A stretch of DNA of 32,000 nt from the NCBI RefSeq assembly GCF_000017845.1, contig NC_010546.1, forward strand, positions 2,040,001 to 2,072,000, in the 5' to 3' direction. A program made the position numbers and the translations under genes. The stretch is from Crocosphaera subtropica ATCC 51142 (GTDB taxonomy: Bacteria > Cyanobacteriota > Cyanobacteriia > Cyanobacteriales > Microcystaceae). Every line of letters starts with the position of its first letter. Within the stretch, counting starts at the first letter, position 1. Of the stretch, positions 1 to 32,000 are shown piece after piece. Below the pieces are notes generated by a model, which was given only the letters and a program-made list of their open reading frames with translations, was not told the DNA's origin and made no database searches.

Positions 1-1283
1 ATCCCTGGCAACAATTTTTCAGGGGGATTACTAAGACTAACTCTCACTAATTGTCGCCGAGAATTACTATTTGCAGAAGGTACAACTGCGGTAATTTGAG
101 TTAGTTGTTCCCAGTTTGGTAACGCCCTGGCGAATAAATTGACCTGCATTCCTTGGCTTACTTGTCCACTCAAACTTTCAGGAATTTCTAAGAAAATATC
201 TAATGAGCGATCGCTAACTAAACTTAAAATCGGGTCATTCACCTCTACATAGTCCCCTGGGTCTGCTTGCCGTGACTGAACGACCCCTGACACAGAGGCC
301 CTTATTTTCGTCCGTTCTAGGCGCAATTTCGCCTGTTCTACGGCAGCTTGAGCAGCCTTAACCACCCCTCGCTGTGCGTCCATTTCTTCTTTCGTTGGCC
401 CGGCTTGAGCCTCTGCTAGAATAGCAGTGACCCGAAGGCGATCGCTTTTGGCATTATCCACACGGGTTTGTGCTTGAGCAATATCTTTGCGAGTTGAGGT
501 TTCTTCGGCTTTTAAGGAAGCTTCGGCCCGTAATCTTTGGTTACGAGTTTCATCAGCCCTGGCTTCAGCTTCCACTAATGCCCTTTCCGATAAAGCCCCT
601 TCTAAGCTTAATCCTTTAATCCGTTGCAGGTTATCTTTTGCTTCTTTTTCCCGACTTCTGGCTGCTTCAAGTTCCGCTTGACGTTGCATCATTAAATCAG
701 GTTGCAGGGAAATTAAACGCTCTAAGTTGTCCTGTGCTTCTCTTTCCCTTGCTTGGGCTGCGGTTAACTCTGCCTTACGTTGAGCGATAATTTCGGAACG
801 GGTTCCCACTTCTAAGCGTTCTAGATTACTCTGTTCTTGTACTAATCTAGCTTGAGCTTCAGCTAGAGCAATTTGACCATCAGCATCGTCTAAAATAGCT
901 ACTATCATCCCTGGGGTGACGTTATCCCCTTCCTTAACTAAAATTTTCTCTACCGTTCCTGCAACTTGAGAACTGAGGGTAGCTTTTGCTCCGGCTTCCA
1001 CTTGGCCCAGTAACCTAACCTGTCTACTTCCTGCTCCTGAGCTTAACATCACCGTTTCCACCGGTTTAGGTGGTGGGGTTTGATTGTCTGTTTGTGGTGT
1101 TGGGGTGAAGAAAGAGGGAACAATTTGCCAAAGGATTATACCCCCACCGAACAGAGTAACCCCTATTAACCATCTAGGAAATTTACTTTTTTTCGGTTGA
1201 TTGGCTTTCTTTTCTTCTTGTTGTTCTTCAAACTCAAGTTTTGAAGCTGATAATTGTTCTGAGGAAATGTCAGTTGATTTCAT
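1..1283 (-). CDS. HlyD-family periplasmic adaptor / membrane-fusion protein of an efflux or secretion system (partial; the C-terminal end lies beyond the window start)
   Basis: Absent from the ORF track because no stop lies inside the window. The reverse-strand frame opens at ATG 1283..1281 (MKSTDISSEQL...) and I read it as open down to base 1. It has a hydrophobic anchor (WLIGVTLFGGGIILWQI), a lipoyl-like hairpin (VAGTVEKILVKEGDNVTPGMIVAILDD) and a long A/E/Q/R-rich coiled coil (AQRKAELTAAQAREREAQDNLERL...), followed by a beta-rich part (VSGVVQSRQADPGDYV). Confidence 0.7.
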   Translation of the reverse strand, partial: MKSTDISSEQLSASKLEFEEQQEEKKANQPKKSKFPRWLIGVTLFGGGIILWQIVPSFFTPTPQTDNQTPPPKPVETVMLSSGAGSRQVRLLGQVEAGAKATLSSQVAGTVEKILVKEGDNVTPGMIVAILDDADGQIALAEAQARLVQEQSNLERLEVGTRSEIIAQRKAELTAAQAREREAQDNLERLISLQPDLMMQRQAELEAARSREKEAKDNLQRIKGLSLEGALSERALVEAEARADETRNQRLRAEASLKAEETSTRKDIAQAQTRVDNAKSDRLRVTAILAEAQAGPTKEEMDAQRGVVKAAQAAVEQAKLRLERTKIRASVSGVVQSRQADPGDYVEVNDPILSLVSDRSLDIFLEIPESLSGQVSQGMQVNLFARALPNWEQLTQITAVVPSANSNSRRQLVRVSLSNPPEKLLPG

Positions 1284-1490
1284 AGCCTTACTCACCGTTG
1301 GGTTTGGGGGTAACTTGTCTACAACTTTAATTTATATTAATTTTTATTTACAAATTTTACCAAAATTTAACTAAAAGGGTGAACAAGATGAGGCCGTACA
1401 TTCATCAATCTTGCGGATGAAAAAAGATGCAAACTAAGGCAAGATTCTTGATAACCTAGTAGTATTGTTAGCTCCTTCAGTGCAGAATGA

Positions 1491-2351
1491 ATGTCTACCA
1501 ACGACGATCGCTTTGAGATCAAATTTTGGGGAGTTCGAGGTAGTATCCCCTGTCCAGGAACCCAAACCGTCCGTTATGGCGGTAATACGTCCTGTGTAGA
1601 AATGCGTGTCGGCAAGGAGAGATTAATCTTTGATGGAGGGACGGGACTGAGGATTTTAGGGGAGTCTTTATTATCAGAAATGCCAGTAACCGGTCATTTG
1701 TTTTTCACCCATTCTCACTGGGATCATATTCAAGGATTTCCTTTTTTTGCCCCTGCATTTATTCCTGGCAATCAGTTTCATATTTATGGCTTACCAGCCC
1801 CTAATGGCGCAACCATTAAGCAACGTCTTCATGATCAAATGTTACACCCTAATTTTCCCGTTCCCTTGCAAATTATGCAAGCTAATTTAGACTTTTATGA
1901 TATTGAAGCTAGGGAAATTATTAAGATTAACGATATTACCATCGAAACAGGAAAATTAAATCATCCAGGAGAAGCTTTAGGATATCGGGTAACGTATCAA
2001 GGTTTAACGGCAGTGTATATCACGGATACGGAACATTTTCCTGATAGATTAGATAATAATGTTCTCCATTTAGCTAACCATGCACAGGTTTTAATTATTG
2101 ATACGACTTACACCAATGAAGAATACTATGACCCGAAATTAAGTAAAGTGGGTTGGGGCCATTCGACTTGGCAAGAAGGGGTTAAAATAGCTGAAGCTGC
2201 TAAGGTGAAAAAATTAGTCTTGTTTCATCACGATCCTTCTCATCATGATGATTGTCTCGACACTATTAAACGACAAGTTCAACAGGTTTATCCTAATGCT
2301 ATTTTGGCAAAAGAAGGTTTAGTTATCGATTTAAAAAATGAATTTGCTTAA
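1491..2351 (+). CDS. MBL-fold metallo-hydrolase
   Basis: 286-aa ORF with the metallo-beta-lactamase HxHxDH motif (FTHSHWDHIQG) and later His/Asp ligands (ITDTEH, LFHHDP). It starts 207 nt from the divergent adaptor gene. Confidence 0.85.
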   Translation: MSTNDDRFEIKFWGVRGSIPCPGTQTVRYGGNTSCVEMRVGKERLIFDGGTGLRILGESLLSEMPVTGHLFFTHSHWDHIQGFPFFAPAFIPGNQFHIYGLPAPNGATIKQRLHDQMLHPNFPVPLQIMQANLDFYDIEAREIIKINDITIETGKLNHPGEALGYRVTYQGLTAVYITDTEHFPDRLDNNVLHLANHAQVLIIDTTYTNEEYYDPKLSKVGWGHSTWQEGVKIAEAAKVKKLVLFHHDPSHHDDCLDTIKRQVQQVYPNAILAKEGLVIDLKNEFA

Positions 2352-2355
2352 CTTT

Positions 2356-2614
2356 AACTGACATCTTACACCTTCGATAATCCCCCCTCTAACTTCCCCT
2401 AAAAAGACACCTCTTAAAAATTGATTGAATTATCATGGTTATTAACGTAAATTCGGGATAAGCTCAAAGGCTAATAAAATCGTTGCCTAAAACACCCATT
2501 ATTTTGTTAAATATGATCTAACTCCGTTGCGTAGCACGACTTAGTCGCACTCCGAACCCCTAACCCCGAACTCAGGTTTATTAAGTTTATTTGTGCTGAT
2601 GTAAGATATCAGTT
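2356..2614. mobile_element. MITE-like non-coding element bounded by 15-17 bp terminal inverted repeats
   Basis: Left arm is AACTGACATCTTACA at 2356-2370. Right arm is TGTAAGATATCAGTT at 2600-2614, whose reverse complement is AACTGATATCTTACA (14/15 identical). No ORF inside. A third copy of the arm (AACTGACATCTTGCACC) lies at 30962-30978. Confidence 0.4.
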
Positions 2615-4002
2615 CACAGTCCTAAAATCATCCTAGCAATAGAAAAATAAATCAATACCCCAATCACATCCACTGCAGTGGTAATAAAAGGGGCTGACAT
2701 TAAAGCTGGATCAAGGCCAAAAGACCGAAAAACAAAGGGTAAAGCCGAACCAGCGACAGAGGCTAAAATGGCGATCGCTACTAAACTGACTCCCACCGAT
2801 ATCGAAACCAACCAATTACCTTGGAGTCCATAAGCCCATACAGTGGCTAACAGGCCTAAGGCCACACCTAACAAAGCCCCGGCCATCAATTCCCTTAAGA
2901 TCACTTGTCCGGCACCGAGATCCATAATTTCCTCTGTATTTAAACCCCGAATGACCACCGTTGAGGACTGGGCTCCAACATTACCACCGGTTCCCGTTAA
3001 CAGGGGAATAAACGCCGTTAGAATAGCCATTTGTTCGAGTAAACCCACTTGAGATTTAATAATGGTTCCGGTGACGGTATTCGTCAACAGTAAAATTAGT
3101 AACCACATGACCCGTTTACGGGCTACTGTAATTAAACTGGTCTGAAAGTAGTTATCTCCATCAGACTGAACCCCACCTAAAGCATAGATATCTTCGGTGG
3201 CTTCTTGTTGTAGGATATCAATGACATCATCAACGGTCACAACGCCCACTAATCTTTGTTCTTTGTCCACCACTGGAACCGCTAATAAATCATACCGTTG
3301 AATCACCCGTGCAACTTCTTCTTGATCGTCATTGGTATTAACAGAAACAATCTCTTTAGCCATGATCTCCCCTAGGGTTACCTCTGGGGAGGATAATACC
3401 AACTCTCTTAACGAAACAATACCCACCAAATGACGAAAAGCATCGGTGACATAGAGATAATAAACAATTTCTGAAGCAGTGGCTAAAGTTCTAATTCTTT
3501 CTAAGGTTTGAGCAACAGTGAAACTTTGTTTGAGGGAAATATACTCTGGGGTCATGATCCGACCGGCAGTATATTCTTCGTAGCCTAATAACAATGCGGT
3601 GGTTTGTCTTTCTTCGGGGCTTAATTGTTCGAGTAAACGACGGACTACTTTAGCTGGTAATTCATCAAATAAACGGGCCCGATCATCGGGGGACATTTCT
3701 TCTACAATATCCCTAACTTCTTGTTGTTTAAACTGTTCAATTAAGGATTGTTGAACCGTTGAATCTAAATGTTCATAGACAGCGATCGCTTCTTCTTTGA
3801 CCAACAGACGGAAGGCGATCACTTGCATTGACTTAGGTAAACCTTCGATGGCCTCAGCAATATCAACCGGTTGCACAGGAATTAAAAGGGATTTTGCCCC
3901 TTGTAAATTTCCTTGTTCTAATAATAAGGCTAACTGGTTGGAGACTAATTGACGCAACTCTTTACGGCTATTTGATTGTATTGGTGTTACGGGTTCATTC
4001 AA
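2614..4002 (-). CDS. mgtE: Magnesium transporter MgtE
   Basis: 462 aa with an N-terminal MgtE-N helical region (LDSTVQQSLIEQF, MSPDDRARLFDELP), a tandem CBS region (LVGIVSLRELV, LVGVVTVDDVIDIL) and a C-terminal 5-TM channel domain (TGTGGNVGAQSSTVVIRGL). Confidence 0.95.
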   Translation of the reverse strand: MNEPVTPIQSNSRKELRQLVSNQLALLLEQGNLQGAKSLLIPVQPVDIAEAIEGLPKSMQVIAFRLLVKEEAIAVYEHLDSTVQQSLIEQFKQQEVRDIVEEMSPDDRARLFDELPAKVVRRLLEQLSPEERQTTALLLGYEEYTAGRIMTPEYISLKQSFTVAQTLERIRTLATASEIVYYLYVTDAFRHLVGIVSLRELVLSSPEVTLGEIMAKEIVSVNTNDDQEEVARVIQRYDLLAVPVVDKEQRLVGVVTVDDVIDILQQEATEDIYALGGVQSDGDNYFQTSLITVARKRVMWLLILLLTNTVTGTIIKSQVGLLEQMAILTAFIPLLTGTGGNVGAQSSTVVIRGLNTEEIMDLGAGQVILRELMAGALLGVALGLLATVWAYGLQGNWLVSISVGVSLVAIAILASVAGSALPFVFRSFGLDPALMSAPFITTAVDVIGVLIYFSIARMILGL

Positions 4003-4064
4003 GGTTCACCTGTTCCTTTTGCTGATCATAATGATATTAACAAAAGTTGACCTTGATCACGACA

Positions 4065-4526
4065 TTAATATTTGAATCCCCGTAAAACTTGTAAGTCTTC
4101 TTCGTCGAGAGTTTCTCTAACTCCATTACAAATTAACTCTGAAAAGTCTTCATTGGGAACCATAAAACAAATCGCATATAAACGACTTTTACCAATATTT
4201 CTGATTTCATGAATACCTGTAGGACGGACTAATAGACTATCCCCTGGATGTAAAGGAATATCTTTTCCATCGCAAACCGCTAACCCTTCCCCTTTAAGAA
4301 TAAAAAACATTTCGAGGGCAAAGTTATGTCGATGGGTTGGGGTACTTCCCCCTGGATCAAAAATTTCGACGCAAACCGTCAAGGAATCATCGGCCATACT
4401 GGTATCAAAGACGATCGCTAAACGGTTAGTATCCTGGGGAGTGATGCGAAAAACTTGATAATCTTCAGGACTTTTGATCACTGGAATCATACAGTGATCG
4501 CTGGCTATCGTAGAATGGGTATTCAT
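4065..4526 (-). CDS. Cupin domain protein
   Basis: 153 aa. Cupin motif 1 is GGSTPTHRHNFALEMFFILKG and motif 2 is GDSLLVRPTGIHEIRN. It ends 62 nt upstream of mgtE on the same strand, so the two are probably co-transcribed. Confidence 0.8.
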   Translation of the reverse strand: MNTHSTIASDHCMIPVIKSPEDYQVFRITPQDTNRLAIVFDTSMADDSLTVCVEIFDPGGSTPTHRHNFALEMFFILKGEGLAVCDGKDIPLHPGDSLLVRPTGIHEIRNIGKSRLYAICFMVPNEDFSELICNGVRETLDEEDLQVLRGFKY

Positions 4527-4690
4527 GGTTACTATCGAAAATTGTCACTCTTTTCTTCCTATTCTAAAGCAGTAAAAAAAATCGTCACTGATACTAGGAT
4601 GATCACTGGTCACTTTTCTACCAGTTTTCCTGTAATATACTATAGACAGTAAGCTTTGACTTTCACTGAAAATACCCCGAAGCAATCTCT

Positions 4691-4879
4691 CTAAGTATTT
4701 TTGAGAATGGATATTATTTCTTCATTAGAGAGATTCAAGGTAATTTGTTGACGTAAATTATCTGTACTCTTTGTATACAACTGTAACTGTTGTAATCTTT
4801 CTGGTGTTCCTTGAGTTATCCATTCATCTGCTTCAAAGGATTTAACAATTTCTTGTTCTTCTGGGCTAAATTGATTCAT
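4691..4879 (-). CDS. Short CopG/BrnA-type antitoxin-like protein (appears C-terminally truncated)
   Basis: 62 aa. The N-terminus (EEQEIVKSFEADEWI...) matches the family of small antitoxins that follow BrnT/DUF497 toxins. The ORF stops after ITLNLSNEEIISILKNT, where the ribbon-helix-helix part would normally continue. Confidence 0.5.
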   Translation of the reverse strand: MNQFSPEEQEIVKSFEADEWITQGTPERLQQLQLYTKSTDNLRQQITLNLSNEEIISILKNT

Positions 4880-5169
4880 TTTTGTTATCTCCTGTTAGAT
4901 ATTGTTTCGTTGCTTTACGATAGGGAATAATTATTTTAAGTAAAGATTCCTGTTGAATCTTCTACATAAGGAATAAGATAAGCATAATTATTTATTTTAA
5001 CAATCATCATTCTTTGATTCGGATATTTAGAGGAATTGGGGTGAATCAAATCATAGAGAATATCACCTTTTTTTATGGTTTGATGATCATTTCAAATGAT
5101 ACCCCTCTCTCTATTTTTAATATTTCATTTTTCTCCTTATTCCATTTAATTCGTTTTAATTCGTTTCAT
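4866..5169 (-). pseudogene. BrnT (DUF497)-like toxin, disrupted
   Basis: Reverse-strand conceptual translation across three frames gives MKRIKWNKEKNEILKIERGVSFEMIIKP / IKKGDILYDLIHPNSSKYPNQRMMIVKINNYAYLIPYVEDSTGIF / LKIIIPYRKATKQYL. Lesions are a perfect 10-bp tandem duplication (TTAATTCGTT at 5146-5155 and 5156-5165), a shift at an A7 run and a 1-nt shift near GIF. The last frame overlaps the antitoxin start by 14 nt. Confidence 0.55.
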
Positions 5170-5194
5170 TCGTTATTATTGTATTTGCTGATTA

Positions 5195-6064
5195 TTAATC
5201 GTCTTTGAGTAACCAAAAACCACTAAATGTCTCTACATCGGGACGAGATTGAATAGCGAGAAAATGCACCCCATTTGCTTTATTTTTGCTCTGTTCAAAC
5301 CCTTCGGCTTCTGTTACACTACTTTTATCGGTTAGATTCGCTAAAATCCAATTATCACTTAAGCCAGTTTCGAGGCAAAGGTTAGGAAACGGTTTGGTCT
5401 GAAACTTAAGAGAAACCAACTCTAACCCGGACATCCAACCAGCTAAGGGTAAAGCACGTCGAGAAAAGATGATAAACCCTGGTATTTTCGTGTCAGGGGA
5501 AAGATTAGCTAATTCTAAGGGAAACCCTTCCCCAAAGCGAATATCCCACTCCTTCATGTCTGCAAACCCTGACGCTTCGAGACTGACAAAGGCCCATTTA
5601 TCGGACTTATCCCCTCTCACTGCATCCGGTAAAGCGATCGCATCTAGGGGAGGATAAGCGACAGATGCGTTAGTAGCGGCTTTTTCATCATAACCCTCTT
5701 GAGAGGGATAAAAGTCTTGAAACCGTTGATTTATCCAATGGTTGAGGGTATAGGTGCGACGACTGGGAGACGCGACGAGTCCGGCATCTTCGCAAGCTTT
5801 TACAATCATATTATTCATCTGACGACGAAAAAAGCGGATTTTACTGGGGGTTTCTCCTGCTTTCTCGATGGCAGTTTCTAATGCTTCTCGTAACCAGATG
5901 GAGTTAACTGTACTAGGAGGACAAAATTCAGCATAACGAAACCCTTTATCTAAGGACTCTGTGGTATCTGTCTGGGTTTCACAGATCAAGACTTCCCATT
6001 GTTTTTTGTTATTTTCGTCTAAAATTGGTCGTGAATAAAAATCGAGTTCCCAAACTTTGCCCAT
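5195..6064 (-). CDS. Tab2-family RNA-binding protein (DUF1092)
   Basis: 289 aa. The N-terminus (WELDFYSRPILDENNKKQWEVLICE) is the hallmark of cyanobacterial Tab2/ATAB2 homologues. Confidence 0.85.
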   Translation of the reverse strand: MGKVWELDFYSRPILDENNKKQWEVLICETQTDTTESLDKGFRYAEFCPPSTVNSIWLREALETAIEKAGETPSKIRFFRRQMNNMIVKACEDAGLVASPSRRTYTLNHWINQRFQDFYPSQEGYDEKAATNASVAYPPLDAIALPDAVRGDKSDKWAFVSLEASGFADMKEWDIRFGEGFPLELANLSPDTKIPGFIIFSRRALPLAGWMSGLELVSLKFQTKPFPNLCLETGLSDNWILANLTDKSSVTEAEGFEQSKNKANGVHFLAIQSRPDVETFSGFWLLKDD

Positions 6065-6240
6065 GATTTACCCTTAATGGTTGATCAGATCATATTTTAT
6101 CAGATTAGTAAATTAAAAAATATTTATTATTTCAATTATTACTAGATTTAAACTTTATCTAAACTGATAAACCTTTTATTATTATATATTAAAAGTAGGC
6201 CGATGCACTGCCCACCTTACACGGCTAGAATAGTTTAACT

Positions 6241-7497
6241 ATGGAAACTAATGAACCTATTACCAATGAATCTAAAACCATAAGTATAAGTGATTTGAAA
6301 TCTTTTACGATTCGTGGATTATTTGGTTATAAAGATATTGTTCTACCATTGGATAAAGAAGTTTTGATTTTAATTGCTGAAAATGGGGCAGGAAAAACGA
6401 ATATTCTCAATATTTTATATCAAGTTTTAAGTTTAGATATAAATATAACTAAGTCATTAAAATTTAATTCTATCTGTATTCAATTTAATAATTATAAAAA
6501 ATGTGAATTGGATTTTACTGAAATTGATCAGGAAGCATTGAAAAAATTAATTAAACCCAATGATTTGTTCGTTGTGATGGATATTATAGGTTCAGAAAAC
6601 AGGGAAAAAATAGAAAAAGAAGAAAAAATAATTAGTCAGTTTGAAATAAATTGGCAGGAAATTCAAAAGATAGATTTTAATACTTTATATTTTCCGACTT
6701 ATCGAAGAATAGAAGAAGATTTATCTAACCTTGGATATGAAAATCCTAAGCGTAACTATAATAATACAACCACATTAATTAAATTTGGAATGGAAGACGT
6801 TAAAAAGGAATTTAAGGAAATACAAACAGAAATTAAGAATACTGCATTTGAATTATTTTCAAGAGTTACAGGGGAAATGTTGACTCACTTTATTGAAGGA
6901 TTAAATGTAACGCAAGAAATGAGAGAAAGTATTAATATTGATATTTTGAATTTAATTTTAAGTCGTGTTGGAGAAAAAAATATTTCTAAAATAGAACAGG
7001 AAAAAATGAAAGAGTTAGTTATTTCGGGACAAATTAATGAACCTAAGTATGATGATTTAGTTTACTTCTTATCTAAACTAATTAATCTCTACCAAGATCA
7101 AAAAACAATAGACGAAACTATTAAATCTTTTGTCAATGTCTGCAATAAATACCTAAATCCCAGTAAAAAAATTATTTATGATGAGTCAATAGCAGAAATC
7201 TATATTAAACAAACTAGAAACAATGAAATCATAGAATTAAATCACTTATCTTCTGGAGAAAAACAAATCATTTCTTTATTCTCTAAAGTTTATCTAGAAG
7301 CAGAAGAAGACTTTATCTTAATTATTGATGAACCTGAATTATCTATATCCGTTGAATGGCAACAGATGCTACTTCCTGATATTATGAAATCAGGTAAATG
7401 TAAACGACTGATTGCAGCGACTCATTCTCCTTTTATTTTTGATAATGAATTAGATCATTGTGCTTACGCTTTAAGTCAATTTGTAACTGAACATTAA
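6241..7497 (+). CDS. ABC/SMC-type ATPase, AriA-like partner of a DUF4435 nuclease
   Basis: 418 aa with Walker A (LIAENGAGKTNIL), an ABC signature-like motif (LSSGEKQIISL), Walker B (FILIIDEPELS) and an H-loop (IAATHSPFIF). A long Lys/Glu-rich helical insert separates the two ATPase lobes. Very AT-rich. Confidence 0.8.
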   Translation: METNEPITNESKTISISDLKSFTIRGLFGYKDIVLPLDKEVLILIAENGAGKTNILNILYQVLSLDINITKSLKFNSICIQFNNYKKCELDFTEIDQEALKKLIKPNDLFVVMDIIGSENREKIEKEEKIISQFEINWQEIQKIDFNTLYFPTYRRIEEDLSNLGYENPKRNYNNTTTLIKFGMEDVKKEFKEIQTEIKNTAFELFSRVTGEMLTHFIEGLNVTQEMRESINIDILNLILSRVGEKNISKIEQEKMKELVISGQINEPKYDDLVYFLSKLINLYQDQKTIDETIKSFVNVCNKYLNPSKKIIYDESIAEIYIKQTRNNEIIELNHLSSGEKQIISLFSKVYLEAEEDFILIIDEPELSISVEWQQMLLPDIMKSGKCKRLIAATHSPFIFDNELDHCAYALSQFVTEH

Positions 7498-7503
7498 TTT
7501 TAA

Positions 7504-8460
7504 ATGGCAAATAATCCCGATCAATTAAGAGATTTTAGAGGTAAAGCGACGGTTGCTTTTACTTTATTTACAAGACAATACGAAAAAAATAAATTAGCTT
7601 TGTTTTGCTTCTTTGAGGGAAAAGATGATAGTAAATATTACAGTGTGAGAATTGATTTAATTGTCAAACCAATAGATGATAATTATTTTCCCTGTGGTAA
7701 AAAGTCAGAAGTTTTAAGAACTCATTCTTTAATTACTGAGCAAGAATATTATAATCATGCTAAAACAGCTTATTTTATTGATAAAGATTTTGATGAGTCT
7801 ATCTATAAAACTTTAGATGCTGATAATGCAAGTAAAATTTATGAAACCCCTTGTTATTCTATTGAAAATTTTTATACATCGAGTTATTGTTTTAAACGAA
7901 TTCTTAGAAGTGAATTTACTATTGATGAAATAGATGATAATTTTGATACCTGTTTAGACTTATATGAAAATAGACAAAATGAATTCCATGAAAAAGTTGG
8001 ATTATTGAATGCTTATATTGCTTGTTTAATGAAAAAAGATGAGCAAGAAAAACTTGATTTAAAAAGTAAACACAATAAATTAATGAAATGGTTTATTATA
8101 GAATTAGATAAAATAAAATCAAACTATAATCTTGAAACTTTAAATAATGAATTTTCGCCCAAAAATAATCCTTCACAGCAAGACATTAATAAAGAACTTA
8201 ATTACTTAAGATCCCAAGATTGTCAAAAAAGTTTTCGAGGAAAATTTGAAATAGAATTTTTACGTAAATTTTTAGAAAAACTAAAAGAAGAAGCTAATAA
8301 AAAAAAAGATCAACAAATCTATTTTTCCAAGAAACTAACTGTTTCATTATTGTTGAGTAACGATAATATTCTCTCTCAGTTATCTCAATATGCAGATACT
8401 CCTGATTGTTTGGTCAAATATCTAGAACAATTTAAAGAAAACGTCAATACAAATCAATAA
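7504..8460 (+). CDS. DUF4435/Toprim-like nuclease, AriB-like
   Basis: 318 aa, starting 6 nt after the ATPase stop. Acidic motifs occur in DUF4435/Toprim order: FFEGKDDSKYYS (E38), CGKK, FIDKDFD (D93/D95/D97) and YSIENFY (E121). Confidence 0.8.
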   Translation: MANNPDQLRDFRGKATVAFTLFTRQYEKNKLALFCFFEGKDDSKYYSVRIDLIVKPIDDNYFPCGKKSEVLRTHSLITEQEYYNHAKTAYFIDKDFDESIYKTLDADNASKIYETPCYSIENFYTSSYCFKRILRSEFTIDEIDDNFDTCLDLYENRQNEFHEKVGLLNAYIACLMKKDEQEKLDLKSKHNKLMKWFIIELDKIKSNYNLETLNNEFSPKNNPSQQDINKELNYLRSQDCQKSFRGKFEIEFLRKFLEKLKEEANKKKDQQIYFSKKLTVSLLLSNDNILSQLSQYADTPDCLVKYLEQFKENVNTNQ

Positions 8461-8706
8461 AAAACAATCAAAATCAACAATAAGAGAAATAGATTAAAAG
8501 AAGATAACAAAATAGAAAAAAATCTAGGTTACAGTACCCAAAATAAGGTAAATTAAAGGTGGAATGTTGCTCTATTTAAGGTAAAGAGTTTGATAAAAAA
8601 GTAGAGAGTTTGATTAATTTTTGTAAATGAGTTGAAACCCTTAATAAGCGTCACTTCCGACTTATAATCATAAAGATTACATAAACCTTTGTTGAGGTCT
8701 ATCGTT

Positions 8707-10686
8707 ATGGTTGCATCCTCCGAAAAAAATAACATTGAATCTGTCTTACAAGAAAAACGGGTTTTTAACCCTCCGGCTGACTTTGCTACCAACGCACATA
8801 TCAAAAGTCTTCAACAATATGAAGAACTATATGAGAAGGCCAAAAACGATCCCGAAACCTTTTGGGCAGAACTAGCAGAACAAGAATTATATTGGTTCGA
8901 GAAATGGGATCAAGTTCTAGACTGGAACCCCCCCACCGCCAAATGGTTTGTTAATGGCAAACTGAATATGTCCTATAACTGCCTCGATCGCCATCTTACC
9001 ACTTGGCGACGCAACAAAGCAGCTATTATCTGGGAAGGAGAACCCGGCGACTCTCGCACCCTCACCTACGGGGAACTACACCGAGAAGTGTGTCAGTTTG
9101 CCAATGTGTTGAAAGACATGGGAGTGCAAAAAGGCGATCGCGTGGGTATTTATATGCCGATGGTTCCCGAAGCTGCGATCGCTATGTTAGCCTGTACTCG
9201 GATCGGTGCGCCCCATAGTGTCGTATTTGGTGGGTTTAGTGCCGAAGCATTACGCGATCGCTTAGAAGATGCAGAGGCTAAAGTTGTCATTACTGCGGAT
9301 GGGGGGTTTCGCAAAGATAAGATCGTTCCCCTGAAAATAGAAGTGGATCAAGCCCTCGAAAATGGGGCTTCTAGCGTCGAAAAAGTGATCGTTGTACAAC
9401 GGACCAAACAAGATGTTACCATGCGCGAAGGACGTGATTATTGGTGGCACGATCTCCAAAAAGATGCCTCTCCTAAATGCGATGCAGAAGTAATGGATAG
9501 CGAAGATCCCCTATTCATTCTCTATACCAGTGGTAGTACAGGAAAACCTAAAGGGGTTGTCCATACCACCGGCGGTTATAACCTTTATACCCACATGACC
9601 ACAAAATGGATCTTTGATCTCAAAGACACCGATGTTTATTGGTGTACTGCCGATGTGGGTTGGATCACGGGACACAGTTACATTGTTTATGGTCCTCTTT
9701 CTAATGGTGCAACATCTTTGATGTATGAAGGGGTTCCTCGTCCCTCTAACCCTGGTTGTTTTTGGGATGTGGTAGAAAAATACGGGGTCAATGTCTTTTA
9801 TACTGCACCTACAGCTATCCGTGCATTTATGAAGATGGGAGAAGAATTACCCAACGCCAGGGATCTCTCATCCTTGCGTTTGTTGGGAACCGTCGGGGAA
9901 CCCATCAACCCCGAAGCTTGGATGTGGTATCACCGAGTTATTGGGGGTGAAAAATGTCCTATCGTTGATACTTGGTGGCAAACCGAAACCGGTGGGATCA
10001 TGATTACACCGTTACCTGGGGCCACACCCACCAAACCGGGATCAGCGACTCGTCCTTTCCCTGGTATTATTGCCGATGTGGTGGACAAAGACGGGAACCC
10101 CGTTCCCAACAATGCCGGAGGATATCTCGTTATTAAACATCCCTGGCCCAGTATGTTACGCACTGTTTATAATAACCCTGAACGCTTCCAAAAGACCTAT
10201 TGGGACCCCATTCCTGAAGTTGAAGGGAAACCGGTCTATTTCGCTGGTGATAGTGCGCGGAAGGATGAAAACGGCTATTTTTGGATTATGGGCCGCACCG
10301 ATGACGTGATGAATGTCTCCGGACACCGTTTGGGTTCAATGGAGTTAGAGTCTGCGTTAGTGTCTCATCCTGCAGTTGCTGAAGCGTCTGTGGTTGGGGT
10401 TCCCCATGAGATCAAAGGGGAAGATATTTATGCTTTTGTTACCTTGAAGGATAATTATAGCCCCAGTGACGAGTTAAATAAGGAGTTAAAACAGCACGTC
10501 GTAACTAAAATTAGTGCGATCGCTCGTCCGGGTACTATACAGTTTGCTGAAGCATTACCTAAAACGCGATCGGGTAAAATTGTACGGCGTTTCTTACGTC
10601 AAATAGCTGCCGGTCAAGATATTGTAGGAGATAAGTCTACGGTAGTTGATCCAAGTGTTTTGGATCAGTTGAGAGAGAAGGGTTAA
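8707..10686 (+). CDS. acs: Acetyl-CoA synthetase (acetate-CoA ligase)
   Basis: Motifs include [31 protein letters not shown], the AMP-binding motif [18 protein letters not shown] and [12 protein letters not shown] prefer ATG 8707 (MVASSEKNN...) to the TTG at 8689 used by the ORF track. Confidence 0.95.
9134..9141. repeat. HIP1 octamer GCGATCGC (representative copy)
   Basis: Exact GCGATCGC also read at 207, 438, 2771, 3782, 5634, 9175, 9254, 10516, 13489 and 26651 (start positions). None lies within 6065-8690 and only one within 10690-13850. Confidence 0.9.
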
Positions 10687-10697
10687 TTGTTAGTTTA

Positions 10698-10719
10698 GGG
10701 TGGGCTTTTTTAGCTCACC
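10698..10719 (+). terminator. Imperfect hairpin after acs (GGGTGGGC-loop-GCTCACC), a degenerate member of the GGTGGGCA/TGCCCACC palindrome family
   Basis: GGGTGGGC at 10698-10705, a TTTTTTA loop, then GCTCACC at 10713-10719, 12 nt after the acs stop. No clean downstream T-run. Confidence 0.35.
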
Positions 10720-10765
10720 TTATTCGTCTAAATCTTATTCCCATCAAGTTATAGTAATTTTTCTA

Positions 10766-10942
10766 ATGCCAACTCACGAACAACTAGAAGGACTTTATCG
10801 AATTTGTTATTATTTAACTTATCGAGCTTTACAACCCATACATCTCATTTGTACCGATGAAAGAACAGGTAATCTGTTTATTTTGGCAGGAGATAAGGAA
10901 AATATCGAAATTGAAATAACCCCTAATGGAGAGGTAATTTAA
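10766..10942 (+). CDS. DUF6888-like small protein
   Basis: 58 aa from ATG 10766 (MPTHEQLEGLYRICYYLTYRALQPIHLICTDERTGNLFILAGDKENIEIEITPNGEVI), resembling the cyanobacterial DUF6888 family. The track's 10700 start lies inside the acs hairpin. Its TAA stop overlaps the next ATG (TAATG at 10940-10944). Confidence 0.6.
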   Translation: MPTHEQLEGLYRICYYLTYRALQPIHLICTDERTGNLFILAGDKENIEIEITPNGEVI

Positions 10943-11157
10943 TGTCAGAGATTAATTATGATCAAATGTCAGACCAAGAACTTAGACAATATTTCTTAGA
11001 ACATAAAAATGATCAACCTGCTTTACAAGCATATTTGCAAAGACGAAATAAACAACGGAGACAAGTTATTACAAAAGTTGGTGATCCTGATTTTGATTTG
11101 AAGATAGAAAAGGCAATTAAATCAAAATTAGAAAGCCGTATCAATAGACAATTATAA
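10942..11157 (+). CDS. DUF6887-like small protein
   Basis: 71 aa. The N-terminus (INYDQMSDQELRQYFLEHKNDQPALQAYLQR) is typical of the cyanobacterial DUF6887 family that pairs with DUF6888. Confidence 0.65.
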   Translation: MSEINYDQMSDQELRQYFLEHKNDQPALQAYLQRRNKQRRQVITKVGDPDFDLKIEKAIKSKLESRINRQL

Positions 11158-11179
11158 AATCAGGGTAAAATAAATAATA

Positions 11180-12859
11180 ATGAAGCCTAAAGTTTGGATT
11201 GAAAAAATAAAATTTAGTGATGATTCAGAAGTTACTTTTGACTCTAATCAGATTGTCGTATTTGTTGGACCTAACAATGTAGGAAAAAGTGCATCATTGA
11301 AAGAGTTAAATATTTTAACGAGAAGTAATCATAAGAATGGAAAAGTTATTAAAGACTTCAGGTTACAAAAAGAAGGTAGCATAGACTATTTAGTAGAATA
11401 TCTTGAAAAATTTTCAATGAAAGAATTTTCAAATAATCCTGAACCTCACTATAAAGGTTATAGATTTAATGTATATAAAGGTAATTGTCGTAGTTGGTGG
11501 AGTATGAATAATCAACTTTTAGATTTACAACCTGTTTTTATTAACTTAATTAAAACTGAAGATAGATTAACTGCTGCAAACCCACCTAAGAATATATCAT
11601 TAACTAAAGATGCAATACAACATCCGATTCATTTTTTGCAAAAAGATGACACCATAGAAAAACAATTTAGTGACTATTTTAGACAAGCATTCGGTCAAGA
11701 TTTAATTGTTCATAGAAATGCAGGAGATCATGTTCCTTTATATATTGGTCAAAAACCCATACCTAAAGAGGGTGAAGATAGAGTATCAAGAAGTTATTTA
11801 GAAGAACTAGAAAAACTACCTTTATTACATGAACAAGGAGATGGAATGCGTAGCTTTGTTGGGGTTTTATTAAATGCTTTTATTTCTAATCATAATATTT
11901 TATTGATTGATGAACCTGAAGCATTTTTACATCCTCCTCAAGCGAGACTTTTAGGGAAAATGTTAGCCAAAGATTTACCCACTGACAGACAGTTATTTTT
12001 AGCAACTCATAGCAGTGATTTTTTAAGAGGATTATTAGAAGCACAAGTTTCTAGACTGAAAATTATTAGAATAGAAAGAGAAAAGCATATAAATAAAATT
12101 AGTGTGTTAGATAATTCAGAGATTATAGAAGTTTGGAATGATCCACTGCTAAGACATTCAAATATTTTAGATGGTTTATTTCATTCTAAAGTCATTATTT
12201 GTGAGAGTGATTCTGATTGTAGATTTTATTCCGCAATTCTACAAAGTATATATGAGAATGAATCTAACATTAGTCCCGATTTTCTCTTTGTTCATTGTGG
12301 AGGAAAACATAGAGTTAGTTCTGTAGTGAAAGCATTAAAACAATTAAATGTAAATGTTAATAGTATTTTAGATTTTGATGTTTTAAACAATCAAAACCCA
12401 TTAAAACAGATTTTTGAAGAGTTAGGAGGTGATTGGTCAATCATTGAAAAAGACTGGAAACTTGTGAAAACAAAAATAGATGAAAAAAGACCAGAACTAA
12501 CAACAGAAGATGTAAAAAAAGAGTTGAGTTTAATTCTTGAATCAACGACAGACAGAATTTTTCCTAAAAATAAAATAAAAGAAGTTGAAAATATCCTTAA
12601 AAAAGTTTCAGCATGGCAAGATGCTAAAAAAGTCGGTAAAAGTTTTATTCCTAATGGTGATCCAACTCAAGCTTATCAAAGATTAATTGTAGAATTAGAA
12701 CAAGTAGGATTAATGATTGTAGAAGTAGGAGAACTGGAAAGCTTTGTAAGATCAATTGGAAATCATGGGCCAAAATGGGTTAATGAAGTATTATATAAAG
12801 ACTTCGCTAATGATCCTGAATTACATGATGCAAGAGAATTTGTTAAAAAATTAATTTAG
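11180..12859 (+). CDS. Fused ABC-type ATPase + DUF4435/Toprim-like nuclease (OLD-family / merged-PARIS-like)
   Basis: 559 aa. The N-terminal half has Walker A (FVGPNNVGKSASL), a signature-like motif (QGDGMRSFVGVL), Walker B (ILLIDEPEAFLHPPQ) and an H-loop (LATHSSDF). The C-terminal half has ICESDSDCRFYS (E342), HCGGK, ILDFDV (D398/D400) and WSIIEKDW (E423), the same order as in the separate 318-aa ORF at 7504-8460. Confidence 0.8.
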   Translation: MKPKVWIEKIKFSDDSEVTFDSNQIVVFVGPNNVGKSASLKELNILTRSNHKNGKVIKDFRLQKEGSIDYLVEYLEKFSMKEFSNNPEPHYKGYRFNVYKGNCRSWWSMNNQLLDLQPVFINLIKTEDRLTAANPPKNISLTKDAIQHPIHFLQKDDTIEKQFSDYFRQAFGQDLIVHRNAGDHVPLYIGQKPIPKEGEDRVSRSYLEELEKLPLLHEQGDGMRSFVGVLLNAFISNHNILLIDEPEAFLHPPQARLLGKMLAKDLPTDRQLFLATHSSDFLRGLLEAQVSRLKIIRIEREKHINKISVLDNSEIIEVWNDPLLRHSNILDGLFHSKVIICESDSDCRFYSAILQSIYENESNISPDFLFVHCGGKHRVSSVVKALKQLNVNVNSILDFDVLNNQNPLKQIFEELGGDWSIIEKDWKLVKTKIDEKRPELTTEDVKKELSLILESTTDRIFPKNKIKEVENILKKVSAWQDAKKVGKSFIPNGDPTQAYQRLIVELEQVGLMIVEVGELESFVRSIGNHGPKWVNEVLYKDFANDPELHDAREFVKKLI

Positions 12860-12862
12860 TGT

Positions 12863-12877
12863 GATCTCGAAGAGATC
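12863..12877 (+). terminator. Short hairpin 4 nt after the ATPase-nuclease stop
   Basis: GATCTC-GAA-GAGATC (12863-12877), followed by CACTTT and a second T-run at 12893-12897. Weak. Confidence 0.3.
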
Positions 12878-12921
12878 CACTTTGCGGTGCGCCTTTTTAT
12901 AGGGTGTATTAATGAAATGTA

Positions 12922-13332
12922 ATGCACCAACTTGCTGTTATTATTTTAAACTATTTTAGTTCACCTGATAAAATTAATAAGGAGAAGACTATTATCGTTA
13001 ATCTACTGCCTTATGTTGATAATGCTAAGGTTGATATTCGTAAACTGCGTGATTATTGTCTTAATCCCGATCATGATGATGGTAAGCACAAAGCTCATTT
13101 ATTTTCGTCAATTTTAGGGATGACTGCTGATAATGCCGAAGAATTACGTCAAATTATTTTTAAGATGATCAAAACCCATGAAGCTAAATTAGGACGAAAG
13201 GATAAATATGGTCAACGTTACACGGTAGATTTTACACTTAAATGGCAAAACAAAAGTGCAATAATTAGAACAGGTTGGATTATCGAAAATCATTCTAAAA
13301 TTCCGAAATTAACTACTTGCTATCCCCTTTAA
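12922..13332 (+). CDS. DUF6883-like protein (putative toxin-like partner of DUF4926)
   Basis: The conserved core (VDIRKLRDYCLNPDHDDGKHKAHLFSSILGMTADNAEELRQII...YGQRYTVDF...WIIENHSKIPKLTTCYPL) matches the DUF6883 family as I remember it. The true start is uncertain: an AAGGAG at 12979-12984 precedes an in-frame ATT at 12991, while ATG 12922 has no Shine-Dalgarno sequence. Confidence 0.65.
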   Translation: MHQLAVIILNYFSSPDKINKEKTIIVNLLPYVDNAKVDIRKLRDYCLNPDHDDGKHKAHLFSSILGMTADNAEELRQIIFKMIKTHEAKLGRKDKYGQRYTVDFTLKWQNKSAIIRTGWIIENHSKIPKLTTCYPL

Positions 13333-13352
13333 TTTTTTGGAGGTCAAATAAA

Positions 13353-13607
13353 ATGAAAACTGATAAAGTAAAATTGCTTGATGTAGTTGCCTTAACGGTT
13401 GATATTCCTGAAGATAAACTATTTAAAGGTCAAGTCGGTACAGTTGTTGATATTTTAGCCGATGGAACAGCGTATGAAGTTGAATTTAGCGATCGCAATG
13501 GACGAACTTACGAATCTCTTGGACTCAGTGCTGACCAATTTATGATATTACACTTTGAGCCAATTAACCCTAATTCAACCTCAGAAATGATTACCACCAA
13601 AGTATAA
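13353..13607 (+). CDS. DUF4926-like small protein
   Basis: 84 aa from ATG 13353, preceded by GGAGG at 13339-13343. LLDVVALTVDIPEDKLFKGQVGTVVDILADGTAYEVEFSDRNGRTYESLGLSADQFMILH is typical of DUF4926. Contains the only HIP1 site of this insert. Confidence 0.8.
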   Translation: MKTDKVKLLDVVALTVDIPEDKLFKGQVGTVVDILADGTAYEVEFSDRNGRTYESLGLSADQFMILHFEPINPNSTSEMITTKV

Positions 13608-13629
13608 TGTTTTATAAAAGAGTTAAAAA

Positions 13630-13833
13630 ATGAAAATTAATATAGATAGAGATCCAGCCATTATTGAAGAAGCTTTACAAGTTTTAAGTCAACATTTAGA
13701 ACCTTCTAAACTAATGCGTTTTTTGGCTATTTGTAATTTAGGTAGTGTTGATTATTTCAACCTTAAAGAAAAACTTTTTGACGGGGAAACTGTAGATAGT
13801 CTCTATGAAAAAATAAAAGCTTTTGGGCTTTAA
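13630..13833 (+). CDS. Hypothetical 67-aa protein
   Basis: ORF 22 nt after the DUF4926-like gene on the same strand. I think I have seen the helical sequence (IDRDPAIIEEALQVLSQHLEPSKLMRF...LYEKIKAF) in other small cyanobacterial hypothetical proteins, but I cannot name a family. Confidence 0.5.
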   Translation: MKINIDRDPAIIEEALQVLSQHLEPSKLMRFLAICNLGSVDYFNLKEKLFDGETVDSLYEKIKAFGL

Positions 13834-14186
13834 CTTTTTCTGCACTGGGTTTTATGAGGGTTTTAAAACCTAGCTTTTCCCCCTTTCTCTAAGAGATTCA
13901 TGAGGGTTACTTCCTGCTTTGCCCATTTTGATAACCGTTCTCCATGGGAAAGGGTTATGCTTTCACTCCACCACCGAGAGGAAAGGACTTACACCTTCAC
14001 GGTTATTGAGTTGTCAAGGTACTTGACCTTGCCCTACCTAGGTCTGTTAAACTTTTGGTAAGAACAAATCGGCTCAACTTCTCAGAGGCTTCCTTAACTT
14101 TTGTAGCTAATGCTGTTATAGATAGCAAGAGTCGCGCTTTAATAAGATTGAACAATATCAAATTTTCAACAATATATATAAATAGT

Positions 14187-15503
14187 ATGAAATTAAGTCG
14201 CACTTTGACCCTTTTGGGTTTGGTTTTGCTATTCTTGTTGATTTCTATGAATTCCGCTGCTGCTTTTTGTGGGTTTTATGTAGCTAAAGCTGATAGTGAA
14301 CTGTACAATCAAGCGTCTCAAGTTATTATTGCTAGGGACGGAAAACGAACTGTTTTGACCATGGCTAATGATTATCAAGGGGAAGTTAATGATTTTGCTA
14401 TGGTGGTTCCGGTTCCCGTTATTTTAACCGAAGAACAAGTTAAAGTTGGAGAACCGAAAATTATTGAGAGATTGGATGCTTTTAGTGCGCCAAGGTTAGT
14501 CGAATATTTTGATGAAGATCCCTGTACTCGTTCCTATTTAGAAGATGAACTTTTTAGAACTCCTGCTGCTCCTCAAGCAGCATCGGAAATGAAAGAAAGT
14601 CGTAATAATGCTTTAGGGGTAACGGTTGAAGAAGCGTTTAGCGTAGGCGAATATGATATCGTTATTCTCAGTGCAAAAGAGTCTAGTGGGTTAGAAGTTT
14701 GGTTAAGAGAAAATGGCTATAAAATACCTAATGGAGCCAGTGAAATTTTACGGCCTTATATTCAACAAAATCTTAAATTTTTTGTAGCTAAAGTAAATTT
14801 AACGGAATACGAAAACACAGGGTTTAAATCCCTTCGTCCTTTGATGATGGCCTATGAATCTCCTAAGTTTATGTTGCCCATTCGTTTAGGAATGTTGAAT
14901 GCCCAGGGAGAACAGGATTTGATTGTTTACTTATTATCTCCCAAAGGACAAGTTGAATTAACTAATTATCGCACAGTAAAAGTTCCCTCTGATGTAGAAA
15001 TACCTGAATTTATTCAACAAGAATTTGCTCCCTTTTATAAAGCAATGTTTACTAAAAGTTATGAACGAAACGGCAAGAAAGTCGCTTTTGTTGAATATGC
15101 TTGGAATATGGCCAATTGTGACCCTTGTTCAGCGCAACCCTTGAACCGTGAAGAATTAGAAAAAGCGGGAGTATTTTGGTTAAATAATAGTCGTTTTAAT
15201 AATGTGTTTATTACTCGTCTTCATGTGCGTTATCAACGGGATAATTTTCCTGAAGATTTGAAGTTTCAAGAAACGGCTAATAATCAATTGTTCCAAGGAA
15301 GGTATATTATCCGTCATCCGTTTCGAGAAAAAAGAGGTTGTGATGCAGCTAAAAGTTATTATCAATCAGTCAGAGAAAGACAAGACAAAGAAGCGATAAC
15401 TTTATCTCGTTTAACAGGATGGAATCTTTATGATATTCGTAAAAAAATTAATTTTGTTGAGTTTGAAAATGTTCCTTGGTGGCAAAGAATTTTCGGTTCT
15501 TAA
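14187..15503 (+). CDS. DUF2330 domain protein (secreted or membrane-anchored)
   Basis: Taking ATG 14187 gives a signal peptide (MKLSRTLTLLGLVLLFLLISMNSAAA) followed by FCGFYVAKAD...FAMVVPVPV, the DUF2330 N-terminal signature. The track's 14055 TTG extension looks spurious. Confidence 0.8.
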   Translation: MKLSRTLTLLGLVLLFLLISMNSAAAFCGFYVAKADSELYNQASQVIIARDGKRTVLTMANDYQGEVNDFAMVVPVPVILTEEQVKVGEPKIIERLDAFSAPRLVEYFDEDPCTRSYLEDELFRTPAAPQAASEMKESRNNALGVTVEEAFSVGEYDIVILSAKESSGLEVWLRENGYKIPNGASEILRPYIQQNLKFFVAKVNLTEYENTGFKSLRPLMMAYESPKFMLPIRLGMLNAQGEQDLIVYLLSPKGQVELTNYRTVKVPSDVEIPEFIQQEFAPFYKAMFTKSYERNGKKVAFVEYAWNMANCDPCSAQPLNREELEKAGVFWLNNSRFNNVFITRLHVRYQRDNFPEDLKFQETANNQLFQGRYIIRHPFREKRGCDAAKSYYQSVRERQDKEAITLSRLTGWNLYDIRKKINFVEFENVPWWQRIFGS

Positions 15504-15547
15504 TAGGAATTTGCTCAGTTAAATTTATTAGAACATTGAGGTGACCT

Positions 15548-16129
15548 ATGGTAATTGATGTACAGAAAAAAACAAAATTCTATACTCCTGAAGAATATTT
15601 AAAGTTAGAAGCTGATGCTCAACAACGACATCATTATATTAAAGGAGAAATCATTGAAATGGCTGGCGGTACTCCTAATCATAATAAGATAGCATTAAAC
15701 TTAAGTAGTGCTTTAAACTTTGCCTTTAAAGGTAAACCATTAGATATTTTTATGACAGATCAAAGGTTATGGATTCCTTCAGAAAAAATCTACACTTATC
15801 CTGATATAATGGTAGTTGAGCAACCTTTAAACTATGCTCAAAATCGCAATGATACTTTAATTAATCCTTTGCTCATTGTTGAAGTGTTATCTACGTCAAC
15901 AAGGAATTATGATAAAGACGAAAAATTTGCAGCTTATCGGACTATTTCTAGTTTTCAAGAATATATTTTAATTGATCAAAATTGTATCCATATTGAACAA
16001 TATATCCGACAAGACTCGAATAAATGGACGTTTATTGAATACAATAATTCTACGGATACTTTAATCCTATCTTCGGTTAATTTTGAAATCGAACTTGTTG
16101 ATATTTACGATAAAGTCAATTTAAGCTAA
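15548..16129 (+). CDS. Uma2-family endonuclease (DUF820)
   Basis: 193 aa with YTPEEYLKLEADAQQRHHYIKGEIIEMAGGTPNHNKIALNL, YPDIMVV, LIVEVLSTST and KFAAYRTI, the restriction-endonuclease-like fold typical of cyanobacterial Uma2. Confidence 0.85.
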   Translation: MVIDVQKKTKFYTPEEYLKLEADAQQRHHYIKGEIIEMAGGTPNHNKIALNLSSALNFAFKGKPLDIFMTDQRLWIPSEKIYTYPDIMVVEQPLNYAQNRNDTLINPLLIVEVLSTSTRNYDKDEKFAAYRTISSFQEYILIDQNCIHIEQYIRQDSNKWTFIEYNNSTDTLILSSVNFEIELVDIYDKVNLS

Positions 16130-16145
16130 GTTTTAAAACCCAATT

Positions 16146-16937
16146 TTAAACAACAGATTCTAACCGTTTTAACATGGCTTCTCTGGCTTTTTGAGCTAAA
16201 CTATCATCAAGGGGCATTAAATTGATTTCCGTTTGATATTTTTCTTGTAATGCGGTTTTAATCAACCAGTCAGCCACAAAAGGATTTTTTGGTAGTAGGG
16301 GACCGTGGGAATAAGTAGCGATCGCATGACGATAAAAAGCCCCTTCATAACCATCTTCCCCATTATTGCCATATCCAGACTTAACCTTTCCCAAAGGTTG
16401 CACGTCCCCTAAATAGGTGCGTCCCCCGTGATTTTCAAAGCCAATAATAATCGGTGGTTGACCTAACATTTGTTTTAAGTCTTCTGCCAAGGGAGAAGCA
16501 GTGACTTCAAACACCACATTACCAATACAACGGGACACATTGGGACCAGGATGTTTTGTCACTAAATCAAGTAATCCTAACCCCTCTATTCTCTGCCCTA
16601 ATGCGGGTTCATAATAATGACCGAGAAGTTGAGGTGATCCGCAAGTAAACACCCCAGGGGTTCCCCCGTCTAACTTATTCCGTAGCTGATCAGCTTTAGC
16701 CCCTTGTAAATCGCGCATGACGATTTCTTGTTGACGATCTTGGGCCCCACCCCCGACAATCACATCTACCTTTGAAAATTGATCCGCTTCTGTTTGCTGA
16801 TCGAGGGGAAGGATAGTCACGGGAATCTCTCGCCATTGACAACGGCGTTGAAGACAGATGACGTTACCACGATCGCCGTAGGTACTCATTAAGTTGGGAT
16901 AAAGCCAACCGATGGTTAAGGAACGGGGTTCAGACAT
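16146..16937 (-). CDS. Type 1 glutamine amidotransferase, CobB/CobQ-like (GatD-like)
   Basis: 263 aa with LYPNLMSTYGDRGN, a nucleophile region (VFTCGSPQLLGHYY) and GFENHGGRTYLG, as in lipid II isoglutaminyl synthase GatD-type amidotransferases. Confidence 0.75.
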   Translation of the reverse strand: MSEPRSLTIGWLYPNLMSTYGDRGNVICLQRRCQWREIPVTILPLDQQTEADQFSKVDVIVGGGAQDRQQEIVMRDLQGAKADQLRNKLDGGTPGVFTCGSPQLLGHYYEPALGQRIEGLGLLDLVTKHPGPNVSRCIGNVVFEVTASPLAEDLKQMLGQPPIIIGFENHGGRTYLGDVQPLGKVKSGYGNNGEDGYEGAFYRHAIATYSHGPLLPKNPFVADWLIKTALQEKYQTEINLMPLDDSLAQKAREAMLKRLESVV

Positions 16938-16940
16938 GGA

Positions 16941-18125
16941 TTATCGTAAACTTGCTGATTGAACTAATAATAAACTACCGGCACCCAATCCGAGAATATT
17001 AGGTAACCACGCCCCTAAAAATGGGGTTAAAACGCCCCAAATACCGAGAGAGGTACTCATAAAGGCCAAAAGATAGTAACCGAAAATTAAGCCCACACAT
17101 ACACCAAAACTGGTGGCTTTATTGGTATTTTGCGGTCTGACTCCAATGGCTGCCCCCACTACACCAAAAATTAAACAAACGAAAGGCATAGCATACTTTT
17201 CTTGAAGACGAACCTTAACCTTTCTAACGCGCTTTTCATTACCACTTAATTGCATGGCTTTAAGATATTCTTGGGTTTGGGCGATGGTCATTTCTGTGAA
17301 ATTTTGACGACGGTTGGCTAAATCTAACGGGGCCCGAGGTAAAGCGAGTTGTTGATGTTGAAAGCGGACAATATTACGATAGGAACCATCGGGGGCAATC
17401 AGGTAGATGGTACCGTTAAAAAAGTCCCAGGTATTGCTAGAAATATTCCAGGTAGCTGACTCGGAGGTAACAATTTGGTTAACCCCTTCTTGGGTTCTGT
17501 CTAAAATCGTTAACCCTTGCATCTTGTCTCCGTTATATTCCTCAGCATAGAATAAACGGGTTAAAACCGTAACTTGTTGACCGTCTTCTTCTTGAACAGT
17601 TTTGTATTCAGGATAAACAATATTGCGTTCTTTAAAGTCAGGTCGTTCTTGATTCACGGCCCGTTGTAAGGTGACGGCCGCTTCGTGGGTGGCTGCCGGT
17701 GCGATCCAATCATTAACAATAAAAGCGCATCCTGTCACCACCAAACCAAAAAGAATGACCGGAATAATTAAACGATAAACACTGACCCCTAAACTCCGCA
17801 AAGCAATAATTTCGCTGTCACTGGATAACCGACTATAAGCCATCAAAGCGGCCAGTAACATAGCCATGGGAAAGGCTAAACTCACAAATCCTGGCATTTT
17901 TAGGACTAAAATTTTCATGGCCACCGACAGCATTAGCCCTGACTCCGTTACCCGACGCACTAAATCGAATAACGTACCAATGGATAAGCCCAAAGAGGTA
18001 AAAATGCCCATGCCAAAAAGAAAGGGCAACAGCAGTTCAATAAATAAATAACGATCCATGATTGATAAACCAGGGATTCGGGGTTTTATTTTAATTTTAA
18101 TGGGGTTTATTTGACCAATATCCAT
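16941..18125 (-). CDS. LptF/LptG-family LPS export permease
   Basis: 394 aa with the YjgP/YjgQ pattern: 3 TM segments, a large periplasmic beta-jellyroll and 3 TM segments. The true start may be ATG 18059 (MDRYLFIELLLPF...). Confidence 0.85.
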   Translation of the reverse strand: MDIGQINPIKIKIKPRIPGLSIMDRYLFIELLLPFLFGMGIFTSLGLSIGTLFDLVRRVTESGLMLSVAMKILVLKMPGFVSLAFPMAMLLAALMAYSRLSSDSEIIALRSLGVSVYRLIIPVILFGLVVTGCAFIVNDWIAPAATHEAAVTLQRAVNQERPDFKERNIVYPEYKTVQEEDGQQVTVLTRLFYAEEYNGDKMQGLTILDRTQEGVNQIVTSESATWNISSNTWDFFNGTIYLIAPDGSYRNIVRFQHQQLALPRAPLDLANRRQNFTEMTIAQTQEYLKAMQLSGNEKRVRKVKVRLQEKYAMPFVCLIFGVVGAAIGVRPQNTNKATSFGVCVGLIFGYYLLAFMSTSLGIWGVLTPFLGAWLPNILGLGAGSLLLVQSASLR

Positions 18126-18160
18126 AATTTGTGTGTGATCTTGGGGTTAAAACGTTGTCT

Positions 18161-18877
18161 TTAGTTCCCTAAATAATACTGTCGAACTAGGGGATTGTTA
18201 TAAATTTCTTCAGCACTACCGGCGGCCAAGATTTGACCATCTCGCATGATATAAGCACGGTTGGTAATGGCTAGGGTGGCTTGGACATTGTGATCGGTGA
18301 TCAAAATACCCATCTGGCGATCGCATAATTGAGCGATCATGGTTTGAATTTCTGAGACAGCGATAGGGTCAACGCCGGCAAAGGGTTCATCCAATAGTAA
18401 AAAGTCTGGTCCTTGTTGCCCCACGGCTAAGGAACGGGCTAATTCCGTTCTGCGTCTTTCTCCCCCAGAAACTTGAGATCCTTTGGTGTGGGCAATTTTT
18501 TCAAGACGGAACTCTTTAAGTAAAGTATGCAATCGCTGAGGCCGTTGTCGAAAGGGAACATTTGTTTGTTCTAGGGCAACTTGGATGTTTTCGGCCACAC
18601 TGAGATGACGAAAAATACTCGGTTGTTGGGTCATATAACCAATCCCTAGGCGGGCCCGCTTATTCAAGGGTAAGCGAGTCACTTCTTGTTGATTTAACCA
18701 AACTCTTCCTTTATTGGGTTTAATCAGACCTGTCGCGATGTAAAATGTCGTTGTTTTCCCTGCACCGTTGGGGCCAAGAAGACCCACAATTTCTCCAGGG
18801 GCAACTTTTAGATTAACGCGATTAACAATGTCTCTTTTTCCATAGGTTTTATGGATATTTTCTAAAATCAGTGTCAT
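18161..18877 (-). CDS. lptB: LPS export ABC transporter ATP-binding protein LptB
   Basis: 238 aa with Walker A (GPNGAGKTT), a Q-loop, the signature VSGGERRR, Walker B (LLLDEPFAGVDP) and an H-loop (ITDHN). It lies between OstA-like and LptF/G genes. Confidence 0.9.
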   Translation of the reverse strand: MTLILENIHKTYGKRDIVNRVNLKVAPGEIVGLLGPNGAGKTTTFYIATGLIKPNKGRVWLNQQEVTRLPLNKRARLGIGYMTQQPSIFRHLSVAENIQVALEQTNVPFRQRPQRLHTLLKEFRLEKIAHTKGSQVSGGERRRTELARSLAVGQQGPDFLLLDEPFAGVDPIAVSEIQTMIAQLCDRQMGILITDHNVQATLAITNRAYIMRDGQILAAGSAEEIYNNPLVRQYYLGN

Positions 18878-18888
18878 GGATTCAGAAT

Positions 18889-19392
18889 TTAAAATTGGGG
18901 AGTGGGTAAGGTGGTATCTAAAGGCGGTGCCGGTGATACGGGAACTGGTTGAGGCGGGCTGTCTTCGGCTTCTGTGACGAGATAGATTGATTCTACCTGT
19001 TGTGCCGATTCTGGGGTAGCAATAAACCGCCCTTCATCGATTAAATAGGTCATGGTTTCAGCCCGCATACTGTTGCCTTCTTGTAGCACATAAACGTCTC
19101 CTGTGAGAACTAAACGCCGTTCTCGACTAAAATATTGTGCTTGGGCGGAAGTTCCCTGAATTTGCCTGGCCGGGTAGAAAAACTGCACGTTACCCCTAGC
19201 AGTTACCACTCCGGTTTCTGAGTTGGCTTCTTGGATATCGGAACGAACCGTAAGGGGACTATTGGGGGGTGGAGTTTGGGCGTAGGTGTTTTTGGGGGCG
19301 GTTTTGAGGGCTAGGATACCCATGAGGACAGCTAAGGTACAACCAAGGGTTCCTAGGGTGTTTTTGCGATAGGACATAGAAATAGAAAACAT
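18889..19392 (-). CDS. LptA/OstA-family (LptA/LptC-like) periplasmic protein
   Basis: 167 aa with a signal anchor (LGCTLAVLMGILALK) and an OstA-like beta region (VTARGNVQFFYPARQIQG...LVLTGDVYVLQEGNSMRAETMTY). First gene of the lpt cluster. Confidence 0.7.
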   Translation of the reverse strand: MFSISMSYRKNTLGTLGCTLAVLMGILALKTAPKNTYAQTPPPNSPLTVRSDIQEANSETGVVTARGNVQFFYPARQIQGTSAQAQYFSRERRLVLTGDVYVLQEGNSMRAETMTYLIDEGRFIATPESAQQVESIYLVTEAEDSPPQPVPVSPAPPLDTTLPTPQF

Positions 19393-19616
19393 GGTCTAGG
19401 ATCGCTTTTAAGTGTATTCTATTGTCTTAGTGTACTCAATCTTTTTTATGGCAATGTTAAAAGTGTCTAATAATTGTTACCTGTCAAGTTAGGAGGACGA
19501 AAGGAGTGAGGAGTTTGTTGCTGATGGGCTGTTGTGTTTTAAGGCCAAAGGCAAGATGGCAAAAATAACTTAAGAGATAAAACTTTAAAAATTAGAATCT
19601 TTTTGATCACCTTTAA

Positions 19617-20260
19617 TTATTCATTATTTCTTAAACTTTCTTCAAACTCCCATAAAGCTTGGCTATTTCCTACTAAGCTCGCTTTTTCTATTAATTTCGG
19701 TATTGCTTCTATTATTTTCACATCGGGAAAGTTTAGACTAACAGAAGATTTTTGATACTCTTTTTCTTTCAAAATATAGATGGTTAATTCACTTTGGTAA
19801 TAAACCCATAATTCAGGAACCCTTAGCTTTTGATAGGCGGTAATTTCTGTCAAAGAAGTTAAATCATATTCTAGGGCTAAATCAGGGGGTGGATCTTGGG
19901 TTAAGTCTAATCTATTTTTACCAATAACTGCTTGATAATTTTTAATATAAAAGCATTCATCTGGTTCGATACCTGCTTCCATAATTTGATGTTTAAAGGT
20001 AGTTGATCCTAAAGCTTCCCAAGGTTTTTTTGAACTCTAAGAATAATTTTAACGAGATCAGAAATTAATATTTTAACTCATTTGTGTTCAGGTAAAGGGG
20101 ACATAATTTCTAAACAATTTAGACTGTAAGCTAATCTAAGGGTTCTTTTTTCACCTAATTCTTCTAAAACCTGTTCAAATTCAAGCCAACTTAAATTAGG
20201 AATGGTAATCTTACTACCCAAATTAAGATGTATTGTATGAATAGGAGTTAATACTGTCAT
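19617..20260 (-). pseudogene. Uma2-family endonuclease, disrupted (in-frame TGA plus frameshift)
   Basis: ORFs 20078-20260 (N-terminal part, ...LEIMSPLPEHK*) and 19617-19982 (C-terminal part, EAGIEPDECFYIKNY...PELWVY) are two pieces of one Uma2 gene. The gap still reads VKILISDLVKIILRVQK / KPWEALGSTTFKHQI once the TGA at 20078-20080 and a shift at the T7 run (20015-20021) are bridged. Confidence 0.7.
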
Positions 20261-20294
20261 AATAATTATGGTGGCTGTTTGGAAGATAAAATCA

Positions 20295-23200
20295 TTAGTC
20301 CCATTGACTGTAAATAGAATTTGAGCAACTCCAAGTTGGGGGGTTTCTTAGCCAGTTTTCTACTTCTGAAGCAGGTAAAGGTTTAGCAAATAAGTAACCT
20401 TGTCCTTGTTCACAGCCTAAGCGTCGTAGTTGAGCTAATTGTAATTCAGTTTCTACTCCTTCTGCAATAATATCTAATCCTAAAATATGGGCTAAACTAA
20501 CAATAGCTCGCACAATTTCTGCGTTTTCATTATCGGGTTCCATCCGCATAACAAAAGAGCGATCAATTTTTAAGGTATTAACAGGAAAACGATGTAAATA
20601 ACTCAGGGAAGAATATCCAGTTCCAAAATCATCTAAACAAATTTCAATATCCCGTTCCTGTATCTTTAATAAAATCTCTGTTGCCGCTTGTAAATTTTCC
20701 ATTAATAGGGTTTCTGTAATTTCCAGTTTTAAATTTTTACTATCCAATTGAGTATCTCTTAATATCTGATCAATGGTATCAATTAAGTTCGTATATTTTA
20801 ATTGTTTACTTGATAAATTAACCGCAACTTTTAGATGAGAATAATGAGGGAATTGATTTTGCCATTTTTTTAGTTGCTGACACGCTTCTTTTAATGTCCA
20901 TTCGCCGATGGGGATAATTAATCCTGTTTCTTCGGCAATGGGAATAAACTGACCTGGAGAAATTAAATTTTTCTGAGGATGATACCAACGAATTAAGGCT
21001 TCAAATCCCGTTAAATGCCCTGTTTTTAAAGAAATAATTGGCTGATAATATAAACAAAATTCTTGTTTATTGATCCCTATTCTTAAATCAGTTTCTAACT
21101 GCAAACGACTAACGGCTCGTTCGTGCATTTTATGATCAAAAATAGCATAACAGGCTTTACCATCGGCTTTAGCACGGTACATGGCTGTATCTGCATCTCG
21201 TAAAATTTCAGCAGCTTCTTGATAACCTGAACTGTTTAAAGCAATCCCAATGCTAGTATTAATAAAGATATTTTGGTCTTCTAAAATAAAGGGTTGTGTT
21301 AAATCTAAATGGATACGTTTAGCGATTTTAATTGCATCTTTGATGTCTTCAATATCTTCTAATAAAATGGTAAATTCATCCCCCCCTAACCTAGCTAATG
21401 TATCATCACTGCGTAAGCCATTTTGAAGTCGAAGGGCAATTTCTTGTAATAATTGATCGCCAATGGCATGACCTAAACTATCATTAATAACTTTAAATTC
21501 ATCGAGATCCAAAAAGAGAACAGCAAAGATAAACTTAGGATGCCGTTTTTGTCTTTCTATGGCGTGTTCTAGACGATCCATAAATAAAATTCGGTTCGGC
21601 AAATTGGTCAAGGGATCGTGGGTAGCATTATATTGTAGTTGTTCTTCTGCTCGTTTTTGTTCAGTGATATCGCTATCAATACCATCAATACGAATTAAAT
21701 TGTTTTTGTCGTTATAAACGCAGCGCATTCGACTCGATAACCAGCGAATTTTATCATTGTTTCTGATAATACGGTATTTATATTCTGTGTAACCAATTTC
21801 TTTAACAATTTGACGATGATATTGAACTAATTCTTGATCTTCAGGATGAATTAATTGCAACCAAAGATGAGGATTATCATACAATTTTTCTAAGGAAAAA
21901 CCCAGGGTCATTTGAGCAACAGGATTAATATAAATTAATTTAGAAAAATTAGCATCAAAAGACCAAACTACATCTTGAATGGAGTTTAAGATTCCTTCTA
22001 ATCTTTGTTCACTTTCAGATAAGGCTTGCTCCATTTTTTTGCGTTGGCTAATATCTGTAATCATCCCTAATGATCCCAGATAATTTCCTTGATGATCAAA
22101 CAAGGGATTCGTAGAAACAATCGTCCATAATTCTTGTCCATCACGACAACGGAACTTAAAATCGTGGGTTTCAGCAATACCTTGACGACGTTGTTGAATC
22201 TTTTCTTGAACTCTTATGTTATCTTCAAAATCAACAAAATCAAATAGGTTTTTATCCATCATTTCATTCATTTCATAGCCTAACATTTTTGCCATTTGTT
22301 GATTAACAAATGTAGTTTTATTATCTTGATCAATAATCCAGATTCCTTCTGTAGCTGTCTCTACAATTTGACGATATTTTTCTTCACTTTCTAATAAAGC
22401 TTCTTGGGCTTCATAATTTTCTGTAATGTCTCTTAAAGACAGCAAATAAGCGGATTCCCCTTGCCAAGTAATATCAGCAACCCGCATTTGAGCAATAATT
22501 AATTTTCCTTGGGGTTGTTGAATAAAAATTTCAGTGAGTTGATCGTTTCCTAAGGGTAAACCTAACGGATGATCCATTAATTGCTTGGCAGAACGGCCAA
22601 ACAACTTCACTCCTGCATCATTAATAAAACGAACCTTCCCTTGTGTATTTACTACCAATAAACCATCGGAAATGGTGCTAATAATTCGCCCTAATCTTTC
22701 TTCACTTTCTTGAAGGGCAAAGGTTTGATGGGTTTGTTGAGTAATATCAATGGTTTGACCTAATAAATGTAGGGGGTTTCCTTCAATATCCCGAATCAAA
22801 GTGGCTTGGTGTAAGCCATAAATAATTTGCTTACTCTTGGTAATGTAGCGTTTCTCCAGGCTAAAACTATTAATGGTTCCTGATAGTAACTGGTTGAATA
22901 ACTTTTTTTCTTTTTCTAGATCGTCAGGATGAGTAATATCTGCACAGCCTTTTGTTAATAATTCTTCTGCACTATAGCCAACTAATTGACATAAAGCTTC
23001 GTTAACATTAATTAATTTGCCTTCCATATTGGCTAAGCCCATAGCCGTTGGGGACTTATCAAACAAAAGACGAAACTTTTCTTCACTTTTTCTTAAGGCG
23101 AGTTCGATCTTTTTCCATTCGGTAACATCCCGCGCAACGGCATAAATCTTTTTTTCTTCAATATTAGCCACAGATGTCCAAGCTAACCAACGATAGGAAC

Positions 23201-24047
23201 CATCTTGACAACGATAACGATTTTCGCAATGACAGTTTTGTTTCCCTTGGGTCAGGTTTTCTAATTCTGCTACGGTAGAGAGTTGATCGTCGGGATGGAC
23301 GAACTCCAGGAACGGTTTAGACTTTAATTCTGCTACTGAATAACCGAGAGTCCGACTAAAAACCCTATTAATGCTTTTAAAATAACCATCAAATCCTGCA
23401 ATACAGCACATTTCCAAGTTGAGGTTAAAAAAGCGATCGCTGTCAATGTTGATGATATCTGTTGCTTGATCGTTAACTGATGGTTCGGGGTTGGGTTGTA
23501 TTCGAGTAATCATCGTCCCAATTAATTGGGTAATAATTTCTAAAAAGGTACATTCTTGTGGAGTATAATCACGTTTTTGGTTACTATACACCCCTAAAAC
23601 CCCGTAAAATTTATCAGGTGTGGGAATAATGACACTAACACCACTGATGACACCATGATTGTCTAAAAAGGAGTGAGGAGGAAAAGGATTATAGCGGGTA
23701 AAATCTTCAATGATTAGGGTTTGACCCGTATTGATGGTTTGGGTCAGTTGACAGGGTTGGGTTAACGGAATAATCAGTGATCCCATTAACTCTGTTGTCC
23801 AGCCTACTCCAGCAATTAAACGTAATTCTTGGTCATTCGTCCCTTGTTTTAAAATGGCACAATAGGGAACCTTGAGACTCTCAGCAATAATGTGGGTAAC
23901 TTCTTGAAGAAGAAGATTAATGTCTTGACATTGCCAAGCAAGTTGAGCAATTTTACCTATCGCTTTATGTTGGGAAATTTGTGCTTCGACGGTGCATTCC
24001 CAGAATTTTTGATCGTTTTTGCTTTGGTATCGAAGCTTGTCTTTCAC
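20295..24047 (-). CDS. Multi-sensor c-di-GMP signalling protein: GAF + about 5 PAS/PAC + GGDEF + EAL
   Basis: 1250 aa with an N-terminal GAF-like region and repeated PAS/PAC blocks (ITERK/ITEQK/ISQRK boundary helices). The diguanylate cyclase motif is RLGGDEFTILL. The EAL domain shows FEALIRW, EITE and DDFGTGYSSLSYL. Confidence 0.92.
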   Translation of the reverse strand: MKDKLRYQSKNDQKFWECTVEAQISQHKAIGKIAQLAWQCQDINLLLQEVTHIIAESLKVPYCAILKQGTNDQELRLIAGVGWTTELMGSLIIPLTQPCQLTQTINTGQTLIIEDFTRYNPFPPHSFLDNHGVISGVSVIIPTPDKFYGVLGVYSNQKRDYTPQECTFLEIITQLIGTMITRIQPNPEPSVNDQATDIINIDSDRFFNLNLEMCCIAGFDGYFKSINRVFSRTLGYSVAELKSKPFLEFVHPDDQLSTVAELENLTQGKQNCHCENRYRCQDGSYRWLAWTSVANIEEKKIYAVARDVTEWKKIELALRKSEEKFRLLFDKSPTAMGLANMEGKLINVNEALCQLVGYSAEELLTKGCADITHPDDLEKEKKLFNQLLSGTINSFSLEKRYITKSKQIIYGLHQATLIRDIEGNPLHLLGQTIDITQQTHQTFALQESEERLGRIISTISDGLLVVNTQGKVRFINDAGVKLFGRSAKQLMDHPLGLPLGNDQLTEIFIQQPQGKLIIAQMRVADITWQGESAYLLSLRDITENYEAQEALLESEEKYRQIVETATEGIWIIDQDNKTTFVNQQMAKMLGYEMNEMMDKNLFDFVDFEDNIRVQEKIQQRRQGIAETHDFKFRCRDGQELWTIVSTNPLFDHQGNYLGSLGMITDISQRKKMEQALSESEQRLEGILNSIQDVVWSFDANFSKLIYINPVAQMTLGFSLEKLYDNPHLWLQLIHPEDQELVQYHRQIVKEIGYTEYKYRIIRNNDKIRWLSSRMRCVYNDKNNLIRIDGIDSDITEQKRAEEQLQYNATHDPLTNLPNRILFMDRLEHAIERQKRHPKFIFAVLFLDLDEFKVINDSLGHAIGDQLLQEIALRLQNGLRSDDTLARLGGDEFTILLEDIEDIKDAIKIAKRIHLDLTQPFILEDQNIFINTSIGIALNSSGYQEAAEILRDADTAMYRAKADGKACYAIFDHKMHERAVSRLQLETDLRIGINKQEFCLYYQPIISLKTGHLTGFEALIRWYHPQKNLISPGQFIPIAEETGLIIPIGEWTLKEACQQLKKWQNQFPHYSHLKVAVNLSSKQLKYTNLIDTIDQILRDTQLDSKNLKLEITETLLMENLQAATEILLKIQERDIEICLDDFGTGYSSLSYLHRFPVNTLKIDRSFVMRMEPDNENAEIVRAIVSLAHILGLDIIAEGVETELQLAQLRRLGCEQGQGYLFAKPLPASEVENWLRNPPTWSCSNSIYSQWD

Positions 24048-24337
24048 TCGTATTCAGTCCCCATTCCATTGCTGTAAGCCTGGATTCTCTTATTTTAGCT
24101 AACTTTTTCAACTCTTTTTTAATTCTAATCAAATTTGCTGGAGTTTTGAAGAGAATGTAAATAGTTAGTAATAATAACCTAAAATTACTTTGATTTAACG
24201 CTTCTTTAGGAGTATCCCATTTTTGCACAAGAATTCTCTATTAATGTTAACAGAGGGAAAAGGGTCGAAATTCATAGAATCAACTACTATTAACATAACT
24301 GCTTTTTTGCAGATGAAATAAGTTAAAATATTTGAGT

Positions 24338-25672
24338 ATGTTTAGATTTTTTTTGATAATTTCAACATTTTTTTTTGTATCTCTAGCTTTACGATTTTGG
24401 AATTTAGGACAATTTAATACTCTGGTATTCGATGAAGTTTATTATGCTAAGTTTGCCAACAATTATTTAACTCAAACACCTTTTTTTAATTCTCATCCTC
24501 CCCTAACAGAATATTTAATAGCCATCGGAATTTGGATGGGATCTTGGTTTCCGGCTTCTCCTGACATTACTAATAATTTAACTGGATCTTGGCACTCTAC
24601 TGTTAGTTATCGTTGGTTAAATGCCTTAACTGGTTCTTTTTTTCCTATCATTTTAGGAGCGATCGCTTATCAACTTACTCATCGTTATTCTTATACTATA
24701 ATTGTCACTTTTCTGGCCACGTTAGAGGGATTATTTTTAGTGGAATCTCGTTATGCTTTGAATAATATTTATTTAGTTAATTTCGGCTTATTAAGTCATT
24801 TATTATTCTTGCTTTTTATTAATCAAAAAAAATATTTGTGTTTAACATTAAGTGGTATCTTTTTAGGAGCAGCATCAGCTATTAAGTGGAATGGTTTAGG
24901 CTTTTTATTAGGAATTTATTTGATTATTTTTATTGTTTACTTATCTCAAAAATTAAAGCATTTATTTGATTCTAGAAATTTAGGAATAGTTGAAAATATA
25001 AATTGTTTAAAACCTTCTTTATTACTATTTAATTTGTTGGTCATTCCCATGTTTACTTATAGTATTCTTTGGTTACCCTATCTATTATTAAATCCTGAGT
25101 ATAGTTGGTGGGAAATTCATCAAAAAATATGGTCTTTTCATCAAAGTATCGGGGATAGTTCTGACGTTCATCCCTATTGTTCTAAATGGTACAGTTGGTT
25201 AATTATGGCCAGGCCAATTGCTTATTTTTATGAGAAAATAAATACACCATCGGGAACGATTATTTATGATGTTCATGCTATGGGAAATCCTATTTTATGG
25301 TGGTTAGCAACGGGTTCGATTTTAATTTTTAGTATTTTTATGATTGTAACTTTATTTAAACAAAAGTATAATCCTTACCTTTCAGTCATTTTATTTATTA
25401 TTATTAATTATTTTGCTAATTTATTACCTTGGACATTAGTTAGTCGTTGTACATTTTTATATCATTATATGCCTTCTTACAGCTTTTCTTTACTAGGAAT
25501 TGGTTTAATTATTGAACAGTGTTTAATCAGTGGATTGATTATTAATCGTCGTTTAGGAATCATACTATTGTTATTAATTAGCTTTGCTTTTATTTACTGG
25601 TTACCTATTTATTTAGGACTTCCTCTATCTCTAAGAGGATTTGATTTAAGGATGTTACCTAACTGGATTTGA
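24338..25672 (+). CDS. Phospholipid-carrier-dependent glycosyltransferase (PMT/GT39-like)
   Basis: About 444 aa, polytopic. Loop 1 has RFWNLGQFNTLVFDEVYYAKFANNY (the DE motif of the PMT family), followed by many TM segments. ATG 24338 is preferred over TTG 24332. Confidence 0.8.
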   Translation: MFRFFLIISTFFFVSLALRFWNLGQFNTLVFDEVYYAKFANNYLTQTPFFNSHPPLTEYLIAIGIWMGSWFPASPDITNNLTGSWHSTVSYRWLNALTGSFFPIILGAIAYQLTHRYSYTIIVTFLATLEGLFLVESRYALNNIYLVNFGLLSHLLFLLFINQKKYLCLTLSGIFLGAASAIKWNGLGFLLGIYLIIFIVYLSQKLKHLFDSRNLGIVENINCLKPSLLLFNLLVIPMFTYSILWLPYLLLNPEYSWWEIHQKIWSFHQSIGDSSDVHPYCSKWYSWLIMARPIAYFYEKINTPSGTIIYDVHAMGNPILWWLATGSILIFSIFMIVTLFKQKYNPYLSVILFIIINYFANLLPWTLVSRCTFLYHYMPSYSFSLLGIGLIIEQCLISGLIINRRLGIILLLLISFAFIYWLPIYLGLPLSLRGFDLRMLPNWI

Positions 25673-25702
25673 TAAAATAATTAAATAAACAATACCATTT
25701 TA

Positions 25703-25768
25703 GATGGGCAATGTATATAATCATTGCTAAATAAAATTTTAGCTTTTTAGATAGTATTGCCCACCTTA
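25703..25768. repeat. Split copy of the GGTGGGCA/TGCCCACC palindrome
   Basis: GATGGGCAAT (25703-25712) and ATTGCCCACC (25756-25765) are reverse complements with 1 mismatch, separated by 43 AT-rich nt. Related copies lie at 6195-6220 (degenerate), 10698-10719 and 30920-30936. Confidence 0.5.
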
Positions 25769-25770
25769 GC

Positions 25771-26478
25771 TTATAATTCTAAGCCACTATCTTCAAAAAG
25801 TTTCACTAATTTTTCTTCCATTAATTGTTCTTCCCTGATCATAACTAAACACTTCTTAGCAAACCAATCATCATTTTTTATTTTATCCCTTAAAAACTCT
25901 TTAACATCGTCCTCGGTAAGTTCTTTATCTGAATAGAGTTTTTGAATTTCTTCTAAGGAACGATAAAGAATTGTATTTTTGCCAAAAATCTCATCTTCGT
26001 AGATGATTTCTTTACTCATCCATTCCCAGTCAACCCTTTGTATCCAAAGTTTTTCCCCTGAGAAAATAGAGTTAATGTTAAGGGTTAAATCATCGGTTAC
26101 CCACCAATAGGTTTGAGGATCATCGTACATTGCACCTGTAACGCTGTTAGGTAAGGTAACATGATTTCCTGAAAAGTTACGAAGATTAACGTTAGCATTT
26201 TCTGTGGTTCGATAGGCAATTTTTAAGCGTAAATAAAGTCCTTCTTTTTCATATTTATCTTTGCGAGGAAGCAAATTAAAAAAACTAATAGCTGCCCCTG
26301 CGTCGTAAATTTCAATTAATCCTTGTTCTTTATCTAAATACCAGTTTGAACCATAAATAGCTGCATCCACTGCTGCTGCACTTCCTCTTTGTCCCAAAAT
26401 ATCCTTTTCTGTGGCAAAATAAGGGCGAGGCATCACCGTCTTTTTCACTTTGGGAAAAAATTCGCGTTTCGGTTCCAT
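25771..26478 (-). CDS. Hypothetical protein with no recognisable family
   Basis: 235-aa ORF with plausible coding character. The first ~165 aa look beta-rich (YWWVTDDLTLNINSIF, WIQRVDWEW) and the C-terminal tail is acidic and helical. I recognise no motifs. Confidence 0.55.
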   Translation of the reverse strand: MEPKREFFPKVKKTVMPRPYFATEKDILGQRGSAAAVDAAIYGSNWYLDKEQGLIEIYDAGAAISFFNLLPRKDKYEKEGLYLRLKIAYRTTENANVNLRNFSGNHVTLPNSVTGAMYDDPQTYWWVTDDLTLNINSIFSGEKLWIQRVDWEWMSKEIIYEDEIFGKNTILYRSLEEIQKLYSDKELTEDDVKEFLRDKIKNDDWFAKKCLVMIREEQLMEEKLVKLFEDSGLEL

Positions 26479-26680
26479 AATTTATCCTTGAAATCCCTAA
26501 TTTAATCACAAGTTTTCCTTGTGCAATTTTTTATTATATCATTTCGGGGTTAACTGCTTAGATAAGAATTGTAATGTAAACTAAGGAATTATATTAAAAT
26601 GATTAAACTTAAATAATTACTAAAAATAAGCCTATCTCTTAAGGGATTAAGCGATCGCTTTTTTACTCTCTGTATAAACA

Positions 26681-27016
26681 CTATTCTTCTTCTTGTGAAA
26701 TTTCTGATAATAAATCTTTCATAACTTCGTAGATATCATTTTTATCTCCTTGTTTACGTCTTCCCATAGCAACAACTATAACTATTATTTTTTGGTTTTC
26801 AATTTGATAAACAATTCTGTATCGTTGTCCAACTGCACGAATACTACGATATCCTTTAAGTTCTTTAGTTAATTCTTTACCTTGTTTTTCAGGTTCAATT
26901 TTTAGCTTTTCTAAACGTTTTAAAATTAAATCTTGTTCTCTACGATCTCTAATTTATTTTAACAGCTTTTTTGCTTGTTTAGTTAATAATATTCGATACT
27001 CTAAATTATTGCTCAT
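26681..27016 (-). pseudogene. RelE/ParE-family toxin with a premature in-frame stop
   Basis: The reverse strand from ATG 27016 reads MSNNLEYRILLTKQAKKLLK*IRDRREQDLILKRLEKLKIEPEKQGKELTKELKGYRSIRAVGQRYRIVYQIENQKIIVIVVAMGRRKQGDKNDIY... The TAA at codon 21 (26954-26956) is the only lesion. The gene starts immediately after the antitoxin stop. Confidence 0.75.
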
Positions 27017-27280
27017 TTATAATCCCAATTCATCTTTAAGTTCTTCTAAACTAATGGTTTCACCTTGATTCAGTTCTTTTATTCCTATTTTTAATTGTTG
27101 ACAAAATTCTTGATCTGATAAAATTTTAATTGTTTCTAACAAAGAATCTAATTGTGATGGACTCATTGCAATGATTACCGGTTTATCTTTATCAGTAATA
27201 ATCATAGGTTCGTCAATAATCTCATCAGGTAATTGAGATAATTCTTTTTGTGCTTGGTTAAGGGTTATGTATTTAGCCAT
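27017..27280 (-). CDS. Phd/YefM-family type II antitoxin
   Basis: 87 aa (MAKYITLNQAQKELSQLPDEIIDEPMIITDKDKPVIIAMSPSQLDSLLETIKIL...), directly upstream of and abutting the RelE/ParE-like reading frame. Confidence 0.85.
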   Translation of the reverse strand: MAKYITLNQAQKELSQLPDEIIDEPMIITDKDKPVIIAMSPSQLDSLLETIKILSDQEFCQQLKIGIKELNQGETISLEELKDELGL

Positions 27281-27452
27281 AGTAAAAACAATGTTACTTT
27301 AACCTTAGTTTAGCATTTGATTATAAAAATTACGCTCAATCAGGATCGCTTTTTCAATATTAGTTAATCTTTTGTCTAGATTTATTTTGTTTAATATAAT
27401 GTGTGCAAATTAGTATAAAGCAAAAAATCCCCCTTTTTTCAGAGGGATTTAA

Positions 27453-27533
27453 AAGGATAAAGATGATCGGAAAAGATTACAGGATATCCTAGAGGCAATT
27501 AATCAAATAAACAAGATTGAAAATATTTTATAA
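27453..27533 (+). pseudogene. Possible relic of a HepT/DUF86 toxin N-terminus
   Basis: A 26-codon open stretch (KDKDDRKRLQDILEAINQINKIENIL*) resembles the conserved N-terminal helix (..YLQDILEAI.KI..) of HepT proteins. There is no start codon and no remaining gene body. Confidence 0.25.
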
Positions 27534-27663
27534 TTATTTTTCTCTTCAACGGTACAAGTCCAAACCCCTTAAACCTAAATAAAGGATTAGAATGCAGCAA
27601 GAAACCGAAAGACAGACTATACAATAAGTTCGGTTTATTCTATCTAACTCTACAAATACGCTT

Positions 27664-30600
27664 ATGCCACGCCGCGACGACTTAAAGAAAATCTTAATTT
27701 TAGGTGCAGGTCCCATTGTTATTGGCCAAGCTTGCGAATTCGACTATTCTGGTACTCAAGCCTGCAAAGCACTACGAGAAGAAGGCTATGAGGTAGTCTT
27801 AGTCAACTCTAACCCTGCTTCTATTATGACCGATCCAGAAATGGCTAATCGCACCTATATCGAACCCCTCACCCCCGATATGGTAGAAAAGGTGATTGCT
27901 AAAGAACGTCCCAATGCGTTATTACCTACTATGGGAGGACAAACGGCCCTTAATGTTGCGGTGGCCTTGGCCAAAAATGGCGTATTGGATAAGTACAATG
28001 TAGAATTGATCGGGGCAAAGTTGCCGGCCATCGAAATGGCAGAAGATAGGGAACTATTTAAAGATGCAATGGCTAAAATAGGGGTTCCGGTTTGTCCTTC
28101 AGGTATTGCCAGTACCCTCAAAGAAGCGAAGGCCATTGGAGAAGAAATTGGCTCTTATCCTTTAATTATACGCCCCGCCTTCACTTTAGGAGGAACAGGG
28201 GGAGGGATCGCCTATAACCAAGAAGAATTTGAGGAAATGGCGCAATTTGGGATTGATGCGTCCCCAGTCTCTCAAATTTTAGTGGAAAAGTCTTTATTAG
28301 GATGGAAAGAATACGAATTAGAGGTAATGCGAGATTTAGCGGATAATGTTGTTATTATCTGTTCGATCGAAAACTTTGACCCGATGGGTGTGCATACCGG
28401 CGACTCCATAACTGTTGCACCGGCGCAAACCTTGACCGATAAAGAATATCAACGGTTAAGAGATTATTCCCAGGCTATTATAAGAGAGATTGGGGTAGAA
28501 ACCGGCGGCTCTAACATTCAATTTTCCGTGAACCCTACGAACGGAGAAGTGATCGTTATTGAAATGAACCCCCGTGTCTCTCGATCTTCTGCGTTAGCAT
28601 CGAAAGCAACCGGGTTCCCGATCGCTAAGTTTGCAGCTAAGTTAGCAGTGGGTTACACCCTCAATGAAATATCCAACGACATCACTAAGCAAACCCCTGC
28701 ATCCTTTGAACCCACTATTGACTATGTGGTGACGAAAATACCTCGGTTTGCCTTTGAAAAATTCCCCGGATCTCAAGCTATTTTAACCACTCAAATGAAG
28801 TCTGTGGGGGAAGCAATGGCTATTGGACGGACGTTTCAAGAATCTTTCCAAAAAGCCTTAAGATCCCTCGAAACCGGACGGTATGGGTTTGGATGTGATA
28901 AACAAGAAACCTTACCCTCTTTATCCCAAGTGCGATCGAGTTTACGGACTCCTAACCCCGATCGCGTTTATAGTATTTATCATGCCATGAAACTGGGTAT
29001 GACTCCTGAAGAAATCTATGAGTTAACGGCGATCGATATTTGGTTTTTAGATAAGTTAGCGGATCTCATCGACACAGAAAAAGTCCTTAAACAAACCAAG
29101 TTAAAGGATATTGATGCGTCTGATATGCGTGTCATTAAACAAAAAGGGTTCAGCGATCGCCAGATAGCATTTGCGACGAAAACCACAGAAGATGAGGTGA
29201 GAAACTATCGTAAGAGTTTAGGAATCATTCCTGTGTATAAAGTGGTGGATACTTGCGCAGCTGAGTTTGAAGCGTACACCCCTTATTACTATTCCACCTA
29301 CGAACCCGAAGAAACCGAAGTCACTGTCACCGATAAAAAGAAAGTGATGATCTTAGGAGGAGGGCCCAACCGCATCGGCCAAGGGATCGAATTTGACTAT
29401 TGTTGTTGTCATGCGTCGTTTTCTCTCAGTGAGGCCGGGTTTGAAACCATCATGGTTAACTCCAACCCGGAAACTGTTTCGACTGACTACGATACCAGCG
29501 ATCGCTTATACTTTGAACCCTTGACCAAAGAAGATGTCTTAAACATCATCGAAACGGAGAACCCTGTCGGAGTGATTATACAGTTTGGTGGACAAACCCC
29601 GTTGAAACTTGCCGTCCCATTGCAGACATACCTCGACAGTCCCCAATGTCCCGTACAAACCAAAATATGGGGAACCTCCCCGGACTCTATTGACACCGCA
29701 GAGGACCGGGAACGGTTTGAGAAGATTTTACATAATCTCGATATTAAACAGCCACCAAATGGCATTTCTCGCAGCTATGAGGAGTCTTTAGCCGTGTCGT
29801 CTCGTATTGGTTATCCGGTGGTGGTTCGTCCCTCCTATGTACTGGGAGGACGCGCTATGGAGATCGTCTATTCTGATGAAGAGTTGGAACGCTACATGAC
29901 CTATGCGGTACAGGTGGAACCGGATCACCCTATTTTGATTGATAAGTTCTTAGAAAATGCGATCGAAGTGGATGTAGACGCATTATGTGACACTACCGGA
30001 AAAGTAGTTATTGGTGGCATTATGGAACATATTGAACAAGCAGGGGTACATTCTGGAGACTCTGCTTGTTCGGTTCCTTATACCACCCTTTCTAAAAGCG
30101 TTATTGAGACGATTCGGACTTGGACTGTTGCGTTAGCGAATAGTTTAAAAGTTGTCGGTTTAATGAACATTCAATACGCTGTTCAAGGGGAACAAGTTTA
30201 CATTTTAGAAGCGAACCCTCGCGCCTCTCGAACGGTTCCTTATGTGTCTAAAGCAACCGGTCGTCCGTTGGCTAAAATTGCCTCTTTAGTGATGTCAGGA
30301 AAAACCTTAGAAGAGTTAGGCATAACCGAGGAATTTGTCCCCCGTCATATTGCGGTTAAAGAAGCGGTTTTACCCTTCCAAAAATTCCCCGGTGCAGACA
30401 CTTTACTCGGGCCAGAAATGCGTTCTACCGGTGAAGTAATGGGGATAGATGAGGACTTTGGAAAGGCGTTTGCCAAGGCAGAAATTGCTGCCGGTGTTGA
30501 TTTAGCCACCAGTGGAACGGTGTTTGTTTCCATGAGCGATCGGGACAAAGTTTTAACGGTTCCTGTGGTCAAAGATTTACTTGATTTAGGGTTTAAAGTG

Positions 30601-30909
30601 GTAGCCACTTCTGGAACACAAAAAGTTTTAGAAGAAAACGGAATTGAGGGAATAGAGGTGGTTTTGAAACTTCATGAAGGTCGTCCCCATGTGATAGATT
30701 GGATCAAAAATAAGCAGATTCAATTTATTATTAATACTCCCAGTGGAGAAGATTCTCAAATTGATGGTCGTAAGATTCGACGCACTGCATTAGACTATAA
30801 ATTGCCCATTATTACCACTATAGCAGGGGCAAAAGCAACCGTTGCAGCCATTCGTTCTTTACAGACTGAACCCTTAGAGGTTAAAGCGTTGCAAGACTAC
30901 ATTTCCTAA
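27664..30909 (+). CDS. carB: Carbamoyl-phosphate synthase large subunit
   Basis: 1081 aa with duplicated ATP-grasp halves ([24 protein letters not shown] and [24 protein letters not shown]; [19 protein letters not shown] and [19 protein letters not shown]), an oligomerisation domain and a C-terminal MGS-like allosteric domain. Confidence 0.97.
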
Positions 30910-30919
30910 CATTTAGTCG

Positions 30920-30942
30920 GGTGGGCATTGCCCACCTTTTTT
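30920..30942 (+). terminator. Intrinsic terminator of carB
   Basis: GGTGGGCA (30920-30927) pairs with TGCCCACC (30929-30936), followed by T6 (30937-30942). The hairpin begins 11 nt after the carB stop. Confidence 0.8.
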
Positions 30943-30961
30943 CTGTAAAACTATTAAACTG

Positions 30962-30978
30962 AACTGACATCTTGCACC
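30962..30978. repeat. Solo copy of the MITE terminal repeat
   Basis: AACTGACATCTTGCACC matches 2356-2372 (AACTGACATCTTACACC) at 16/17 positions. I found no matching inverted partner before the next gene at 31023. Confidence 0.4.
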
Positions 30979-31022
30979 AGTACAAAAAAACTCAGCAACA
31001 AAATATTGATGTAACTCCTGAT

Positions 31023-32000
31023 TCAAATTTGACCAATTTCGATAATTTGACTTAATAATTGTTCTTGGGTAGTGGCTGGTTCTAAACAAGATAAACCTTG
31101 ACAGACTAAACCGATCGCATTGTTCGGTAAATTATCATCTAAACGATAAGCCGTAGTAGGAAGATATCGAGTTATTAATGTAGGTAATACGGTTTCATTT
31201 GTTCTCACTAAACAGCCGAAATGATACCAATCTAAAGCCGTTAATAAACTAGGACAAGCGCGAGGAGATTCCCTTAAAACATAACTAAAAGCTTGTAATG
31301 CTTGTTCGGCTTTATCTAAATAGTCTAAATTATCCGTTAACCTAGCTAAGCGAACCAAATTACTAATCGCAATACCATTAGCTGAAGGGGTAGCATTATC
31401 AATATAGCTGCGTTCACGAACTAATAAATCATTGTTATTATCGTCCGCATTGTTATAGTAGCCTCCCGTGTCTACACTCCAGAAGTATTCATCAAATTCT
31501 TGTTGAATTTCCATTGCTTTATCTAACCATTGAGTGTCTTGAGGATTAGCTGCTTGTAAGTCTAATAAGGCTTTAATGAAAAAAGCATAGTCTTCTGATT
31601 GGGCTAAAATGGAGGGGTTTCCTTGGTAATTAATGCGCTGAAATCGTCCATTTACCCATTGTTTTTCTAAGATAAACTGAGTGGCATTACAAGCCAATTG
31701 CCAATATAAAGGCTGTTTAAATACGGCATACGCCCTAGCTAACCCAGAAATCATTAATCCATTCCAAGCCACAATCATTTTAGTATCTGTTACTGGAGGA
31801 ATGCGTCCCGGCCAATGAATGGTTTTTGCGTCTTGATTATTTTTAGCTGCTTGAAAGGTATCTAAATTGTTTCTAGATGTGCCATACCTTTCTTTAAATA
31901 ATTTATCTAAAATAGTTTCGATACTATCAGAAAGTTTCTCTTTATTACGGCGTTGTAAAACATTTTTTCCTTCAAAATTTCCTTCTGGTGTAATGGTAAA
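31023..32000 (-). CDS. Thioredoxin-domain (DUF255/YyaL-like) protein, C-terminal six-hairpin glycosidase-like part (partial; the N-terminus lies beyond the window end)
   Basis: The frame stays open upstream of the track's Met to base 32000 (FTITPEGNFEGKNVLQRRN...PPVTDTKMIVAWNGLMISGLARAY...), which is typical of YyaL-family proteins. The ORF-track entry 31023-31778 is only the part after an internal Met. Confidence 0.85.
   Translation of the reverse strand, partial: FTITPEGNFEGKNVLQRRNKEKLSDSIETILDKLFKERYGTSRNNLDTFQAAKNNQDAKTIHWPGRIPPVTDTKMIVAWNGLMISGLARAYAVFKQPLYWQLACNATQFILEKQWVNGRFQRINYQGNPSILAQSEDYAFFIKALLDLQAANPQDTQWLDKAMEIQQEFDEYFWSVDTGGYYNNADDNNNDLLVRERSYIDNATPSANGIAISNLVRLARLTDNLDYLDKAEQALQAFSYVLRESPRACPSLLTALDWYHFGCLVRTNETVLPTLITRYLPTTAYRLDDNLPNNAIGLVCQGLSCLEPATTQEQLLSQIIEIGQI

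Follow-up and report, generated by a model that had tools for sequence, protein, structure and literature searches.

A probable two-gene PARIS abortive-infection system of a divergent, mainly cyanobacterial clade in Crocosphaera subtropica ATCC 51142

PARIS, in which an ABC ATPase (AriA) is paired with a DUF4435 Toprim nuclease (AriB), has been studied in mechanistic detail only in E. coli, with activity shown also in Lactococcus. In the E. coli system, the AriA mutation K39A blocks both Ocr binding and AriB release, E393A/Q are ATPase mutants, and defence is abolished by AriB E26A. Two cryo-EM studies differ in the Ocr contacts they describe, one placing them at the central and radial pores and the other at the coiled-coil interface. 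Activity against lactococcal phages has been reported for a PARIS carried on a lactococcal plasmid (Grafakou et al. 2024a, as cited in PMC13064643). Our literature search found no characterised cyanobacterial member, in line with what an earlier sequence-only reading of the present locus had supposed.

The stretch analysed here (“the window”) comprises 32,000 nucleotides of Crocosphaera subtropica ATCC 51142. Two of its genes very probably constitute a PARIS system (class 4 OLD-family) that acts by abortive infection and belongs to a divergent and mainly cyanobacterial clade:

6241..7497, + strand: ariA-like gene (ORF1), by homology an ABC/SMC-type sensor ATPase, 418 aa
7504..8460, + strand: ariB-like gene (ORF2), by homology a DUF4435 Toprim nuclease effector, 318 aa

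The stop codon of ORF1 is separated from the ATG of ORF2 by the 6-nt spacer TTTTAA. The protein lengths and the gap given by the sequence-only reading are borne out by these coordinates, and every motif it quoted in either protein was found in its place. A promoter and terminator scan returned the same counts as shuffled controls, an Rfam search of positions 5000-13500 gave no matches, the window holds no tRNA genes, and a literature search on cce_2014, cce_2015 and cce_2017 found nothing.

Under the published PARIS rule (Rousset 2022 / DefenseFinder), an ABC ATPase gene is followed by an adjacent, co-oriented DUF4435 gene, or is fused to it, with scores of at least 32 bits for AAA_15 or at least 27 bits for AAA_21, plus at least 27 bits for DUF4435. 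ORF1 scores 54.6 bits with AAA_15 (1.9e-14) and 52.0 bits with AAA_21 (1.4e-13), and ORF2, lying 6 nt further on, matches DUF4435 over its full length with 257.3 bits (2e-76), which places the pair within the rule. The best PADLOC model for ORF1 is AriA (PDLC04164, 4.6e-31), which beats any other PADLOC model by 16 orders of magnitude and scores ORF1 at 106.3 bits vs 106.4 for an E. coli-clade AriA; weaker matches were to PtuA (1e-14), AbiLi (1.8e-9) and mad3 (1.1e-8). Among PDB sequences, ORF1 matches the solved AriA (8V45/8UX9) best, at 6.5e-13 as a single sequence and at 8.7e-18 when a profile is used; in the profile search PtuA follows as the next family at 8.8e-7, 11 orders of magnitude weaker. 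Foldseek agrees, ranks 1-14 all being AriA chains (3.5e-13 to 4e-10) followed by retron PtuA (1e-8); the AF2 model searched, built from 20 sequences, is poor (pLDDT 55, pTM 0.45) and is given little weight. As for ORF2, its best PADLOC model is AriB (3.3e-59), and Pfam and PADLOC returned only AriB/DUF4435, with no match to HNH, RloB, DUF4276, OLD-Toprim (PF20469), mad4 or AbiLii. The ABC-ATPase plus DUF4435/Toprim architecture proposed by the sequence-only reading is therefore upheld by the rule, the profiles, the fold ranks and the invariant residues listed below, and the choice it had left open between a true AriAB and an AbiL-like or OLD-like lineage falls in favour of PARIS, although the clade lies a long way from the systems tested in E. 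coli and Lactococcus. The pair is an ordinary, uncharacterised member of a known system, which standard defence annotation would flag.

All the ATP-binding and hydrolysis residues of AriA, together with the signature and the H-loop, are intact in ORF1:

6376..6402, + strand: Walker A AENGAGKTN (from aa 46, with K52); G49, G51, K52 and T53 invariant in 20 homologues
7246..7266, + strand: ABC signature LSSGEKQ (from aa 336); L336 through Q342 invariant in 20 homologues
7315..7344, + strand: Walker B ILIIDEPELS (from aa 359, with D363 and E364); D363-S368 invariant in 20 homologues
7417..7431, + strand: H-loop ATHSP (from aa 393, with H395); T394, H395, S396 and P397 invariant in 20 homologues

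K52 is the counterpart of E. coli AriA K39, E364 is aligned with E393 in “LIDEPEISL”, and ATHSP is aligned to “CTHSP”. With regard to AriA's coiled-coil four-helix bundle and its hexamer-forming HH and CC interfaces, the model of pLDDT 55 predicts long helices in ORF1 at aa 184-219 and 268-305. The K/E-rich insert claimed for this protein exists at aa 86-200, although the enrichment is mild, K+E amounting to 28% vs 20% in the whole protein.

In ORF2, the Toprim acidic set (E38, D42, D93/D95(/D97) and E121) is invariant or nearly so:

7609..7644, + strand: Toprim glutamate motif FFEGKDDSKYYS (from aa 36, with E38 and D42); E38, G39 and D42 invariant in 24 homologues
7693..7704, + strand: CGKK motif (from aa 64); K67 invariant and C64 nearly so in 24 homologues
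7774..7794, + strand: Toprim DxD motif FIDKDFD (from aa 91, with D93, D95 and D97); D95 and D97 invariant, D93 at least 90% conserved, in 24 homologues
7855..7875, + strand: YSIENFY motif (from aa 118, with E121); E121 and N122 invariant in 24 homologues

The first of these matches “LVEGRHDRS” (E26, D30) of E. coli AriB, and a broader profile-profile hhalign puts the DxD and ENY motifs of the two proteins in register, with D93/D95 falling onto D88/E90 and E121 onto E122 in “HSLENYF”; the order and spacing of the Toprim motifs match as well. K67 lies between two Toprim motifs, like the tRNA-holding lysines K60/K64 of E. coli AriB, and the motif order suggests that it may correspond to them. The AF2 model of ORF2 (pLDDT 84.6) has AriB of 8UX9_A and 8V46_D at Foldseek PDB ranks 1 and 2 (E 1e-4 and 3e-4, probability 1.00), with a TM of 0.48-0.53 over the full length, which is moderate; the solved AriA and AriB are thus the top fold matches of the two proteins, as compared on single-chain models.

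Direct sequence comparison is less generous. Solved AriB was matched neither by ORF2 in phmmer nor by a 24-sequence ORF2 profile searched against the PDB, hhalign likewise gave no match between the same profile and one E. coli-clade AriB, and an unconstrained pairwise alignment of ORF2 with AriB was spurious and was discarded. The same PADLOC AriB profile is nonetheless matched by both proteins, at 4e-9 by E. coli AriB and at 3.3e-59 by ORF2. The tie between them is accordingly drawn only from the predicted fold, the common profile and the motifs, at an identity of about 14%.

On the strength of homology to the E. coli system, the AriA-like ATPase would most likely build an ATP-bound oligomeric scaffold, which would keep the AriB-like DUF4435 Toprim nuclease monomeric and inactive. 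Once a phage-encoded protein bound AriA, the nuclease would be freed, would dimerise and would cut host tRNA, and the cutting would halt translation and abort the infection. A conserved target and trigger cannot be assumed, since the identity of ORF2 to the characterised AriB is only about 14%, with a TM of about 0.5 and no direct sequence or profile match to AriB in the PDB. The same distance favours the rival that survives best, in which a member of the same family has another chemistry or trigger, the nuclease cutting other tRNAs, rRNA, mRNA or DNA and the cyanophage trigger being unrelated to Ocr-type proteins. The clade moreover has extras that the E. coli type lacks, namely the invariant acidic residues D97 and E114 and an invariant C-terminal FRGKFEI, and the next structural neighbours of ORF2 are the Toprim domains of DNA-cutting OLD proteins (all later matches have E of at least 0.28). 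Mutations that let phages escape PARIS in Lactococcus fall in a hypothetical protein, and the phages concerned are not known to encode any anti-restriction protein. Yet ORF2 retains the Toprim catalytic set and the conserved lysine between the motifs, and we regard this alternative as rather unlikely, though it deserves to be taken seriously.

One segment of AriA varies far more than the rest:

6496..6675, + strand: hypervariable, indel-rich AriA segment (aa 86-145), recognised by blastn, dN and spacing

This segment cannot be aligned by blastn to the allele of a second Crocosphaera lineage (L001), which elsewhere is 85-87% identical; its dN is 0.54 vs 0.08-0.12 in the remainder of ariA, and the two Crocosphaera alleles differ here by 29 codons in length. 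From Walker A to PTYRR there are 96 aa in ORF1, the second shortest spacing of 63, whereas the other 62 homologues have a median of 138. With low confidence, aa 86-145 align to the segment of E. coli AriA that carries the central-pore residues R116/R119, and we propose the segment as a contributor to trigger specificity. This role is uncertain, because the cryo-EM studies disagree on the Ocr contacts and the coiled-coil region of AriA is conserved in the cyanobacterial clade. Perhaps, and we offer this tentatively, the canonical-DUF4435 cyanobacterial clade shares the sequester-and-release mechanism and has its own non-Ocr-like cyanophage trigger and its own RNA targets, with aa 86-145 tuning the specificity. 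The two natural Crocosphaera alleles, differing mainly in this one segment of AriA, are ready material for a specificity swap.

The second-shortest variable segment could also alter or weaken the assembly or sensing of AriA, and a shortened AriA that no longer assembles or senses, in a decaying or inactive pair heading for loss, has therefore to be weighed. Among the related loci, ariA is split or fragmentary in five (L027, L039, L049, L054 and L066), and in one relative (L081) the cassette is deleted. Against decay, ORF1 and ORF2 are intact with all catalytic motifs retained, full-length natural AriA variants are equally short (406 aa in P0197, 417 aa in L020), and ariA and ariB are under purifying selection, dN/dS relative to the second Crocosphaera lineage being 0.23 for ariA and 0.28 for ariB, and 0.14 in the C-terminal two-thirds of AriA. 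We consider decay improbable.

The history of the PARIS pair can be read from the Tab2-acs junction where it lies:

6187..8573, no strand: variable segment of the Tab2-acs junction holding the cassette, delimited by the homology break vs a cassette-less relative
8419..8460, + strand: 3′ end of ariB, present as a scar in one relative (L081) and duplicated in another (L001)

Homology to the cassette-less Cyanothece sp. BG0011 (L083) ends at position 6186 of the window and restarts at 8574. The cassette is not universally conserved here; ariAB is variably present at the junction among close relatives. L081 has no ariAB and keeps about 45 nt homologous to the 3′ end of ariB, joined to the pre-acs spacer, and in L001 the ariB 3′ end occurs a second time, immediately upstream of acs. 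Relative to the second Crocosphaera lineage, ariA and ariB have the same dS as the housekeeping genes on either side, with which the two genes have co-diverged. The cassette is thus accessory and has been lost in some lineages, and, given the dS equal to that of the flanks and the ariB remnant in a cassette-less relative, it is old at the junction and not a fresh insert.

The sequence-only reading had taken the locus for a horizontally acquired, AT-rich insert free of HIP1. Its spot counts of G+C (16/60 and 34/60) were exact on recount, and the cassette has 25.7% G+C vs 37.8% in the remaining window, with values of 0.23-0.27 across the variable segment vs 0.36-0.50 in the flanks. Low G+C was rejected as a sign of recent transfer, being a trait of the whole family whatever the host (59/59 loci). 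The HIP1 motif GCGATCGC occurs 17 times in the window vs 0.11 expected by chance; it is indeed absent from 5642-9133 and present in four copies within acs. Yet a HIP1 gap of 2.2-3.5 kb is not beyond chance at the window's own HIP1 density (P = 0.31-0.16), a longer HIP1-free gap of 5.1 kb lies elsewhere in the same window, and the absence was rejected as a sign of foreign origin. Together with the dS and the L081 remnant, these results speak against a recent acquisition. A search for repeats bordering the cassette gave none, direct or inverted, that was convincing. The alternative cargo found at the junction in relatives shows no defence-gene signature, and the label “defence hotspot” is therefore unjustified.

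Linkage of the two genes is strict. The ATPase gene stands immediately upstream of the DUF4435 gene in 66/69 related loci from at least 8 phyla and on 8/9 viral contigs, and no recurrent third gene, helicase included, was found near the related pairs. Members of the clade number in the hundreds, in Nostoc, Anabaena, Microcoleus, Calothrix, Crocosphaera and others; a tblastn search of ORF2 against 50,697 phage genomes gave no match. It is very improbable that the pair belongs to another ATPase-nuclease lineage (AbiL, Septu/retron PtuAB, MADS mad3/mad4, Gabija or class 1 OLD), mislabelled because AAA_15 and AAA_21 are generic: all such ATPases do fall in one superfamily, and ORF1 does match PtuA, AbiLi and mad3, but at 16 orders of magnitude or more behind the AriA-specific model, while ORF2 matches AriB/DUF4435 only, AriA and AriB lead the PDB rankings in both sequence and fold, and there is neither a helicase nor any other third gene. 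Nor do we give much credence to the view that the pair simply stabilises a genomic islet, as a toxin-antitoxin or addiction module that takes no part in phage defence; the E. coli system has been said to behave like a toxin-antitoxin pair and the cassette is a self-contained two-gene unit in many genomic contexts, but E. coli defence needs both genes and loss of either one is non-toxic, the relatives are carried on prophage-like viral contigs and plasmids, as is typical of defence cargo, and hypervariability in one segment of the ATPase is consistent with an arms race.

Among the known systems, class 1 OLD proteins (P2 Old, Vibrio cholerae Old) and Gabija GajA (class 2) likewise combine an AAA_15/AAA_21 ABC ATPase with a Toprim domain, but as single polypeptides with PF20469, whereas the Crocosphaera pair consists of two genes with DUF4435 in ORF2, no PF20469 and no helicase. 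A genuine OLD-type gene is found 2.7 kb downstream of the cassette in the same window. AbiL (AbiLi/AbiLii) also has two genes, encoding an ABC ATPase together with a Toprim-like effector, yet ORF1 matches AbiLi far below AriA (1.8e-9 vs 4.6e-31) and ORF2 has no AbiLii match. Septu and retron PtuAB differ in that PtuA is the weaker match of ORF1 (1e-14) and ORF2 is a DUF4435 protein, not HNH.

The lactococcal PARIS has the same two-gene architecture of AAA ATPase and DUF4435; our comparison used L086/L087, which may not be the exact alleles tested for activity. These match the AriA profile at 1e-25 and a broad DUF4435 profile at 1.3e-11, and the AriB motifs FIVDGDFD and YNIENYY look nearer to those of ORF2 than E. 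coli AriB's do. Pairwise similarity to the Crocosphaera proteins is marginal (AriB blastp E 0.01; AriA 32% identity over 142 aa), lactococcal AriB has 280 aa vs 318 in ORF2, and the lactococcal system is plasmid-borne, beside IS elements.

The PARIS of E. coli B185 (PDB 8UX9, 8V45-8V49; class 4 OLD-family) resembles the Crocosphaera pair in gene order and tight spacing. Its AriA is ABC/SMC-like and shares with ORF1 the Walker A, Walker B, signature and H-loop motifs, and its AriB residues E26/D30/D88/E90/E122 correspond to E38/D42/D93-D95/E121 of ORF2. Crocosphaera AriA has 46 aa fewer and a variable insert of much smaller size, and the gene pair is chromosomal, at the Tab2-acs junction, whereas the E. 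coli system resides in a P4 satellite. E. coli-type AriB has no match to the current Pfam DUF4435 model, to which ORF2 scores 257 bits; ORF2 is in fact a textbook DUF4435 protein and the characterised E. coli AriB a fringe member of the domain family. The cassette could offer a first point of entry to the study of abortive infection in a cyanobacterium that serves as a diazotrophic model, and the separate, mostly cyanobacterial PARIS clade for which it stands, far from the systems tested in E. coli and Lactococcus, could show how far the model of tRNA cleavage and anti-restriction sensing reaches.

Between the Tab2 gene and acs we have identified a genuine PARIS-type cassette, a two-gene anti-phage system of a sensor ATPase (AriA) and a nuclease (AriB), which standard tools would call:

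6241-7497, + strand: ORF1, ariA-like, 418 aa
7504-8460, + strand: ORF2, ariB-like, 318 aa

The ORF coordinates, their lengths, the 6-nt spacer and the residue position of each quoted motif agree with the sequence-only reading, whose two spot G+C counts were also exact. The ORF2 protein is that of cce_2015, and ORF1 is identical to the product of the neighbouring gene, annotated as "putative ATP/GTP-binding protein". That reading had proposed a PARIS-like ABC-ATPase plus DUF4435/Toprim architecture, to be checked with profile HMMs and PADLOC, and it was right. In Pfam, ORF1 matches AAA_15 (54.6 bits) and AAA_21 (52 bits) and DUF4435 covers ORF2 end to end (257 bits, 2e-76); the pair is detected by the published PARIS rule (adjacent genes, AAA_15 ≥ 32 or AAA_21 ≥ 27 bits, plus DUF4435 ≥ 27 bits). 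The best PADLOC matches are AriA for ORF1 (PDLC04164, 4.6e-31), with the PtuA, AbiLi and mad3 models at least 16 orders of magnitude below, and AriB for ORF2 (3.3e-59), which no other PADLOC model matched. The cassette is a PARIS member of a large and experimentally uncharacterised clade.

The cassette had also been taken for a horizontally acquired, AT-rich and HIP1-free insert. Its low G+C (25.7% vs 37.8% in the remaining window) is real, and so is the gap in HIP1 (GCGATCGC), a motif hugely over-represented in the window, with 17 sites against 0.11 expected, four inside acs and none from 5642 to 9133. However, a gap of 2.2-3.5 kb has a probability of 0.31-0.16 at the window's density and a 5.1 kb gap lies elsewhere in the window, so the HIP1-free status carries no weight. 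Moreover, cassette G+C is below that of its flanks in 59/59 loci (mean difference 12 points), and low G+C is therefore characteristic of the module rather than a sign of recent arrival in Crocosphaera. Occupancy of the junction in relatives, another proposed check, proved variable:

L001, a Crocosphaera MAG: same junction occupied by the cassette (85-87% nucleotide identity), with an additional 1.1 kb
L081 (Tab2 87% identical): glycosyltransferase-like gene and phycobilisome gene fragment
L083, Cyanothece sp. BG0011 (Tab2 87% identical): DUF4112 gene and small ORF
L082: synteny lost

In L081, ~45 nt homologous to the last ariB codons are fused to the pre-acs spacer. This remnant is a deletion scar: the lineages had the cassette before they diverged, and L081 has since lost it. 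Divergence from L001 agrees with this, as dS of ariA (0.60) and ariB (0.33) is in the range of the flanking tab2 (0.38) and acs (0.57); scar and dS together contradict a recent insertion. The corresponding dN/dS, 0.23 and 0.28 for the cassette genes vs 0.15 and 0.06 for the flanks, indicates purifying selection, somewhat relaxed.

A second copy of a stretch homologous to the ariB 3′ end is present in L001. The 1.1-kb segment between ariB and this copy (L001 8961-10098) encodes a phycobilisome-protein-like product (156 aa) and a 153-aa protein matching PADLOC "2TM effector" models (7e-8), and a 53-aa fragment of the phycobilisome-like gene lies beside the ariB scar at L081 5880-6124. The two junctions suggest an insertion with duplication, followed by deletion. 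Upstream of acs, at the very point where homology to relatives lacking the cassette picks up again, a tandem pair of 20-mers (AAGGTAAAGAGTTTGATAAA / AAAGTAGAGAGTTTGATTAA, 8578-8617) shows partial conservation in L001, L081 and L083 and is a possible regulatory element of acs.

Downstream of acs, the DNA resembles a cluster of small genes of mobile or toxin-antitoxin-like type, with an OLD-family gene among them:

10700-11157, + strand: DUF6888/DUF6887 pair, 80 and 71 aa (5.8e-24, 1.8e-19), stop and start codons overlapping
11180-12859, + strand: OLD-family ATPase-nuclease, single AT-rich gene, 559 aa (AAA_21 6.5e-16, AAA_15 1.8e-14, PF20469, an OLD-like Toprim domain, 3.9e-6, PADLOC "Old" 2.5e-24)
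12922-13332: DUF6883 ORF, after the OLD gene
15548-16129: Uma2 putative endonuclease

On either side, acs is thus flanked by an ABC-ATPase/Toprim gene of defence type, each from a different OLD class. Unlike ariAB, the OLD gene looks strain-specific, since 11136-12889 is absent from L001 and L081. At the right edge of its island lies a 60-68 nt element (12890-12957) that occurs once in the window and once in L001 but has four copies (88-93% identical) at L081 2179-3159, near a gene for an IS200-like Y1 transposase; it may be a REP/MITE-like mobile repeat that marks the boundary of the insertion. Several copies of the DUF6888/DUF6887 pair are found in L081.

A scan of species-representative genomes recovered 71 loci, ~38 of them cyanobacterial and the others from Bacillota, Bacteroidota, Planctomycetota, Campylobacterota, Pseudomonadota and others. 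Of the 69 loci with a recovered DUF4435 gene, 66 have an AriA-like gene immediately ahead of it on its strand; five of these 66 genes, split or fragmentary, may be pseudogenes. The DUF4435 gene of L027, L032, L039, L049, L054 and L066, itself intact or partial, has a split or fragmentary ariA-like neighbour or none at all, for which pseudogenisation or MAG assembly errors could be responsible. The pair is kept in 8/9 IMG/VR viral contigs with a relative, and any third gene is shared by five closely related loci at most. At 50% identity and E ≤ 1e-3 the family falls into 1,243 clusters, the best 150 of which are all stand-alone proteins of ~300 aa.

What we observe is the parts list of the system and its integrity; complex, trigger and target are modelled on E. 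coli PARIS. By this homology, the most likely scheme is one in which AriA oligomers would keep AriB monomers inactive, a phage protein would bind AriA and release AriB in an ATP-dependent manner, and freed AriB would dimerise and cut host tRNA, leading to translation arrest. Target and trigger may well differ from those of E. coli because effector identity is 14%. As for expression, a TAGAAT box (6226-6240) precedes the ariA ATG by only ~10 nt and neither ariA nor ariB has a Shine-Dalgarno-like sequence ahead of it, which hints at a transcript with a very short leader or none; a consensus promoter scan performed no better than chance.

Residues 86-145 of AriA are hypervariable: the two Crocosphaera alleles are unalignable there as DNA and differ by 29 codons in length, with dN of 0.54 vs 0.08-0.12 in other parts of the gene. 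Across 62 homologues, the distance from Walker A to PTYRR ranges from 59 to 159 aa (median 138), that of C. subtropica ATCC 51142 (96 aa) being the second shortest. In low-scoring alignments, this segment faces the part of E. coli AriA that holds the central-pore arginines R116/R119, a part which Burman et al. tied to trigger binding and found poorly conserved. Deep et al. instead placed Ocr, the phage anti-restriction protein, at the coiled-coil interface of AriA, a region conserved in our cassette's clade, and a sensor role for residues 86-145 is therefore putative.

Among PDB sequences, ORF1 is closest to E. coli AriA (6.5e-13; 8.7e-18 with a 20-sequence profile), the second family being retron/Septu PtuA (~1e-6). 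K52 (Walker A), the signature motif, D363/E364 (Walker B) and H395 (H-loop) are invariant in 20 homologues. The AF2 model of AriA is poor (pLDDT 55), still its 14 best Foldseek matches are all AriA chains (3.5e-13 to 4e-10), with retron PtuA behind; at this model quality, the ranking weakly supports the AriA identity.

No PDB chain was matched by the sequence of ORF2 or by its 24-sequence profile. Its AF2 model (pLDDT 84.6, pTM 0.79) ranks the AriB chains of 8UX9 and 8V46 first and second in Foldseek (E 1e-4 and 3e-4, probability 1.00; TM 0.48-0.53, 14% identity), followed by OLD-family Toprim domains at E ≥ 0.28. Residues were mapped through E. coli-clade PARIS pairs recovered from plasmids of Pseudoalteromonas (L084), whose AriB matches the solved AriB at 6e-70, and of the cyanobacterium Planktothrix agardhii (L085). 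A broad DUF4435 profile of 72 loci meets E. coli-type AriB at P = 0.003 with motifs in register, D93/D95 falling on E. coli D88/E90 and E121 on E122, while "FEGKDD" of ORF2 (E38, D42) mirrors "VEGRHD" of the E. coli type (E26, D30), in which E26A abolishes defence. E38, D42, D95, D97 and E121 are invariant in 24 homologues. Fold match, common PADLOC profile and in-register motifs therefore make ORF2 a true but distant AriB homologue. E. coli-type AriB matches the PADLOC AriB profile, itself AriB/DUF4435-derived, at 4e-9 to 2e-13 (35-49 bits), yet Pfam DUF4435 (PF14491.11, E ≤ 10) was matched by neither the E. coli AriB fragment (8UX9_A) nor L084 or L085 AriB; detection of E. coli-type PARIS may therefore hinge on the DUF4435 model version. 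The fringe position within DUF4435 is that of the characterised AriB, not of ORF2.

The clade's AriA profile is about equidistant from E. coli-type and lactococcal AriA (1e-24 to 1e-26), and its AriB profile reaches lactococcal AriB at 1e-11 only; such profile distances set the clade apart from both experimentally studied lineages, E. coli and Lactococcus. Plasmid p1 of P. agardhii NIVA-CYA126/8 carries a pair of the E. coli clade (L085 2098-4490), its AriA fragment being 51% identical to E. coli AriA. PARIS in cyanobacteria thus spans at least two very different clades.

Follow-up and report, generated by a model that had tools for sequence, protein, structure and literature searches.

The DUF6888/DUF6887 gene pair and the OLD-family nuclease gene downstream of acs in Crocosphaera subtropica are probably independent neighboring modules

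Three genes, cce_2017, cce_2018, and cce_2019, are arranged head to tail downstream of acs in the 32,000-nt stretch of the Crocosphaera subtropica ATCC 51142 genome that was analyzed as a whole (hereafter, the window). A comparison of about 170 related loci indicates that they very probably represent two independent, exchangeable modules, a DUF6888/DUF6887 pair and an OLD nuclease gene, which stand side by side in a variable, recombination-prone defense islet after acs. The sequence-only reading of this DNA had considered either a three-gene ATPase–Toprim system or a toxin–antitoxin (TA)-like duo that had landed next to a nuclease. The first proposal is contradicted by the distribution of the two modules and by their reciprocal loss in close relatives. 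The second stands in part: adjacency of separate modules fits all the comparative evidence, but the two probably arrived in the opposite order. The features of the locus are as follows.

8689–10686, + strand: acs (acetyl-CoA synthetase; Pfam ACAS_N/AMP-binding/AMP-binding_C), the conserved anchor gene
10696–10722, + strand: terminator-like hairpin after acs, without a T-run (fold −17.3 kcal/mol, z = −3.8)
10766–10942, + strand: cce_2017, DUF6888 protein, 58 aa (PF21828, E = 2.2e-24)
10942–11157, + strand: cce_2018, DUF6887 protein, 71 aa (PF21826, E = 1.8e-19)
11129–11139, no strand: junction of the pair block and the OLD block (blastn breakpoints; OLD leader of L001 against the window)
11140–11179, + strand: conserved, unstructured leader (about 40 nt) of the OLD cassette; GGGTAAAA precedes the ATG
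11180–12859, + strand: cce_2019, OLD-family ABC-ATPase and Toprim nuclease, 559 aa (Pfam, PADLOC, invariant motif residues)
12863–12877, + strand: 6-bp/3-nt hairpin directly 3′ of the OLD block (GATCTCGAAGAGATC; fold)
12897–12957, + strand: left half of a double-hairpin repeat of about 92 nt, found repeatedly where cassettes join in Crocosphaera-type loci
12922–13607, + strand: second small-gene pair, DUF6883 and DUF4926 (Pfam 1.6e-28 and 2.3e-27)

The ORF coordinates, the one-base overlap of cce_2017 and cce_2018 (TAATG at 10940–10944), the 22-nt gap between the cce_2018 stop (11157) and the cce_2019 start (11180), and the shared strand are all present as the sequence-only reading gave them, and the AT-rich composition that it ascribed to the three genes is borne out by a GC content of about 30–34% for the pair and 27–32% for the OLD gene, vs. 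45–50% for acs. For cce_2017, annotated as a 58-aa form in RefSeq and an 80-aa form in GenBank, homologues favor the ATG at 10766 over a GTG at 10700. In the second small-gene pair, the DUF6883 ORF occupies 12922–13332 and the DUF4926 ORF 13317–13607. The hairpins proposed to flank the three genes (10696–10722 and 12863–12877) both fold, the GATCTCGAAGAGATC hairpin within a multi-hairpin stretch (z = −3.1), and neither passes a canonical intrinsic-terminator scan. In a promoter and terminator scan of 10400–14100, promoter-like sites are no commoner than expected from shuffled sequence and operon boundaries are not callable; an Rfam search of the window returned zero family matches. The gap between DUF6887 and OLD is without structure on folding (z = +1.05), and its hairpin-free, same-strand 22 nt would make co-transcription of the pair and OLD possible in C. 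subtropica.

The cce_2019 protein is best read as a stand-alone Class 1-type OLD nuclease. Pfam detects AAA_21 (6.5e-16) and AAA_15 (1.8e-14) along with a Toprim domain at the C terminus (PF20469 OLD-like_TOPRIM, E = 3.9e-6, 27.7 bits, cutoff 23.2), and the PADLOC “Old” model matches at 2.5e-24. ATPase residues G30/K36/S37, D244/E245, and H277 are invariant in 33 homologues, and so are Toprim residues E342 and D398/D400. As in the Class 1 enzymes P2 Old, TsOLD (PDB 6P74), Vc OLD, and E. coli YbjD, an ABC ATPase at the N terminus and, at the C terminus, a Toprim domain are joined in a single chain, about 560 aa long, bearing Walker A, Walker B, H-loop, Toprim Glu, and DxD, encoded by a single gene without a conserved partner. 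The sequence is only distantly related to these enzymes: the best solved relative, Class 1 TsOLD, is reached by profile (E = 1.2e-7, residues 240–402), and single-sequence phmmer against the PDB gave no match.

Class 1 OLDs are single genes by definition, and Vc OLD protects against phage on its own (PMC10568477, PMC12392090); Class 2 is defined by an adjacent UvrD/PcrA/Rep helicase, and Class 3 by a retron reverse transcriptase and ncRNA (PMC10568477). The neighbors of cce_2019 are DUF6887 upstream and DUF6883 downstream, and Pfam and Rfam searches of the window reveal no UvrD-like helicase, reverse transcriptase, ncRNA, or split ATPase/Toprim beside it. Class 1 OLD genes are usually not close to other defense genes (PMC10568477), whereas cce_2019 lies between TA cassettes, with a PARIS-like AriA/AriB pair about 2.7 kb away. 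If it works as P2 Old, TsOLD, and Vc OLD do, the protein would have an anti-phage role, as a dimeric ABC-ATPase/Toprim enzyme that requires no partner to nick or degrade the DNA of invading phages.

Across 80 metagenomic loci that encode OLD homologues with 34–73% identity to cce_2019, neither DUF6888 nor DUF6887 was found (0/80). The genes that flank these homologues (69 upstream and 57 downstream in a census) are heterogeneous, with no recurrent helicase or reverse transcriptase among them. The clade spans phyla and has over 4,700 detectable homologues, and those with 60–70% identity belong to Bacteroidota, Latescibacterota, Methyloglobulus, and an archaeon. Gabija (GajA and GajB), retron-Eco8 (a Class 3 OLD), and PARIS (AriA and AriB) resemble cce_2019 in ATPase and Toprim domain chemistry, and the PADLOC models GajA, AriA, and AriAB match it weakly; in those systems accessory genes consistently accompany the nuclease, whereas DUF6888/DUF6887 do not accompany OLD.

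Both small proteins pass the Pfam gathering threshold, DUF6888 with 85.5 bits against a cutoff of 27 (profile positions 1–54 of 55) and DUF6887 with 70.2 bits against a cutoff of 24.2 (positions 2–61 of 62). The cce_2017 protein is acidic (pI 4.7) and consists of one helix followed by three strands (AF2 pLDDT 96.6), and the cce_2018 protein is basic (pI 9.4) with three helices (AF2 pLDDT 83.9). Foldseek of the two AF2 models against the PDB gave no match at E ≤ 0.001, the best matches being generic beta-alpha-beta fragments above that value; a HicA-like fold that had been suspected for DUF6888 was not found in this search. Pfam, NCBIfam, and PADLOC assign neither protein to a toxin or antitoxin family, and a PADLOC match of cce_2018 to a type II REase (E = 3.3e-4 over 44 residues) was judged spurious. 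A literature search found no paper on DUF6888, DUF6887, or the cce_2017–2019 locus tags.

The distribution of the pair was surveyed at 80 DUF6888 loci from GTDB genomes (L005–L084) with flanks of ±8 kb. DUF6887 is directly downstream of DUF6888 in 77 of the 80, and every named record is cyanobacterial, 3/80 being labeled only “uncultured bacterium”; the earlier description of the pair as cyanobacterial and uncharacterized thus holds. A homologue of the cce_2019 OLD was found within ±8 kb of DUF6888 at none of the 80 loci (0/80), and from these reciprocal surveys the pair does not co-occur with OLD beyond chance. Pfam and PADLOC censuses show heterogeneous flanking genes: of the +1 genes at 76 pair loci, 33 are encoded on the opposite strand and 22 share the strand of the pair but lie more than 120 nt from it; the remaining 21 are co-directional and no more than 120 nt away, and they fall into 17 unrelated groups. 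The pair is also carried by cyanobacterial plasmids of 14 and 18 kb, whose annotated stretch includes no gene annotated as an ATPase-nuclease.

In organization the pair resembles type II TA systems such as HicAB, with two small co-directional genes, overlapping stop and start codons, an acidic and a basic product, multi-copy and tandem arrays, patchy spread, plasmid carriage, and other TA cassettes as neighbors. It differs in having no sequence or fold likeness to known families and no recognizable DNA-binding domain. Because neither protein has toxin or antitoxin homology or a fold match, the label “TA-like” denotes organization only. With plasmid carriage and single-chain fusions as signs of its autonomy, the pair is best read as an autonomous, translationally coupled, cyanobacteria-only module that would behave like a toxin–antitoxin or addiction pair, the acidic 58-aa and basic 71-aa proteins probably binding one another.

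The same absence of homology and fold likeness is consistent with a pair that is not a TA system at all: a mobile-cassette accessory, a small nucleic-acid-binding heterodimer acting on neighboring nucleases, or an anti-defense or immunity factor, for which the OLD adjacency would be one case of a loose affinity for nuclease genes. Because Uma2 endonuclease is enriched among +1 genes (5/76 vs. 17/1399 genes overall) and is the sole recurrent neighbor there, the pair may have some affinity for nuclease neighborhoods; the Uma2 cases collapse to about three independent events, including an opposite-strand one, and Uma2 was rejected as a general third partner. A search with the DUF6888 profile against 1.84 billion representatives yielded single-chain DUF6888–DUF6887 fusions (P0179, P0233) and one further fusion, in which a Shedu (SduA) nuclease domain is joined to DUF6888–DUF6887 (metagenomic ORF P0192), and nothing else. 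P0192 likewise favors a nuclease link, but it is a single 2.9-kb contig, too thin a base for one. The start of cassette homology at the ATG, without a conserved promoter of its own, also suits a non-TA role; against it, a convergent gene faces the pair at the 33 opposite-strand loci, most pairs are without a nearby co-directional partner, and plasmid carriage and multi-copy arrays suit an addiction module. A non-TA role for the pair is thus unlikely.

Relatives anchored by acs (76–96% identical across L001, L002, L005, L006, and L011) show how the two modules vary at this site. In L006 and in Geminocystis L002, acs is followed by the pair without OLD. In L005, acs is followed by the pair (97%/90%), an unrelated 203-aa ORF, and DUF6883–DUF4926, again without OLD. 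In C. chwakensis (L001), acs is followed by SocA_Panacea and a 132-aa ORF and then OLD (88%), with no DUF6888/DUF6887 pair before it. In L166, about 150 nt without a detectable DUF separate acs from an intact OLD of 561 aa; a gapped alignment of this interval suggests a surviving C-terminal end of a divergent DUF6887′ and a TAATGTCA junction, so that a remnant of the pair, missed by HMMs, may be present. In L165, acs is followed by DUF6888′–DUF6887′, DUF6887, the identical 22-nt gap, and only codons 1–61 of OLD; because this DNA is about 90% identical to the C. subtropica locus, the shared junction represents one event rather than independent recurrence. L005, without OLD, has DUF6883–DUF4926, and L001, with OLD, lacks it, a pattern that marks this second pair as the next islet cassette, outside the OLD unit. 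HicAB fills the neighboring cassettes in L001 and L165.

The DNA blocks delimited by blastn have breakpoints at 10722, 10765, 11128–11140, and 12865. The conserved acs block stops at 10721–10722 against L001, L005, L011, L165, and L166. Pair homology begins exactly at the cce_2017 ATG and ends at 11128–11135 against L005, L011, and L002, and OLD homology begins at 11140 against L001 and ends at 12863–12865 against L001 and L166. The final few codons of cce_2018 consequently fall in DNA common to the OLD block, and upstream ORFs end inside the OLD leader at positions that differ genome by genome. Known cassette hotspots, such as the P2 old locus hotspot and TA-rich integron arrays, are similar in that a fixed anchor (here acs) precedes a patchwork of small, exchangeable cassettes, with sharp homology breakpoints at gene boundaries and, in the acs islet, a short repeat at junctions. 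The islet differs from these hotspots in that no integrase or attC-type sites were identified, and its repeat, a 92-nt double hairpin, is found only in Crocosphaera-type loci.

The pair is directly after acs in Crocosphaera, Geminocystis, and a cyanobacterial MAG, and OLD is in only some Crocosphaera-type loci; given the wider spread of the pair, OLD was most likely the one to arrive beside an existing pair. The OLD cassette would have recombined in directly 3′ of the pair, the two being joined within the variable tail at the DUF6887 C terminus, so that the 22-nt gap would be a by-product and any co-transcription of the pair and OLD incidental read-through. In both complete Crocosphaera genome contexts, a TA-like pair is located about 22–31 nt upstream of OLD, which might point to a general advantage of having a pair upstream.

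This spacing in two genomes also bears on a local co-option, in which the modules are independent but the pair provides OLD with a promoter or translational context, or pair autoregulation gates OLD, such that any upstream TA pair would act as a stress-responsive switch. The conserved OLD leader of about 40 nt is too short for certainty of a full promoter, and a promoter scan ahead of OLD gives nothing over background. On the other side, L166 has an intact OLD separated from acs by merely about 150 nt of degraded sequence, and unrelated genes are upstream of most OLD homologues; local co-option is therefore considered very unlikely. A true three-gene system, in which DUF6888/DUF6887 would control the ATPase–Toprim nuclease or be required by it, whether for specificity, for regulation, or in the manner of an antitoxin, could draw on the tight spacing on one strand with a hairpin-free gap, the junction shared with L165, the TA-like pair that likewise precedes the C. 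chwakensis OLD, and the one Shedu fusion, but it is highly improbable given the empty counts in both surveys, intact OLD without the pair in L001 and L166, the pair with OLD degraded (L165) or absent (L005, L006, L002), close OLD homologues in phyla from which the survey recovered no DUF6888, and the DNA block boundary between the pair and OLD.

With the pair and OLD read as separate modules, their adjacency is a false lead: it reveals no new OLD-type defense architecture, and annotation of the pair as an OLD accessory should be avoided. Class 1 OLDs have received little study so far, and a widespread stand-alone OLD clade has a cyanobacterial member in cce_2019. Tightly coupled, plasmid-borne, and multi-copy, with confident but unmatched predicted folds, DUF6888/DUF6887 can reasonably be put forward as a candidate new TA family. 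A bolder and unlikely extension is that the pair is a new cyanobacteria-restricted addiction module, with folds that have no solved relative, which seeds or stabilizes a cassette-exchange hotspot downstream of acs, where defense genes (OLD, the 203-aa ORF) and TA pairs are swapped at gene-boundary joints and the 92-nt repeat; if so, the hotspot would amount to an array of cassettes resembling an integron but lacking an integrase. The Crocosphaera acs islet offers a clean natural case of cassette turnover, usable for studying the exchange of defense and TA genes in cyanobacteria.

Three genes follow the acetyl-CoA synthetase gene acs (8689-10686) on the forward strand:

10766-10942 (+), cce_2017, 58 aa, DUF6888 (Pfam, 2.2e-24)
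10942-11157 (+), cce_2018, 71 aa, DUF6887 (Pfam, 1.8e-19)
11180-12859 (+), cce_2019, 559 aa, AAA_21/AAA_15 plus OLD-like_TOPRIM (Pfam)

These assignments agree with the sequence-only reading, as do the one base common to cce_2017 and cce_2018 (within TAATG), the 22-nt gap before cce_2019, and the AT-rich composition (27-34% GC in the islet vs 45-50% in acs). The hairpins noticed on both flanks fold more strongly than shuffled sequence, but neither qualifies as a canonical terminator in a terminator scan. The cce_2019 product is identical (100%) to ACB51369.1, and its top PADLOC model is 'Old' (2.5e-24).

The proposal that the three genes constitute one ATPase-Toprim system is not supported. 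An HMM of 120 OLD homologues, scanned over +-8 kb, detected no OLD homologue near the pair in 80 DUF6888 loci from species-representative genomes (0/80); its sole match was weak, ABC-like and 4-5 kb upstream of the pair (L065). Reciprocally, neither DUF6888 nor DUF6887 occurs in any of 80 metagenomic OLD loci (0/80; 34-73% identity), and each co-occurrence frequency is thus below about 4% (rule of three, 80 loci either way). Of 76 loci, 33 have a gene of opposite orientation next after the pair and 22 a co-directional one at a distance of over 120 nt; in the other 21 this gene falls into 17 unrelated groups, among which Uma2 alone recurs. Only one ABC-type ATPase, MADS mad3-like, is an immediate downstream neighbour.

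Relatives anchored on acs separate the two modules. The gene order after acs is as follows:

Window: pair, OLD, DUF6883-DUF4926, 67-aa ORF
L001 (C. chwakensis): SocA_Panacea plus 132-aa ORF, OLD (88%), 72-aa ORF (equivalent to the 67-aa ORF), HicA-HicB
L166: about 150 nt in which no DUF is detectable, then an intact 561-aa OLD
L165: divergent pair, DUF6887 (same NRINRQL tail as in the window), the same 22-nt gap, OLD codons 1-61 only, repeat, HicA-HicB-DUF2283
L005 (Crocosphaera MAG): divergent pair, pair (97%/90%), unrelated 203-aa ORF in the OLD slot, DUF6883-DUF4926 (93%)
L011, L006 and L002 (Geminocystis): pair(s), without OLD

OLD therefore stays intact where there is no pair, and the pair survives where OLD is absent or decayed. 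This reciprocal absence, together with the independent distribution in both surveys, supports the other reading offered earlier, a selfish duo that adjoins a nuclease. Because the acs-pair arrangement is common to the window and Geminocystis, and OLD is limited to some Crocosphaera-type loci among these relatives, OLD most likely arrived after the pair.

Sharp blastn breakpoints delimit the modules. The acs block stops at 10722, the hairpin end; the pair block extends from 10765 to 11128-11135, and the OLD block common to the window and C. chwakensis from 11140 to 12865, which places the joint within the last codons of DUF6887. The cce_2018 stop codon lies inside a roughly 40-nt conserved OLD leader, and in C. 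chwakensis the unrelated 132-aa ORF ends in the same leader at a different position. Different upstream ORFs ending in one leader suggest that pair and OLD are two cassettes put side by side by recombination, and their adjacency is the outcome expected of such juxtaposition.

In cce_2019, Walker A, Walker B, the H-loop, the Toprim Glu (E342) and DxD (D398/D400) are present and invariant in 33 homologues (60-89% identity). The search detected over 4,700 homologues, including proteins of 60-70% identity in Bacteroidota (Flammeovirga, Salinimicrobium), Latescibacterota, Methyloglobulus and a Woesearchaeote; the best solved relative of the homologue profile is the Thermus scotoductus Class 1 OLD (6P74, E=1.2e-7). 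Class 1 OLD is a single gene, whereas a UvrD-like helicase accompanies Class 2 and Class 3 is located in retrons (PMC10568477); the bacterial Class 1 Vc OLD is a DNA nickase that works alone in phage defence (PMC12392090). In the 80 metagenomic loci, neighbours on both sides of OLD are heterogeneous (UvrA, integrases, R-M subunits, metabolic genes), with no recurrent helicase or reverse transcriptase. Like the stand-alone class, cce_2019 has no recurrent partner gene among its homologues, and it therefore fits a Class 1-type OLD.

The named records among the 80 DUF6888 loci are all cyanobacterial (Crocosphaera to Nostoc, Microcoleus and Prochloron). DUF6887 lies directly 3' of DUF6888 in 77/80, several loci carry tandem or multiple pairs, and the pair is also plasmid-borne (e.g., 14 kb in Gloeocapsa, 18 kb in Calothrix). 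Searched against 1.84 billion representative proteins, the DUF6888 profile matched only 229 clusters, nearly all of 40-110 aa. Some of them (P0179, P0233) are single-chain DUF6888-DUF6887 fusions, which argues that the two products act jointly. DUF6888 is acidic (pI 4.7) and DUF6887 basic (pI 9.4); the AF2 models are a confident helix plus three strands (pLDDT 96.6) and three helices (pLDDT 83.9), respectively, neither with a significant PDB fold match. No paper naming either family was found, and 'TA-like' is inferred from organisation and distribution. Between Crocosphaera and Geminocystis (window 10766-11157 vs L002 6001-6395), homology of the pair begins exactly at the DUF6888 ATG, and DUF6888 is better conserved than the adjacent housekeeping acs (protein, 88% vs 76%; DNA, pair 81% vs acs 73%), which implies that the pair is under strong constraint or else was recently transferred to that location.

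A strictly local dependence of OLD on the pair for its regulation is possible in this strain, though unlikely. Folding predicts no structure in the 22-nt gap, nothing was found in the sequence to block read-through from pair to OLD, and the pair cassette, homologous from its ATG, has no conserved promoter; cce_2017-cce_2019 may be co-transcribed here.

Two hints point to a loose affinity of the pair for nuclease genes, and ATPase-Toprim proteins are absent from both. Uma2, a putative endonuclease family (PADLOC PDC-S03), is the sole recurring immediate downstream neighbour (5/76 loci, L020, L042, L048, L049 and L050, about three independent events, vs 17/1399 flank genes overall). P0192 (L169 1525-2634) is a single 369-aa ORF in which a Shedu SduA nuclease domain (PADLOC 1.6e-52) is followed in frame by DUF6888 and a tail resembling DUF6887; the sole such case in the 229 clusters, on one 2.9-kb metagenomic contig, it may be a genuine fusion or may have arisen as an assembly/frameshift artefact. 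The window has a Uma2 gene at 15548-16129, 4.4 kb downstream of the pair.

Further genes of note lie around acs and in the relatives:

6241-8460 (+), 418-aa and 318-aa proteins, just upstream of acs
12922-13607 (+), overlapping DUF6883 (136 aa) and DUF4926 (96 aa), a further TA-like cassette
13630-13833 (+), 67-aa ORF, no family match
L001 5018-5969 (+), SocA_Panacea (186 aa) and overlapping 132-aa ORF, preceding the OLD orthologue
L005 8413-9024 (+), 203-aa ORF, exactly in the OLD slot between the DUF6888/DUF6887 pair and DUF6883/DUF4926

The 418-aa protein has matches to AAA_15/AAA_21 and AriA (PADLOC 4.6e-31), the 318-aa protein to DUF4435 and AriB (PADLOC 3.3e-59). The two thus form a PARIS-like pair, which gives the window another ATPase/Toprim defence system. 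L005 has both genes (71% and 81% aa identity), and the C. chwakensis locus L001 lacks them. Defence genes therefore lie on either side of acs. The listed DUF6883 ATG (12922) falls inside a repeat hairpin and the L005 orthologue has 118 aa; the true start is probably further downstream. The 67-aa ORF, 92-94% identical in L001 and L011, directly follows OLD in the former and has a DUF6887 on one side and a DUF6888 on the other in the latter, and appears to be a small, independently moving cassette. The L001 genes look like a PanTA-type pair (no family match for the 132-aa ORF), and the L005 203-aa ORF, without a Pfam or PADLOC match, is a candidate defence or cargo gene.

A repeat of roughly 92 nt occurs only in Crocosphaera-type loci, at cassette junctions:

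Window: 12897-12957, left half only
L011: 6139-6440 (three tandem copies), 7059-7119
L165: 1168-1259, 1984-2043
L001: about 7963-8101, 8636
L005: 9056-9150, 9816

It has 13-bp terminal inverted repeats (GTAGGGTGCATTA...TAATCCACCCTAC) and two 9-bp-stem hairpins (GGTGCATTA/TAATGCACC and GGTGGATTA/TAATCCACC); HIP1 (GCGATCGC) frequently precedes it. In L165 it lies where the OLD deletion ends on the right, and copies flank HicA-HicB-DUF2283 on both sides. Possible identities of the repeat are a MITE-like element and a recombination site.

Both modules belong to kinds already known: OLD is Class 1-type, and the cyanobacterial pair, though uncharacterised, is catalogued in Pfam. What remains of value is the pair, a candidate for a new TA family, and the islet beside acs, which exemplifies cassette turnover.

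Follow-up and report, generated by a model that had tools for sequence, protein, structure and literature searches.

The window analysed here is a stretch of 32,000 nucleotides from Crocosphaera subtropica ATCC 51142 (NC_010546.1, positions 2,040,001 to 2,072,000). At 11180..12859 on the + strand (the strand of all parts of the gene given below) it carries a complete gene with an ATG start, which encodes a 559-aa ATPase-Toprim protein of the OLD family. The product was identical to WP_009545822 / ACB51369 of the same strain, and homologs covered 100% of the protein length, indicating that the start codon is right. The open reading frame reported in an earlier note on this DNA, which was made from the sequence alone, was thus confirmed, and every motif quoted there was present at its place: GPNNVGKS (aa 30-37), QGDGMRSF (219-226), ILLIDEPEAFLHPPQ (240-254) and LATHSS (274-279) in the first half of the protein, and ICESDSDCRFYS (340-351), HCGGK (372-376), ILDFDV (396-401), WSIIEKDW (419-426) and IVEVGELESFV (513-523) in the second. 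The GC content of the gene was 0.29, compared with 0.37 for the window. Predicted promoters and terminators near the gene were no more frequent than chance would give, and the literature, searched for locus tags cce_2014 to cce_2019, yielded no mention of them. The full-length AF2 model had a pLDDT of 86.9 and a pTM of 0.83. Conservation was assessed in 90 relatives at 33-50% identity to the target and in an alignment of 48 sequences (A3).

ATPase region

The N-terminal ABC-type ATPase region extends from aa 1 to ~320 (11180..12139). Both AAA_21 (6.5e-16, aa 25-279) and AAA_15 (1.8e-14) matched it above their gathering scores in Pfam, and its Foldseek matches were GajA, the OLD protein of Thermus scotoductus (Ts OLD), Rad50 and SMC heads. 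The Walker A motif GPNNVGKS (11267..11290) was assigned by conservation and by alignment to the P-loop of Ts OLD: G30, N32, N33, G35 and K36 were found in 98-99% of the 90 relatives (K36 in 89/90) and in 48/48 sequences of A3, and K36 is the putative equivalent of Ts OLD K34. R129 (11564..11566), which was 100% conserved, is a candidate Q-loop residue at what would be the position of Ts OLD H140, a position held by Arg in many Class 1 homologs (PMC7049728). The signature-like motif QGDG (11834..11845) was likewise conserved (Q219 94%, G220 100%, D221 94%, G222 100%). In the Walker B and D-loop segment ILLIDEPEAFLHPPQ (11897..11941), D244, E245, P246, L250, H251 and P252 were invariant and E247 was kept in 98%; in the alignment to 6p74, D244 paired with Ts E276 and H251 with Ts H283, while E245 took the position of the catalytic Glu. 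The H-loop LATHSS (11999..12016) contains the invariant H277, aligning with Ts H310. The residues of ATP hydrolysis expected in an OLD-family ATPase were all present, namely the Walker A Lys (K36), the Walker B acidic pair (D244/E245), the D-loop (H251) and the H-loop (H277).

Toprim domain and family assignment

The first part of the Toprim core (aa 333-416; 12176..12427) showed the order beta1-alpha1-beta2-alpha2-beta3-alpha3 in the secondary structure of the models, and PF20469 (OLD-like_TOPRIM; gathering score 23.2) matched aa 333-400 with 27.7 bits when the full protein was scanned and with 30.8 bits (E 4.2e-7) when the C-terminal half was scanned alone. The same profile matched 46/48 diverse relatives, whereas DUF4435 matched 0/48 (at E <= 0.01). 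Within this part, ESDSD (12203..12217) provides E342 for metal A and D346 for metal B, both 100% conserved and aligned with Ts OLD E377 and D381 (PMC7049728). It is followed by GGK after beta2 (12299..12307; K376 in 99%, aligning with the GGK of Ts OLD) and by the DxD motif D398-F-D400 (12371..12379; metal A), 100% conserved and aligned with Ts OLD D431 and D433. Since E342, D398 and D400 align with E377, D431 and D433 of Ts OLD, their proposal as catalytic residues was correct, and they correspond to metal A. The matching Ts OLD residues have been validated experimentally (PMC7049728). In A3, E342, D346, D398, D400, K36, D244, E245, H251 and H277 were all invariant; E520 was kept in 89/90 relatives.

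The searches pointed to the same family. Old was the best PADLOC model, at 2.5e-24 with the full protein and at 3.8e-10 with the C-terminal half. Against PDB sequences, the family profile retrieved the Class 1 OLD of T. scotoductus (2.7e-13), GajA (~1e-7) and the OLD protein of Retron-Eco8 (7e-6). When the full-length model was compared with the PDB by Foldseek, the top 20 matches were all OLD proteins (GajA, Eco8 OLD, Ts OLD; E 1.6e-11 to 1.2e-8). With the model of the C-terminal half, each of the top 7 was an OLD protein or the C-terminal region of one, at marginal E values (5e-3 to 0.3). TM-scores were low in both cases (0.31-0.41 full length, 0.26-0.35 C-terminal half), and AriB chains were absent from the top 50 matches of either model. 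In a viral structure library the best matches were named 'ATP-dependent endonuclease'. No NCBIfam family scored above its cut-off (retron_eff_Eco8 reached 29.8 bits, where the cut-off is 250). The conserved Glu, the DxD and a second acidic cluster, in which E518/E520 would serve metal B, are those of an OLD-type Toprim. That a single chain contains both an ABC-type ATPase and a Toprim nuclease was therefore borne out by Pfam, PADLOC, Foldseek and the PDB profile, and the core of the first interpretation holds, the Toprim being of the OLD kind.

Predicted helical insertion and proposed metal-B motif

A helical tail of ~135 aa, ending in IVEVGELESFV, had been proposed for the end of the protein. 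Instead, the models and the conservation pattern pointed to a five-helix insertion of ~90 aa (aa 419-508; 12434..12703) between Toprim alpha3 and beta4 (511-514), and 36 residues follow IVEVGELESFV. The helical bundle preceded beta4 in the full-length model and in that of the C-terminal half. The insertion contains WSIIEKDW, where W419 alone is conserved, together with the invariant W479, K483 and G486. K483 (12626..12628) was conserved in 90/90 relatives and is a candidate functional analogue of K562 of Bp OLD, a Lys of the helical domain whose role has been described (PMC6755086). When aa 401-559 were scanned alone, neither Pfam nor PADLOC gave a match. The insertion module was found in at least 941 clusters (50% identity), nearly always C-terminal in proteins of 555-620 aa. 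To judge from the models, a helical insertion of this kind in the nuclease domain appears to be undescribed before.

Beta4 (LMIV, 511-514) is followed by G517-E518-L-E520-S-F522 (12710..12745), in which G517 was found in 100%, E518 in 92%, E520 in 99% and F522 in 96% of the 90 relatives. Its conservation and its position after beta4 in the predicted secondary structure suggest that G517-E518-x-E520 is likely the metal-B motif. The proposed equivalents are S478-x-E480 in Ts OLD, T506-x-E508 in Bp OLD and S-I-E in AriB, and hhalign with the insert removed paired the motif with CYSIENF of the AriB family. The remaining C-terminal segment (12746..12856) contains the conserved H529-G530-P-x-W533 and, in the models, the helices of R552 and F554.

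Relation to the neighbouring PARIS pair

A PARIS pair lies at 6241-8460, 3 kb upstream, and its second protein (318 aa, 7504-8460) is AriB-like. The C-terminal half of the 559-aa protein had been read as a repeat of this protein, with the same DUF4435-like Toprim architecture. Our analysis did not support this claim. The pairwise alignment that had been set as its refutation test was not significant (best BLASTP E 0.25, with the alignment in the wrong region), and the Toprim is OLD-like by the family counts given above. Against Pfam DUF4435, the C-terminal half reached E 1.2e-3 and 19.1 bits over aa 340-405 (66 residues), under the gathering score of 27; against PADLOC AriB it reached E 2.7e-4. 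Profile-profile comparison by hhalign was made between a 90-sequence alignment of the C-terminal half (full, insert-deleted and truncated) and a 120-sequence alignment of the AriB family. With P of 0.005-0.009 and a probability of 5-7% it was too weak for anything beyond shared Toprim ancestry to be claimed.

Of the four motif pairs put forward, the first three (E-x3-D, GGK and DxD) were recovered weakly at profile level and reflect weak similarity at the level of the Toprim superfamily (E about 1e-3). The fourth, WSIIEKDW with YSIENFY, did not hold. Its residues were poorly conserved in the 90 relatives (S420 30%, E423 44%, D425 56%), and hhalign stopped before WSIIE; with the helical insert removed it continued into VEVGELESF = TPCYSIENF. 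The catalytic Glu of the fourth motif had thus been mis-assigned, G517, E518 and E520 being conserved instead. The spacing of 23-24 residues from D-x-D to the Glu in both proteins was numerically right, but as a correspondence it is coincidental.

Genomic context and distribution

The earlier note found no UvrD-like helicase and no HNH partner adjacent to the gene, and this was true in the window, in six annotated loci and in 80 further related loci. The helicase neighbour of Class 2 OLD (GajA) was accordingly lacking in all these loci. Among the neighbours in the window and the six annotated loci there was no reverse transcriptase domain, and the window contained no tRNA gene and no Rfam match; no retron ncRNA was detected. 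The 80 loci come from many phyla, and apart from ORFs within the gene itself no ORF family was shared by more than 5 of them; ORFs that had seemed conserved in this clustering were antisense shadow ORFs inside the gene and were discarded as artefacts. A hidden small partner was also sought by comparing the small ORFs up- and downstream of the gene in seven loci, all against all, and none were related. The seven annotated contexts were all different. As no conserved neighbour, helicase, reverse transcriptase or retron ncRNA was detected with it, the gene fits Class 1 OLD by context. Its length (559 aa; relatives 555-620 aa) is also that of Class 1 (~500-600 aa, under the Class 2 average). Two other systems were considered and rejected. 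Class 3 OLD, a retron effector, did not fit, there being no reverse transcriptase neighbour and no Rfam match and the retron_eff_Eco8 score being far under its cut-off. Septu did not fit either, with no HNH neighbour in the window and the six annotated loci and with PtuA models that matched the Walker B region only.

Transposases, integrases, toxin-antitoxin pairs, a type I restriction subunit or PARIS were found near the gene in 5/7 loci, and metabolic neighbours exclusively in 2/7 (L004, L006). In the window, the genes downstream encode DUF6883 and DUF4926 proteins. Crocosphaera chwakensis has the OLD gene at the same chromosomal site with 90% nucleotide identity and lacks the PARIS pair. 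The gene is thus independent of the ATPase + DUF4435 pair at 6241-8460, as the earlier note had supposed. Variable toxin-antitoxin-like cassettes flank the Crocosphaera gene; the shared site in two species would be compatible with a host function too. Relatives were detected in at least 570/185,579 species genomes scanned, with a patchy distribution over more than 10 phyla. Identity exceeded 60% between members from Cyanobacteria, Bacteroidota, Latescibacterota, Gammaproteobacteria and one Woesearchaeota genome, and such identity among unrelated phyla indicates horizontal transfer. Searching 50,697 phage records by tblastn gave a Mycobacterium prophage gene of 28% identity as the sole match; P2 was not matched.

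Discussion

Most characterised OLD-family members serve anti-phage defence in bacteria. We consider it probable that 11180-12859 is a stand-alone OLD-family nuclease gene, 'Class 1' by genomic context. Its protein consists of an N-terminal ABC-type ATPase fused to an OLD-type Toprim with six acidic residues, of which E342, D398 and D400 form the metal-A site and D346, E518 and E520 the proposed metal-B site. By analogy with Ts OLD, Bp OLD, P2 Old and Vc OLD (Vibrio cholerae), it would self-associate through the ATPase region. As in the OLD family generally, binding or hydrolysis of ATP would license the Toprim active site, nucleic acid would be cut by two-metal catalysis, and phage replication would be blocked or the infected cell would die. 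The Toprim would be interrupted between alpha3 and beta4 by the ~90-aa helical bundle carrying K483, as the model and the conservation suggest. This bundle probably helps to bind substrate, and it may complete the active site like the helical-domain K562 in Class 2 OLD. As to the substrate, the activity of Vc OLD consists of DNA nicks (PMC12392090) and the substrate of P2 Old is tRNA anticodon stems (PMC12445682), so that neither predicts the substrate of the 559-aa protein. Nicking or degradation of DNA, the activity of Vc and Ts OLD, seems to us slightly more likely than the cleavage of tRNA known from P2 Old and AriB. The AT-rich gene has spread horizontally, and it acts separately from the PARIS pair that lies 3 kb upstream.

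Three other explanations were weighed. According to one, the gene would be a fused ('merged') PARIS, with AriA and the DUF4435/AriB Toprim in one chain, the ATPase sensing a trigger and a tRNA-cleaving Toprim being released or activated. A genuine PARIS pair stands 3 kb away, PADLOC AriA and AriAB matched with 2e-17 and 9.1e-15, and the C-terminal half gave the sub-threshold DUF4435 and AriB matches over the first three Toprim motifs as well as the hhalign P value cited above. However, the AriA and AriAB scores came mostly from generic ABC ATPase sequence (best AriA stretch 25-280; AriAB 238-389), and in the C-terminal half Old beat AriB by six orders of magnitude. The DUF4435 score fell under the gathering score with none of the 48 relatives matching, BLASTP against the neighbouring AriB-like protein was not significant, no AriB chain appeared in the Foldseek top 50, and the C-terminal region of DUF4435 (profile positions 70-238) had no counterpart in the 559-aa protein. 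The merged PARIS variant that the earlier note had mentioned is therefore very unlikely. An orphan GajA of Gabija (Class 2 OLD), with its GajB helicase lost or encoded elsewhere, would account for the several PADLOC GajA models that matched (best 1.3e-14), for the GajA structures at the top of the full-length Foldseek list and the Class 2 C-terminal regions (6njv, 6nk8) at the top of the C-terminal list, and for extra helices in the Toprim region as in Class 2. We judged it extremely unlikely, because the UvrD-like gene that defines Class 2 was adjacent nowhere in the loci surveyed, the sequence was nearer to the Ts Class 1 OLD than to GajA, and the helical bundle comes before beta4 in the model and after it in Bp OLD (PMC6755086).

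A host role in DNA repair or cell-cycle control, in which function would reside in the ATPase and the nuclease would be of secondary importance, has precedents: the archaeal OLD protein Cran1 has a cell-cycle role (PMC12796447), and in E. coli YbjD, a stand-alone OLD, the Toprim is dispensable for the phage phenotype (PMC13261556). The syntenic site in two Crocosphaera species, a cross-phylum sequence conservation unusually high for a defence gene and the metabolic neighbours in 2/7 loci agree with it. Against it speak the patchy distribution, the horizontal transfer indicated by the identity across unrelated phyla, the atypically low GC, and the variable toxin-antitoxin cassettes, transposases and integrases that flank the gene. 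Furthermore, the invariance of all nuclease ligands argues for selection on the nuclease. We regard a host role as unlikely.

The product is an ordinary single-gene member of the OLD family rather than a copy, in fused form, of the PARIS system nearby. In other respects this is an annotation-level result, since close relatives are already named 'ATP-dependent nuclease' in public databases. Stand-alone (Class 1) OLD nucleases shown to be anti-phage are few (P2 Old, Vc OLD and, partly, YbjD), and the question still stands in the literature whether single OLD genes defend autonomously, and on what substrate. The present gene, from a widespread and strongly conserved clade, could be a further test case; a PARIS pair lies 3 kb away, and few defences of this cyanobacterium have been characterised. 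For the design of mutants, the catalytic map as corrected comprises E342/D398/D400 and D346/E518/E520, and K483 is a candidate; a motif of the E423 type would be the wrong target. Tentatively, and with rather less than even confidence, we suggest that the gene represents a large, experimentally untouched clade of stand-alone OLD nucleases. A helical domain of ~90 aa peculiar to this clade would divide the Toprim at the Insert-3 position and would bring K483, together with the W479/G486 motif, to the active site or to the face that binds substrate. The clade may be among the 'uncharacterised clades U1-U11' (PMC12796447). If the suggestion were true, the protein would represent a third architectural solution, unlike that of Ts OLD, which lacks a helical domain, and that of Class 2, where such a domain follows beta4, and the clade could have its own substrate specificity or trigger.

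Comparison with known systems

Ts OLD (PDB 6P74, Class 1) was the best sequence match among solved structures. Like the present gene it is a single gene (528 vs 559 aa) with an ABC ATPase followed by Toprim, and the residues correspond one to one (K36/K34, D244/E276, H251/H283, H277/H310, E342/E377, D346/D381, D398/D431, D400/D433; PMC7049728). The sequence alignment ends at the DxD motif. Ts OLD is without an Insert-3 helix or helical domain (PMC7049728), whereas the 559-aa protein has an additional ~90 residues of helix between alpha3 and beta4. It also differs in having E-x-E in place of S-x-E as metal-B motif, a canonical Asp instead of Glu at the Walker B position, and a conserved signature-like motif QGDG, compared with the degenerate signature of Ts OLD. 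In the models, the protein therefore departs from the insert-free Toprim of the sole solved Class 1 structure; the definition of Class 1 rests on context, and the insert-free Toprim is known from Ts OLD alone (PMC7049728, PMC10568477).

The Class 2 OLD proteins (Bp OLD CTR 6NK8, Xcc OLD CTR 6NJV, Bacillus cereus GajA 8SM3) gave the top Foldseek matches of both models. They likewise elaborate the Toprim with extra helices, and beyond its core they have a conserved Lys; this is K562 in Bp OLD, for which K483 is the candidate counterpart. However, the helical region of the 559-aa protein had no detectable sequence similarity to them, and the adjacent GajB sets them apart. PARIS (AriA/AriB, Class 4 OLD) also combines an ABC ATPase with a Toprim whose E-x3-D, G-K and DxD motifs align weakly, and both the pair and the OLD gene represent AT-rich DNA inserted into one region of the chromosome. 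They differ in that PARIS uses two polypeptides instead of one, that the DUF4435 threshold was not reached and the C-terminal region of that family is absent, and that their presence and absence in the sister species are independent. P2 Old and Vc OLD, the Class 1 proteins whose action against phages is proven, were too distant for detection by tblastn; they belong to the same class by context and have the same domain order. In Vc OLD, two glutamates are present at the metal-B site, where Ts OLD has aspartate/glutamate/serine (PMC12392090), and the E518/E520 pair resembles this arrangement.

Family Assignment and Predicted Structure

The ORF at 11180-12859 (+ strand, ATG start, 559 aa) in the chromosome of Crocosphaera subtropica ATCC 51142, formerly Cyanothece, encodes an OLD-family (Class 1-type) predicted nuclease and not a DUF4435/PARIS-like fusion. 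Its translation was 100% identical to ACB51369/WP_009545822, annotated as 'unknown' or 'AAA family ATPase', and all the motifs quoted in the earlier note were found at their positions. Homologs covered the full length, which confirmed the start codon. Pfam detected AAA_21 (6.5e-16, aa 25-279), AAA_15 (1.8e-14) and, at aa 333-400, OLD-like_TOPRIM PF20469 (27.7 bits against a gathering score of 23.2; 30.8 bits, E 4.2e-7, with the C-terminal half alone). In PADLOC, Old was the best match of the full protein (2.5e-24), followed by generic ATPase-driven matches to AriA, NsnB, AriAB and GajA, and the C-terminal half alone ranked Old (3.8e-10) before GajA (7.6e-6) and AriB (2.7e-4). The solved structure closest in sequence was the Class 1 OLD of Thermus scotoductus (Ts OLD, 6P74), with E-values of 1.2e-3 for the single sequence, 1.5e-7 for a profile of close homologs and 2.7e-13 for a diverse profile. 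GajA (~1e-7) and Retron-Eco8 OLD (7e-6) came next, and the match to AriA was confined to the ATPase.

The AlphaFold2 model of the full-length protein (pLDDT 86.9, pTM 0.83) agreed with this assignment. Its first 20 Foldseek matches in the PDB were all OLD-family proteins (GajA, Eco8 OLD, Ts OLD; E 1.6e-11 to 1.2e-8), with Rad50 and SMC heads ranking after them; low TM-scores (0.31-0.41) are to be expected of a multi-domain protein whose domains are mobile. For a separate model of aa 322-559 (pLDDT 77.8), the top seven matches were only OLD C-terminal regions or OLD proteins (Xcc 6NJV, 5e-3, probability 0.98; Bp 6NK8, probability 0.99; then Ts OLD and GajA). The models thus do not refute the Toprim fold proposed earlier for the C-terminal half, although the statistics for this half alone are marginal. 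No AriB chain appeared in the Foldseek top 50 of either model.

The earlier note had also read the C-terminal half as DUF4435-like, repeating four motifs of the 318-aa neighbor encoded at 7504-8460 (+). That neighbor (Pfam DUF4435 2e-76, PADLOC AriB 3.3e-59) and the ABC ATPase at 6241-7497 (+; PADLOC AriA 4.6e-31) are a genuine two-gene PARIS system of an AriA-like ATPase and a DUF4435/AriB Toprim protein. However, BLASTP of the C-terminal half against the 318-aa protein gave nothing significant (best E 0.25, in an unrelated region), so the repeat did not hold at the pairwise level. At the profile level the DUF4435/AriB signal was weak and restricted to the first three Toprim motifs. Pfam DUF4435 matched the C-terminal half at E 1.2e-3 (19.1 bits, gathering score 27; aa 340-405, profile positions 6-69 of 238). 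When a 90-sequence alignment of the target family was compared by hhalign with a 120-sequence AriB-family alignment (P 0.005-0.009, probability 5-7%), E342/D346, GGK and DFD were paired with AriB E-G-K-D-D, C-G-K-K and D-K-D-F-D. Furthermore, DUF4435 was detected in none of 48 diverse target relatives at E <= 0.01, whereas PF20469 matched 46 of them. We conclude from these comparisons that the resemblance reflects shared ancestry of OLD-type Toprim domains and no specific DUF4435 relationship.

Predicted Catalytic Residues and Proposed Mechanism

The fourth motif put forward for the AriB match, WSIIEKDW (419-426), did not stand. Among 90 aligned relatives (33-50% identical to the target), W419 was kept in 96%, while S420, E423 and D425 were kept in only 30%, 44% and 56%, unlike metal ligands. 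E342, D346, D398 and D400 were each kept in 100%, G517 in 100%, E518 in 92%, E520 in 99% and F522 in 96%. In both models the Toprim strands were beta1 337-341, beta2 368-372, beta3 392-398 and beta4 511-514, with no further strand. Between alpha3 and beta4 came five helices (about aa 419-508), and G-E-L-E followed immediately after beta4. The same position is occupied by S478-x-E480 in Ts OLD, T506-x-E508 in Bp OLD and S-I-E in AriB (PMC7049728, PMC6755086, PMC12409363). With the WSIIE segment offered, the hhalign alignment ended before it; with the insert deleted, it reached through VEVGELESF = TPCYSIENF, which is weak alone and agrees with the conservation. Alignment to the validated residues of Ts OLD shows E342, D398 and D400 as the predicted metal A residues and D346 as a predicted metal B residue, and we propose E518 and E520 as further metal B residues. 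K483, found in all 90 sequences inside the helical insert, may be an analogue of Bp OLD K562.

The counterparts of the residues required in the Ts OLD ATPase were all present and invariant in the target family: K36 (Walker A), D244 and E245 (Walker B; Ts OLD has Glu at the D244 position), H251 (D-loop) and H277 (H-loop). R129, also invariant, is a candidate Q-loop residue; Arg replaces Ts OLD H140 in many Class 1 homologs (PMC7049728). The QGDG motif was conserved at the expected place of the signature motif. By homology, ATP binding and hydrolysis in the ABC head would control a two-metal Toprim nuclease (PMC7049728, PMC6755086). The substrates of characterized Class 1 proteins differ. DNA is the target of two of them: Ts OLD both nicks and degrades it in vitro, and Vc OLD introduces nicks and stops phages from replicating (PMC12392090). 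P2 Old instead cleaves the anticodon stems of tRNA (PMC12445682). The target sequence favors neither DNA nor tRNA; of the two, we consider DNA slightly more likely. A role outside defence is also conceivable, with Cran1 and YbjD as examples (PMC12796447, PMC13261556).

Genomic Context and Distribution

The OLD gene lies downstream of the acetyl-CoA synthetase gene acs (8689-10686), with an 80-aa DUF6888 ORF (10700-10942, +) between them. Directly downstream is an overlapping DUF6883 and DUF4926 pair (12922-13332 and 13317-13607, +), which has the look of an inserted, toxin-antitoxin-like cassette, followed by DUF2330 and Uma2. The latter, a putative restriction endonuclease (15548-16129, +), matched the PADLOC candidate defence model PDC-S03 (1.6e-23). 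The PARIS pair, an insertion between Tab2 and acs, has a GC content of 0.257. The window is otherwise housekeeping: besides a 1250-aa GAF-PAS(x4)-GGDEF-EAL signalling protein (20295-24047, -), its large ORFs encode MgtE, LptF/G, LptB, a PMT-type glycosyltransferase and CarB. The 32,000 nt contained no tRNA genes and no Rfam matches.

In Crocosphaera chwakensis the OLD gene again follows acs at this site, and nucleotide identity over 11140-12865 is 90%. There, a SocA_Panacea protein and a 132-aa ORF take the place of DUF6888, so the acs-OLD gap seems to vary in the small cassettes that it carries. HicAB lies downstream, and the DUF6883/DUF4926 segment (12957-13610) has no counterpart. The PARIS pair is missing at the syntenic site, which carries a 419-aa ORF on the minus strand instead. 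The OLD gene is therefore independent of both the PARIS pair and the flanking cassettes, in line with the earlier view of a second, independent ATPase-Toprim protein in one chain.

Relatives were present in at least 570 species in a scan of one genome per species; the matches listed included Cyanobacteria, Bacteroidota, Alpha-, Beta- and Gammaproteobacteria, Planctomycetota, Acidobacteriota, Bacillota, Chloroflexota, Myxococcota, Spirochaetota, Verrucomicrobiota, Nitrospinota and a CPR lineage. Low GC (0.29 for the OLD gene, 0.37 for the window, 0.465 for acs) and identities >60% among relatives from distant phyla both point to horizontal spread. The sole full-length relative in the phage collection (28% identity, 'AAA family ATPase') was in Mycobacterium phage prophiT36-1 (OQ417966.1 70020-71825), in a prophage region adjoining a helicase and a TnsA-like endonuclease gene.

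Six annotated loci of other phyla shared no neighbor, and four of them had transposases, integrases, toxin-antitoxin pairs or a type I restriction subunit nearby. When all ORFs of 80 further loci were clustered, no family outside the gene occurred in more than five. The only 'conserved' extra ORFs, 88-102 aa long, ran antisense inside the OLD homologs (about 5001-6680 of those loci, minus strand) and recurred in 19 to 51 of the 80 loci; they are most likely shadow ORFs and not genes, persisting because the sense-strand coding sequence is conserved. A single gene in a variable neighborhood fits the definition of Class 1, and the target lacks the adjacent UvrD-like helicase of Class 2, the retron RT and ncRNA of Class 3 and the split ATPase and DUF4435 of Class 4.

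Comparison With Known OLD Proteins

Residues 401-559 had no Pfam or PADLOC match. An exhaustive HMMER search (1.84 billion representatives, E <= 1e-3) found this C-terminal module in 941 clusters, nearly always at the C-terminus of 555-620-aa proteins, the shorter matches looking like fragments. Judged from this near-constant placement, the module is a clade-specific part of one fixed architecture and not a mobile domain. Ts OLD is without any Insert-3 helix or helical domain; in Bp OLD, a solved Class 2 C-terminal region, the Insert-3 helix is short and beta4 is followed by a helical domain (PMC7049728, PMC6755086). In the target clade, by the models, a large bundle of helices seems to occupy the Insert-3 position instead. 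Leaving aside the clade lists of two recent OLD phylogenies, we are aware of no earlier account of such an arrangement, and this clade-specific helical insertion in the Toprim domain is the only unusual feature of the target.
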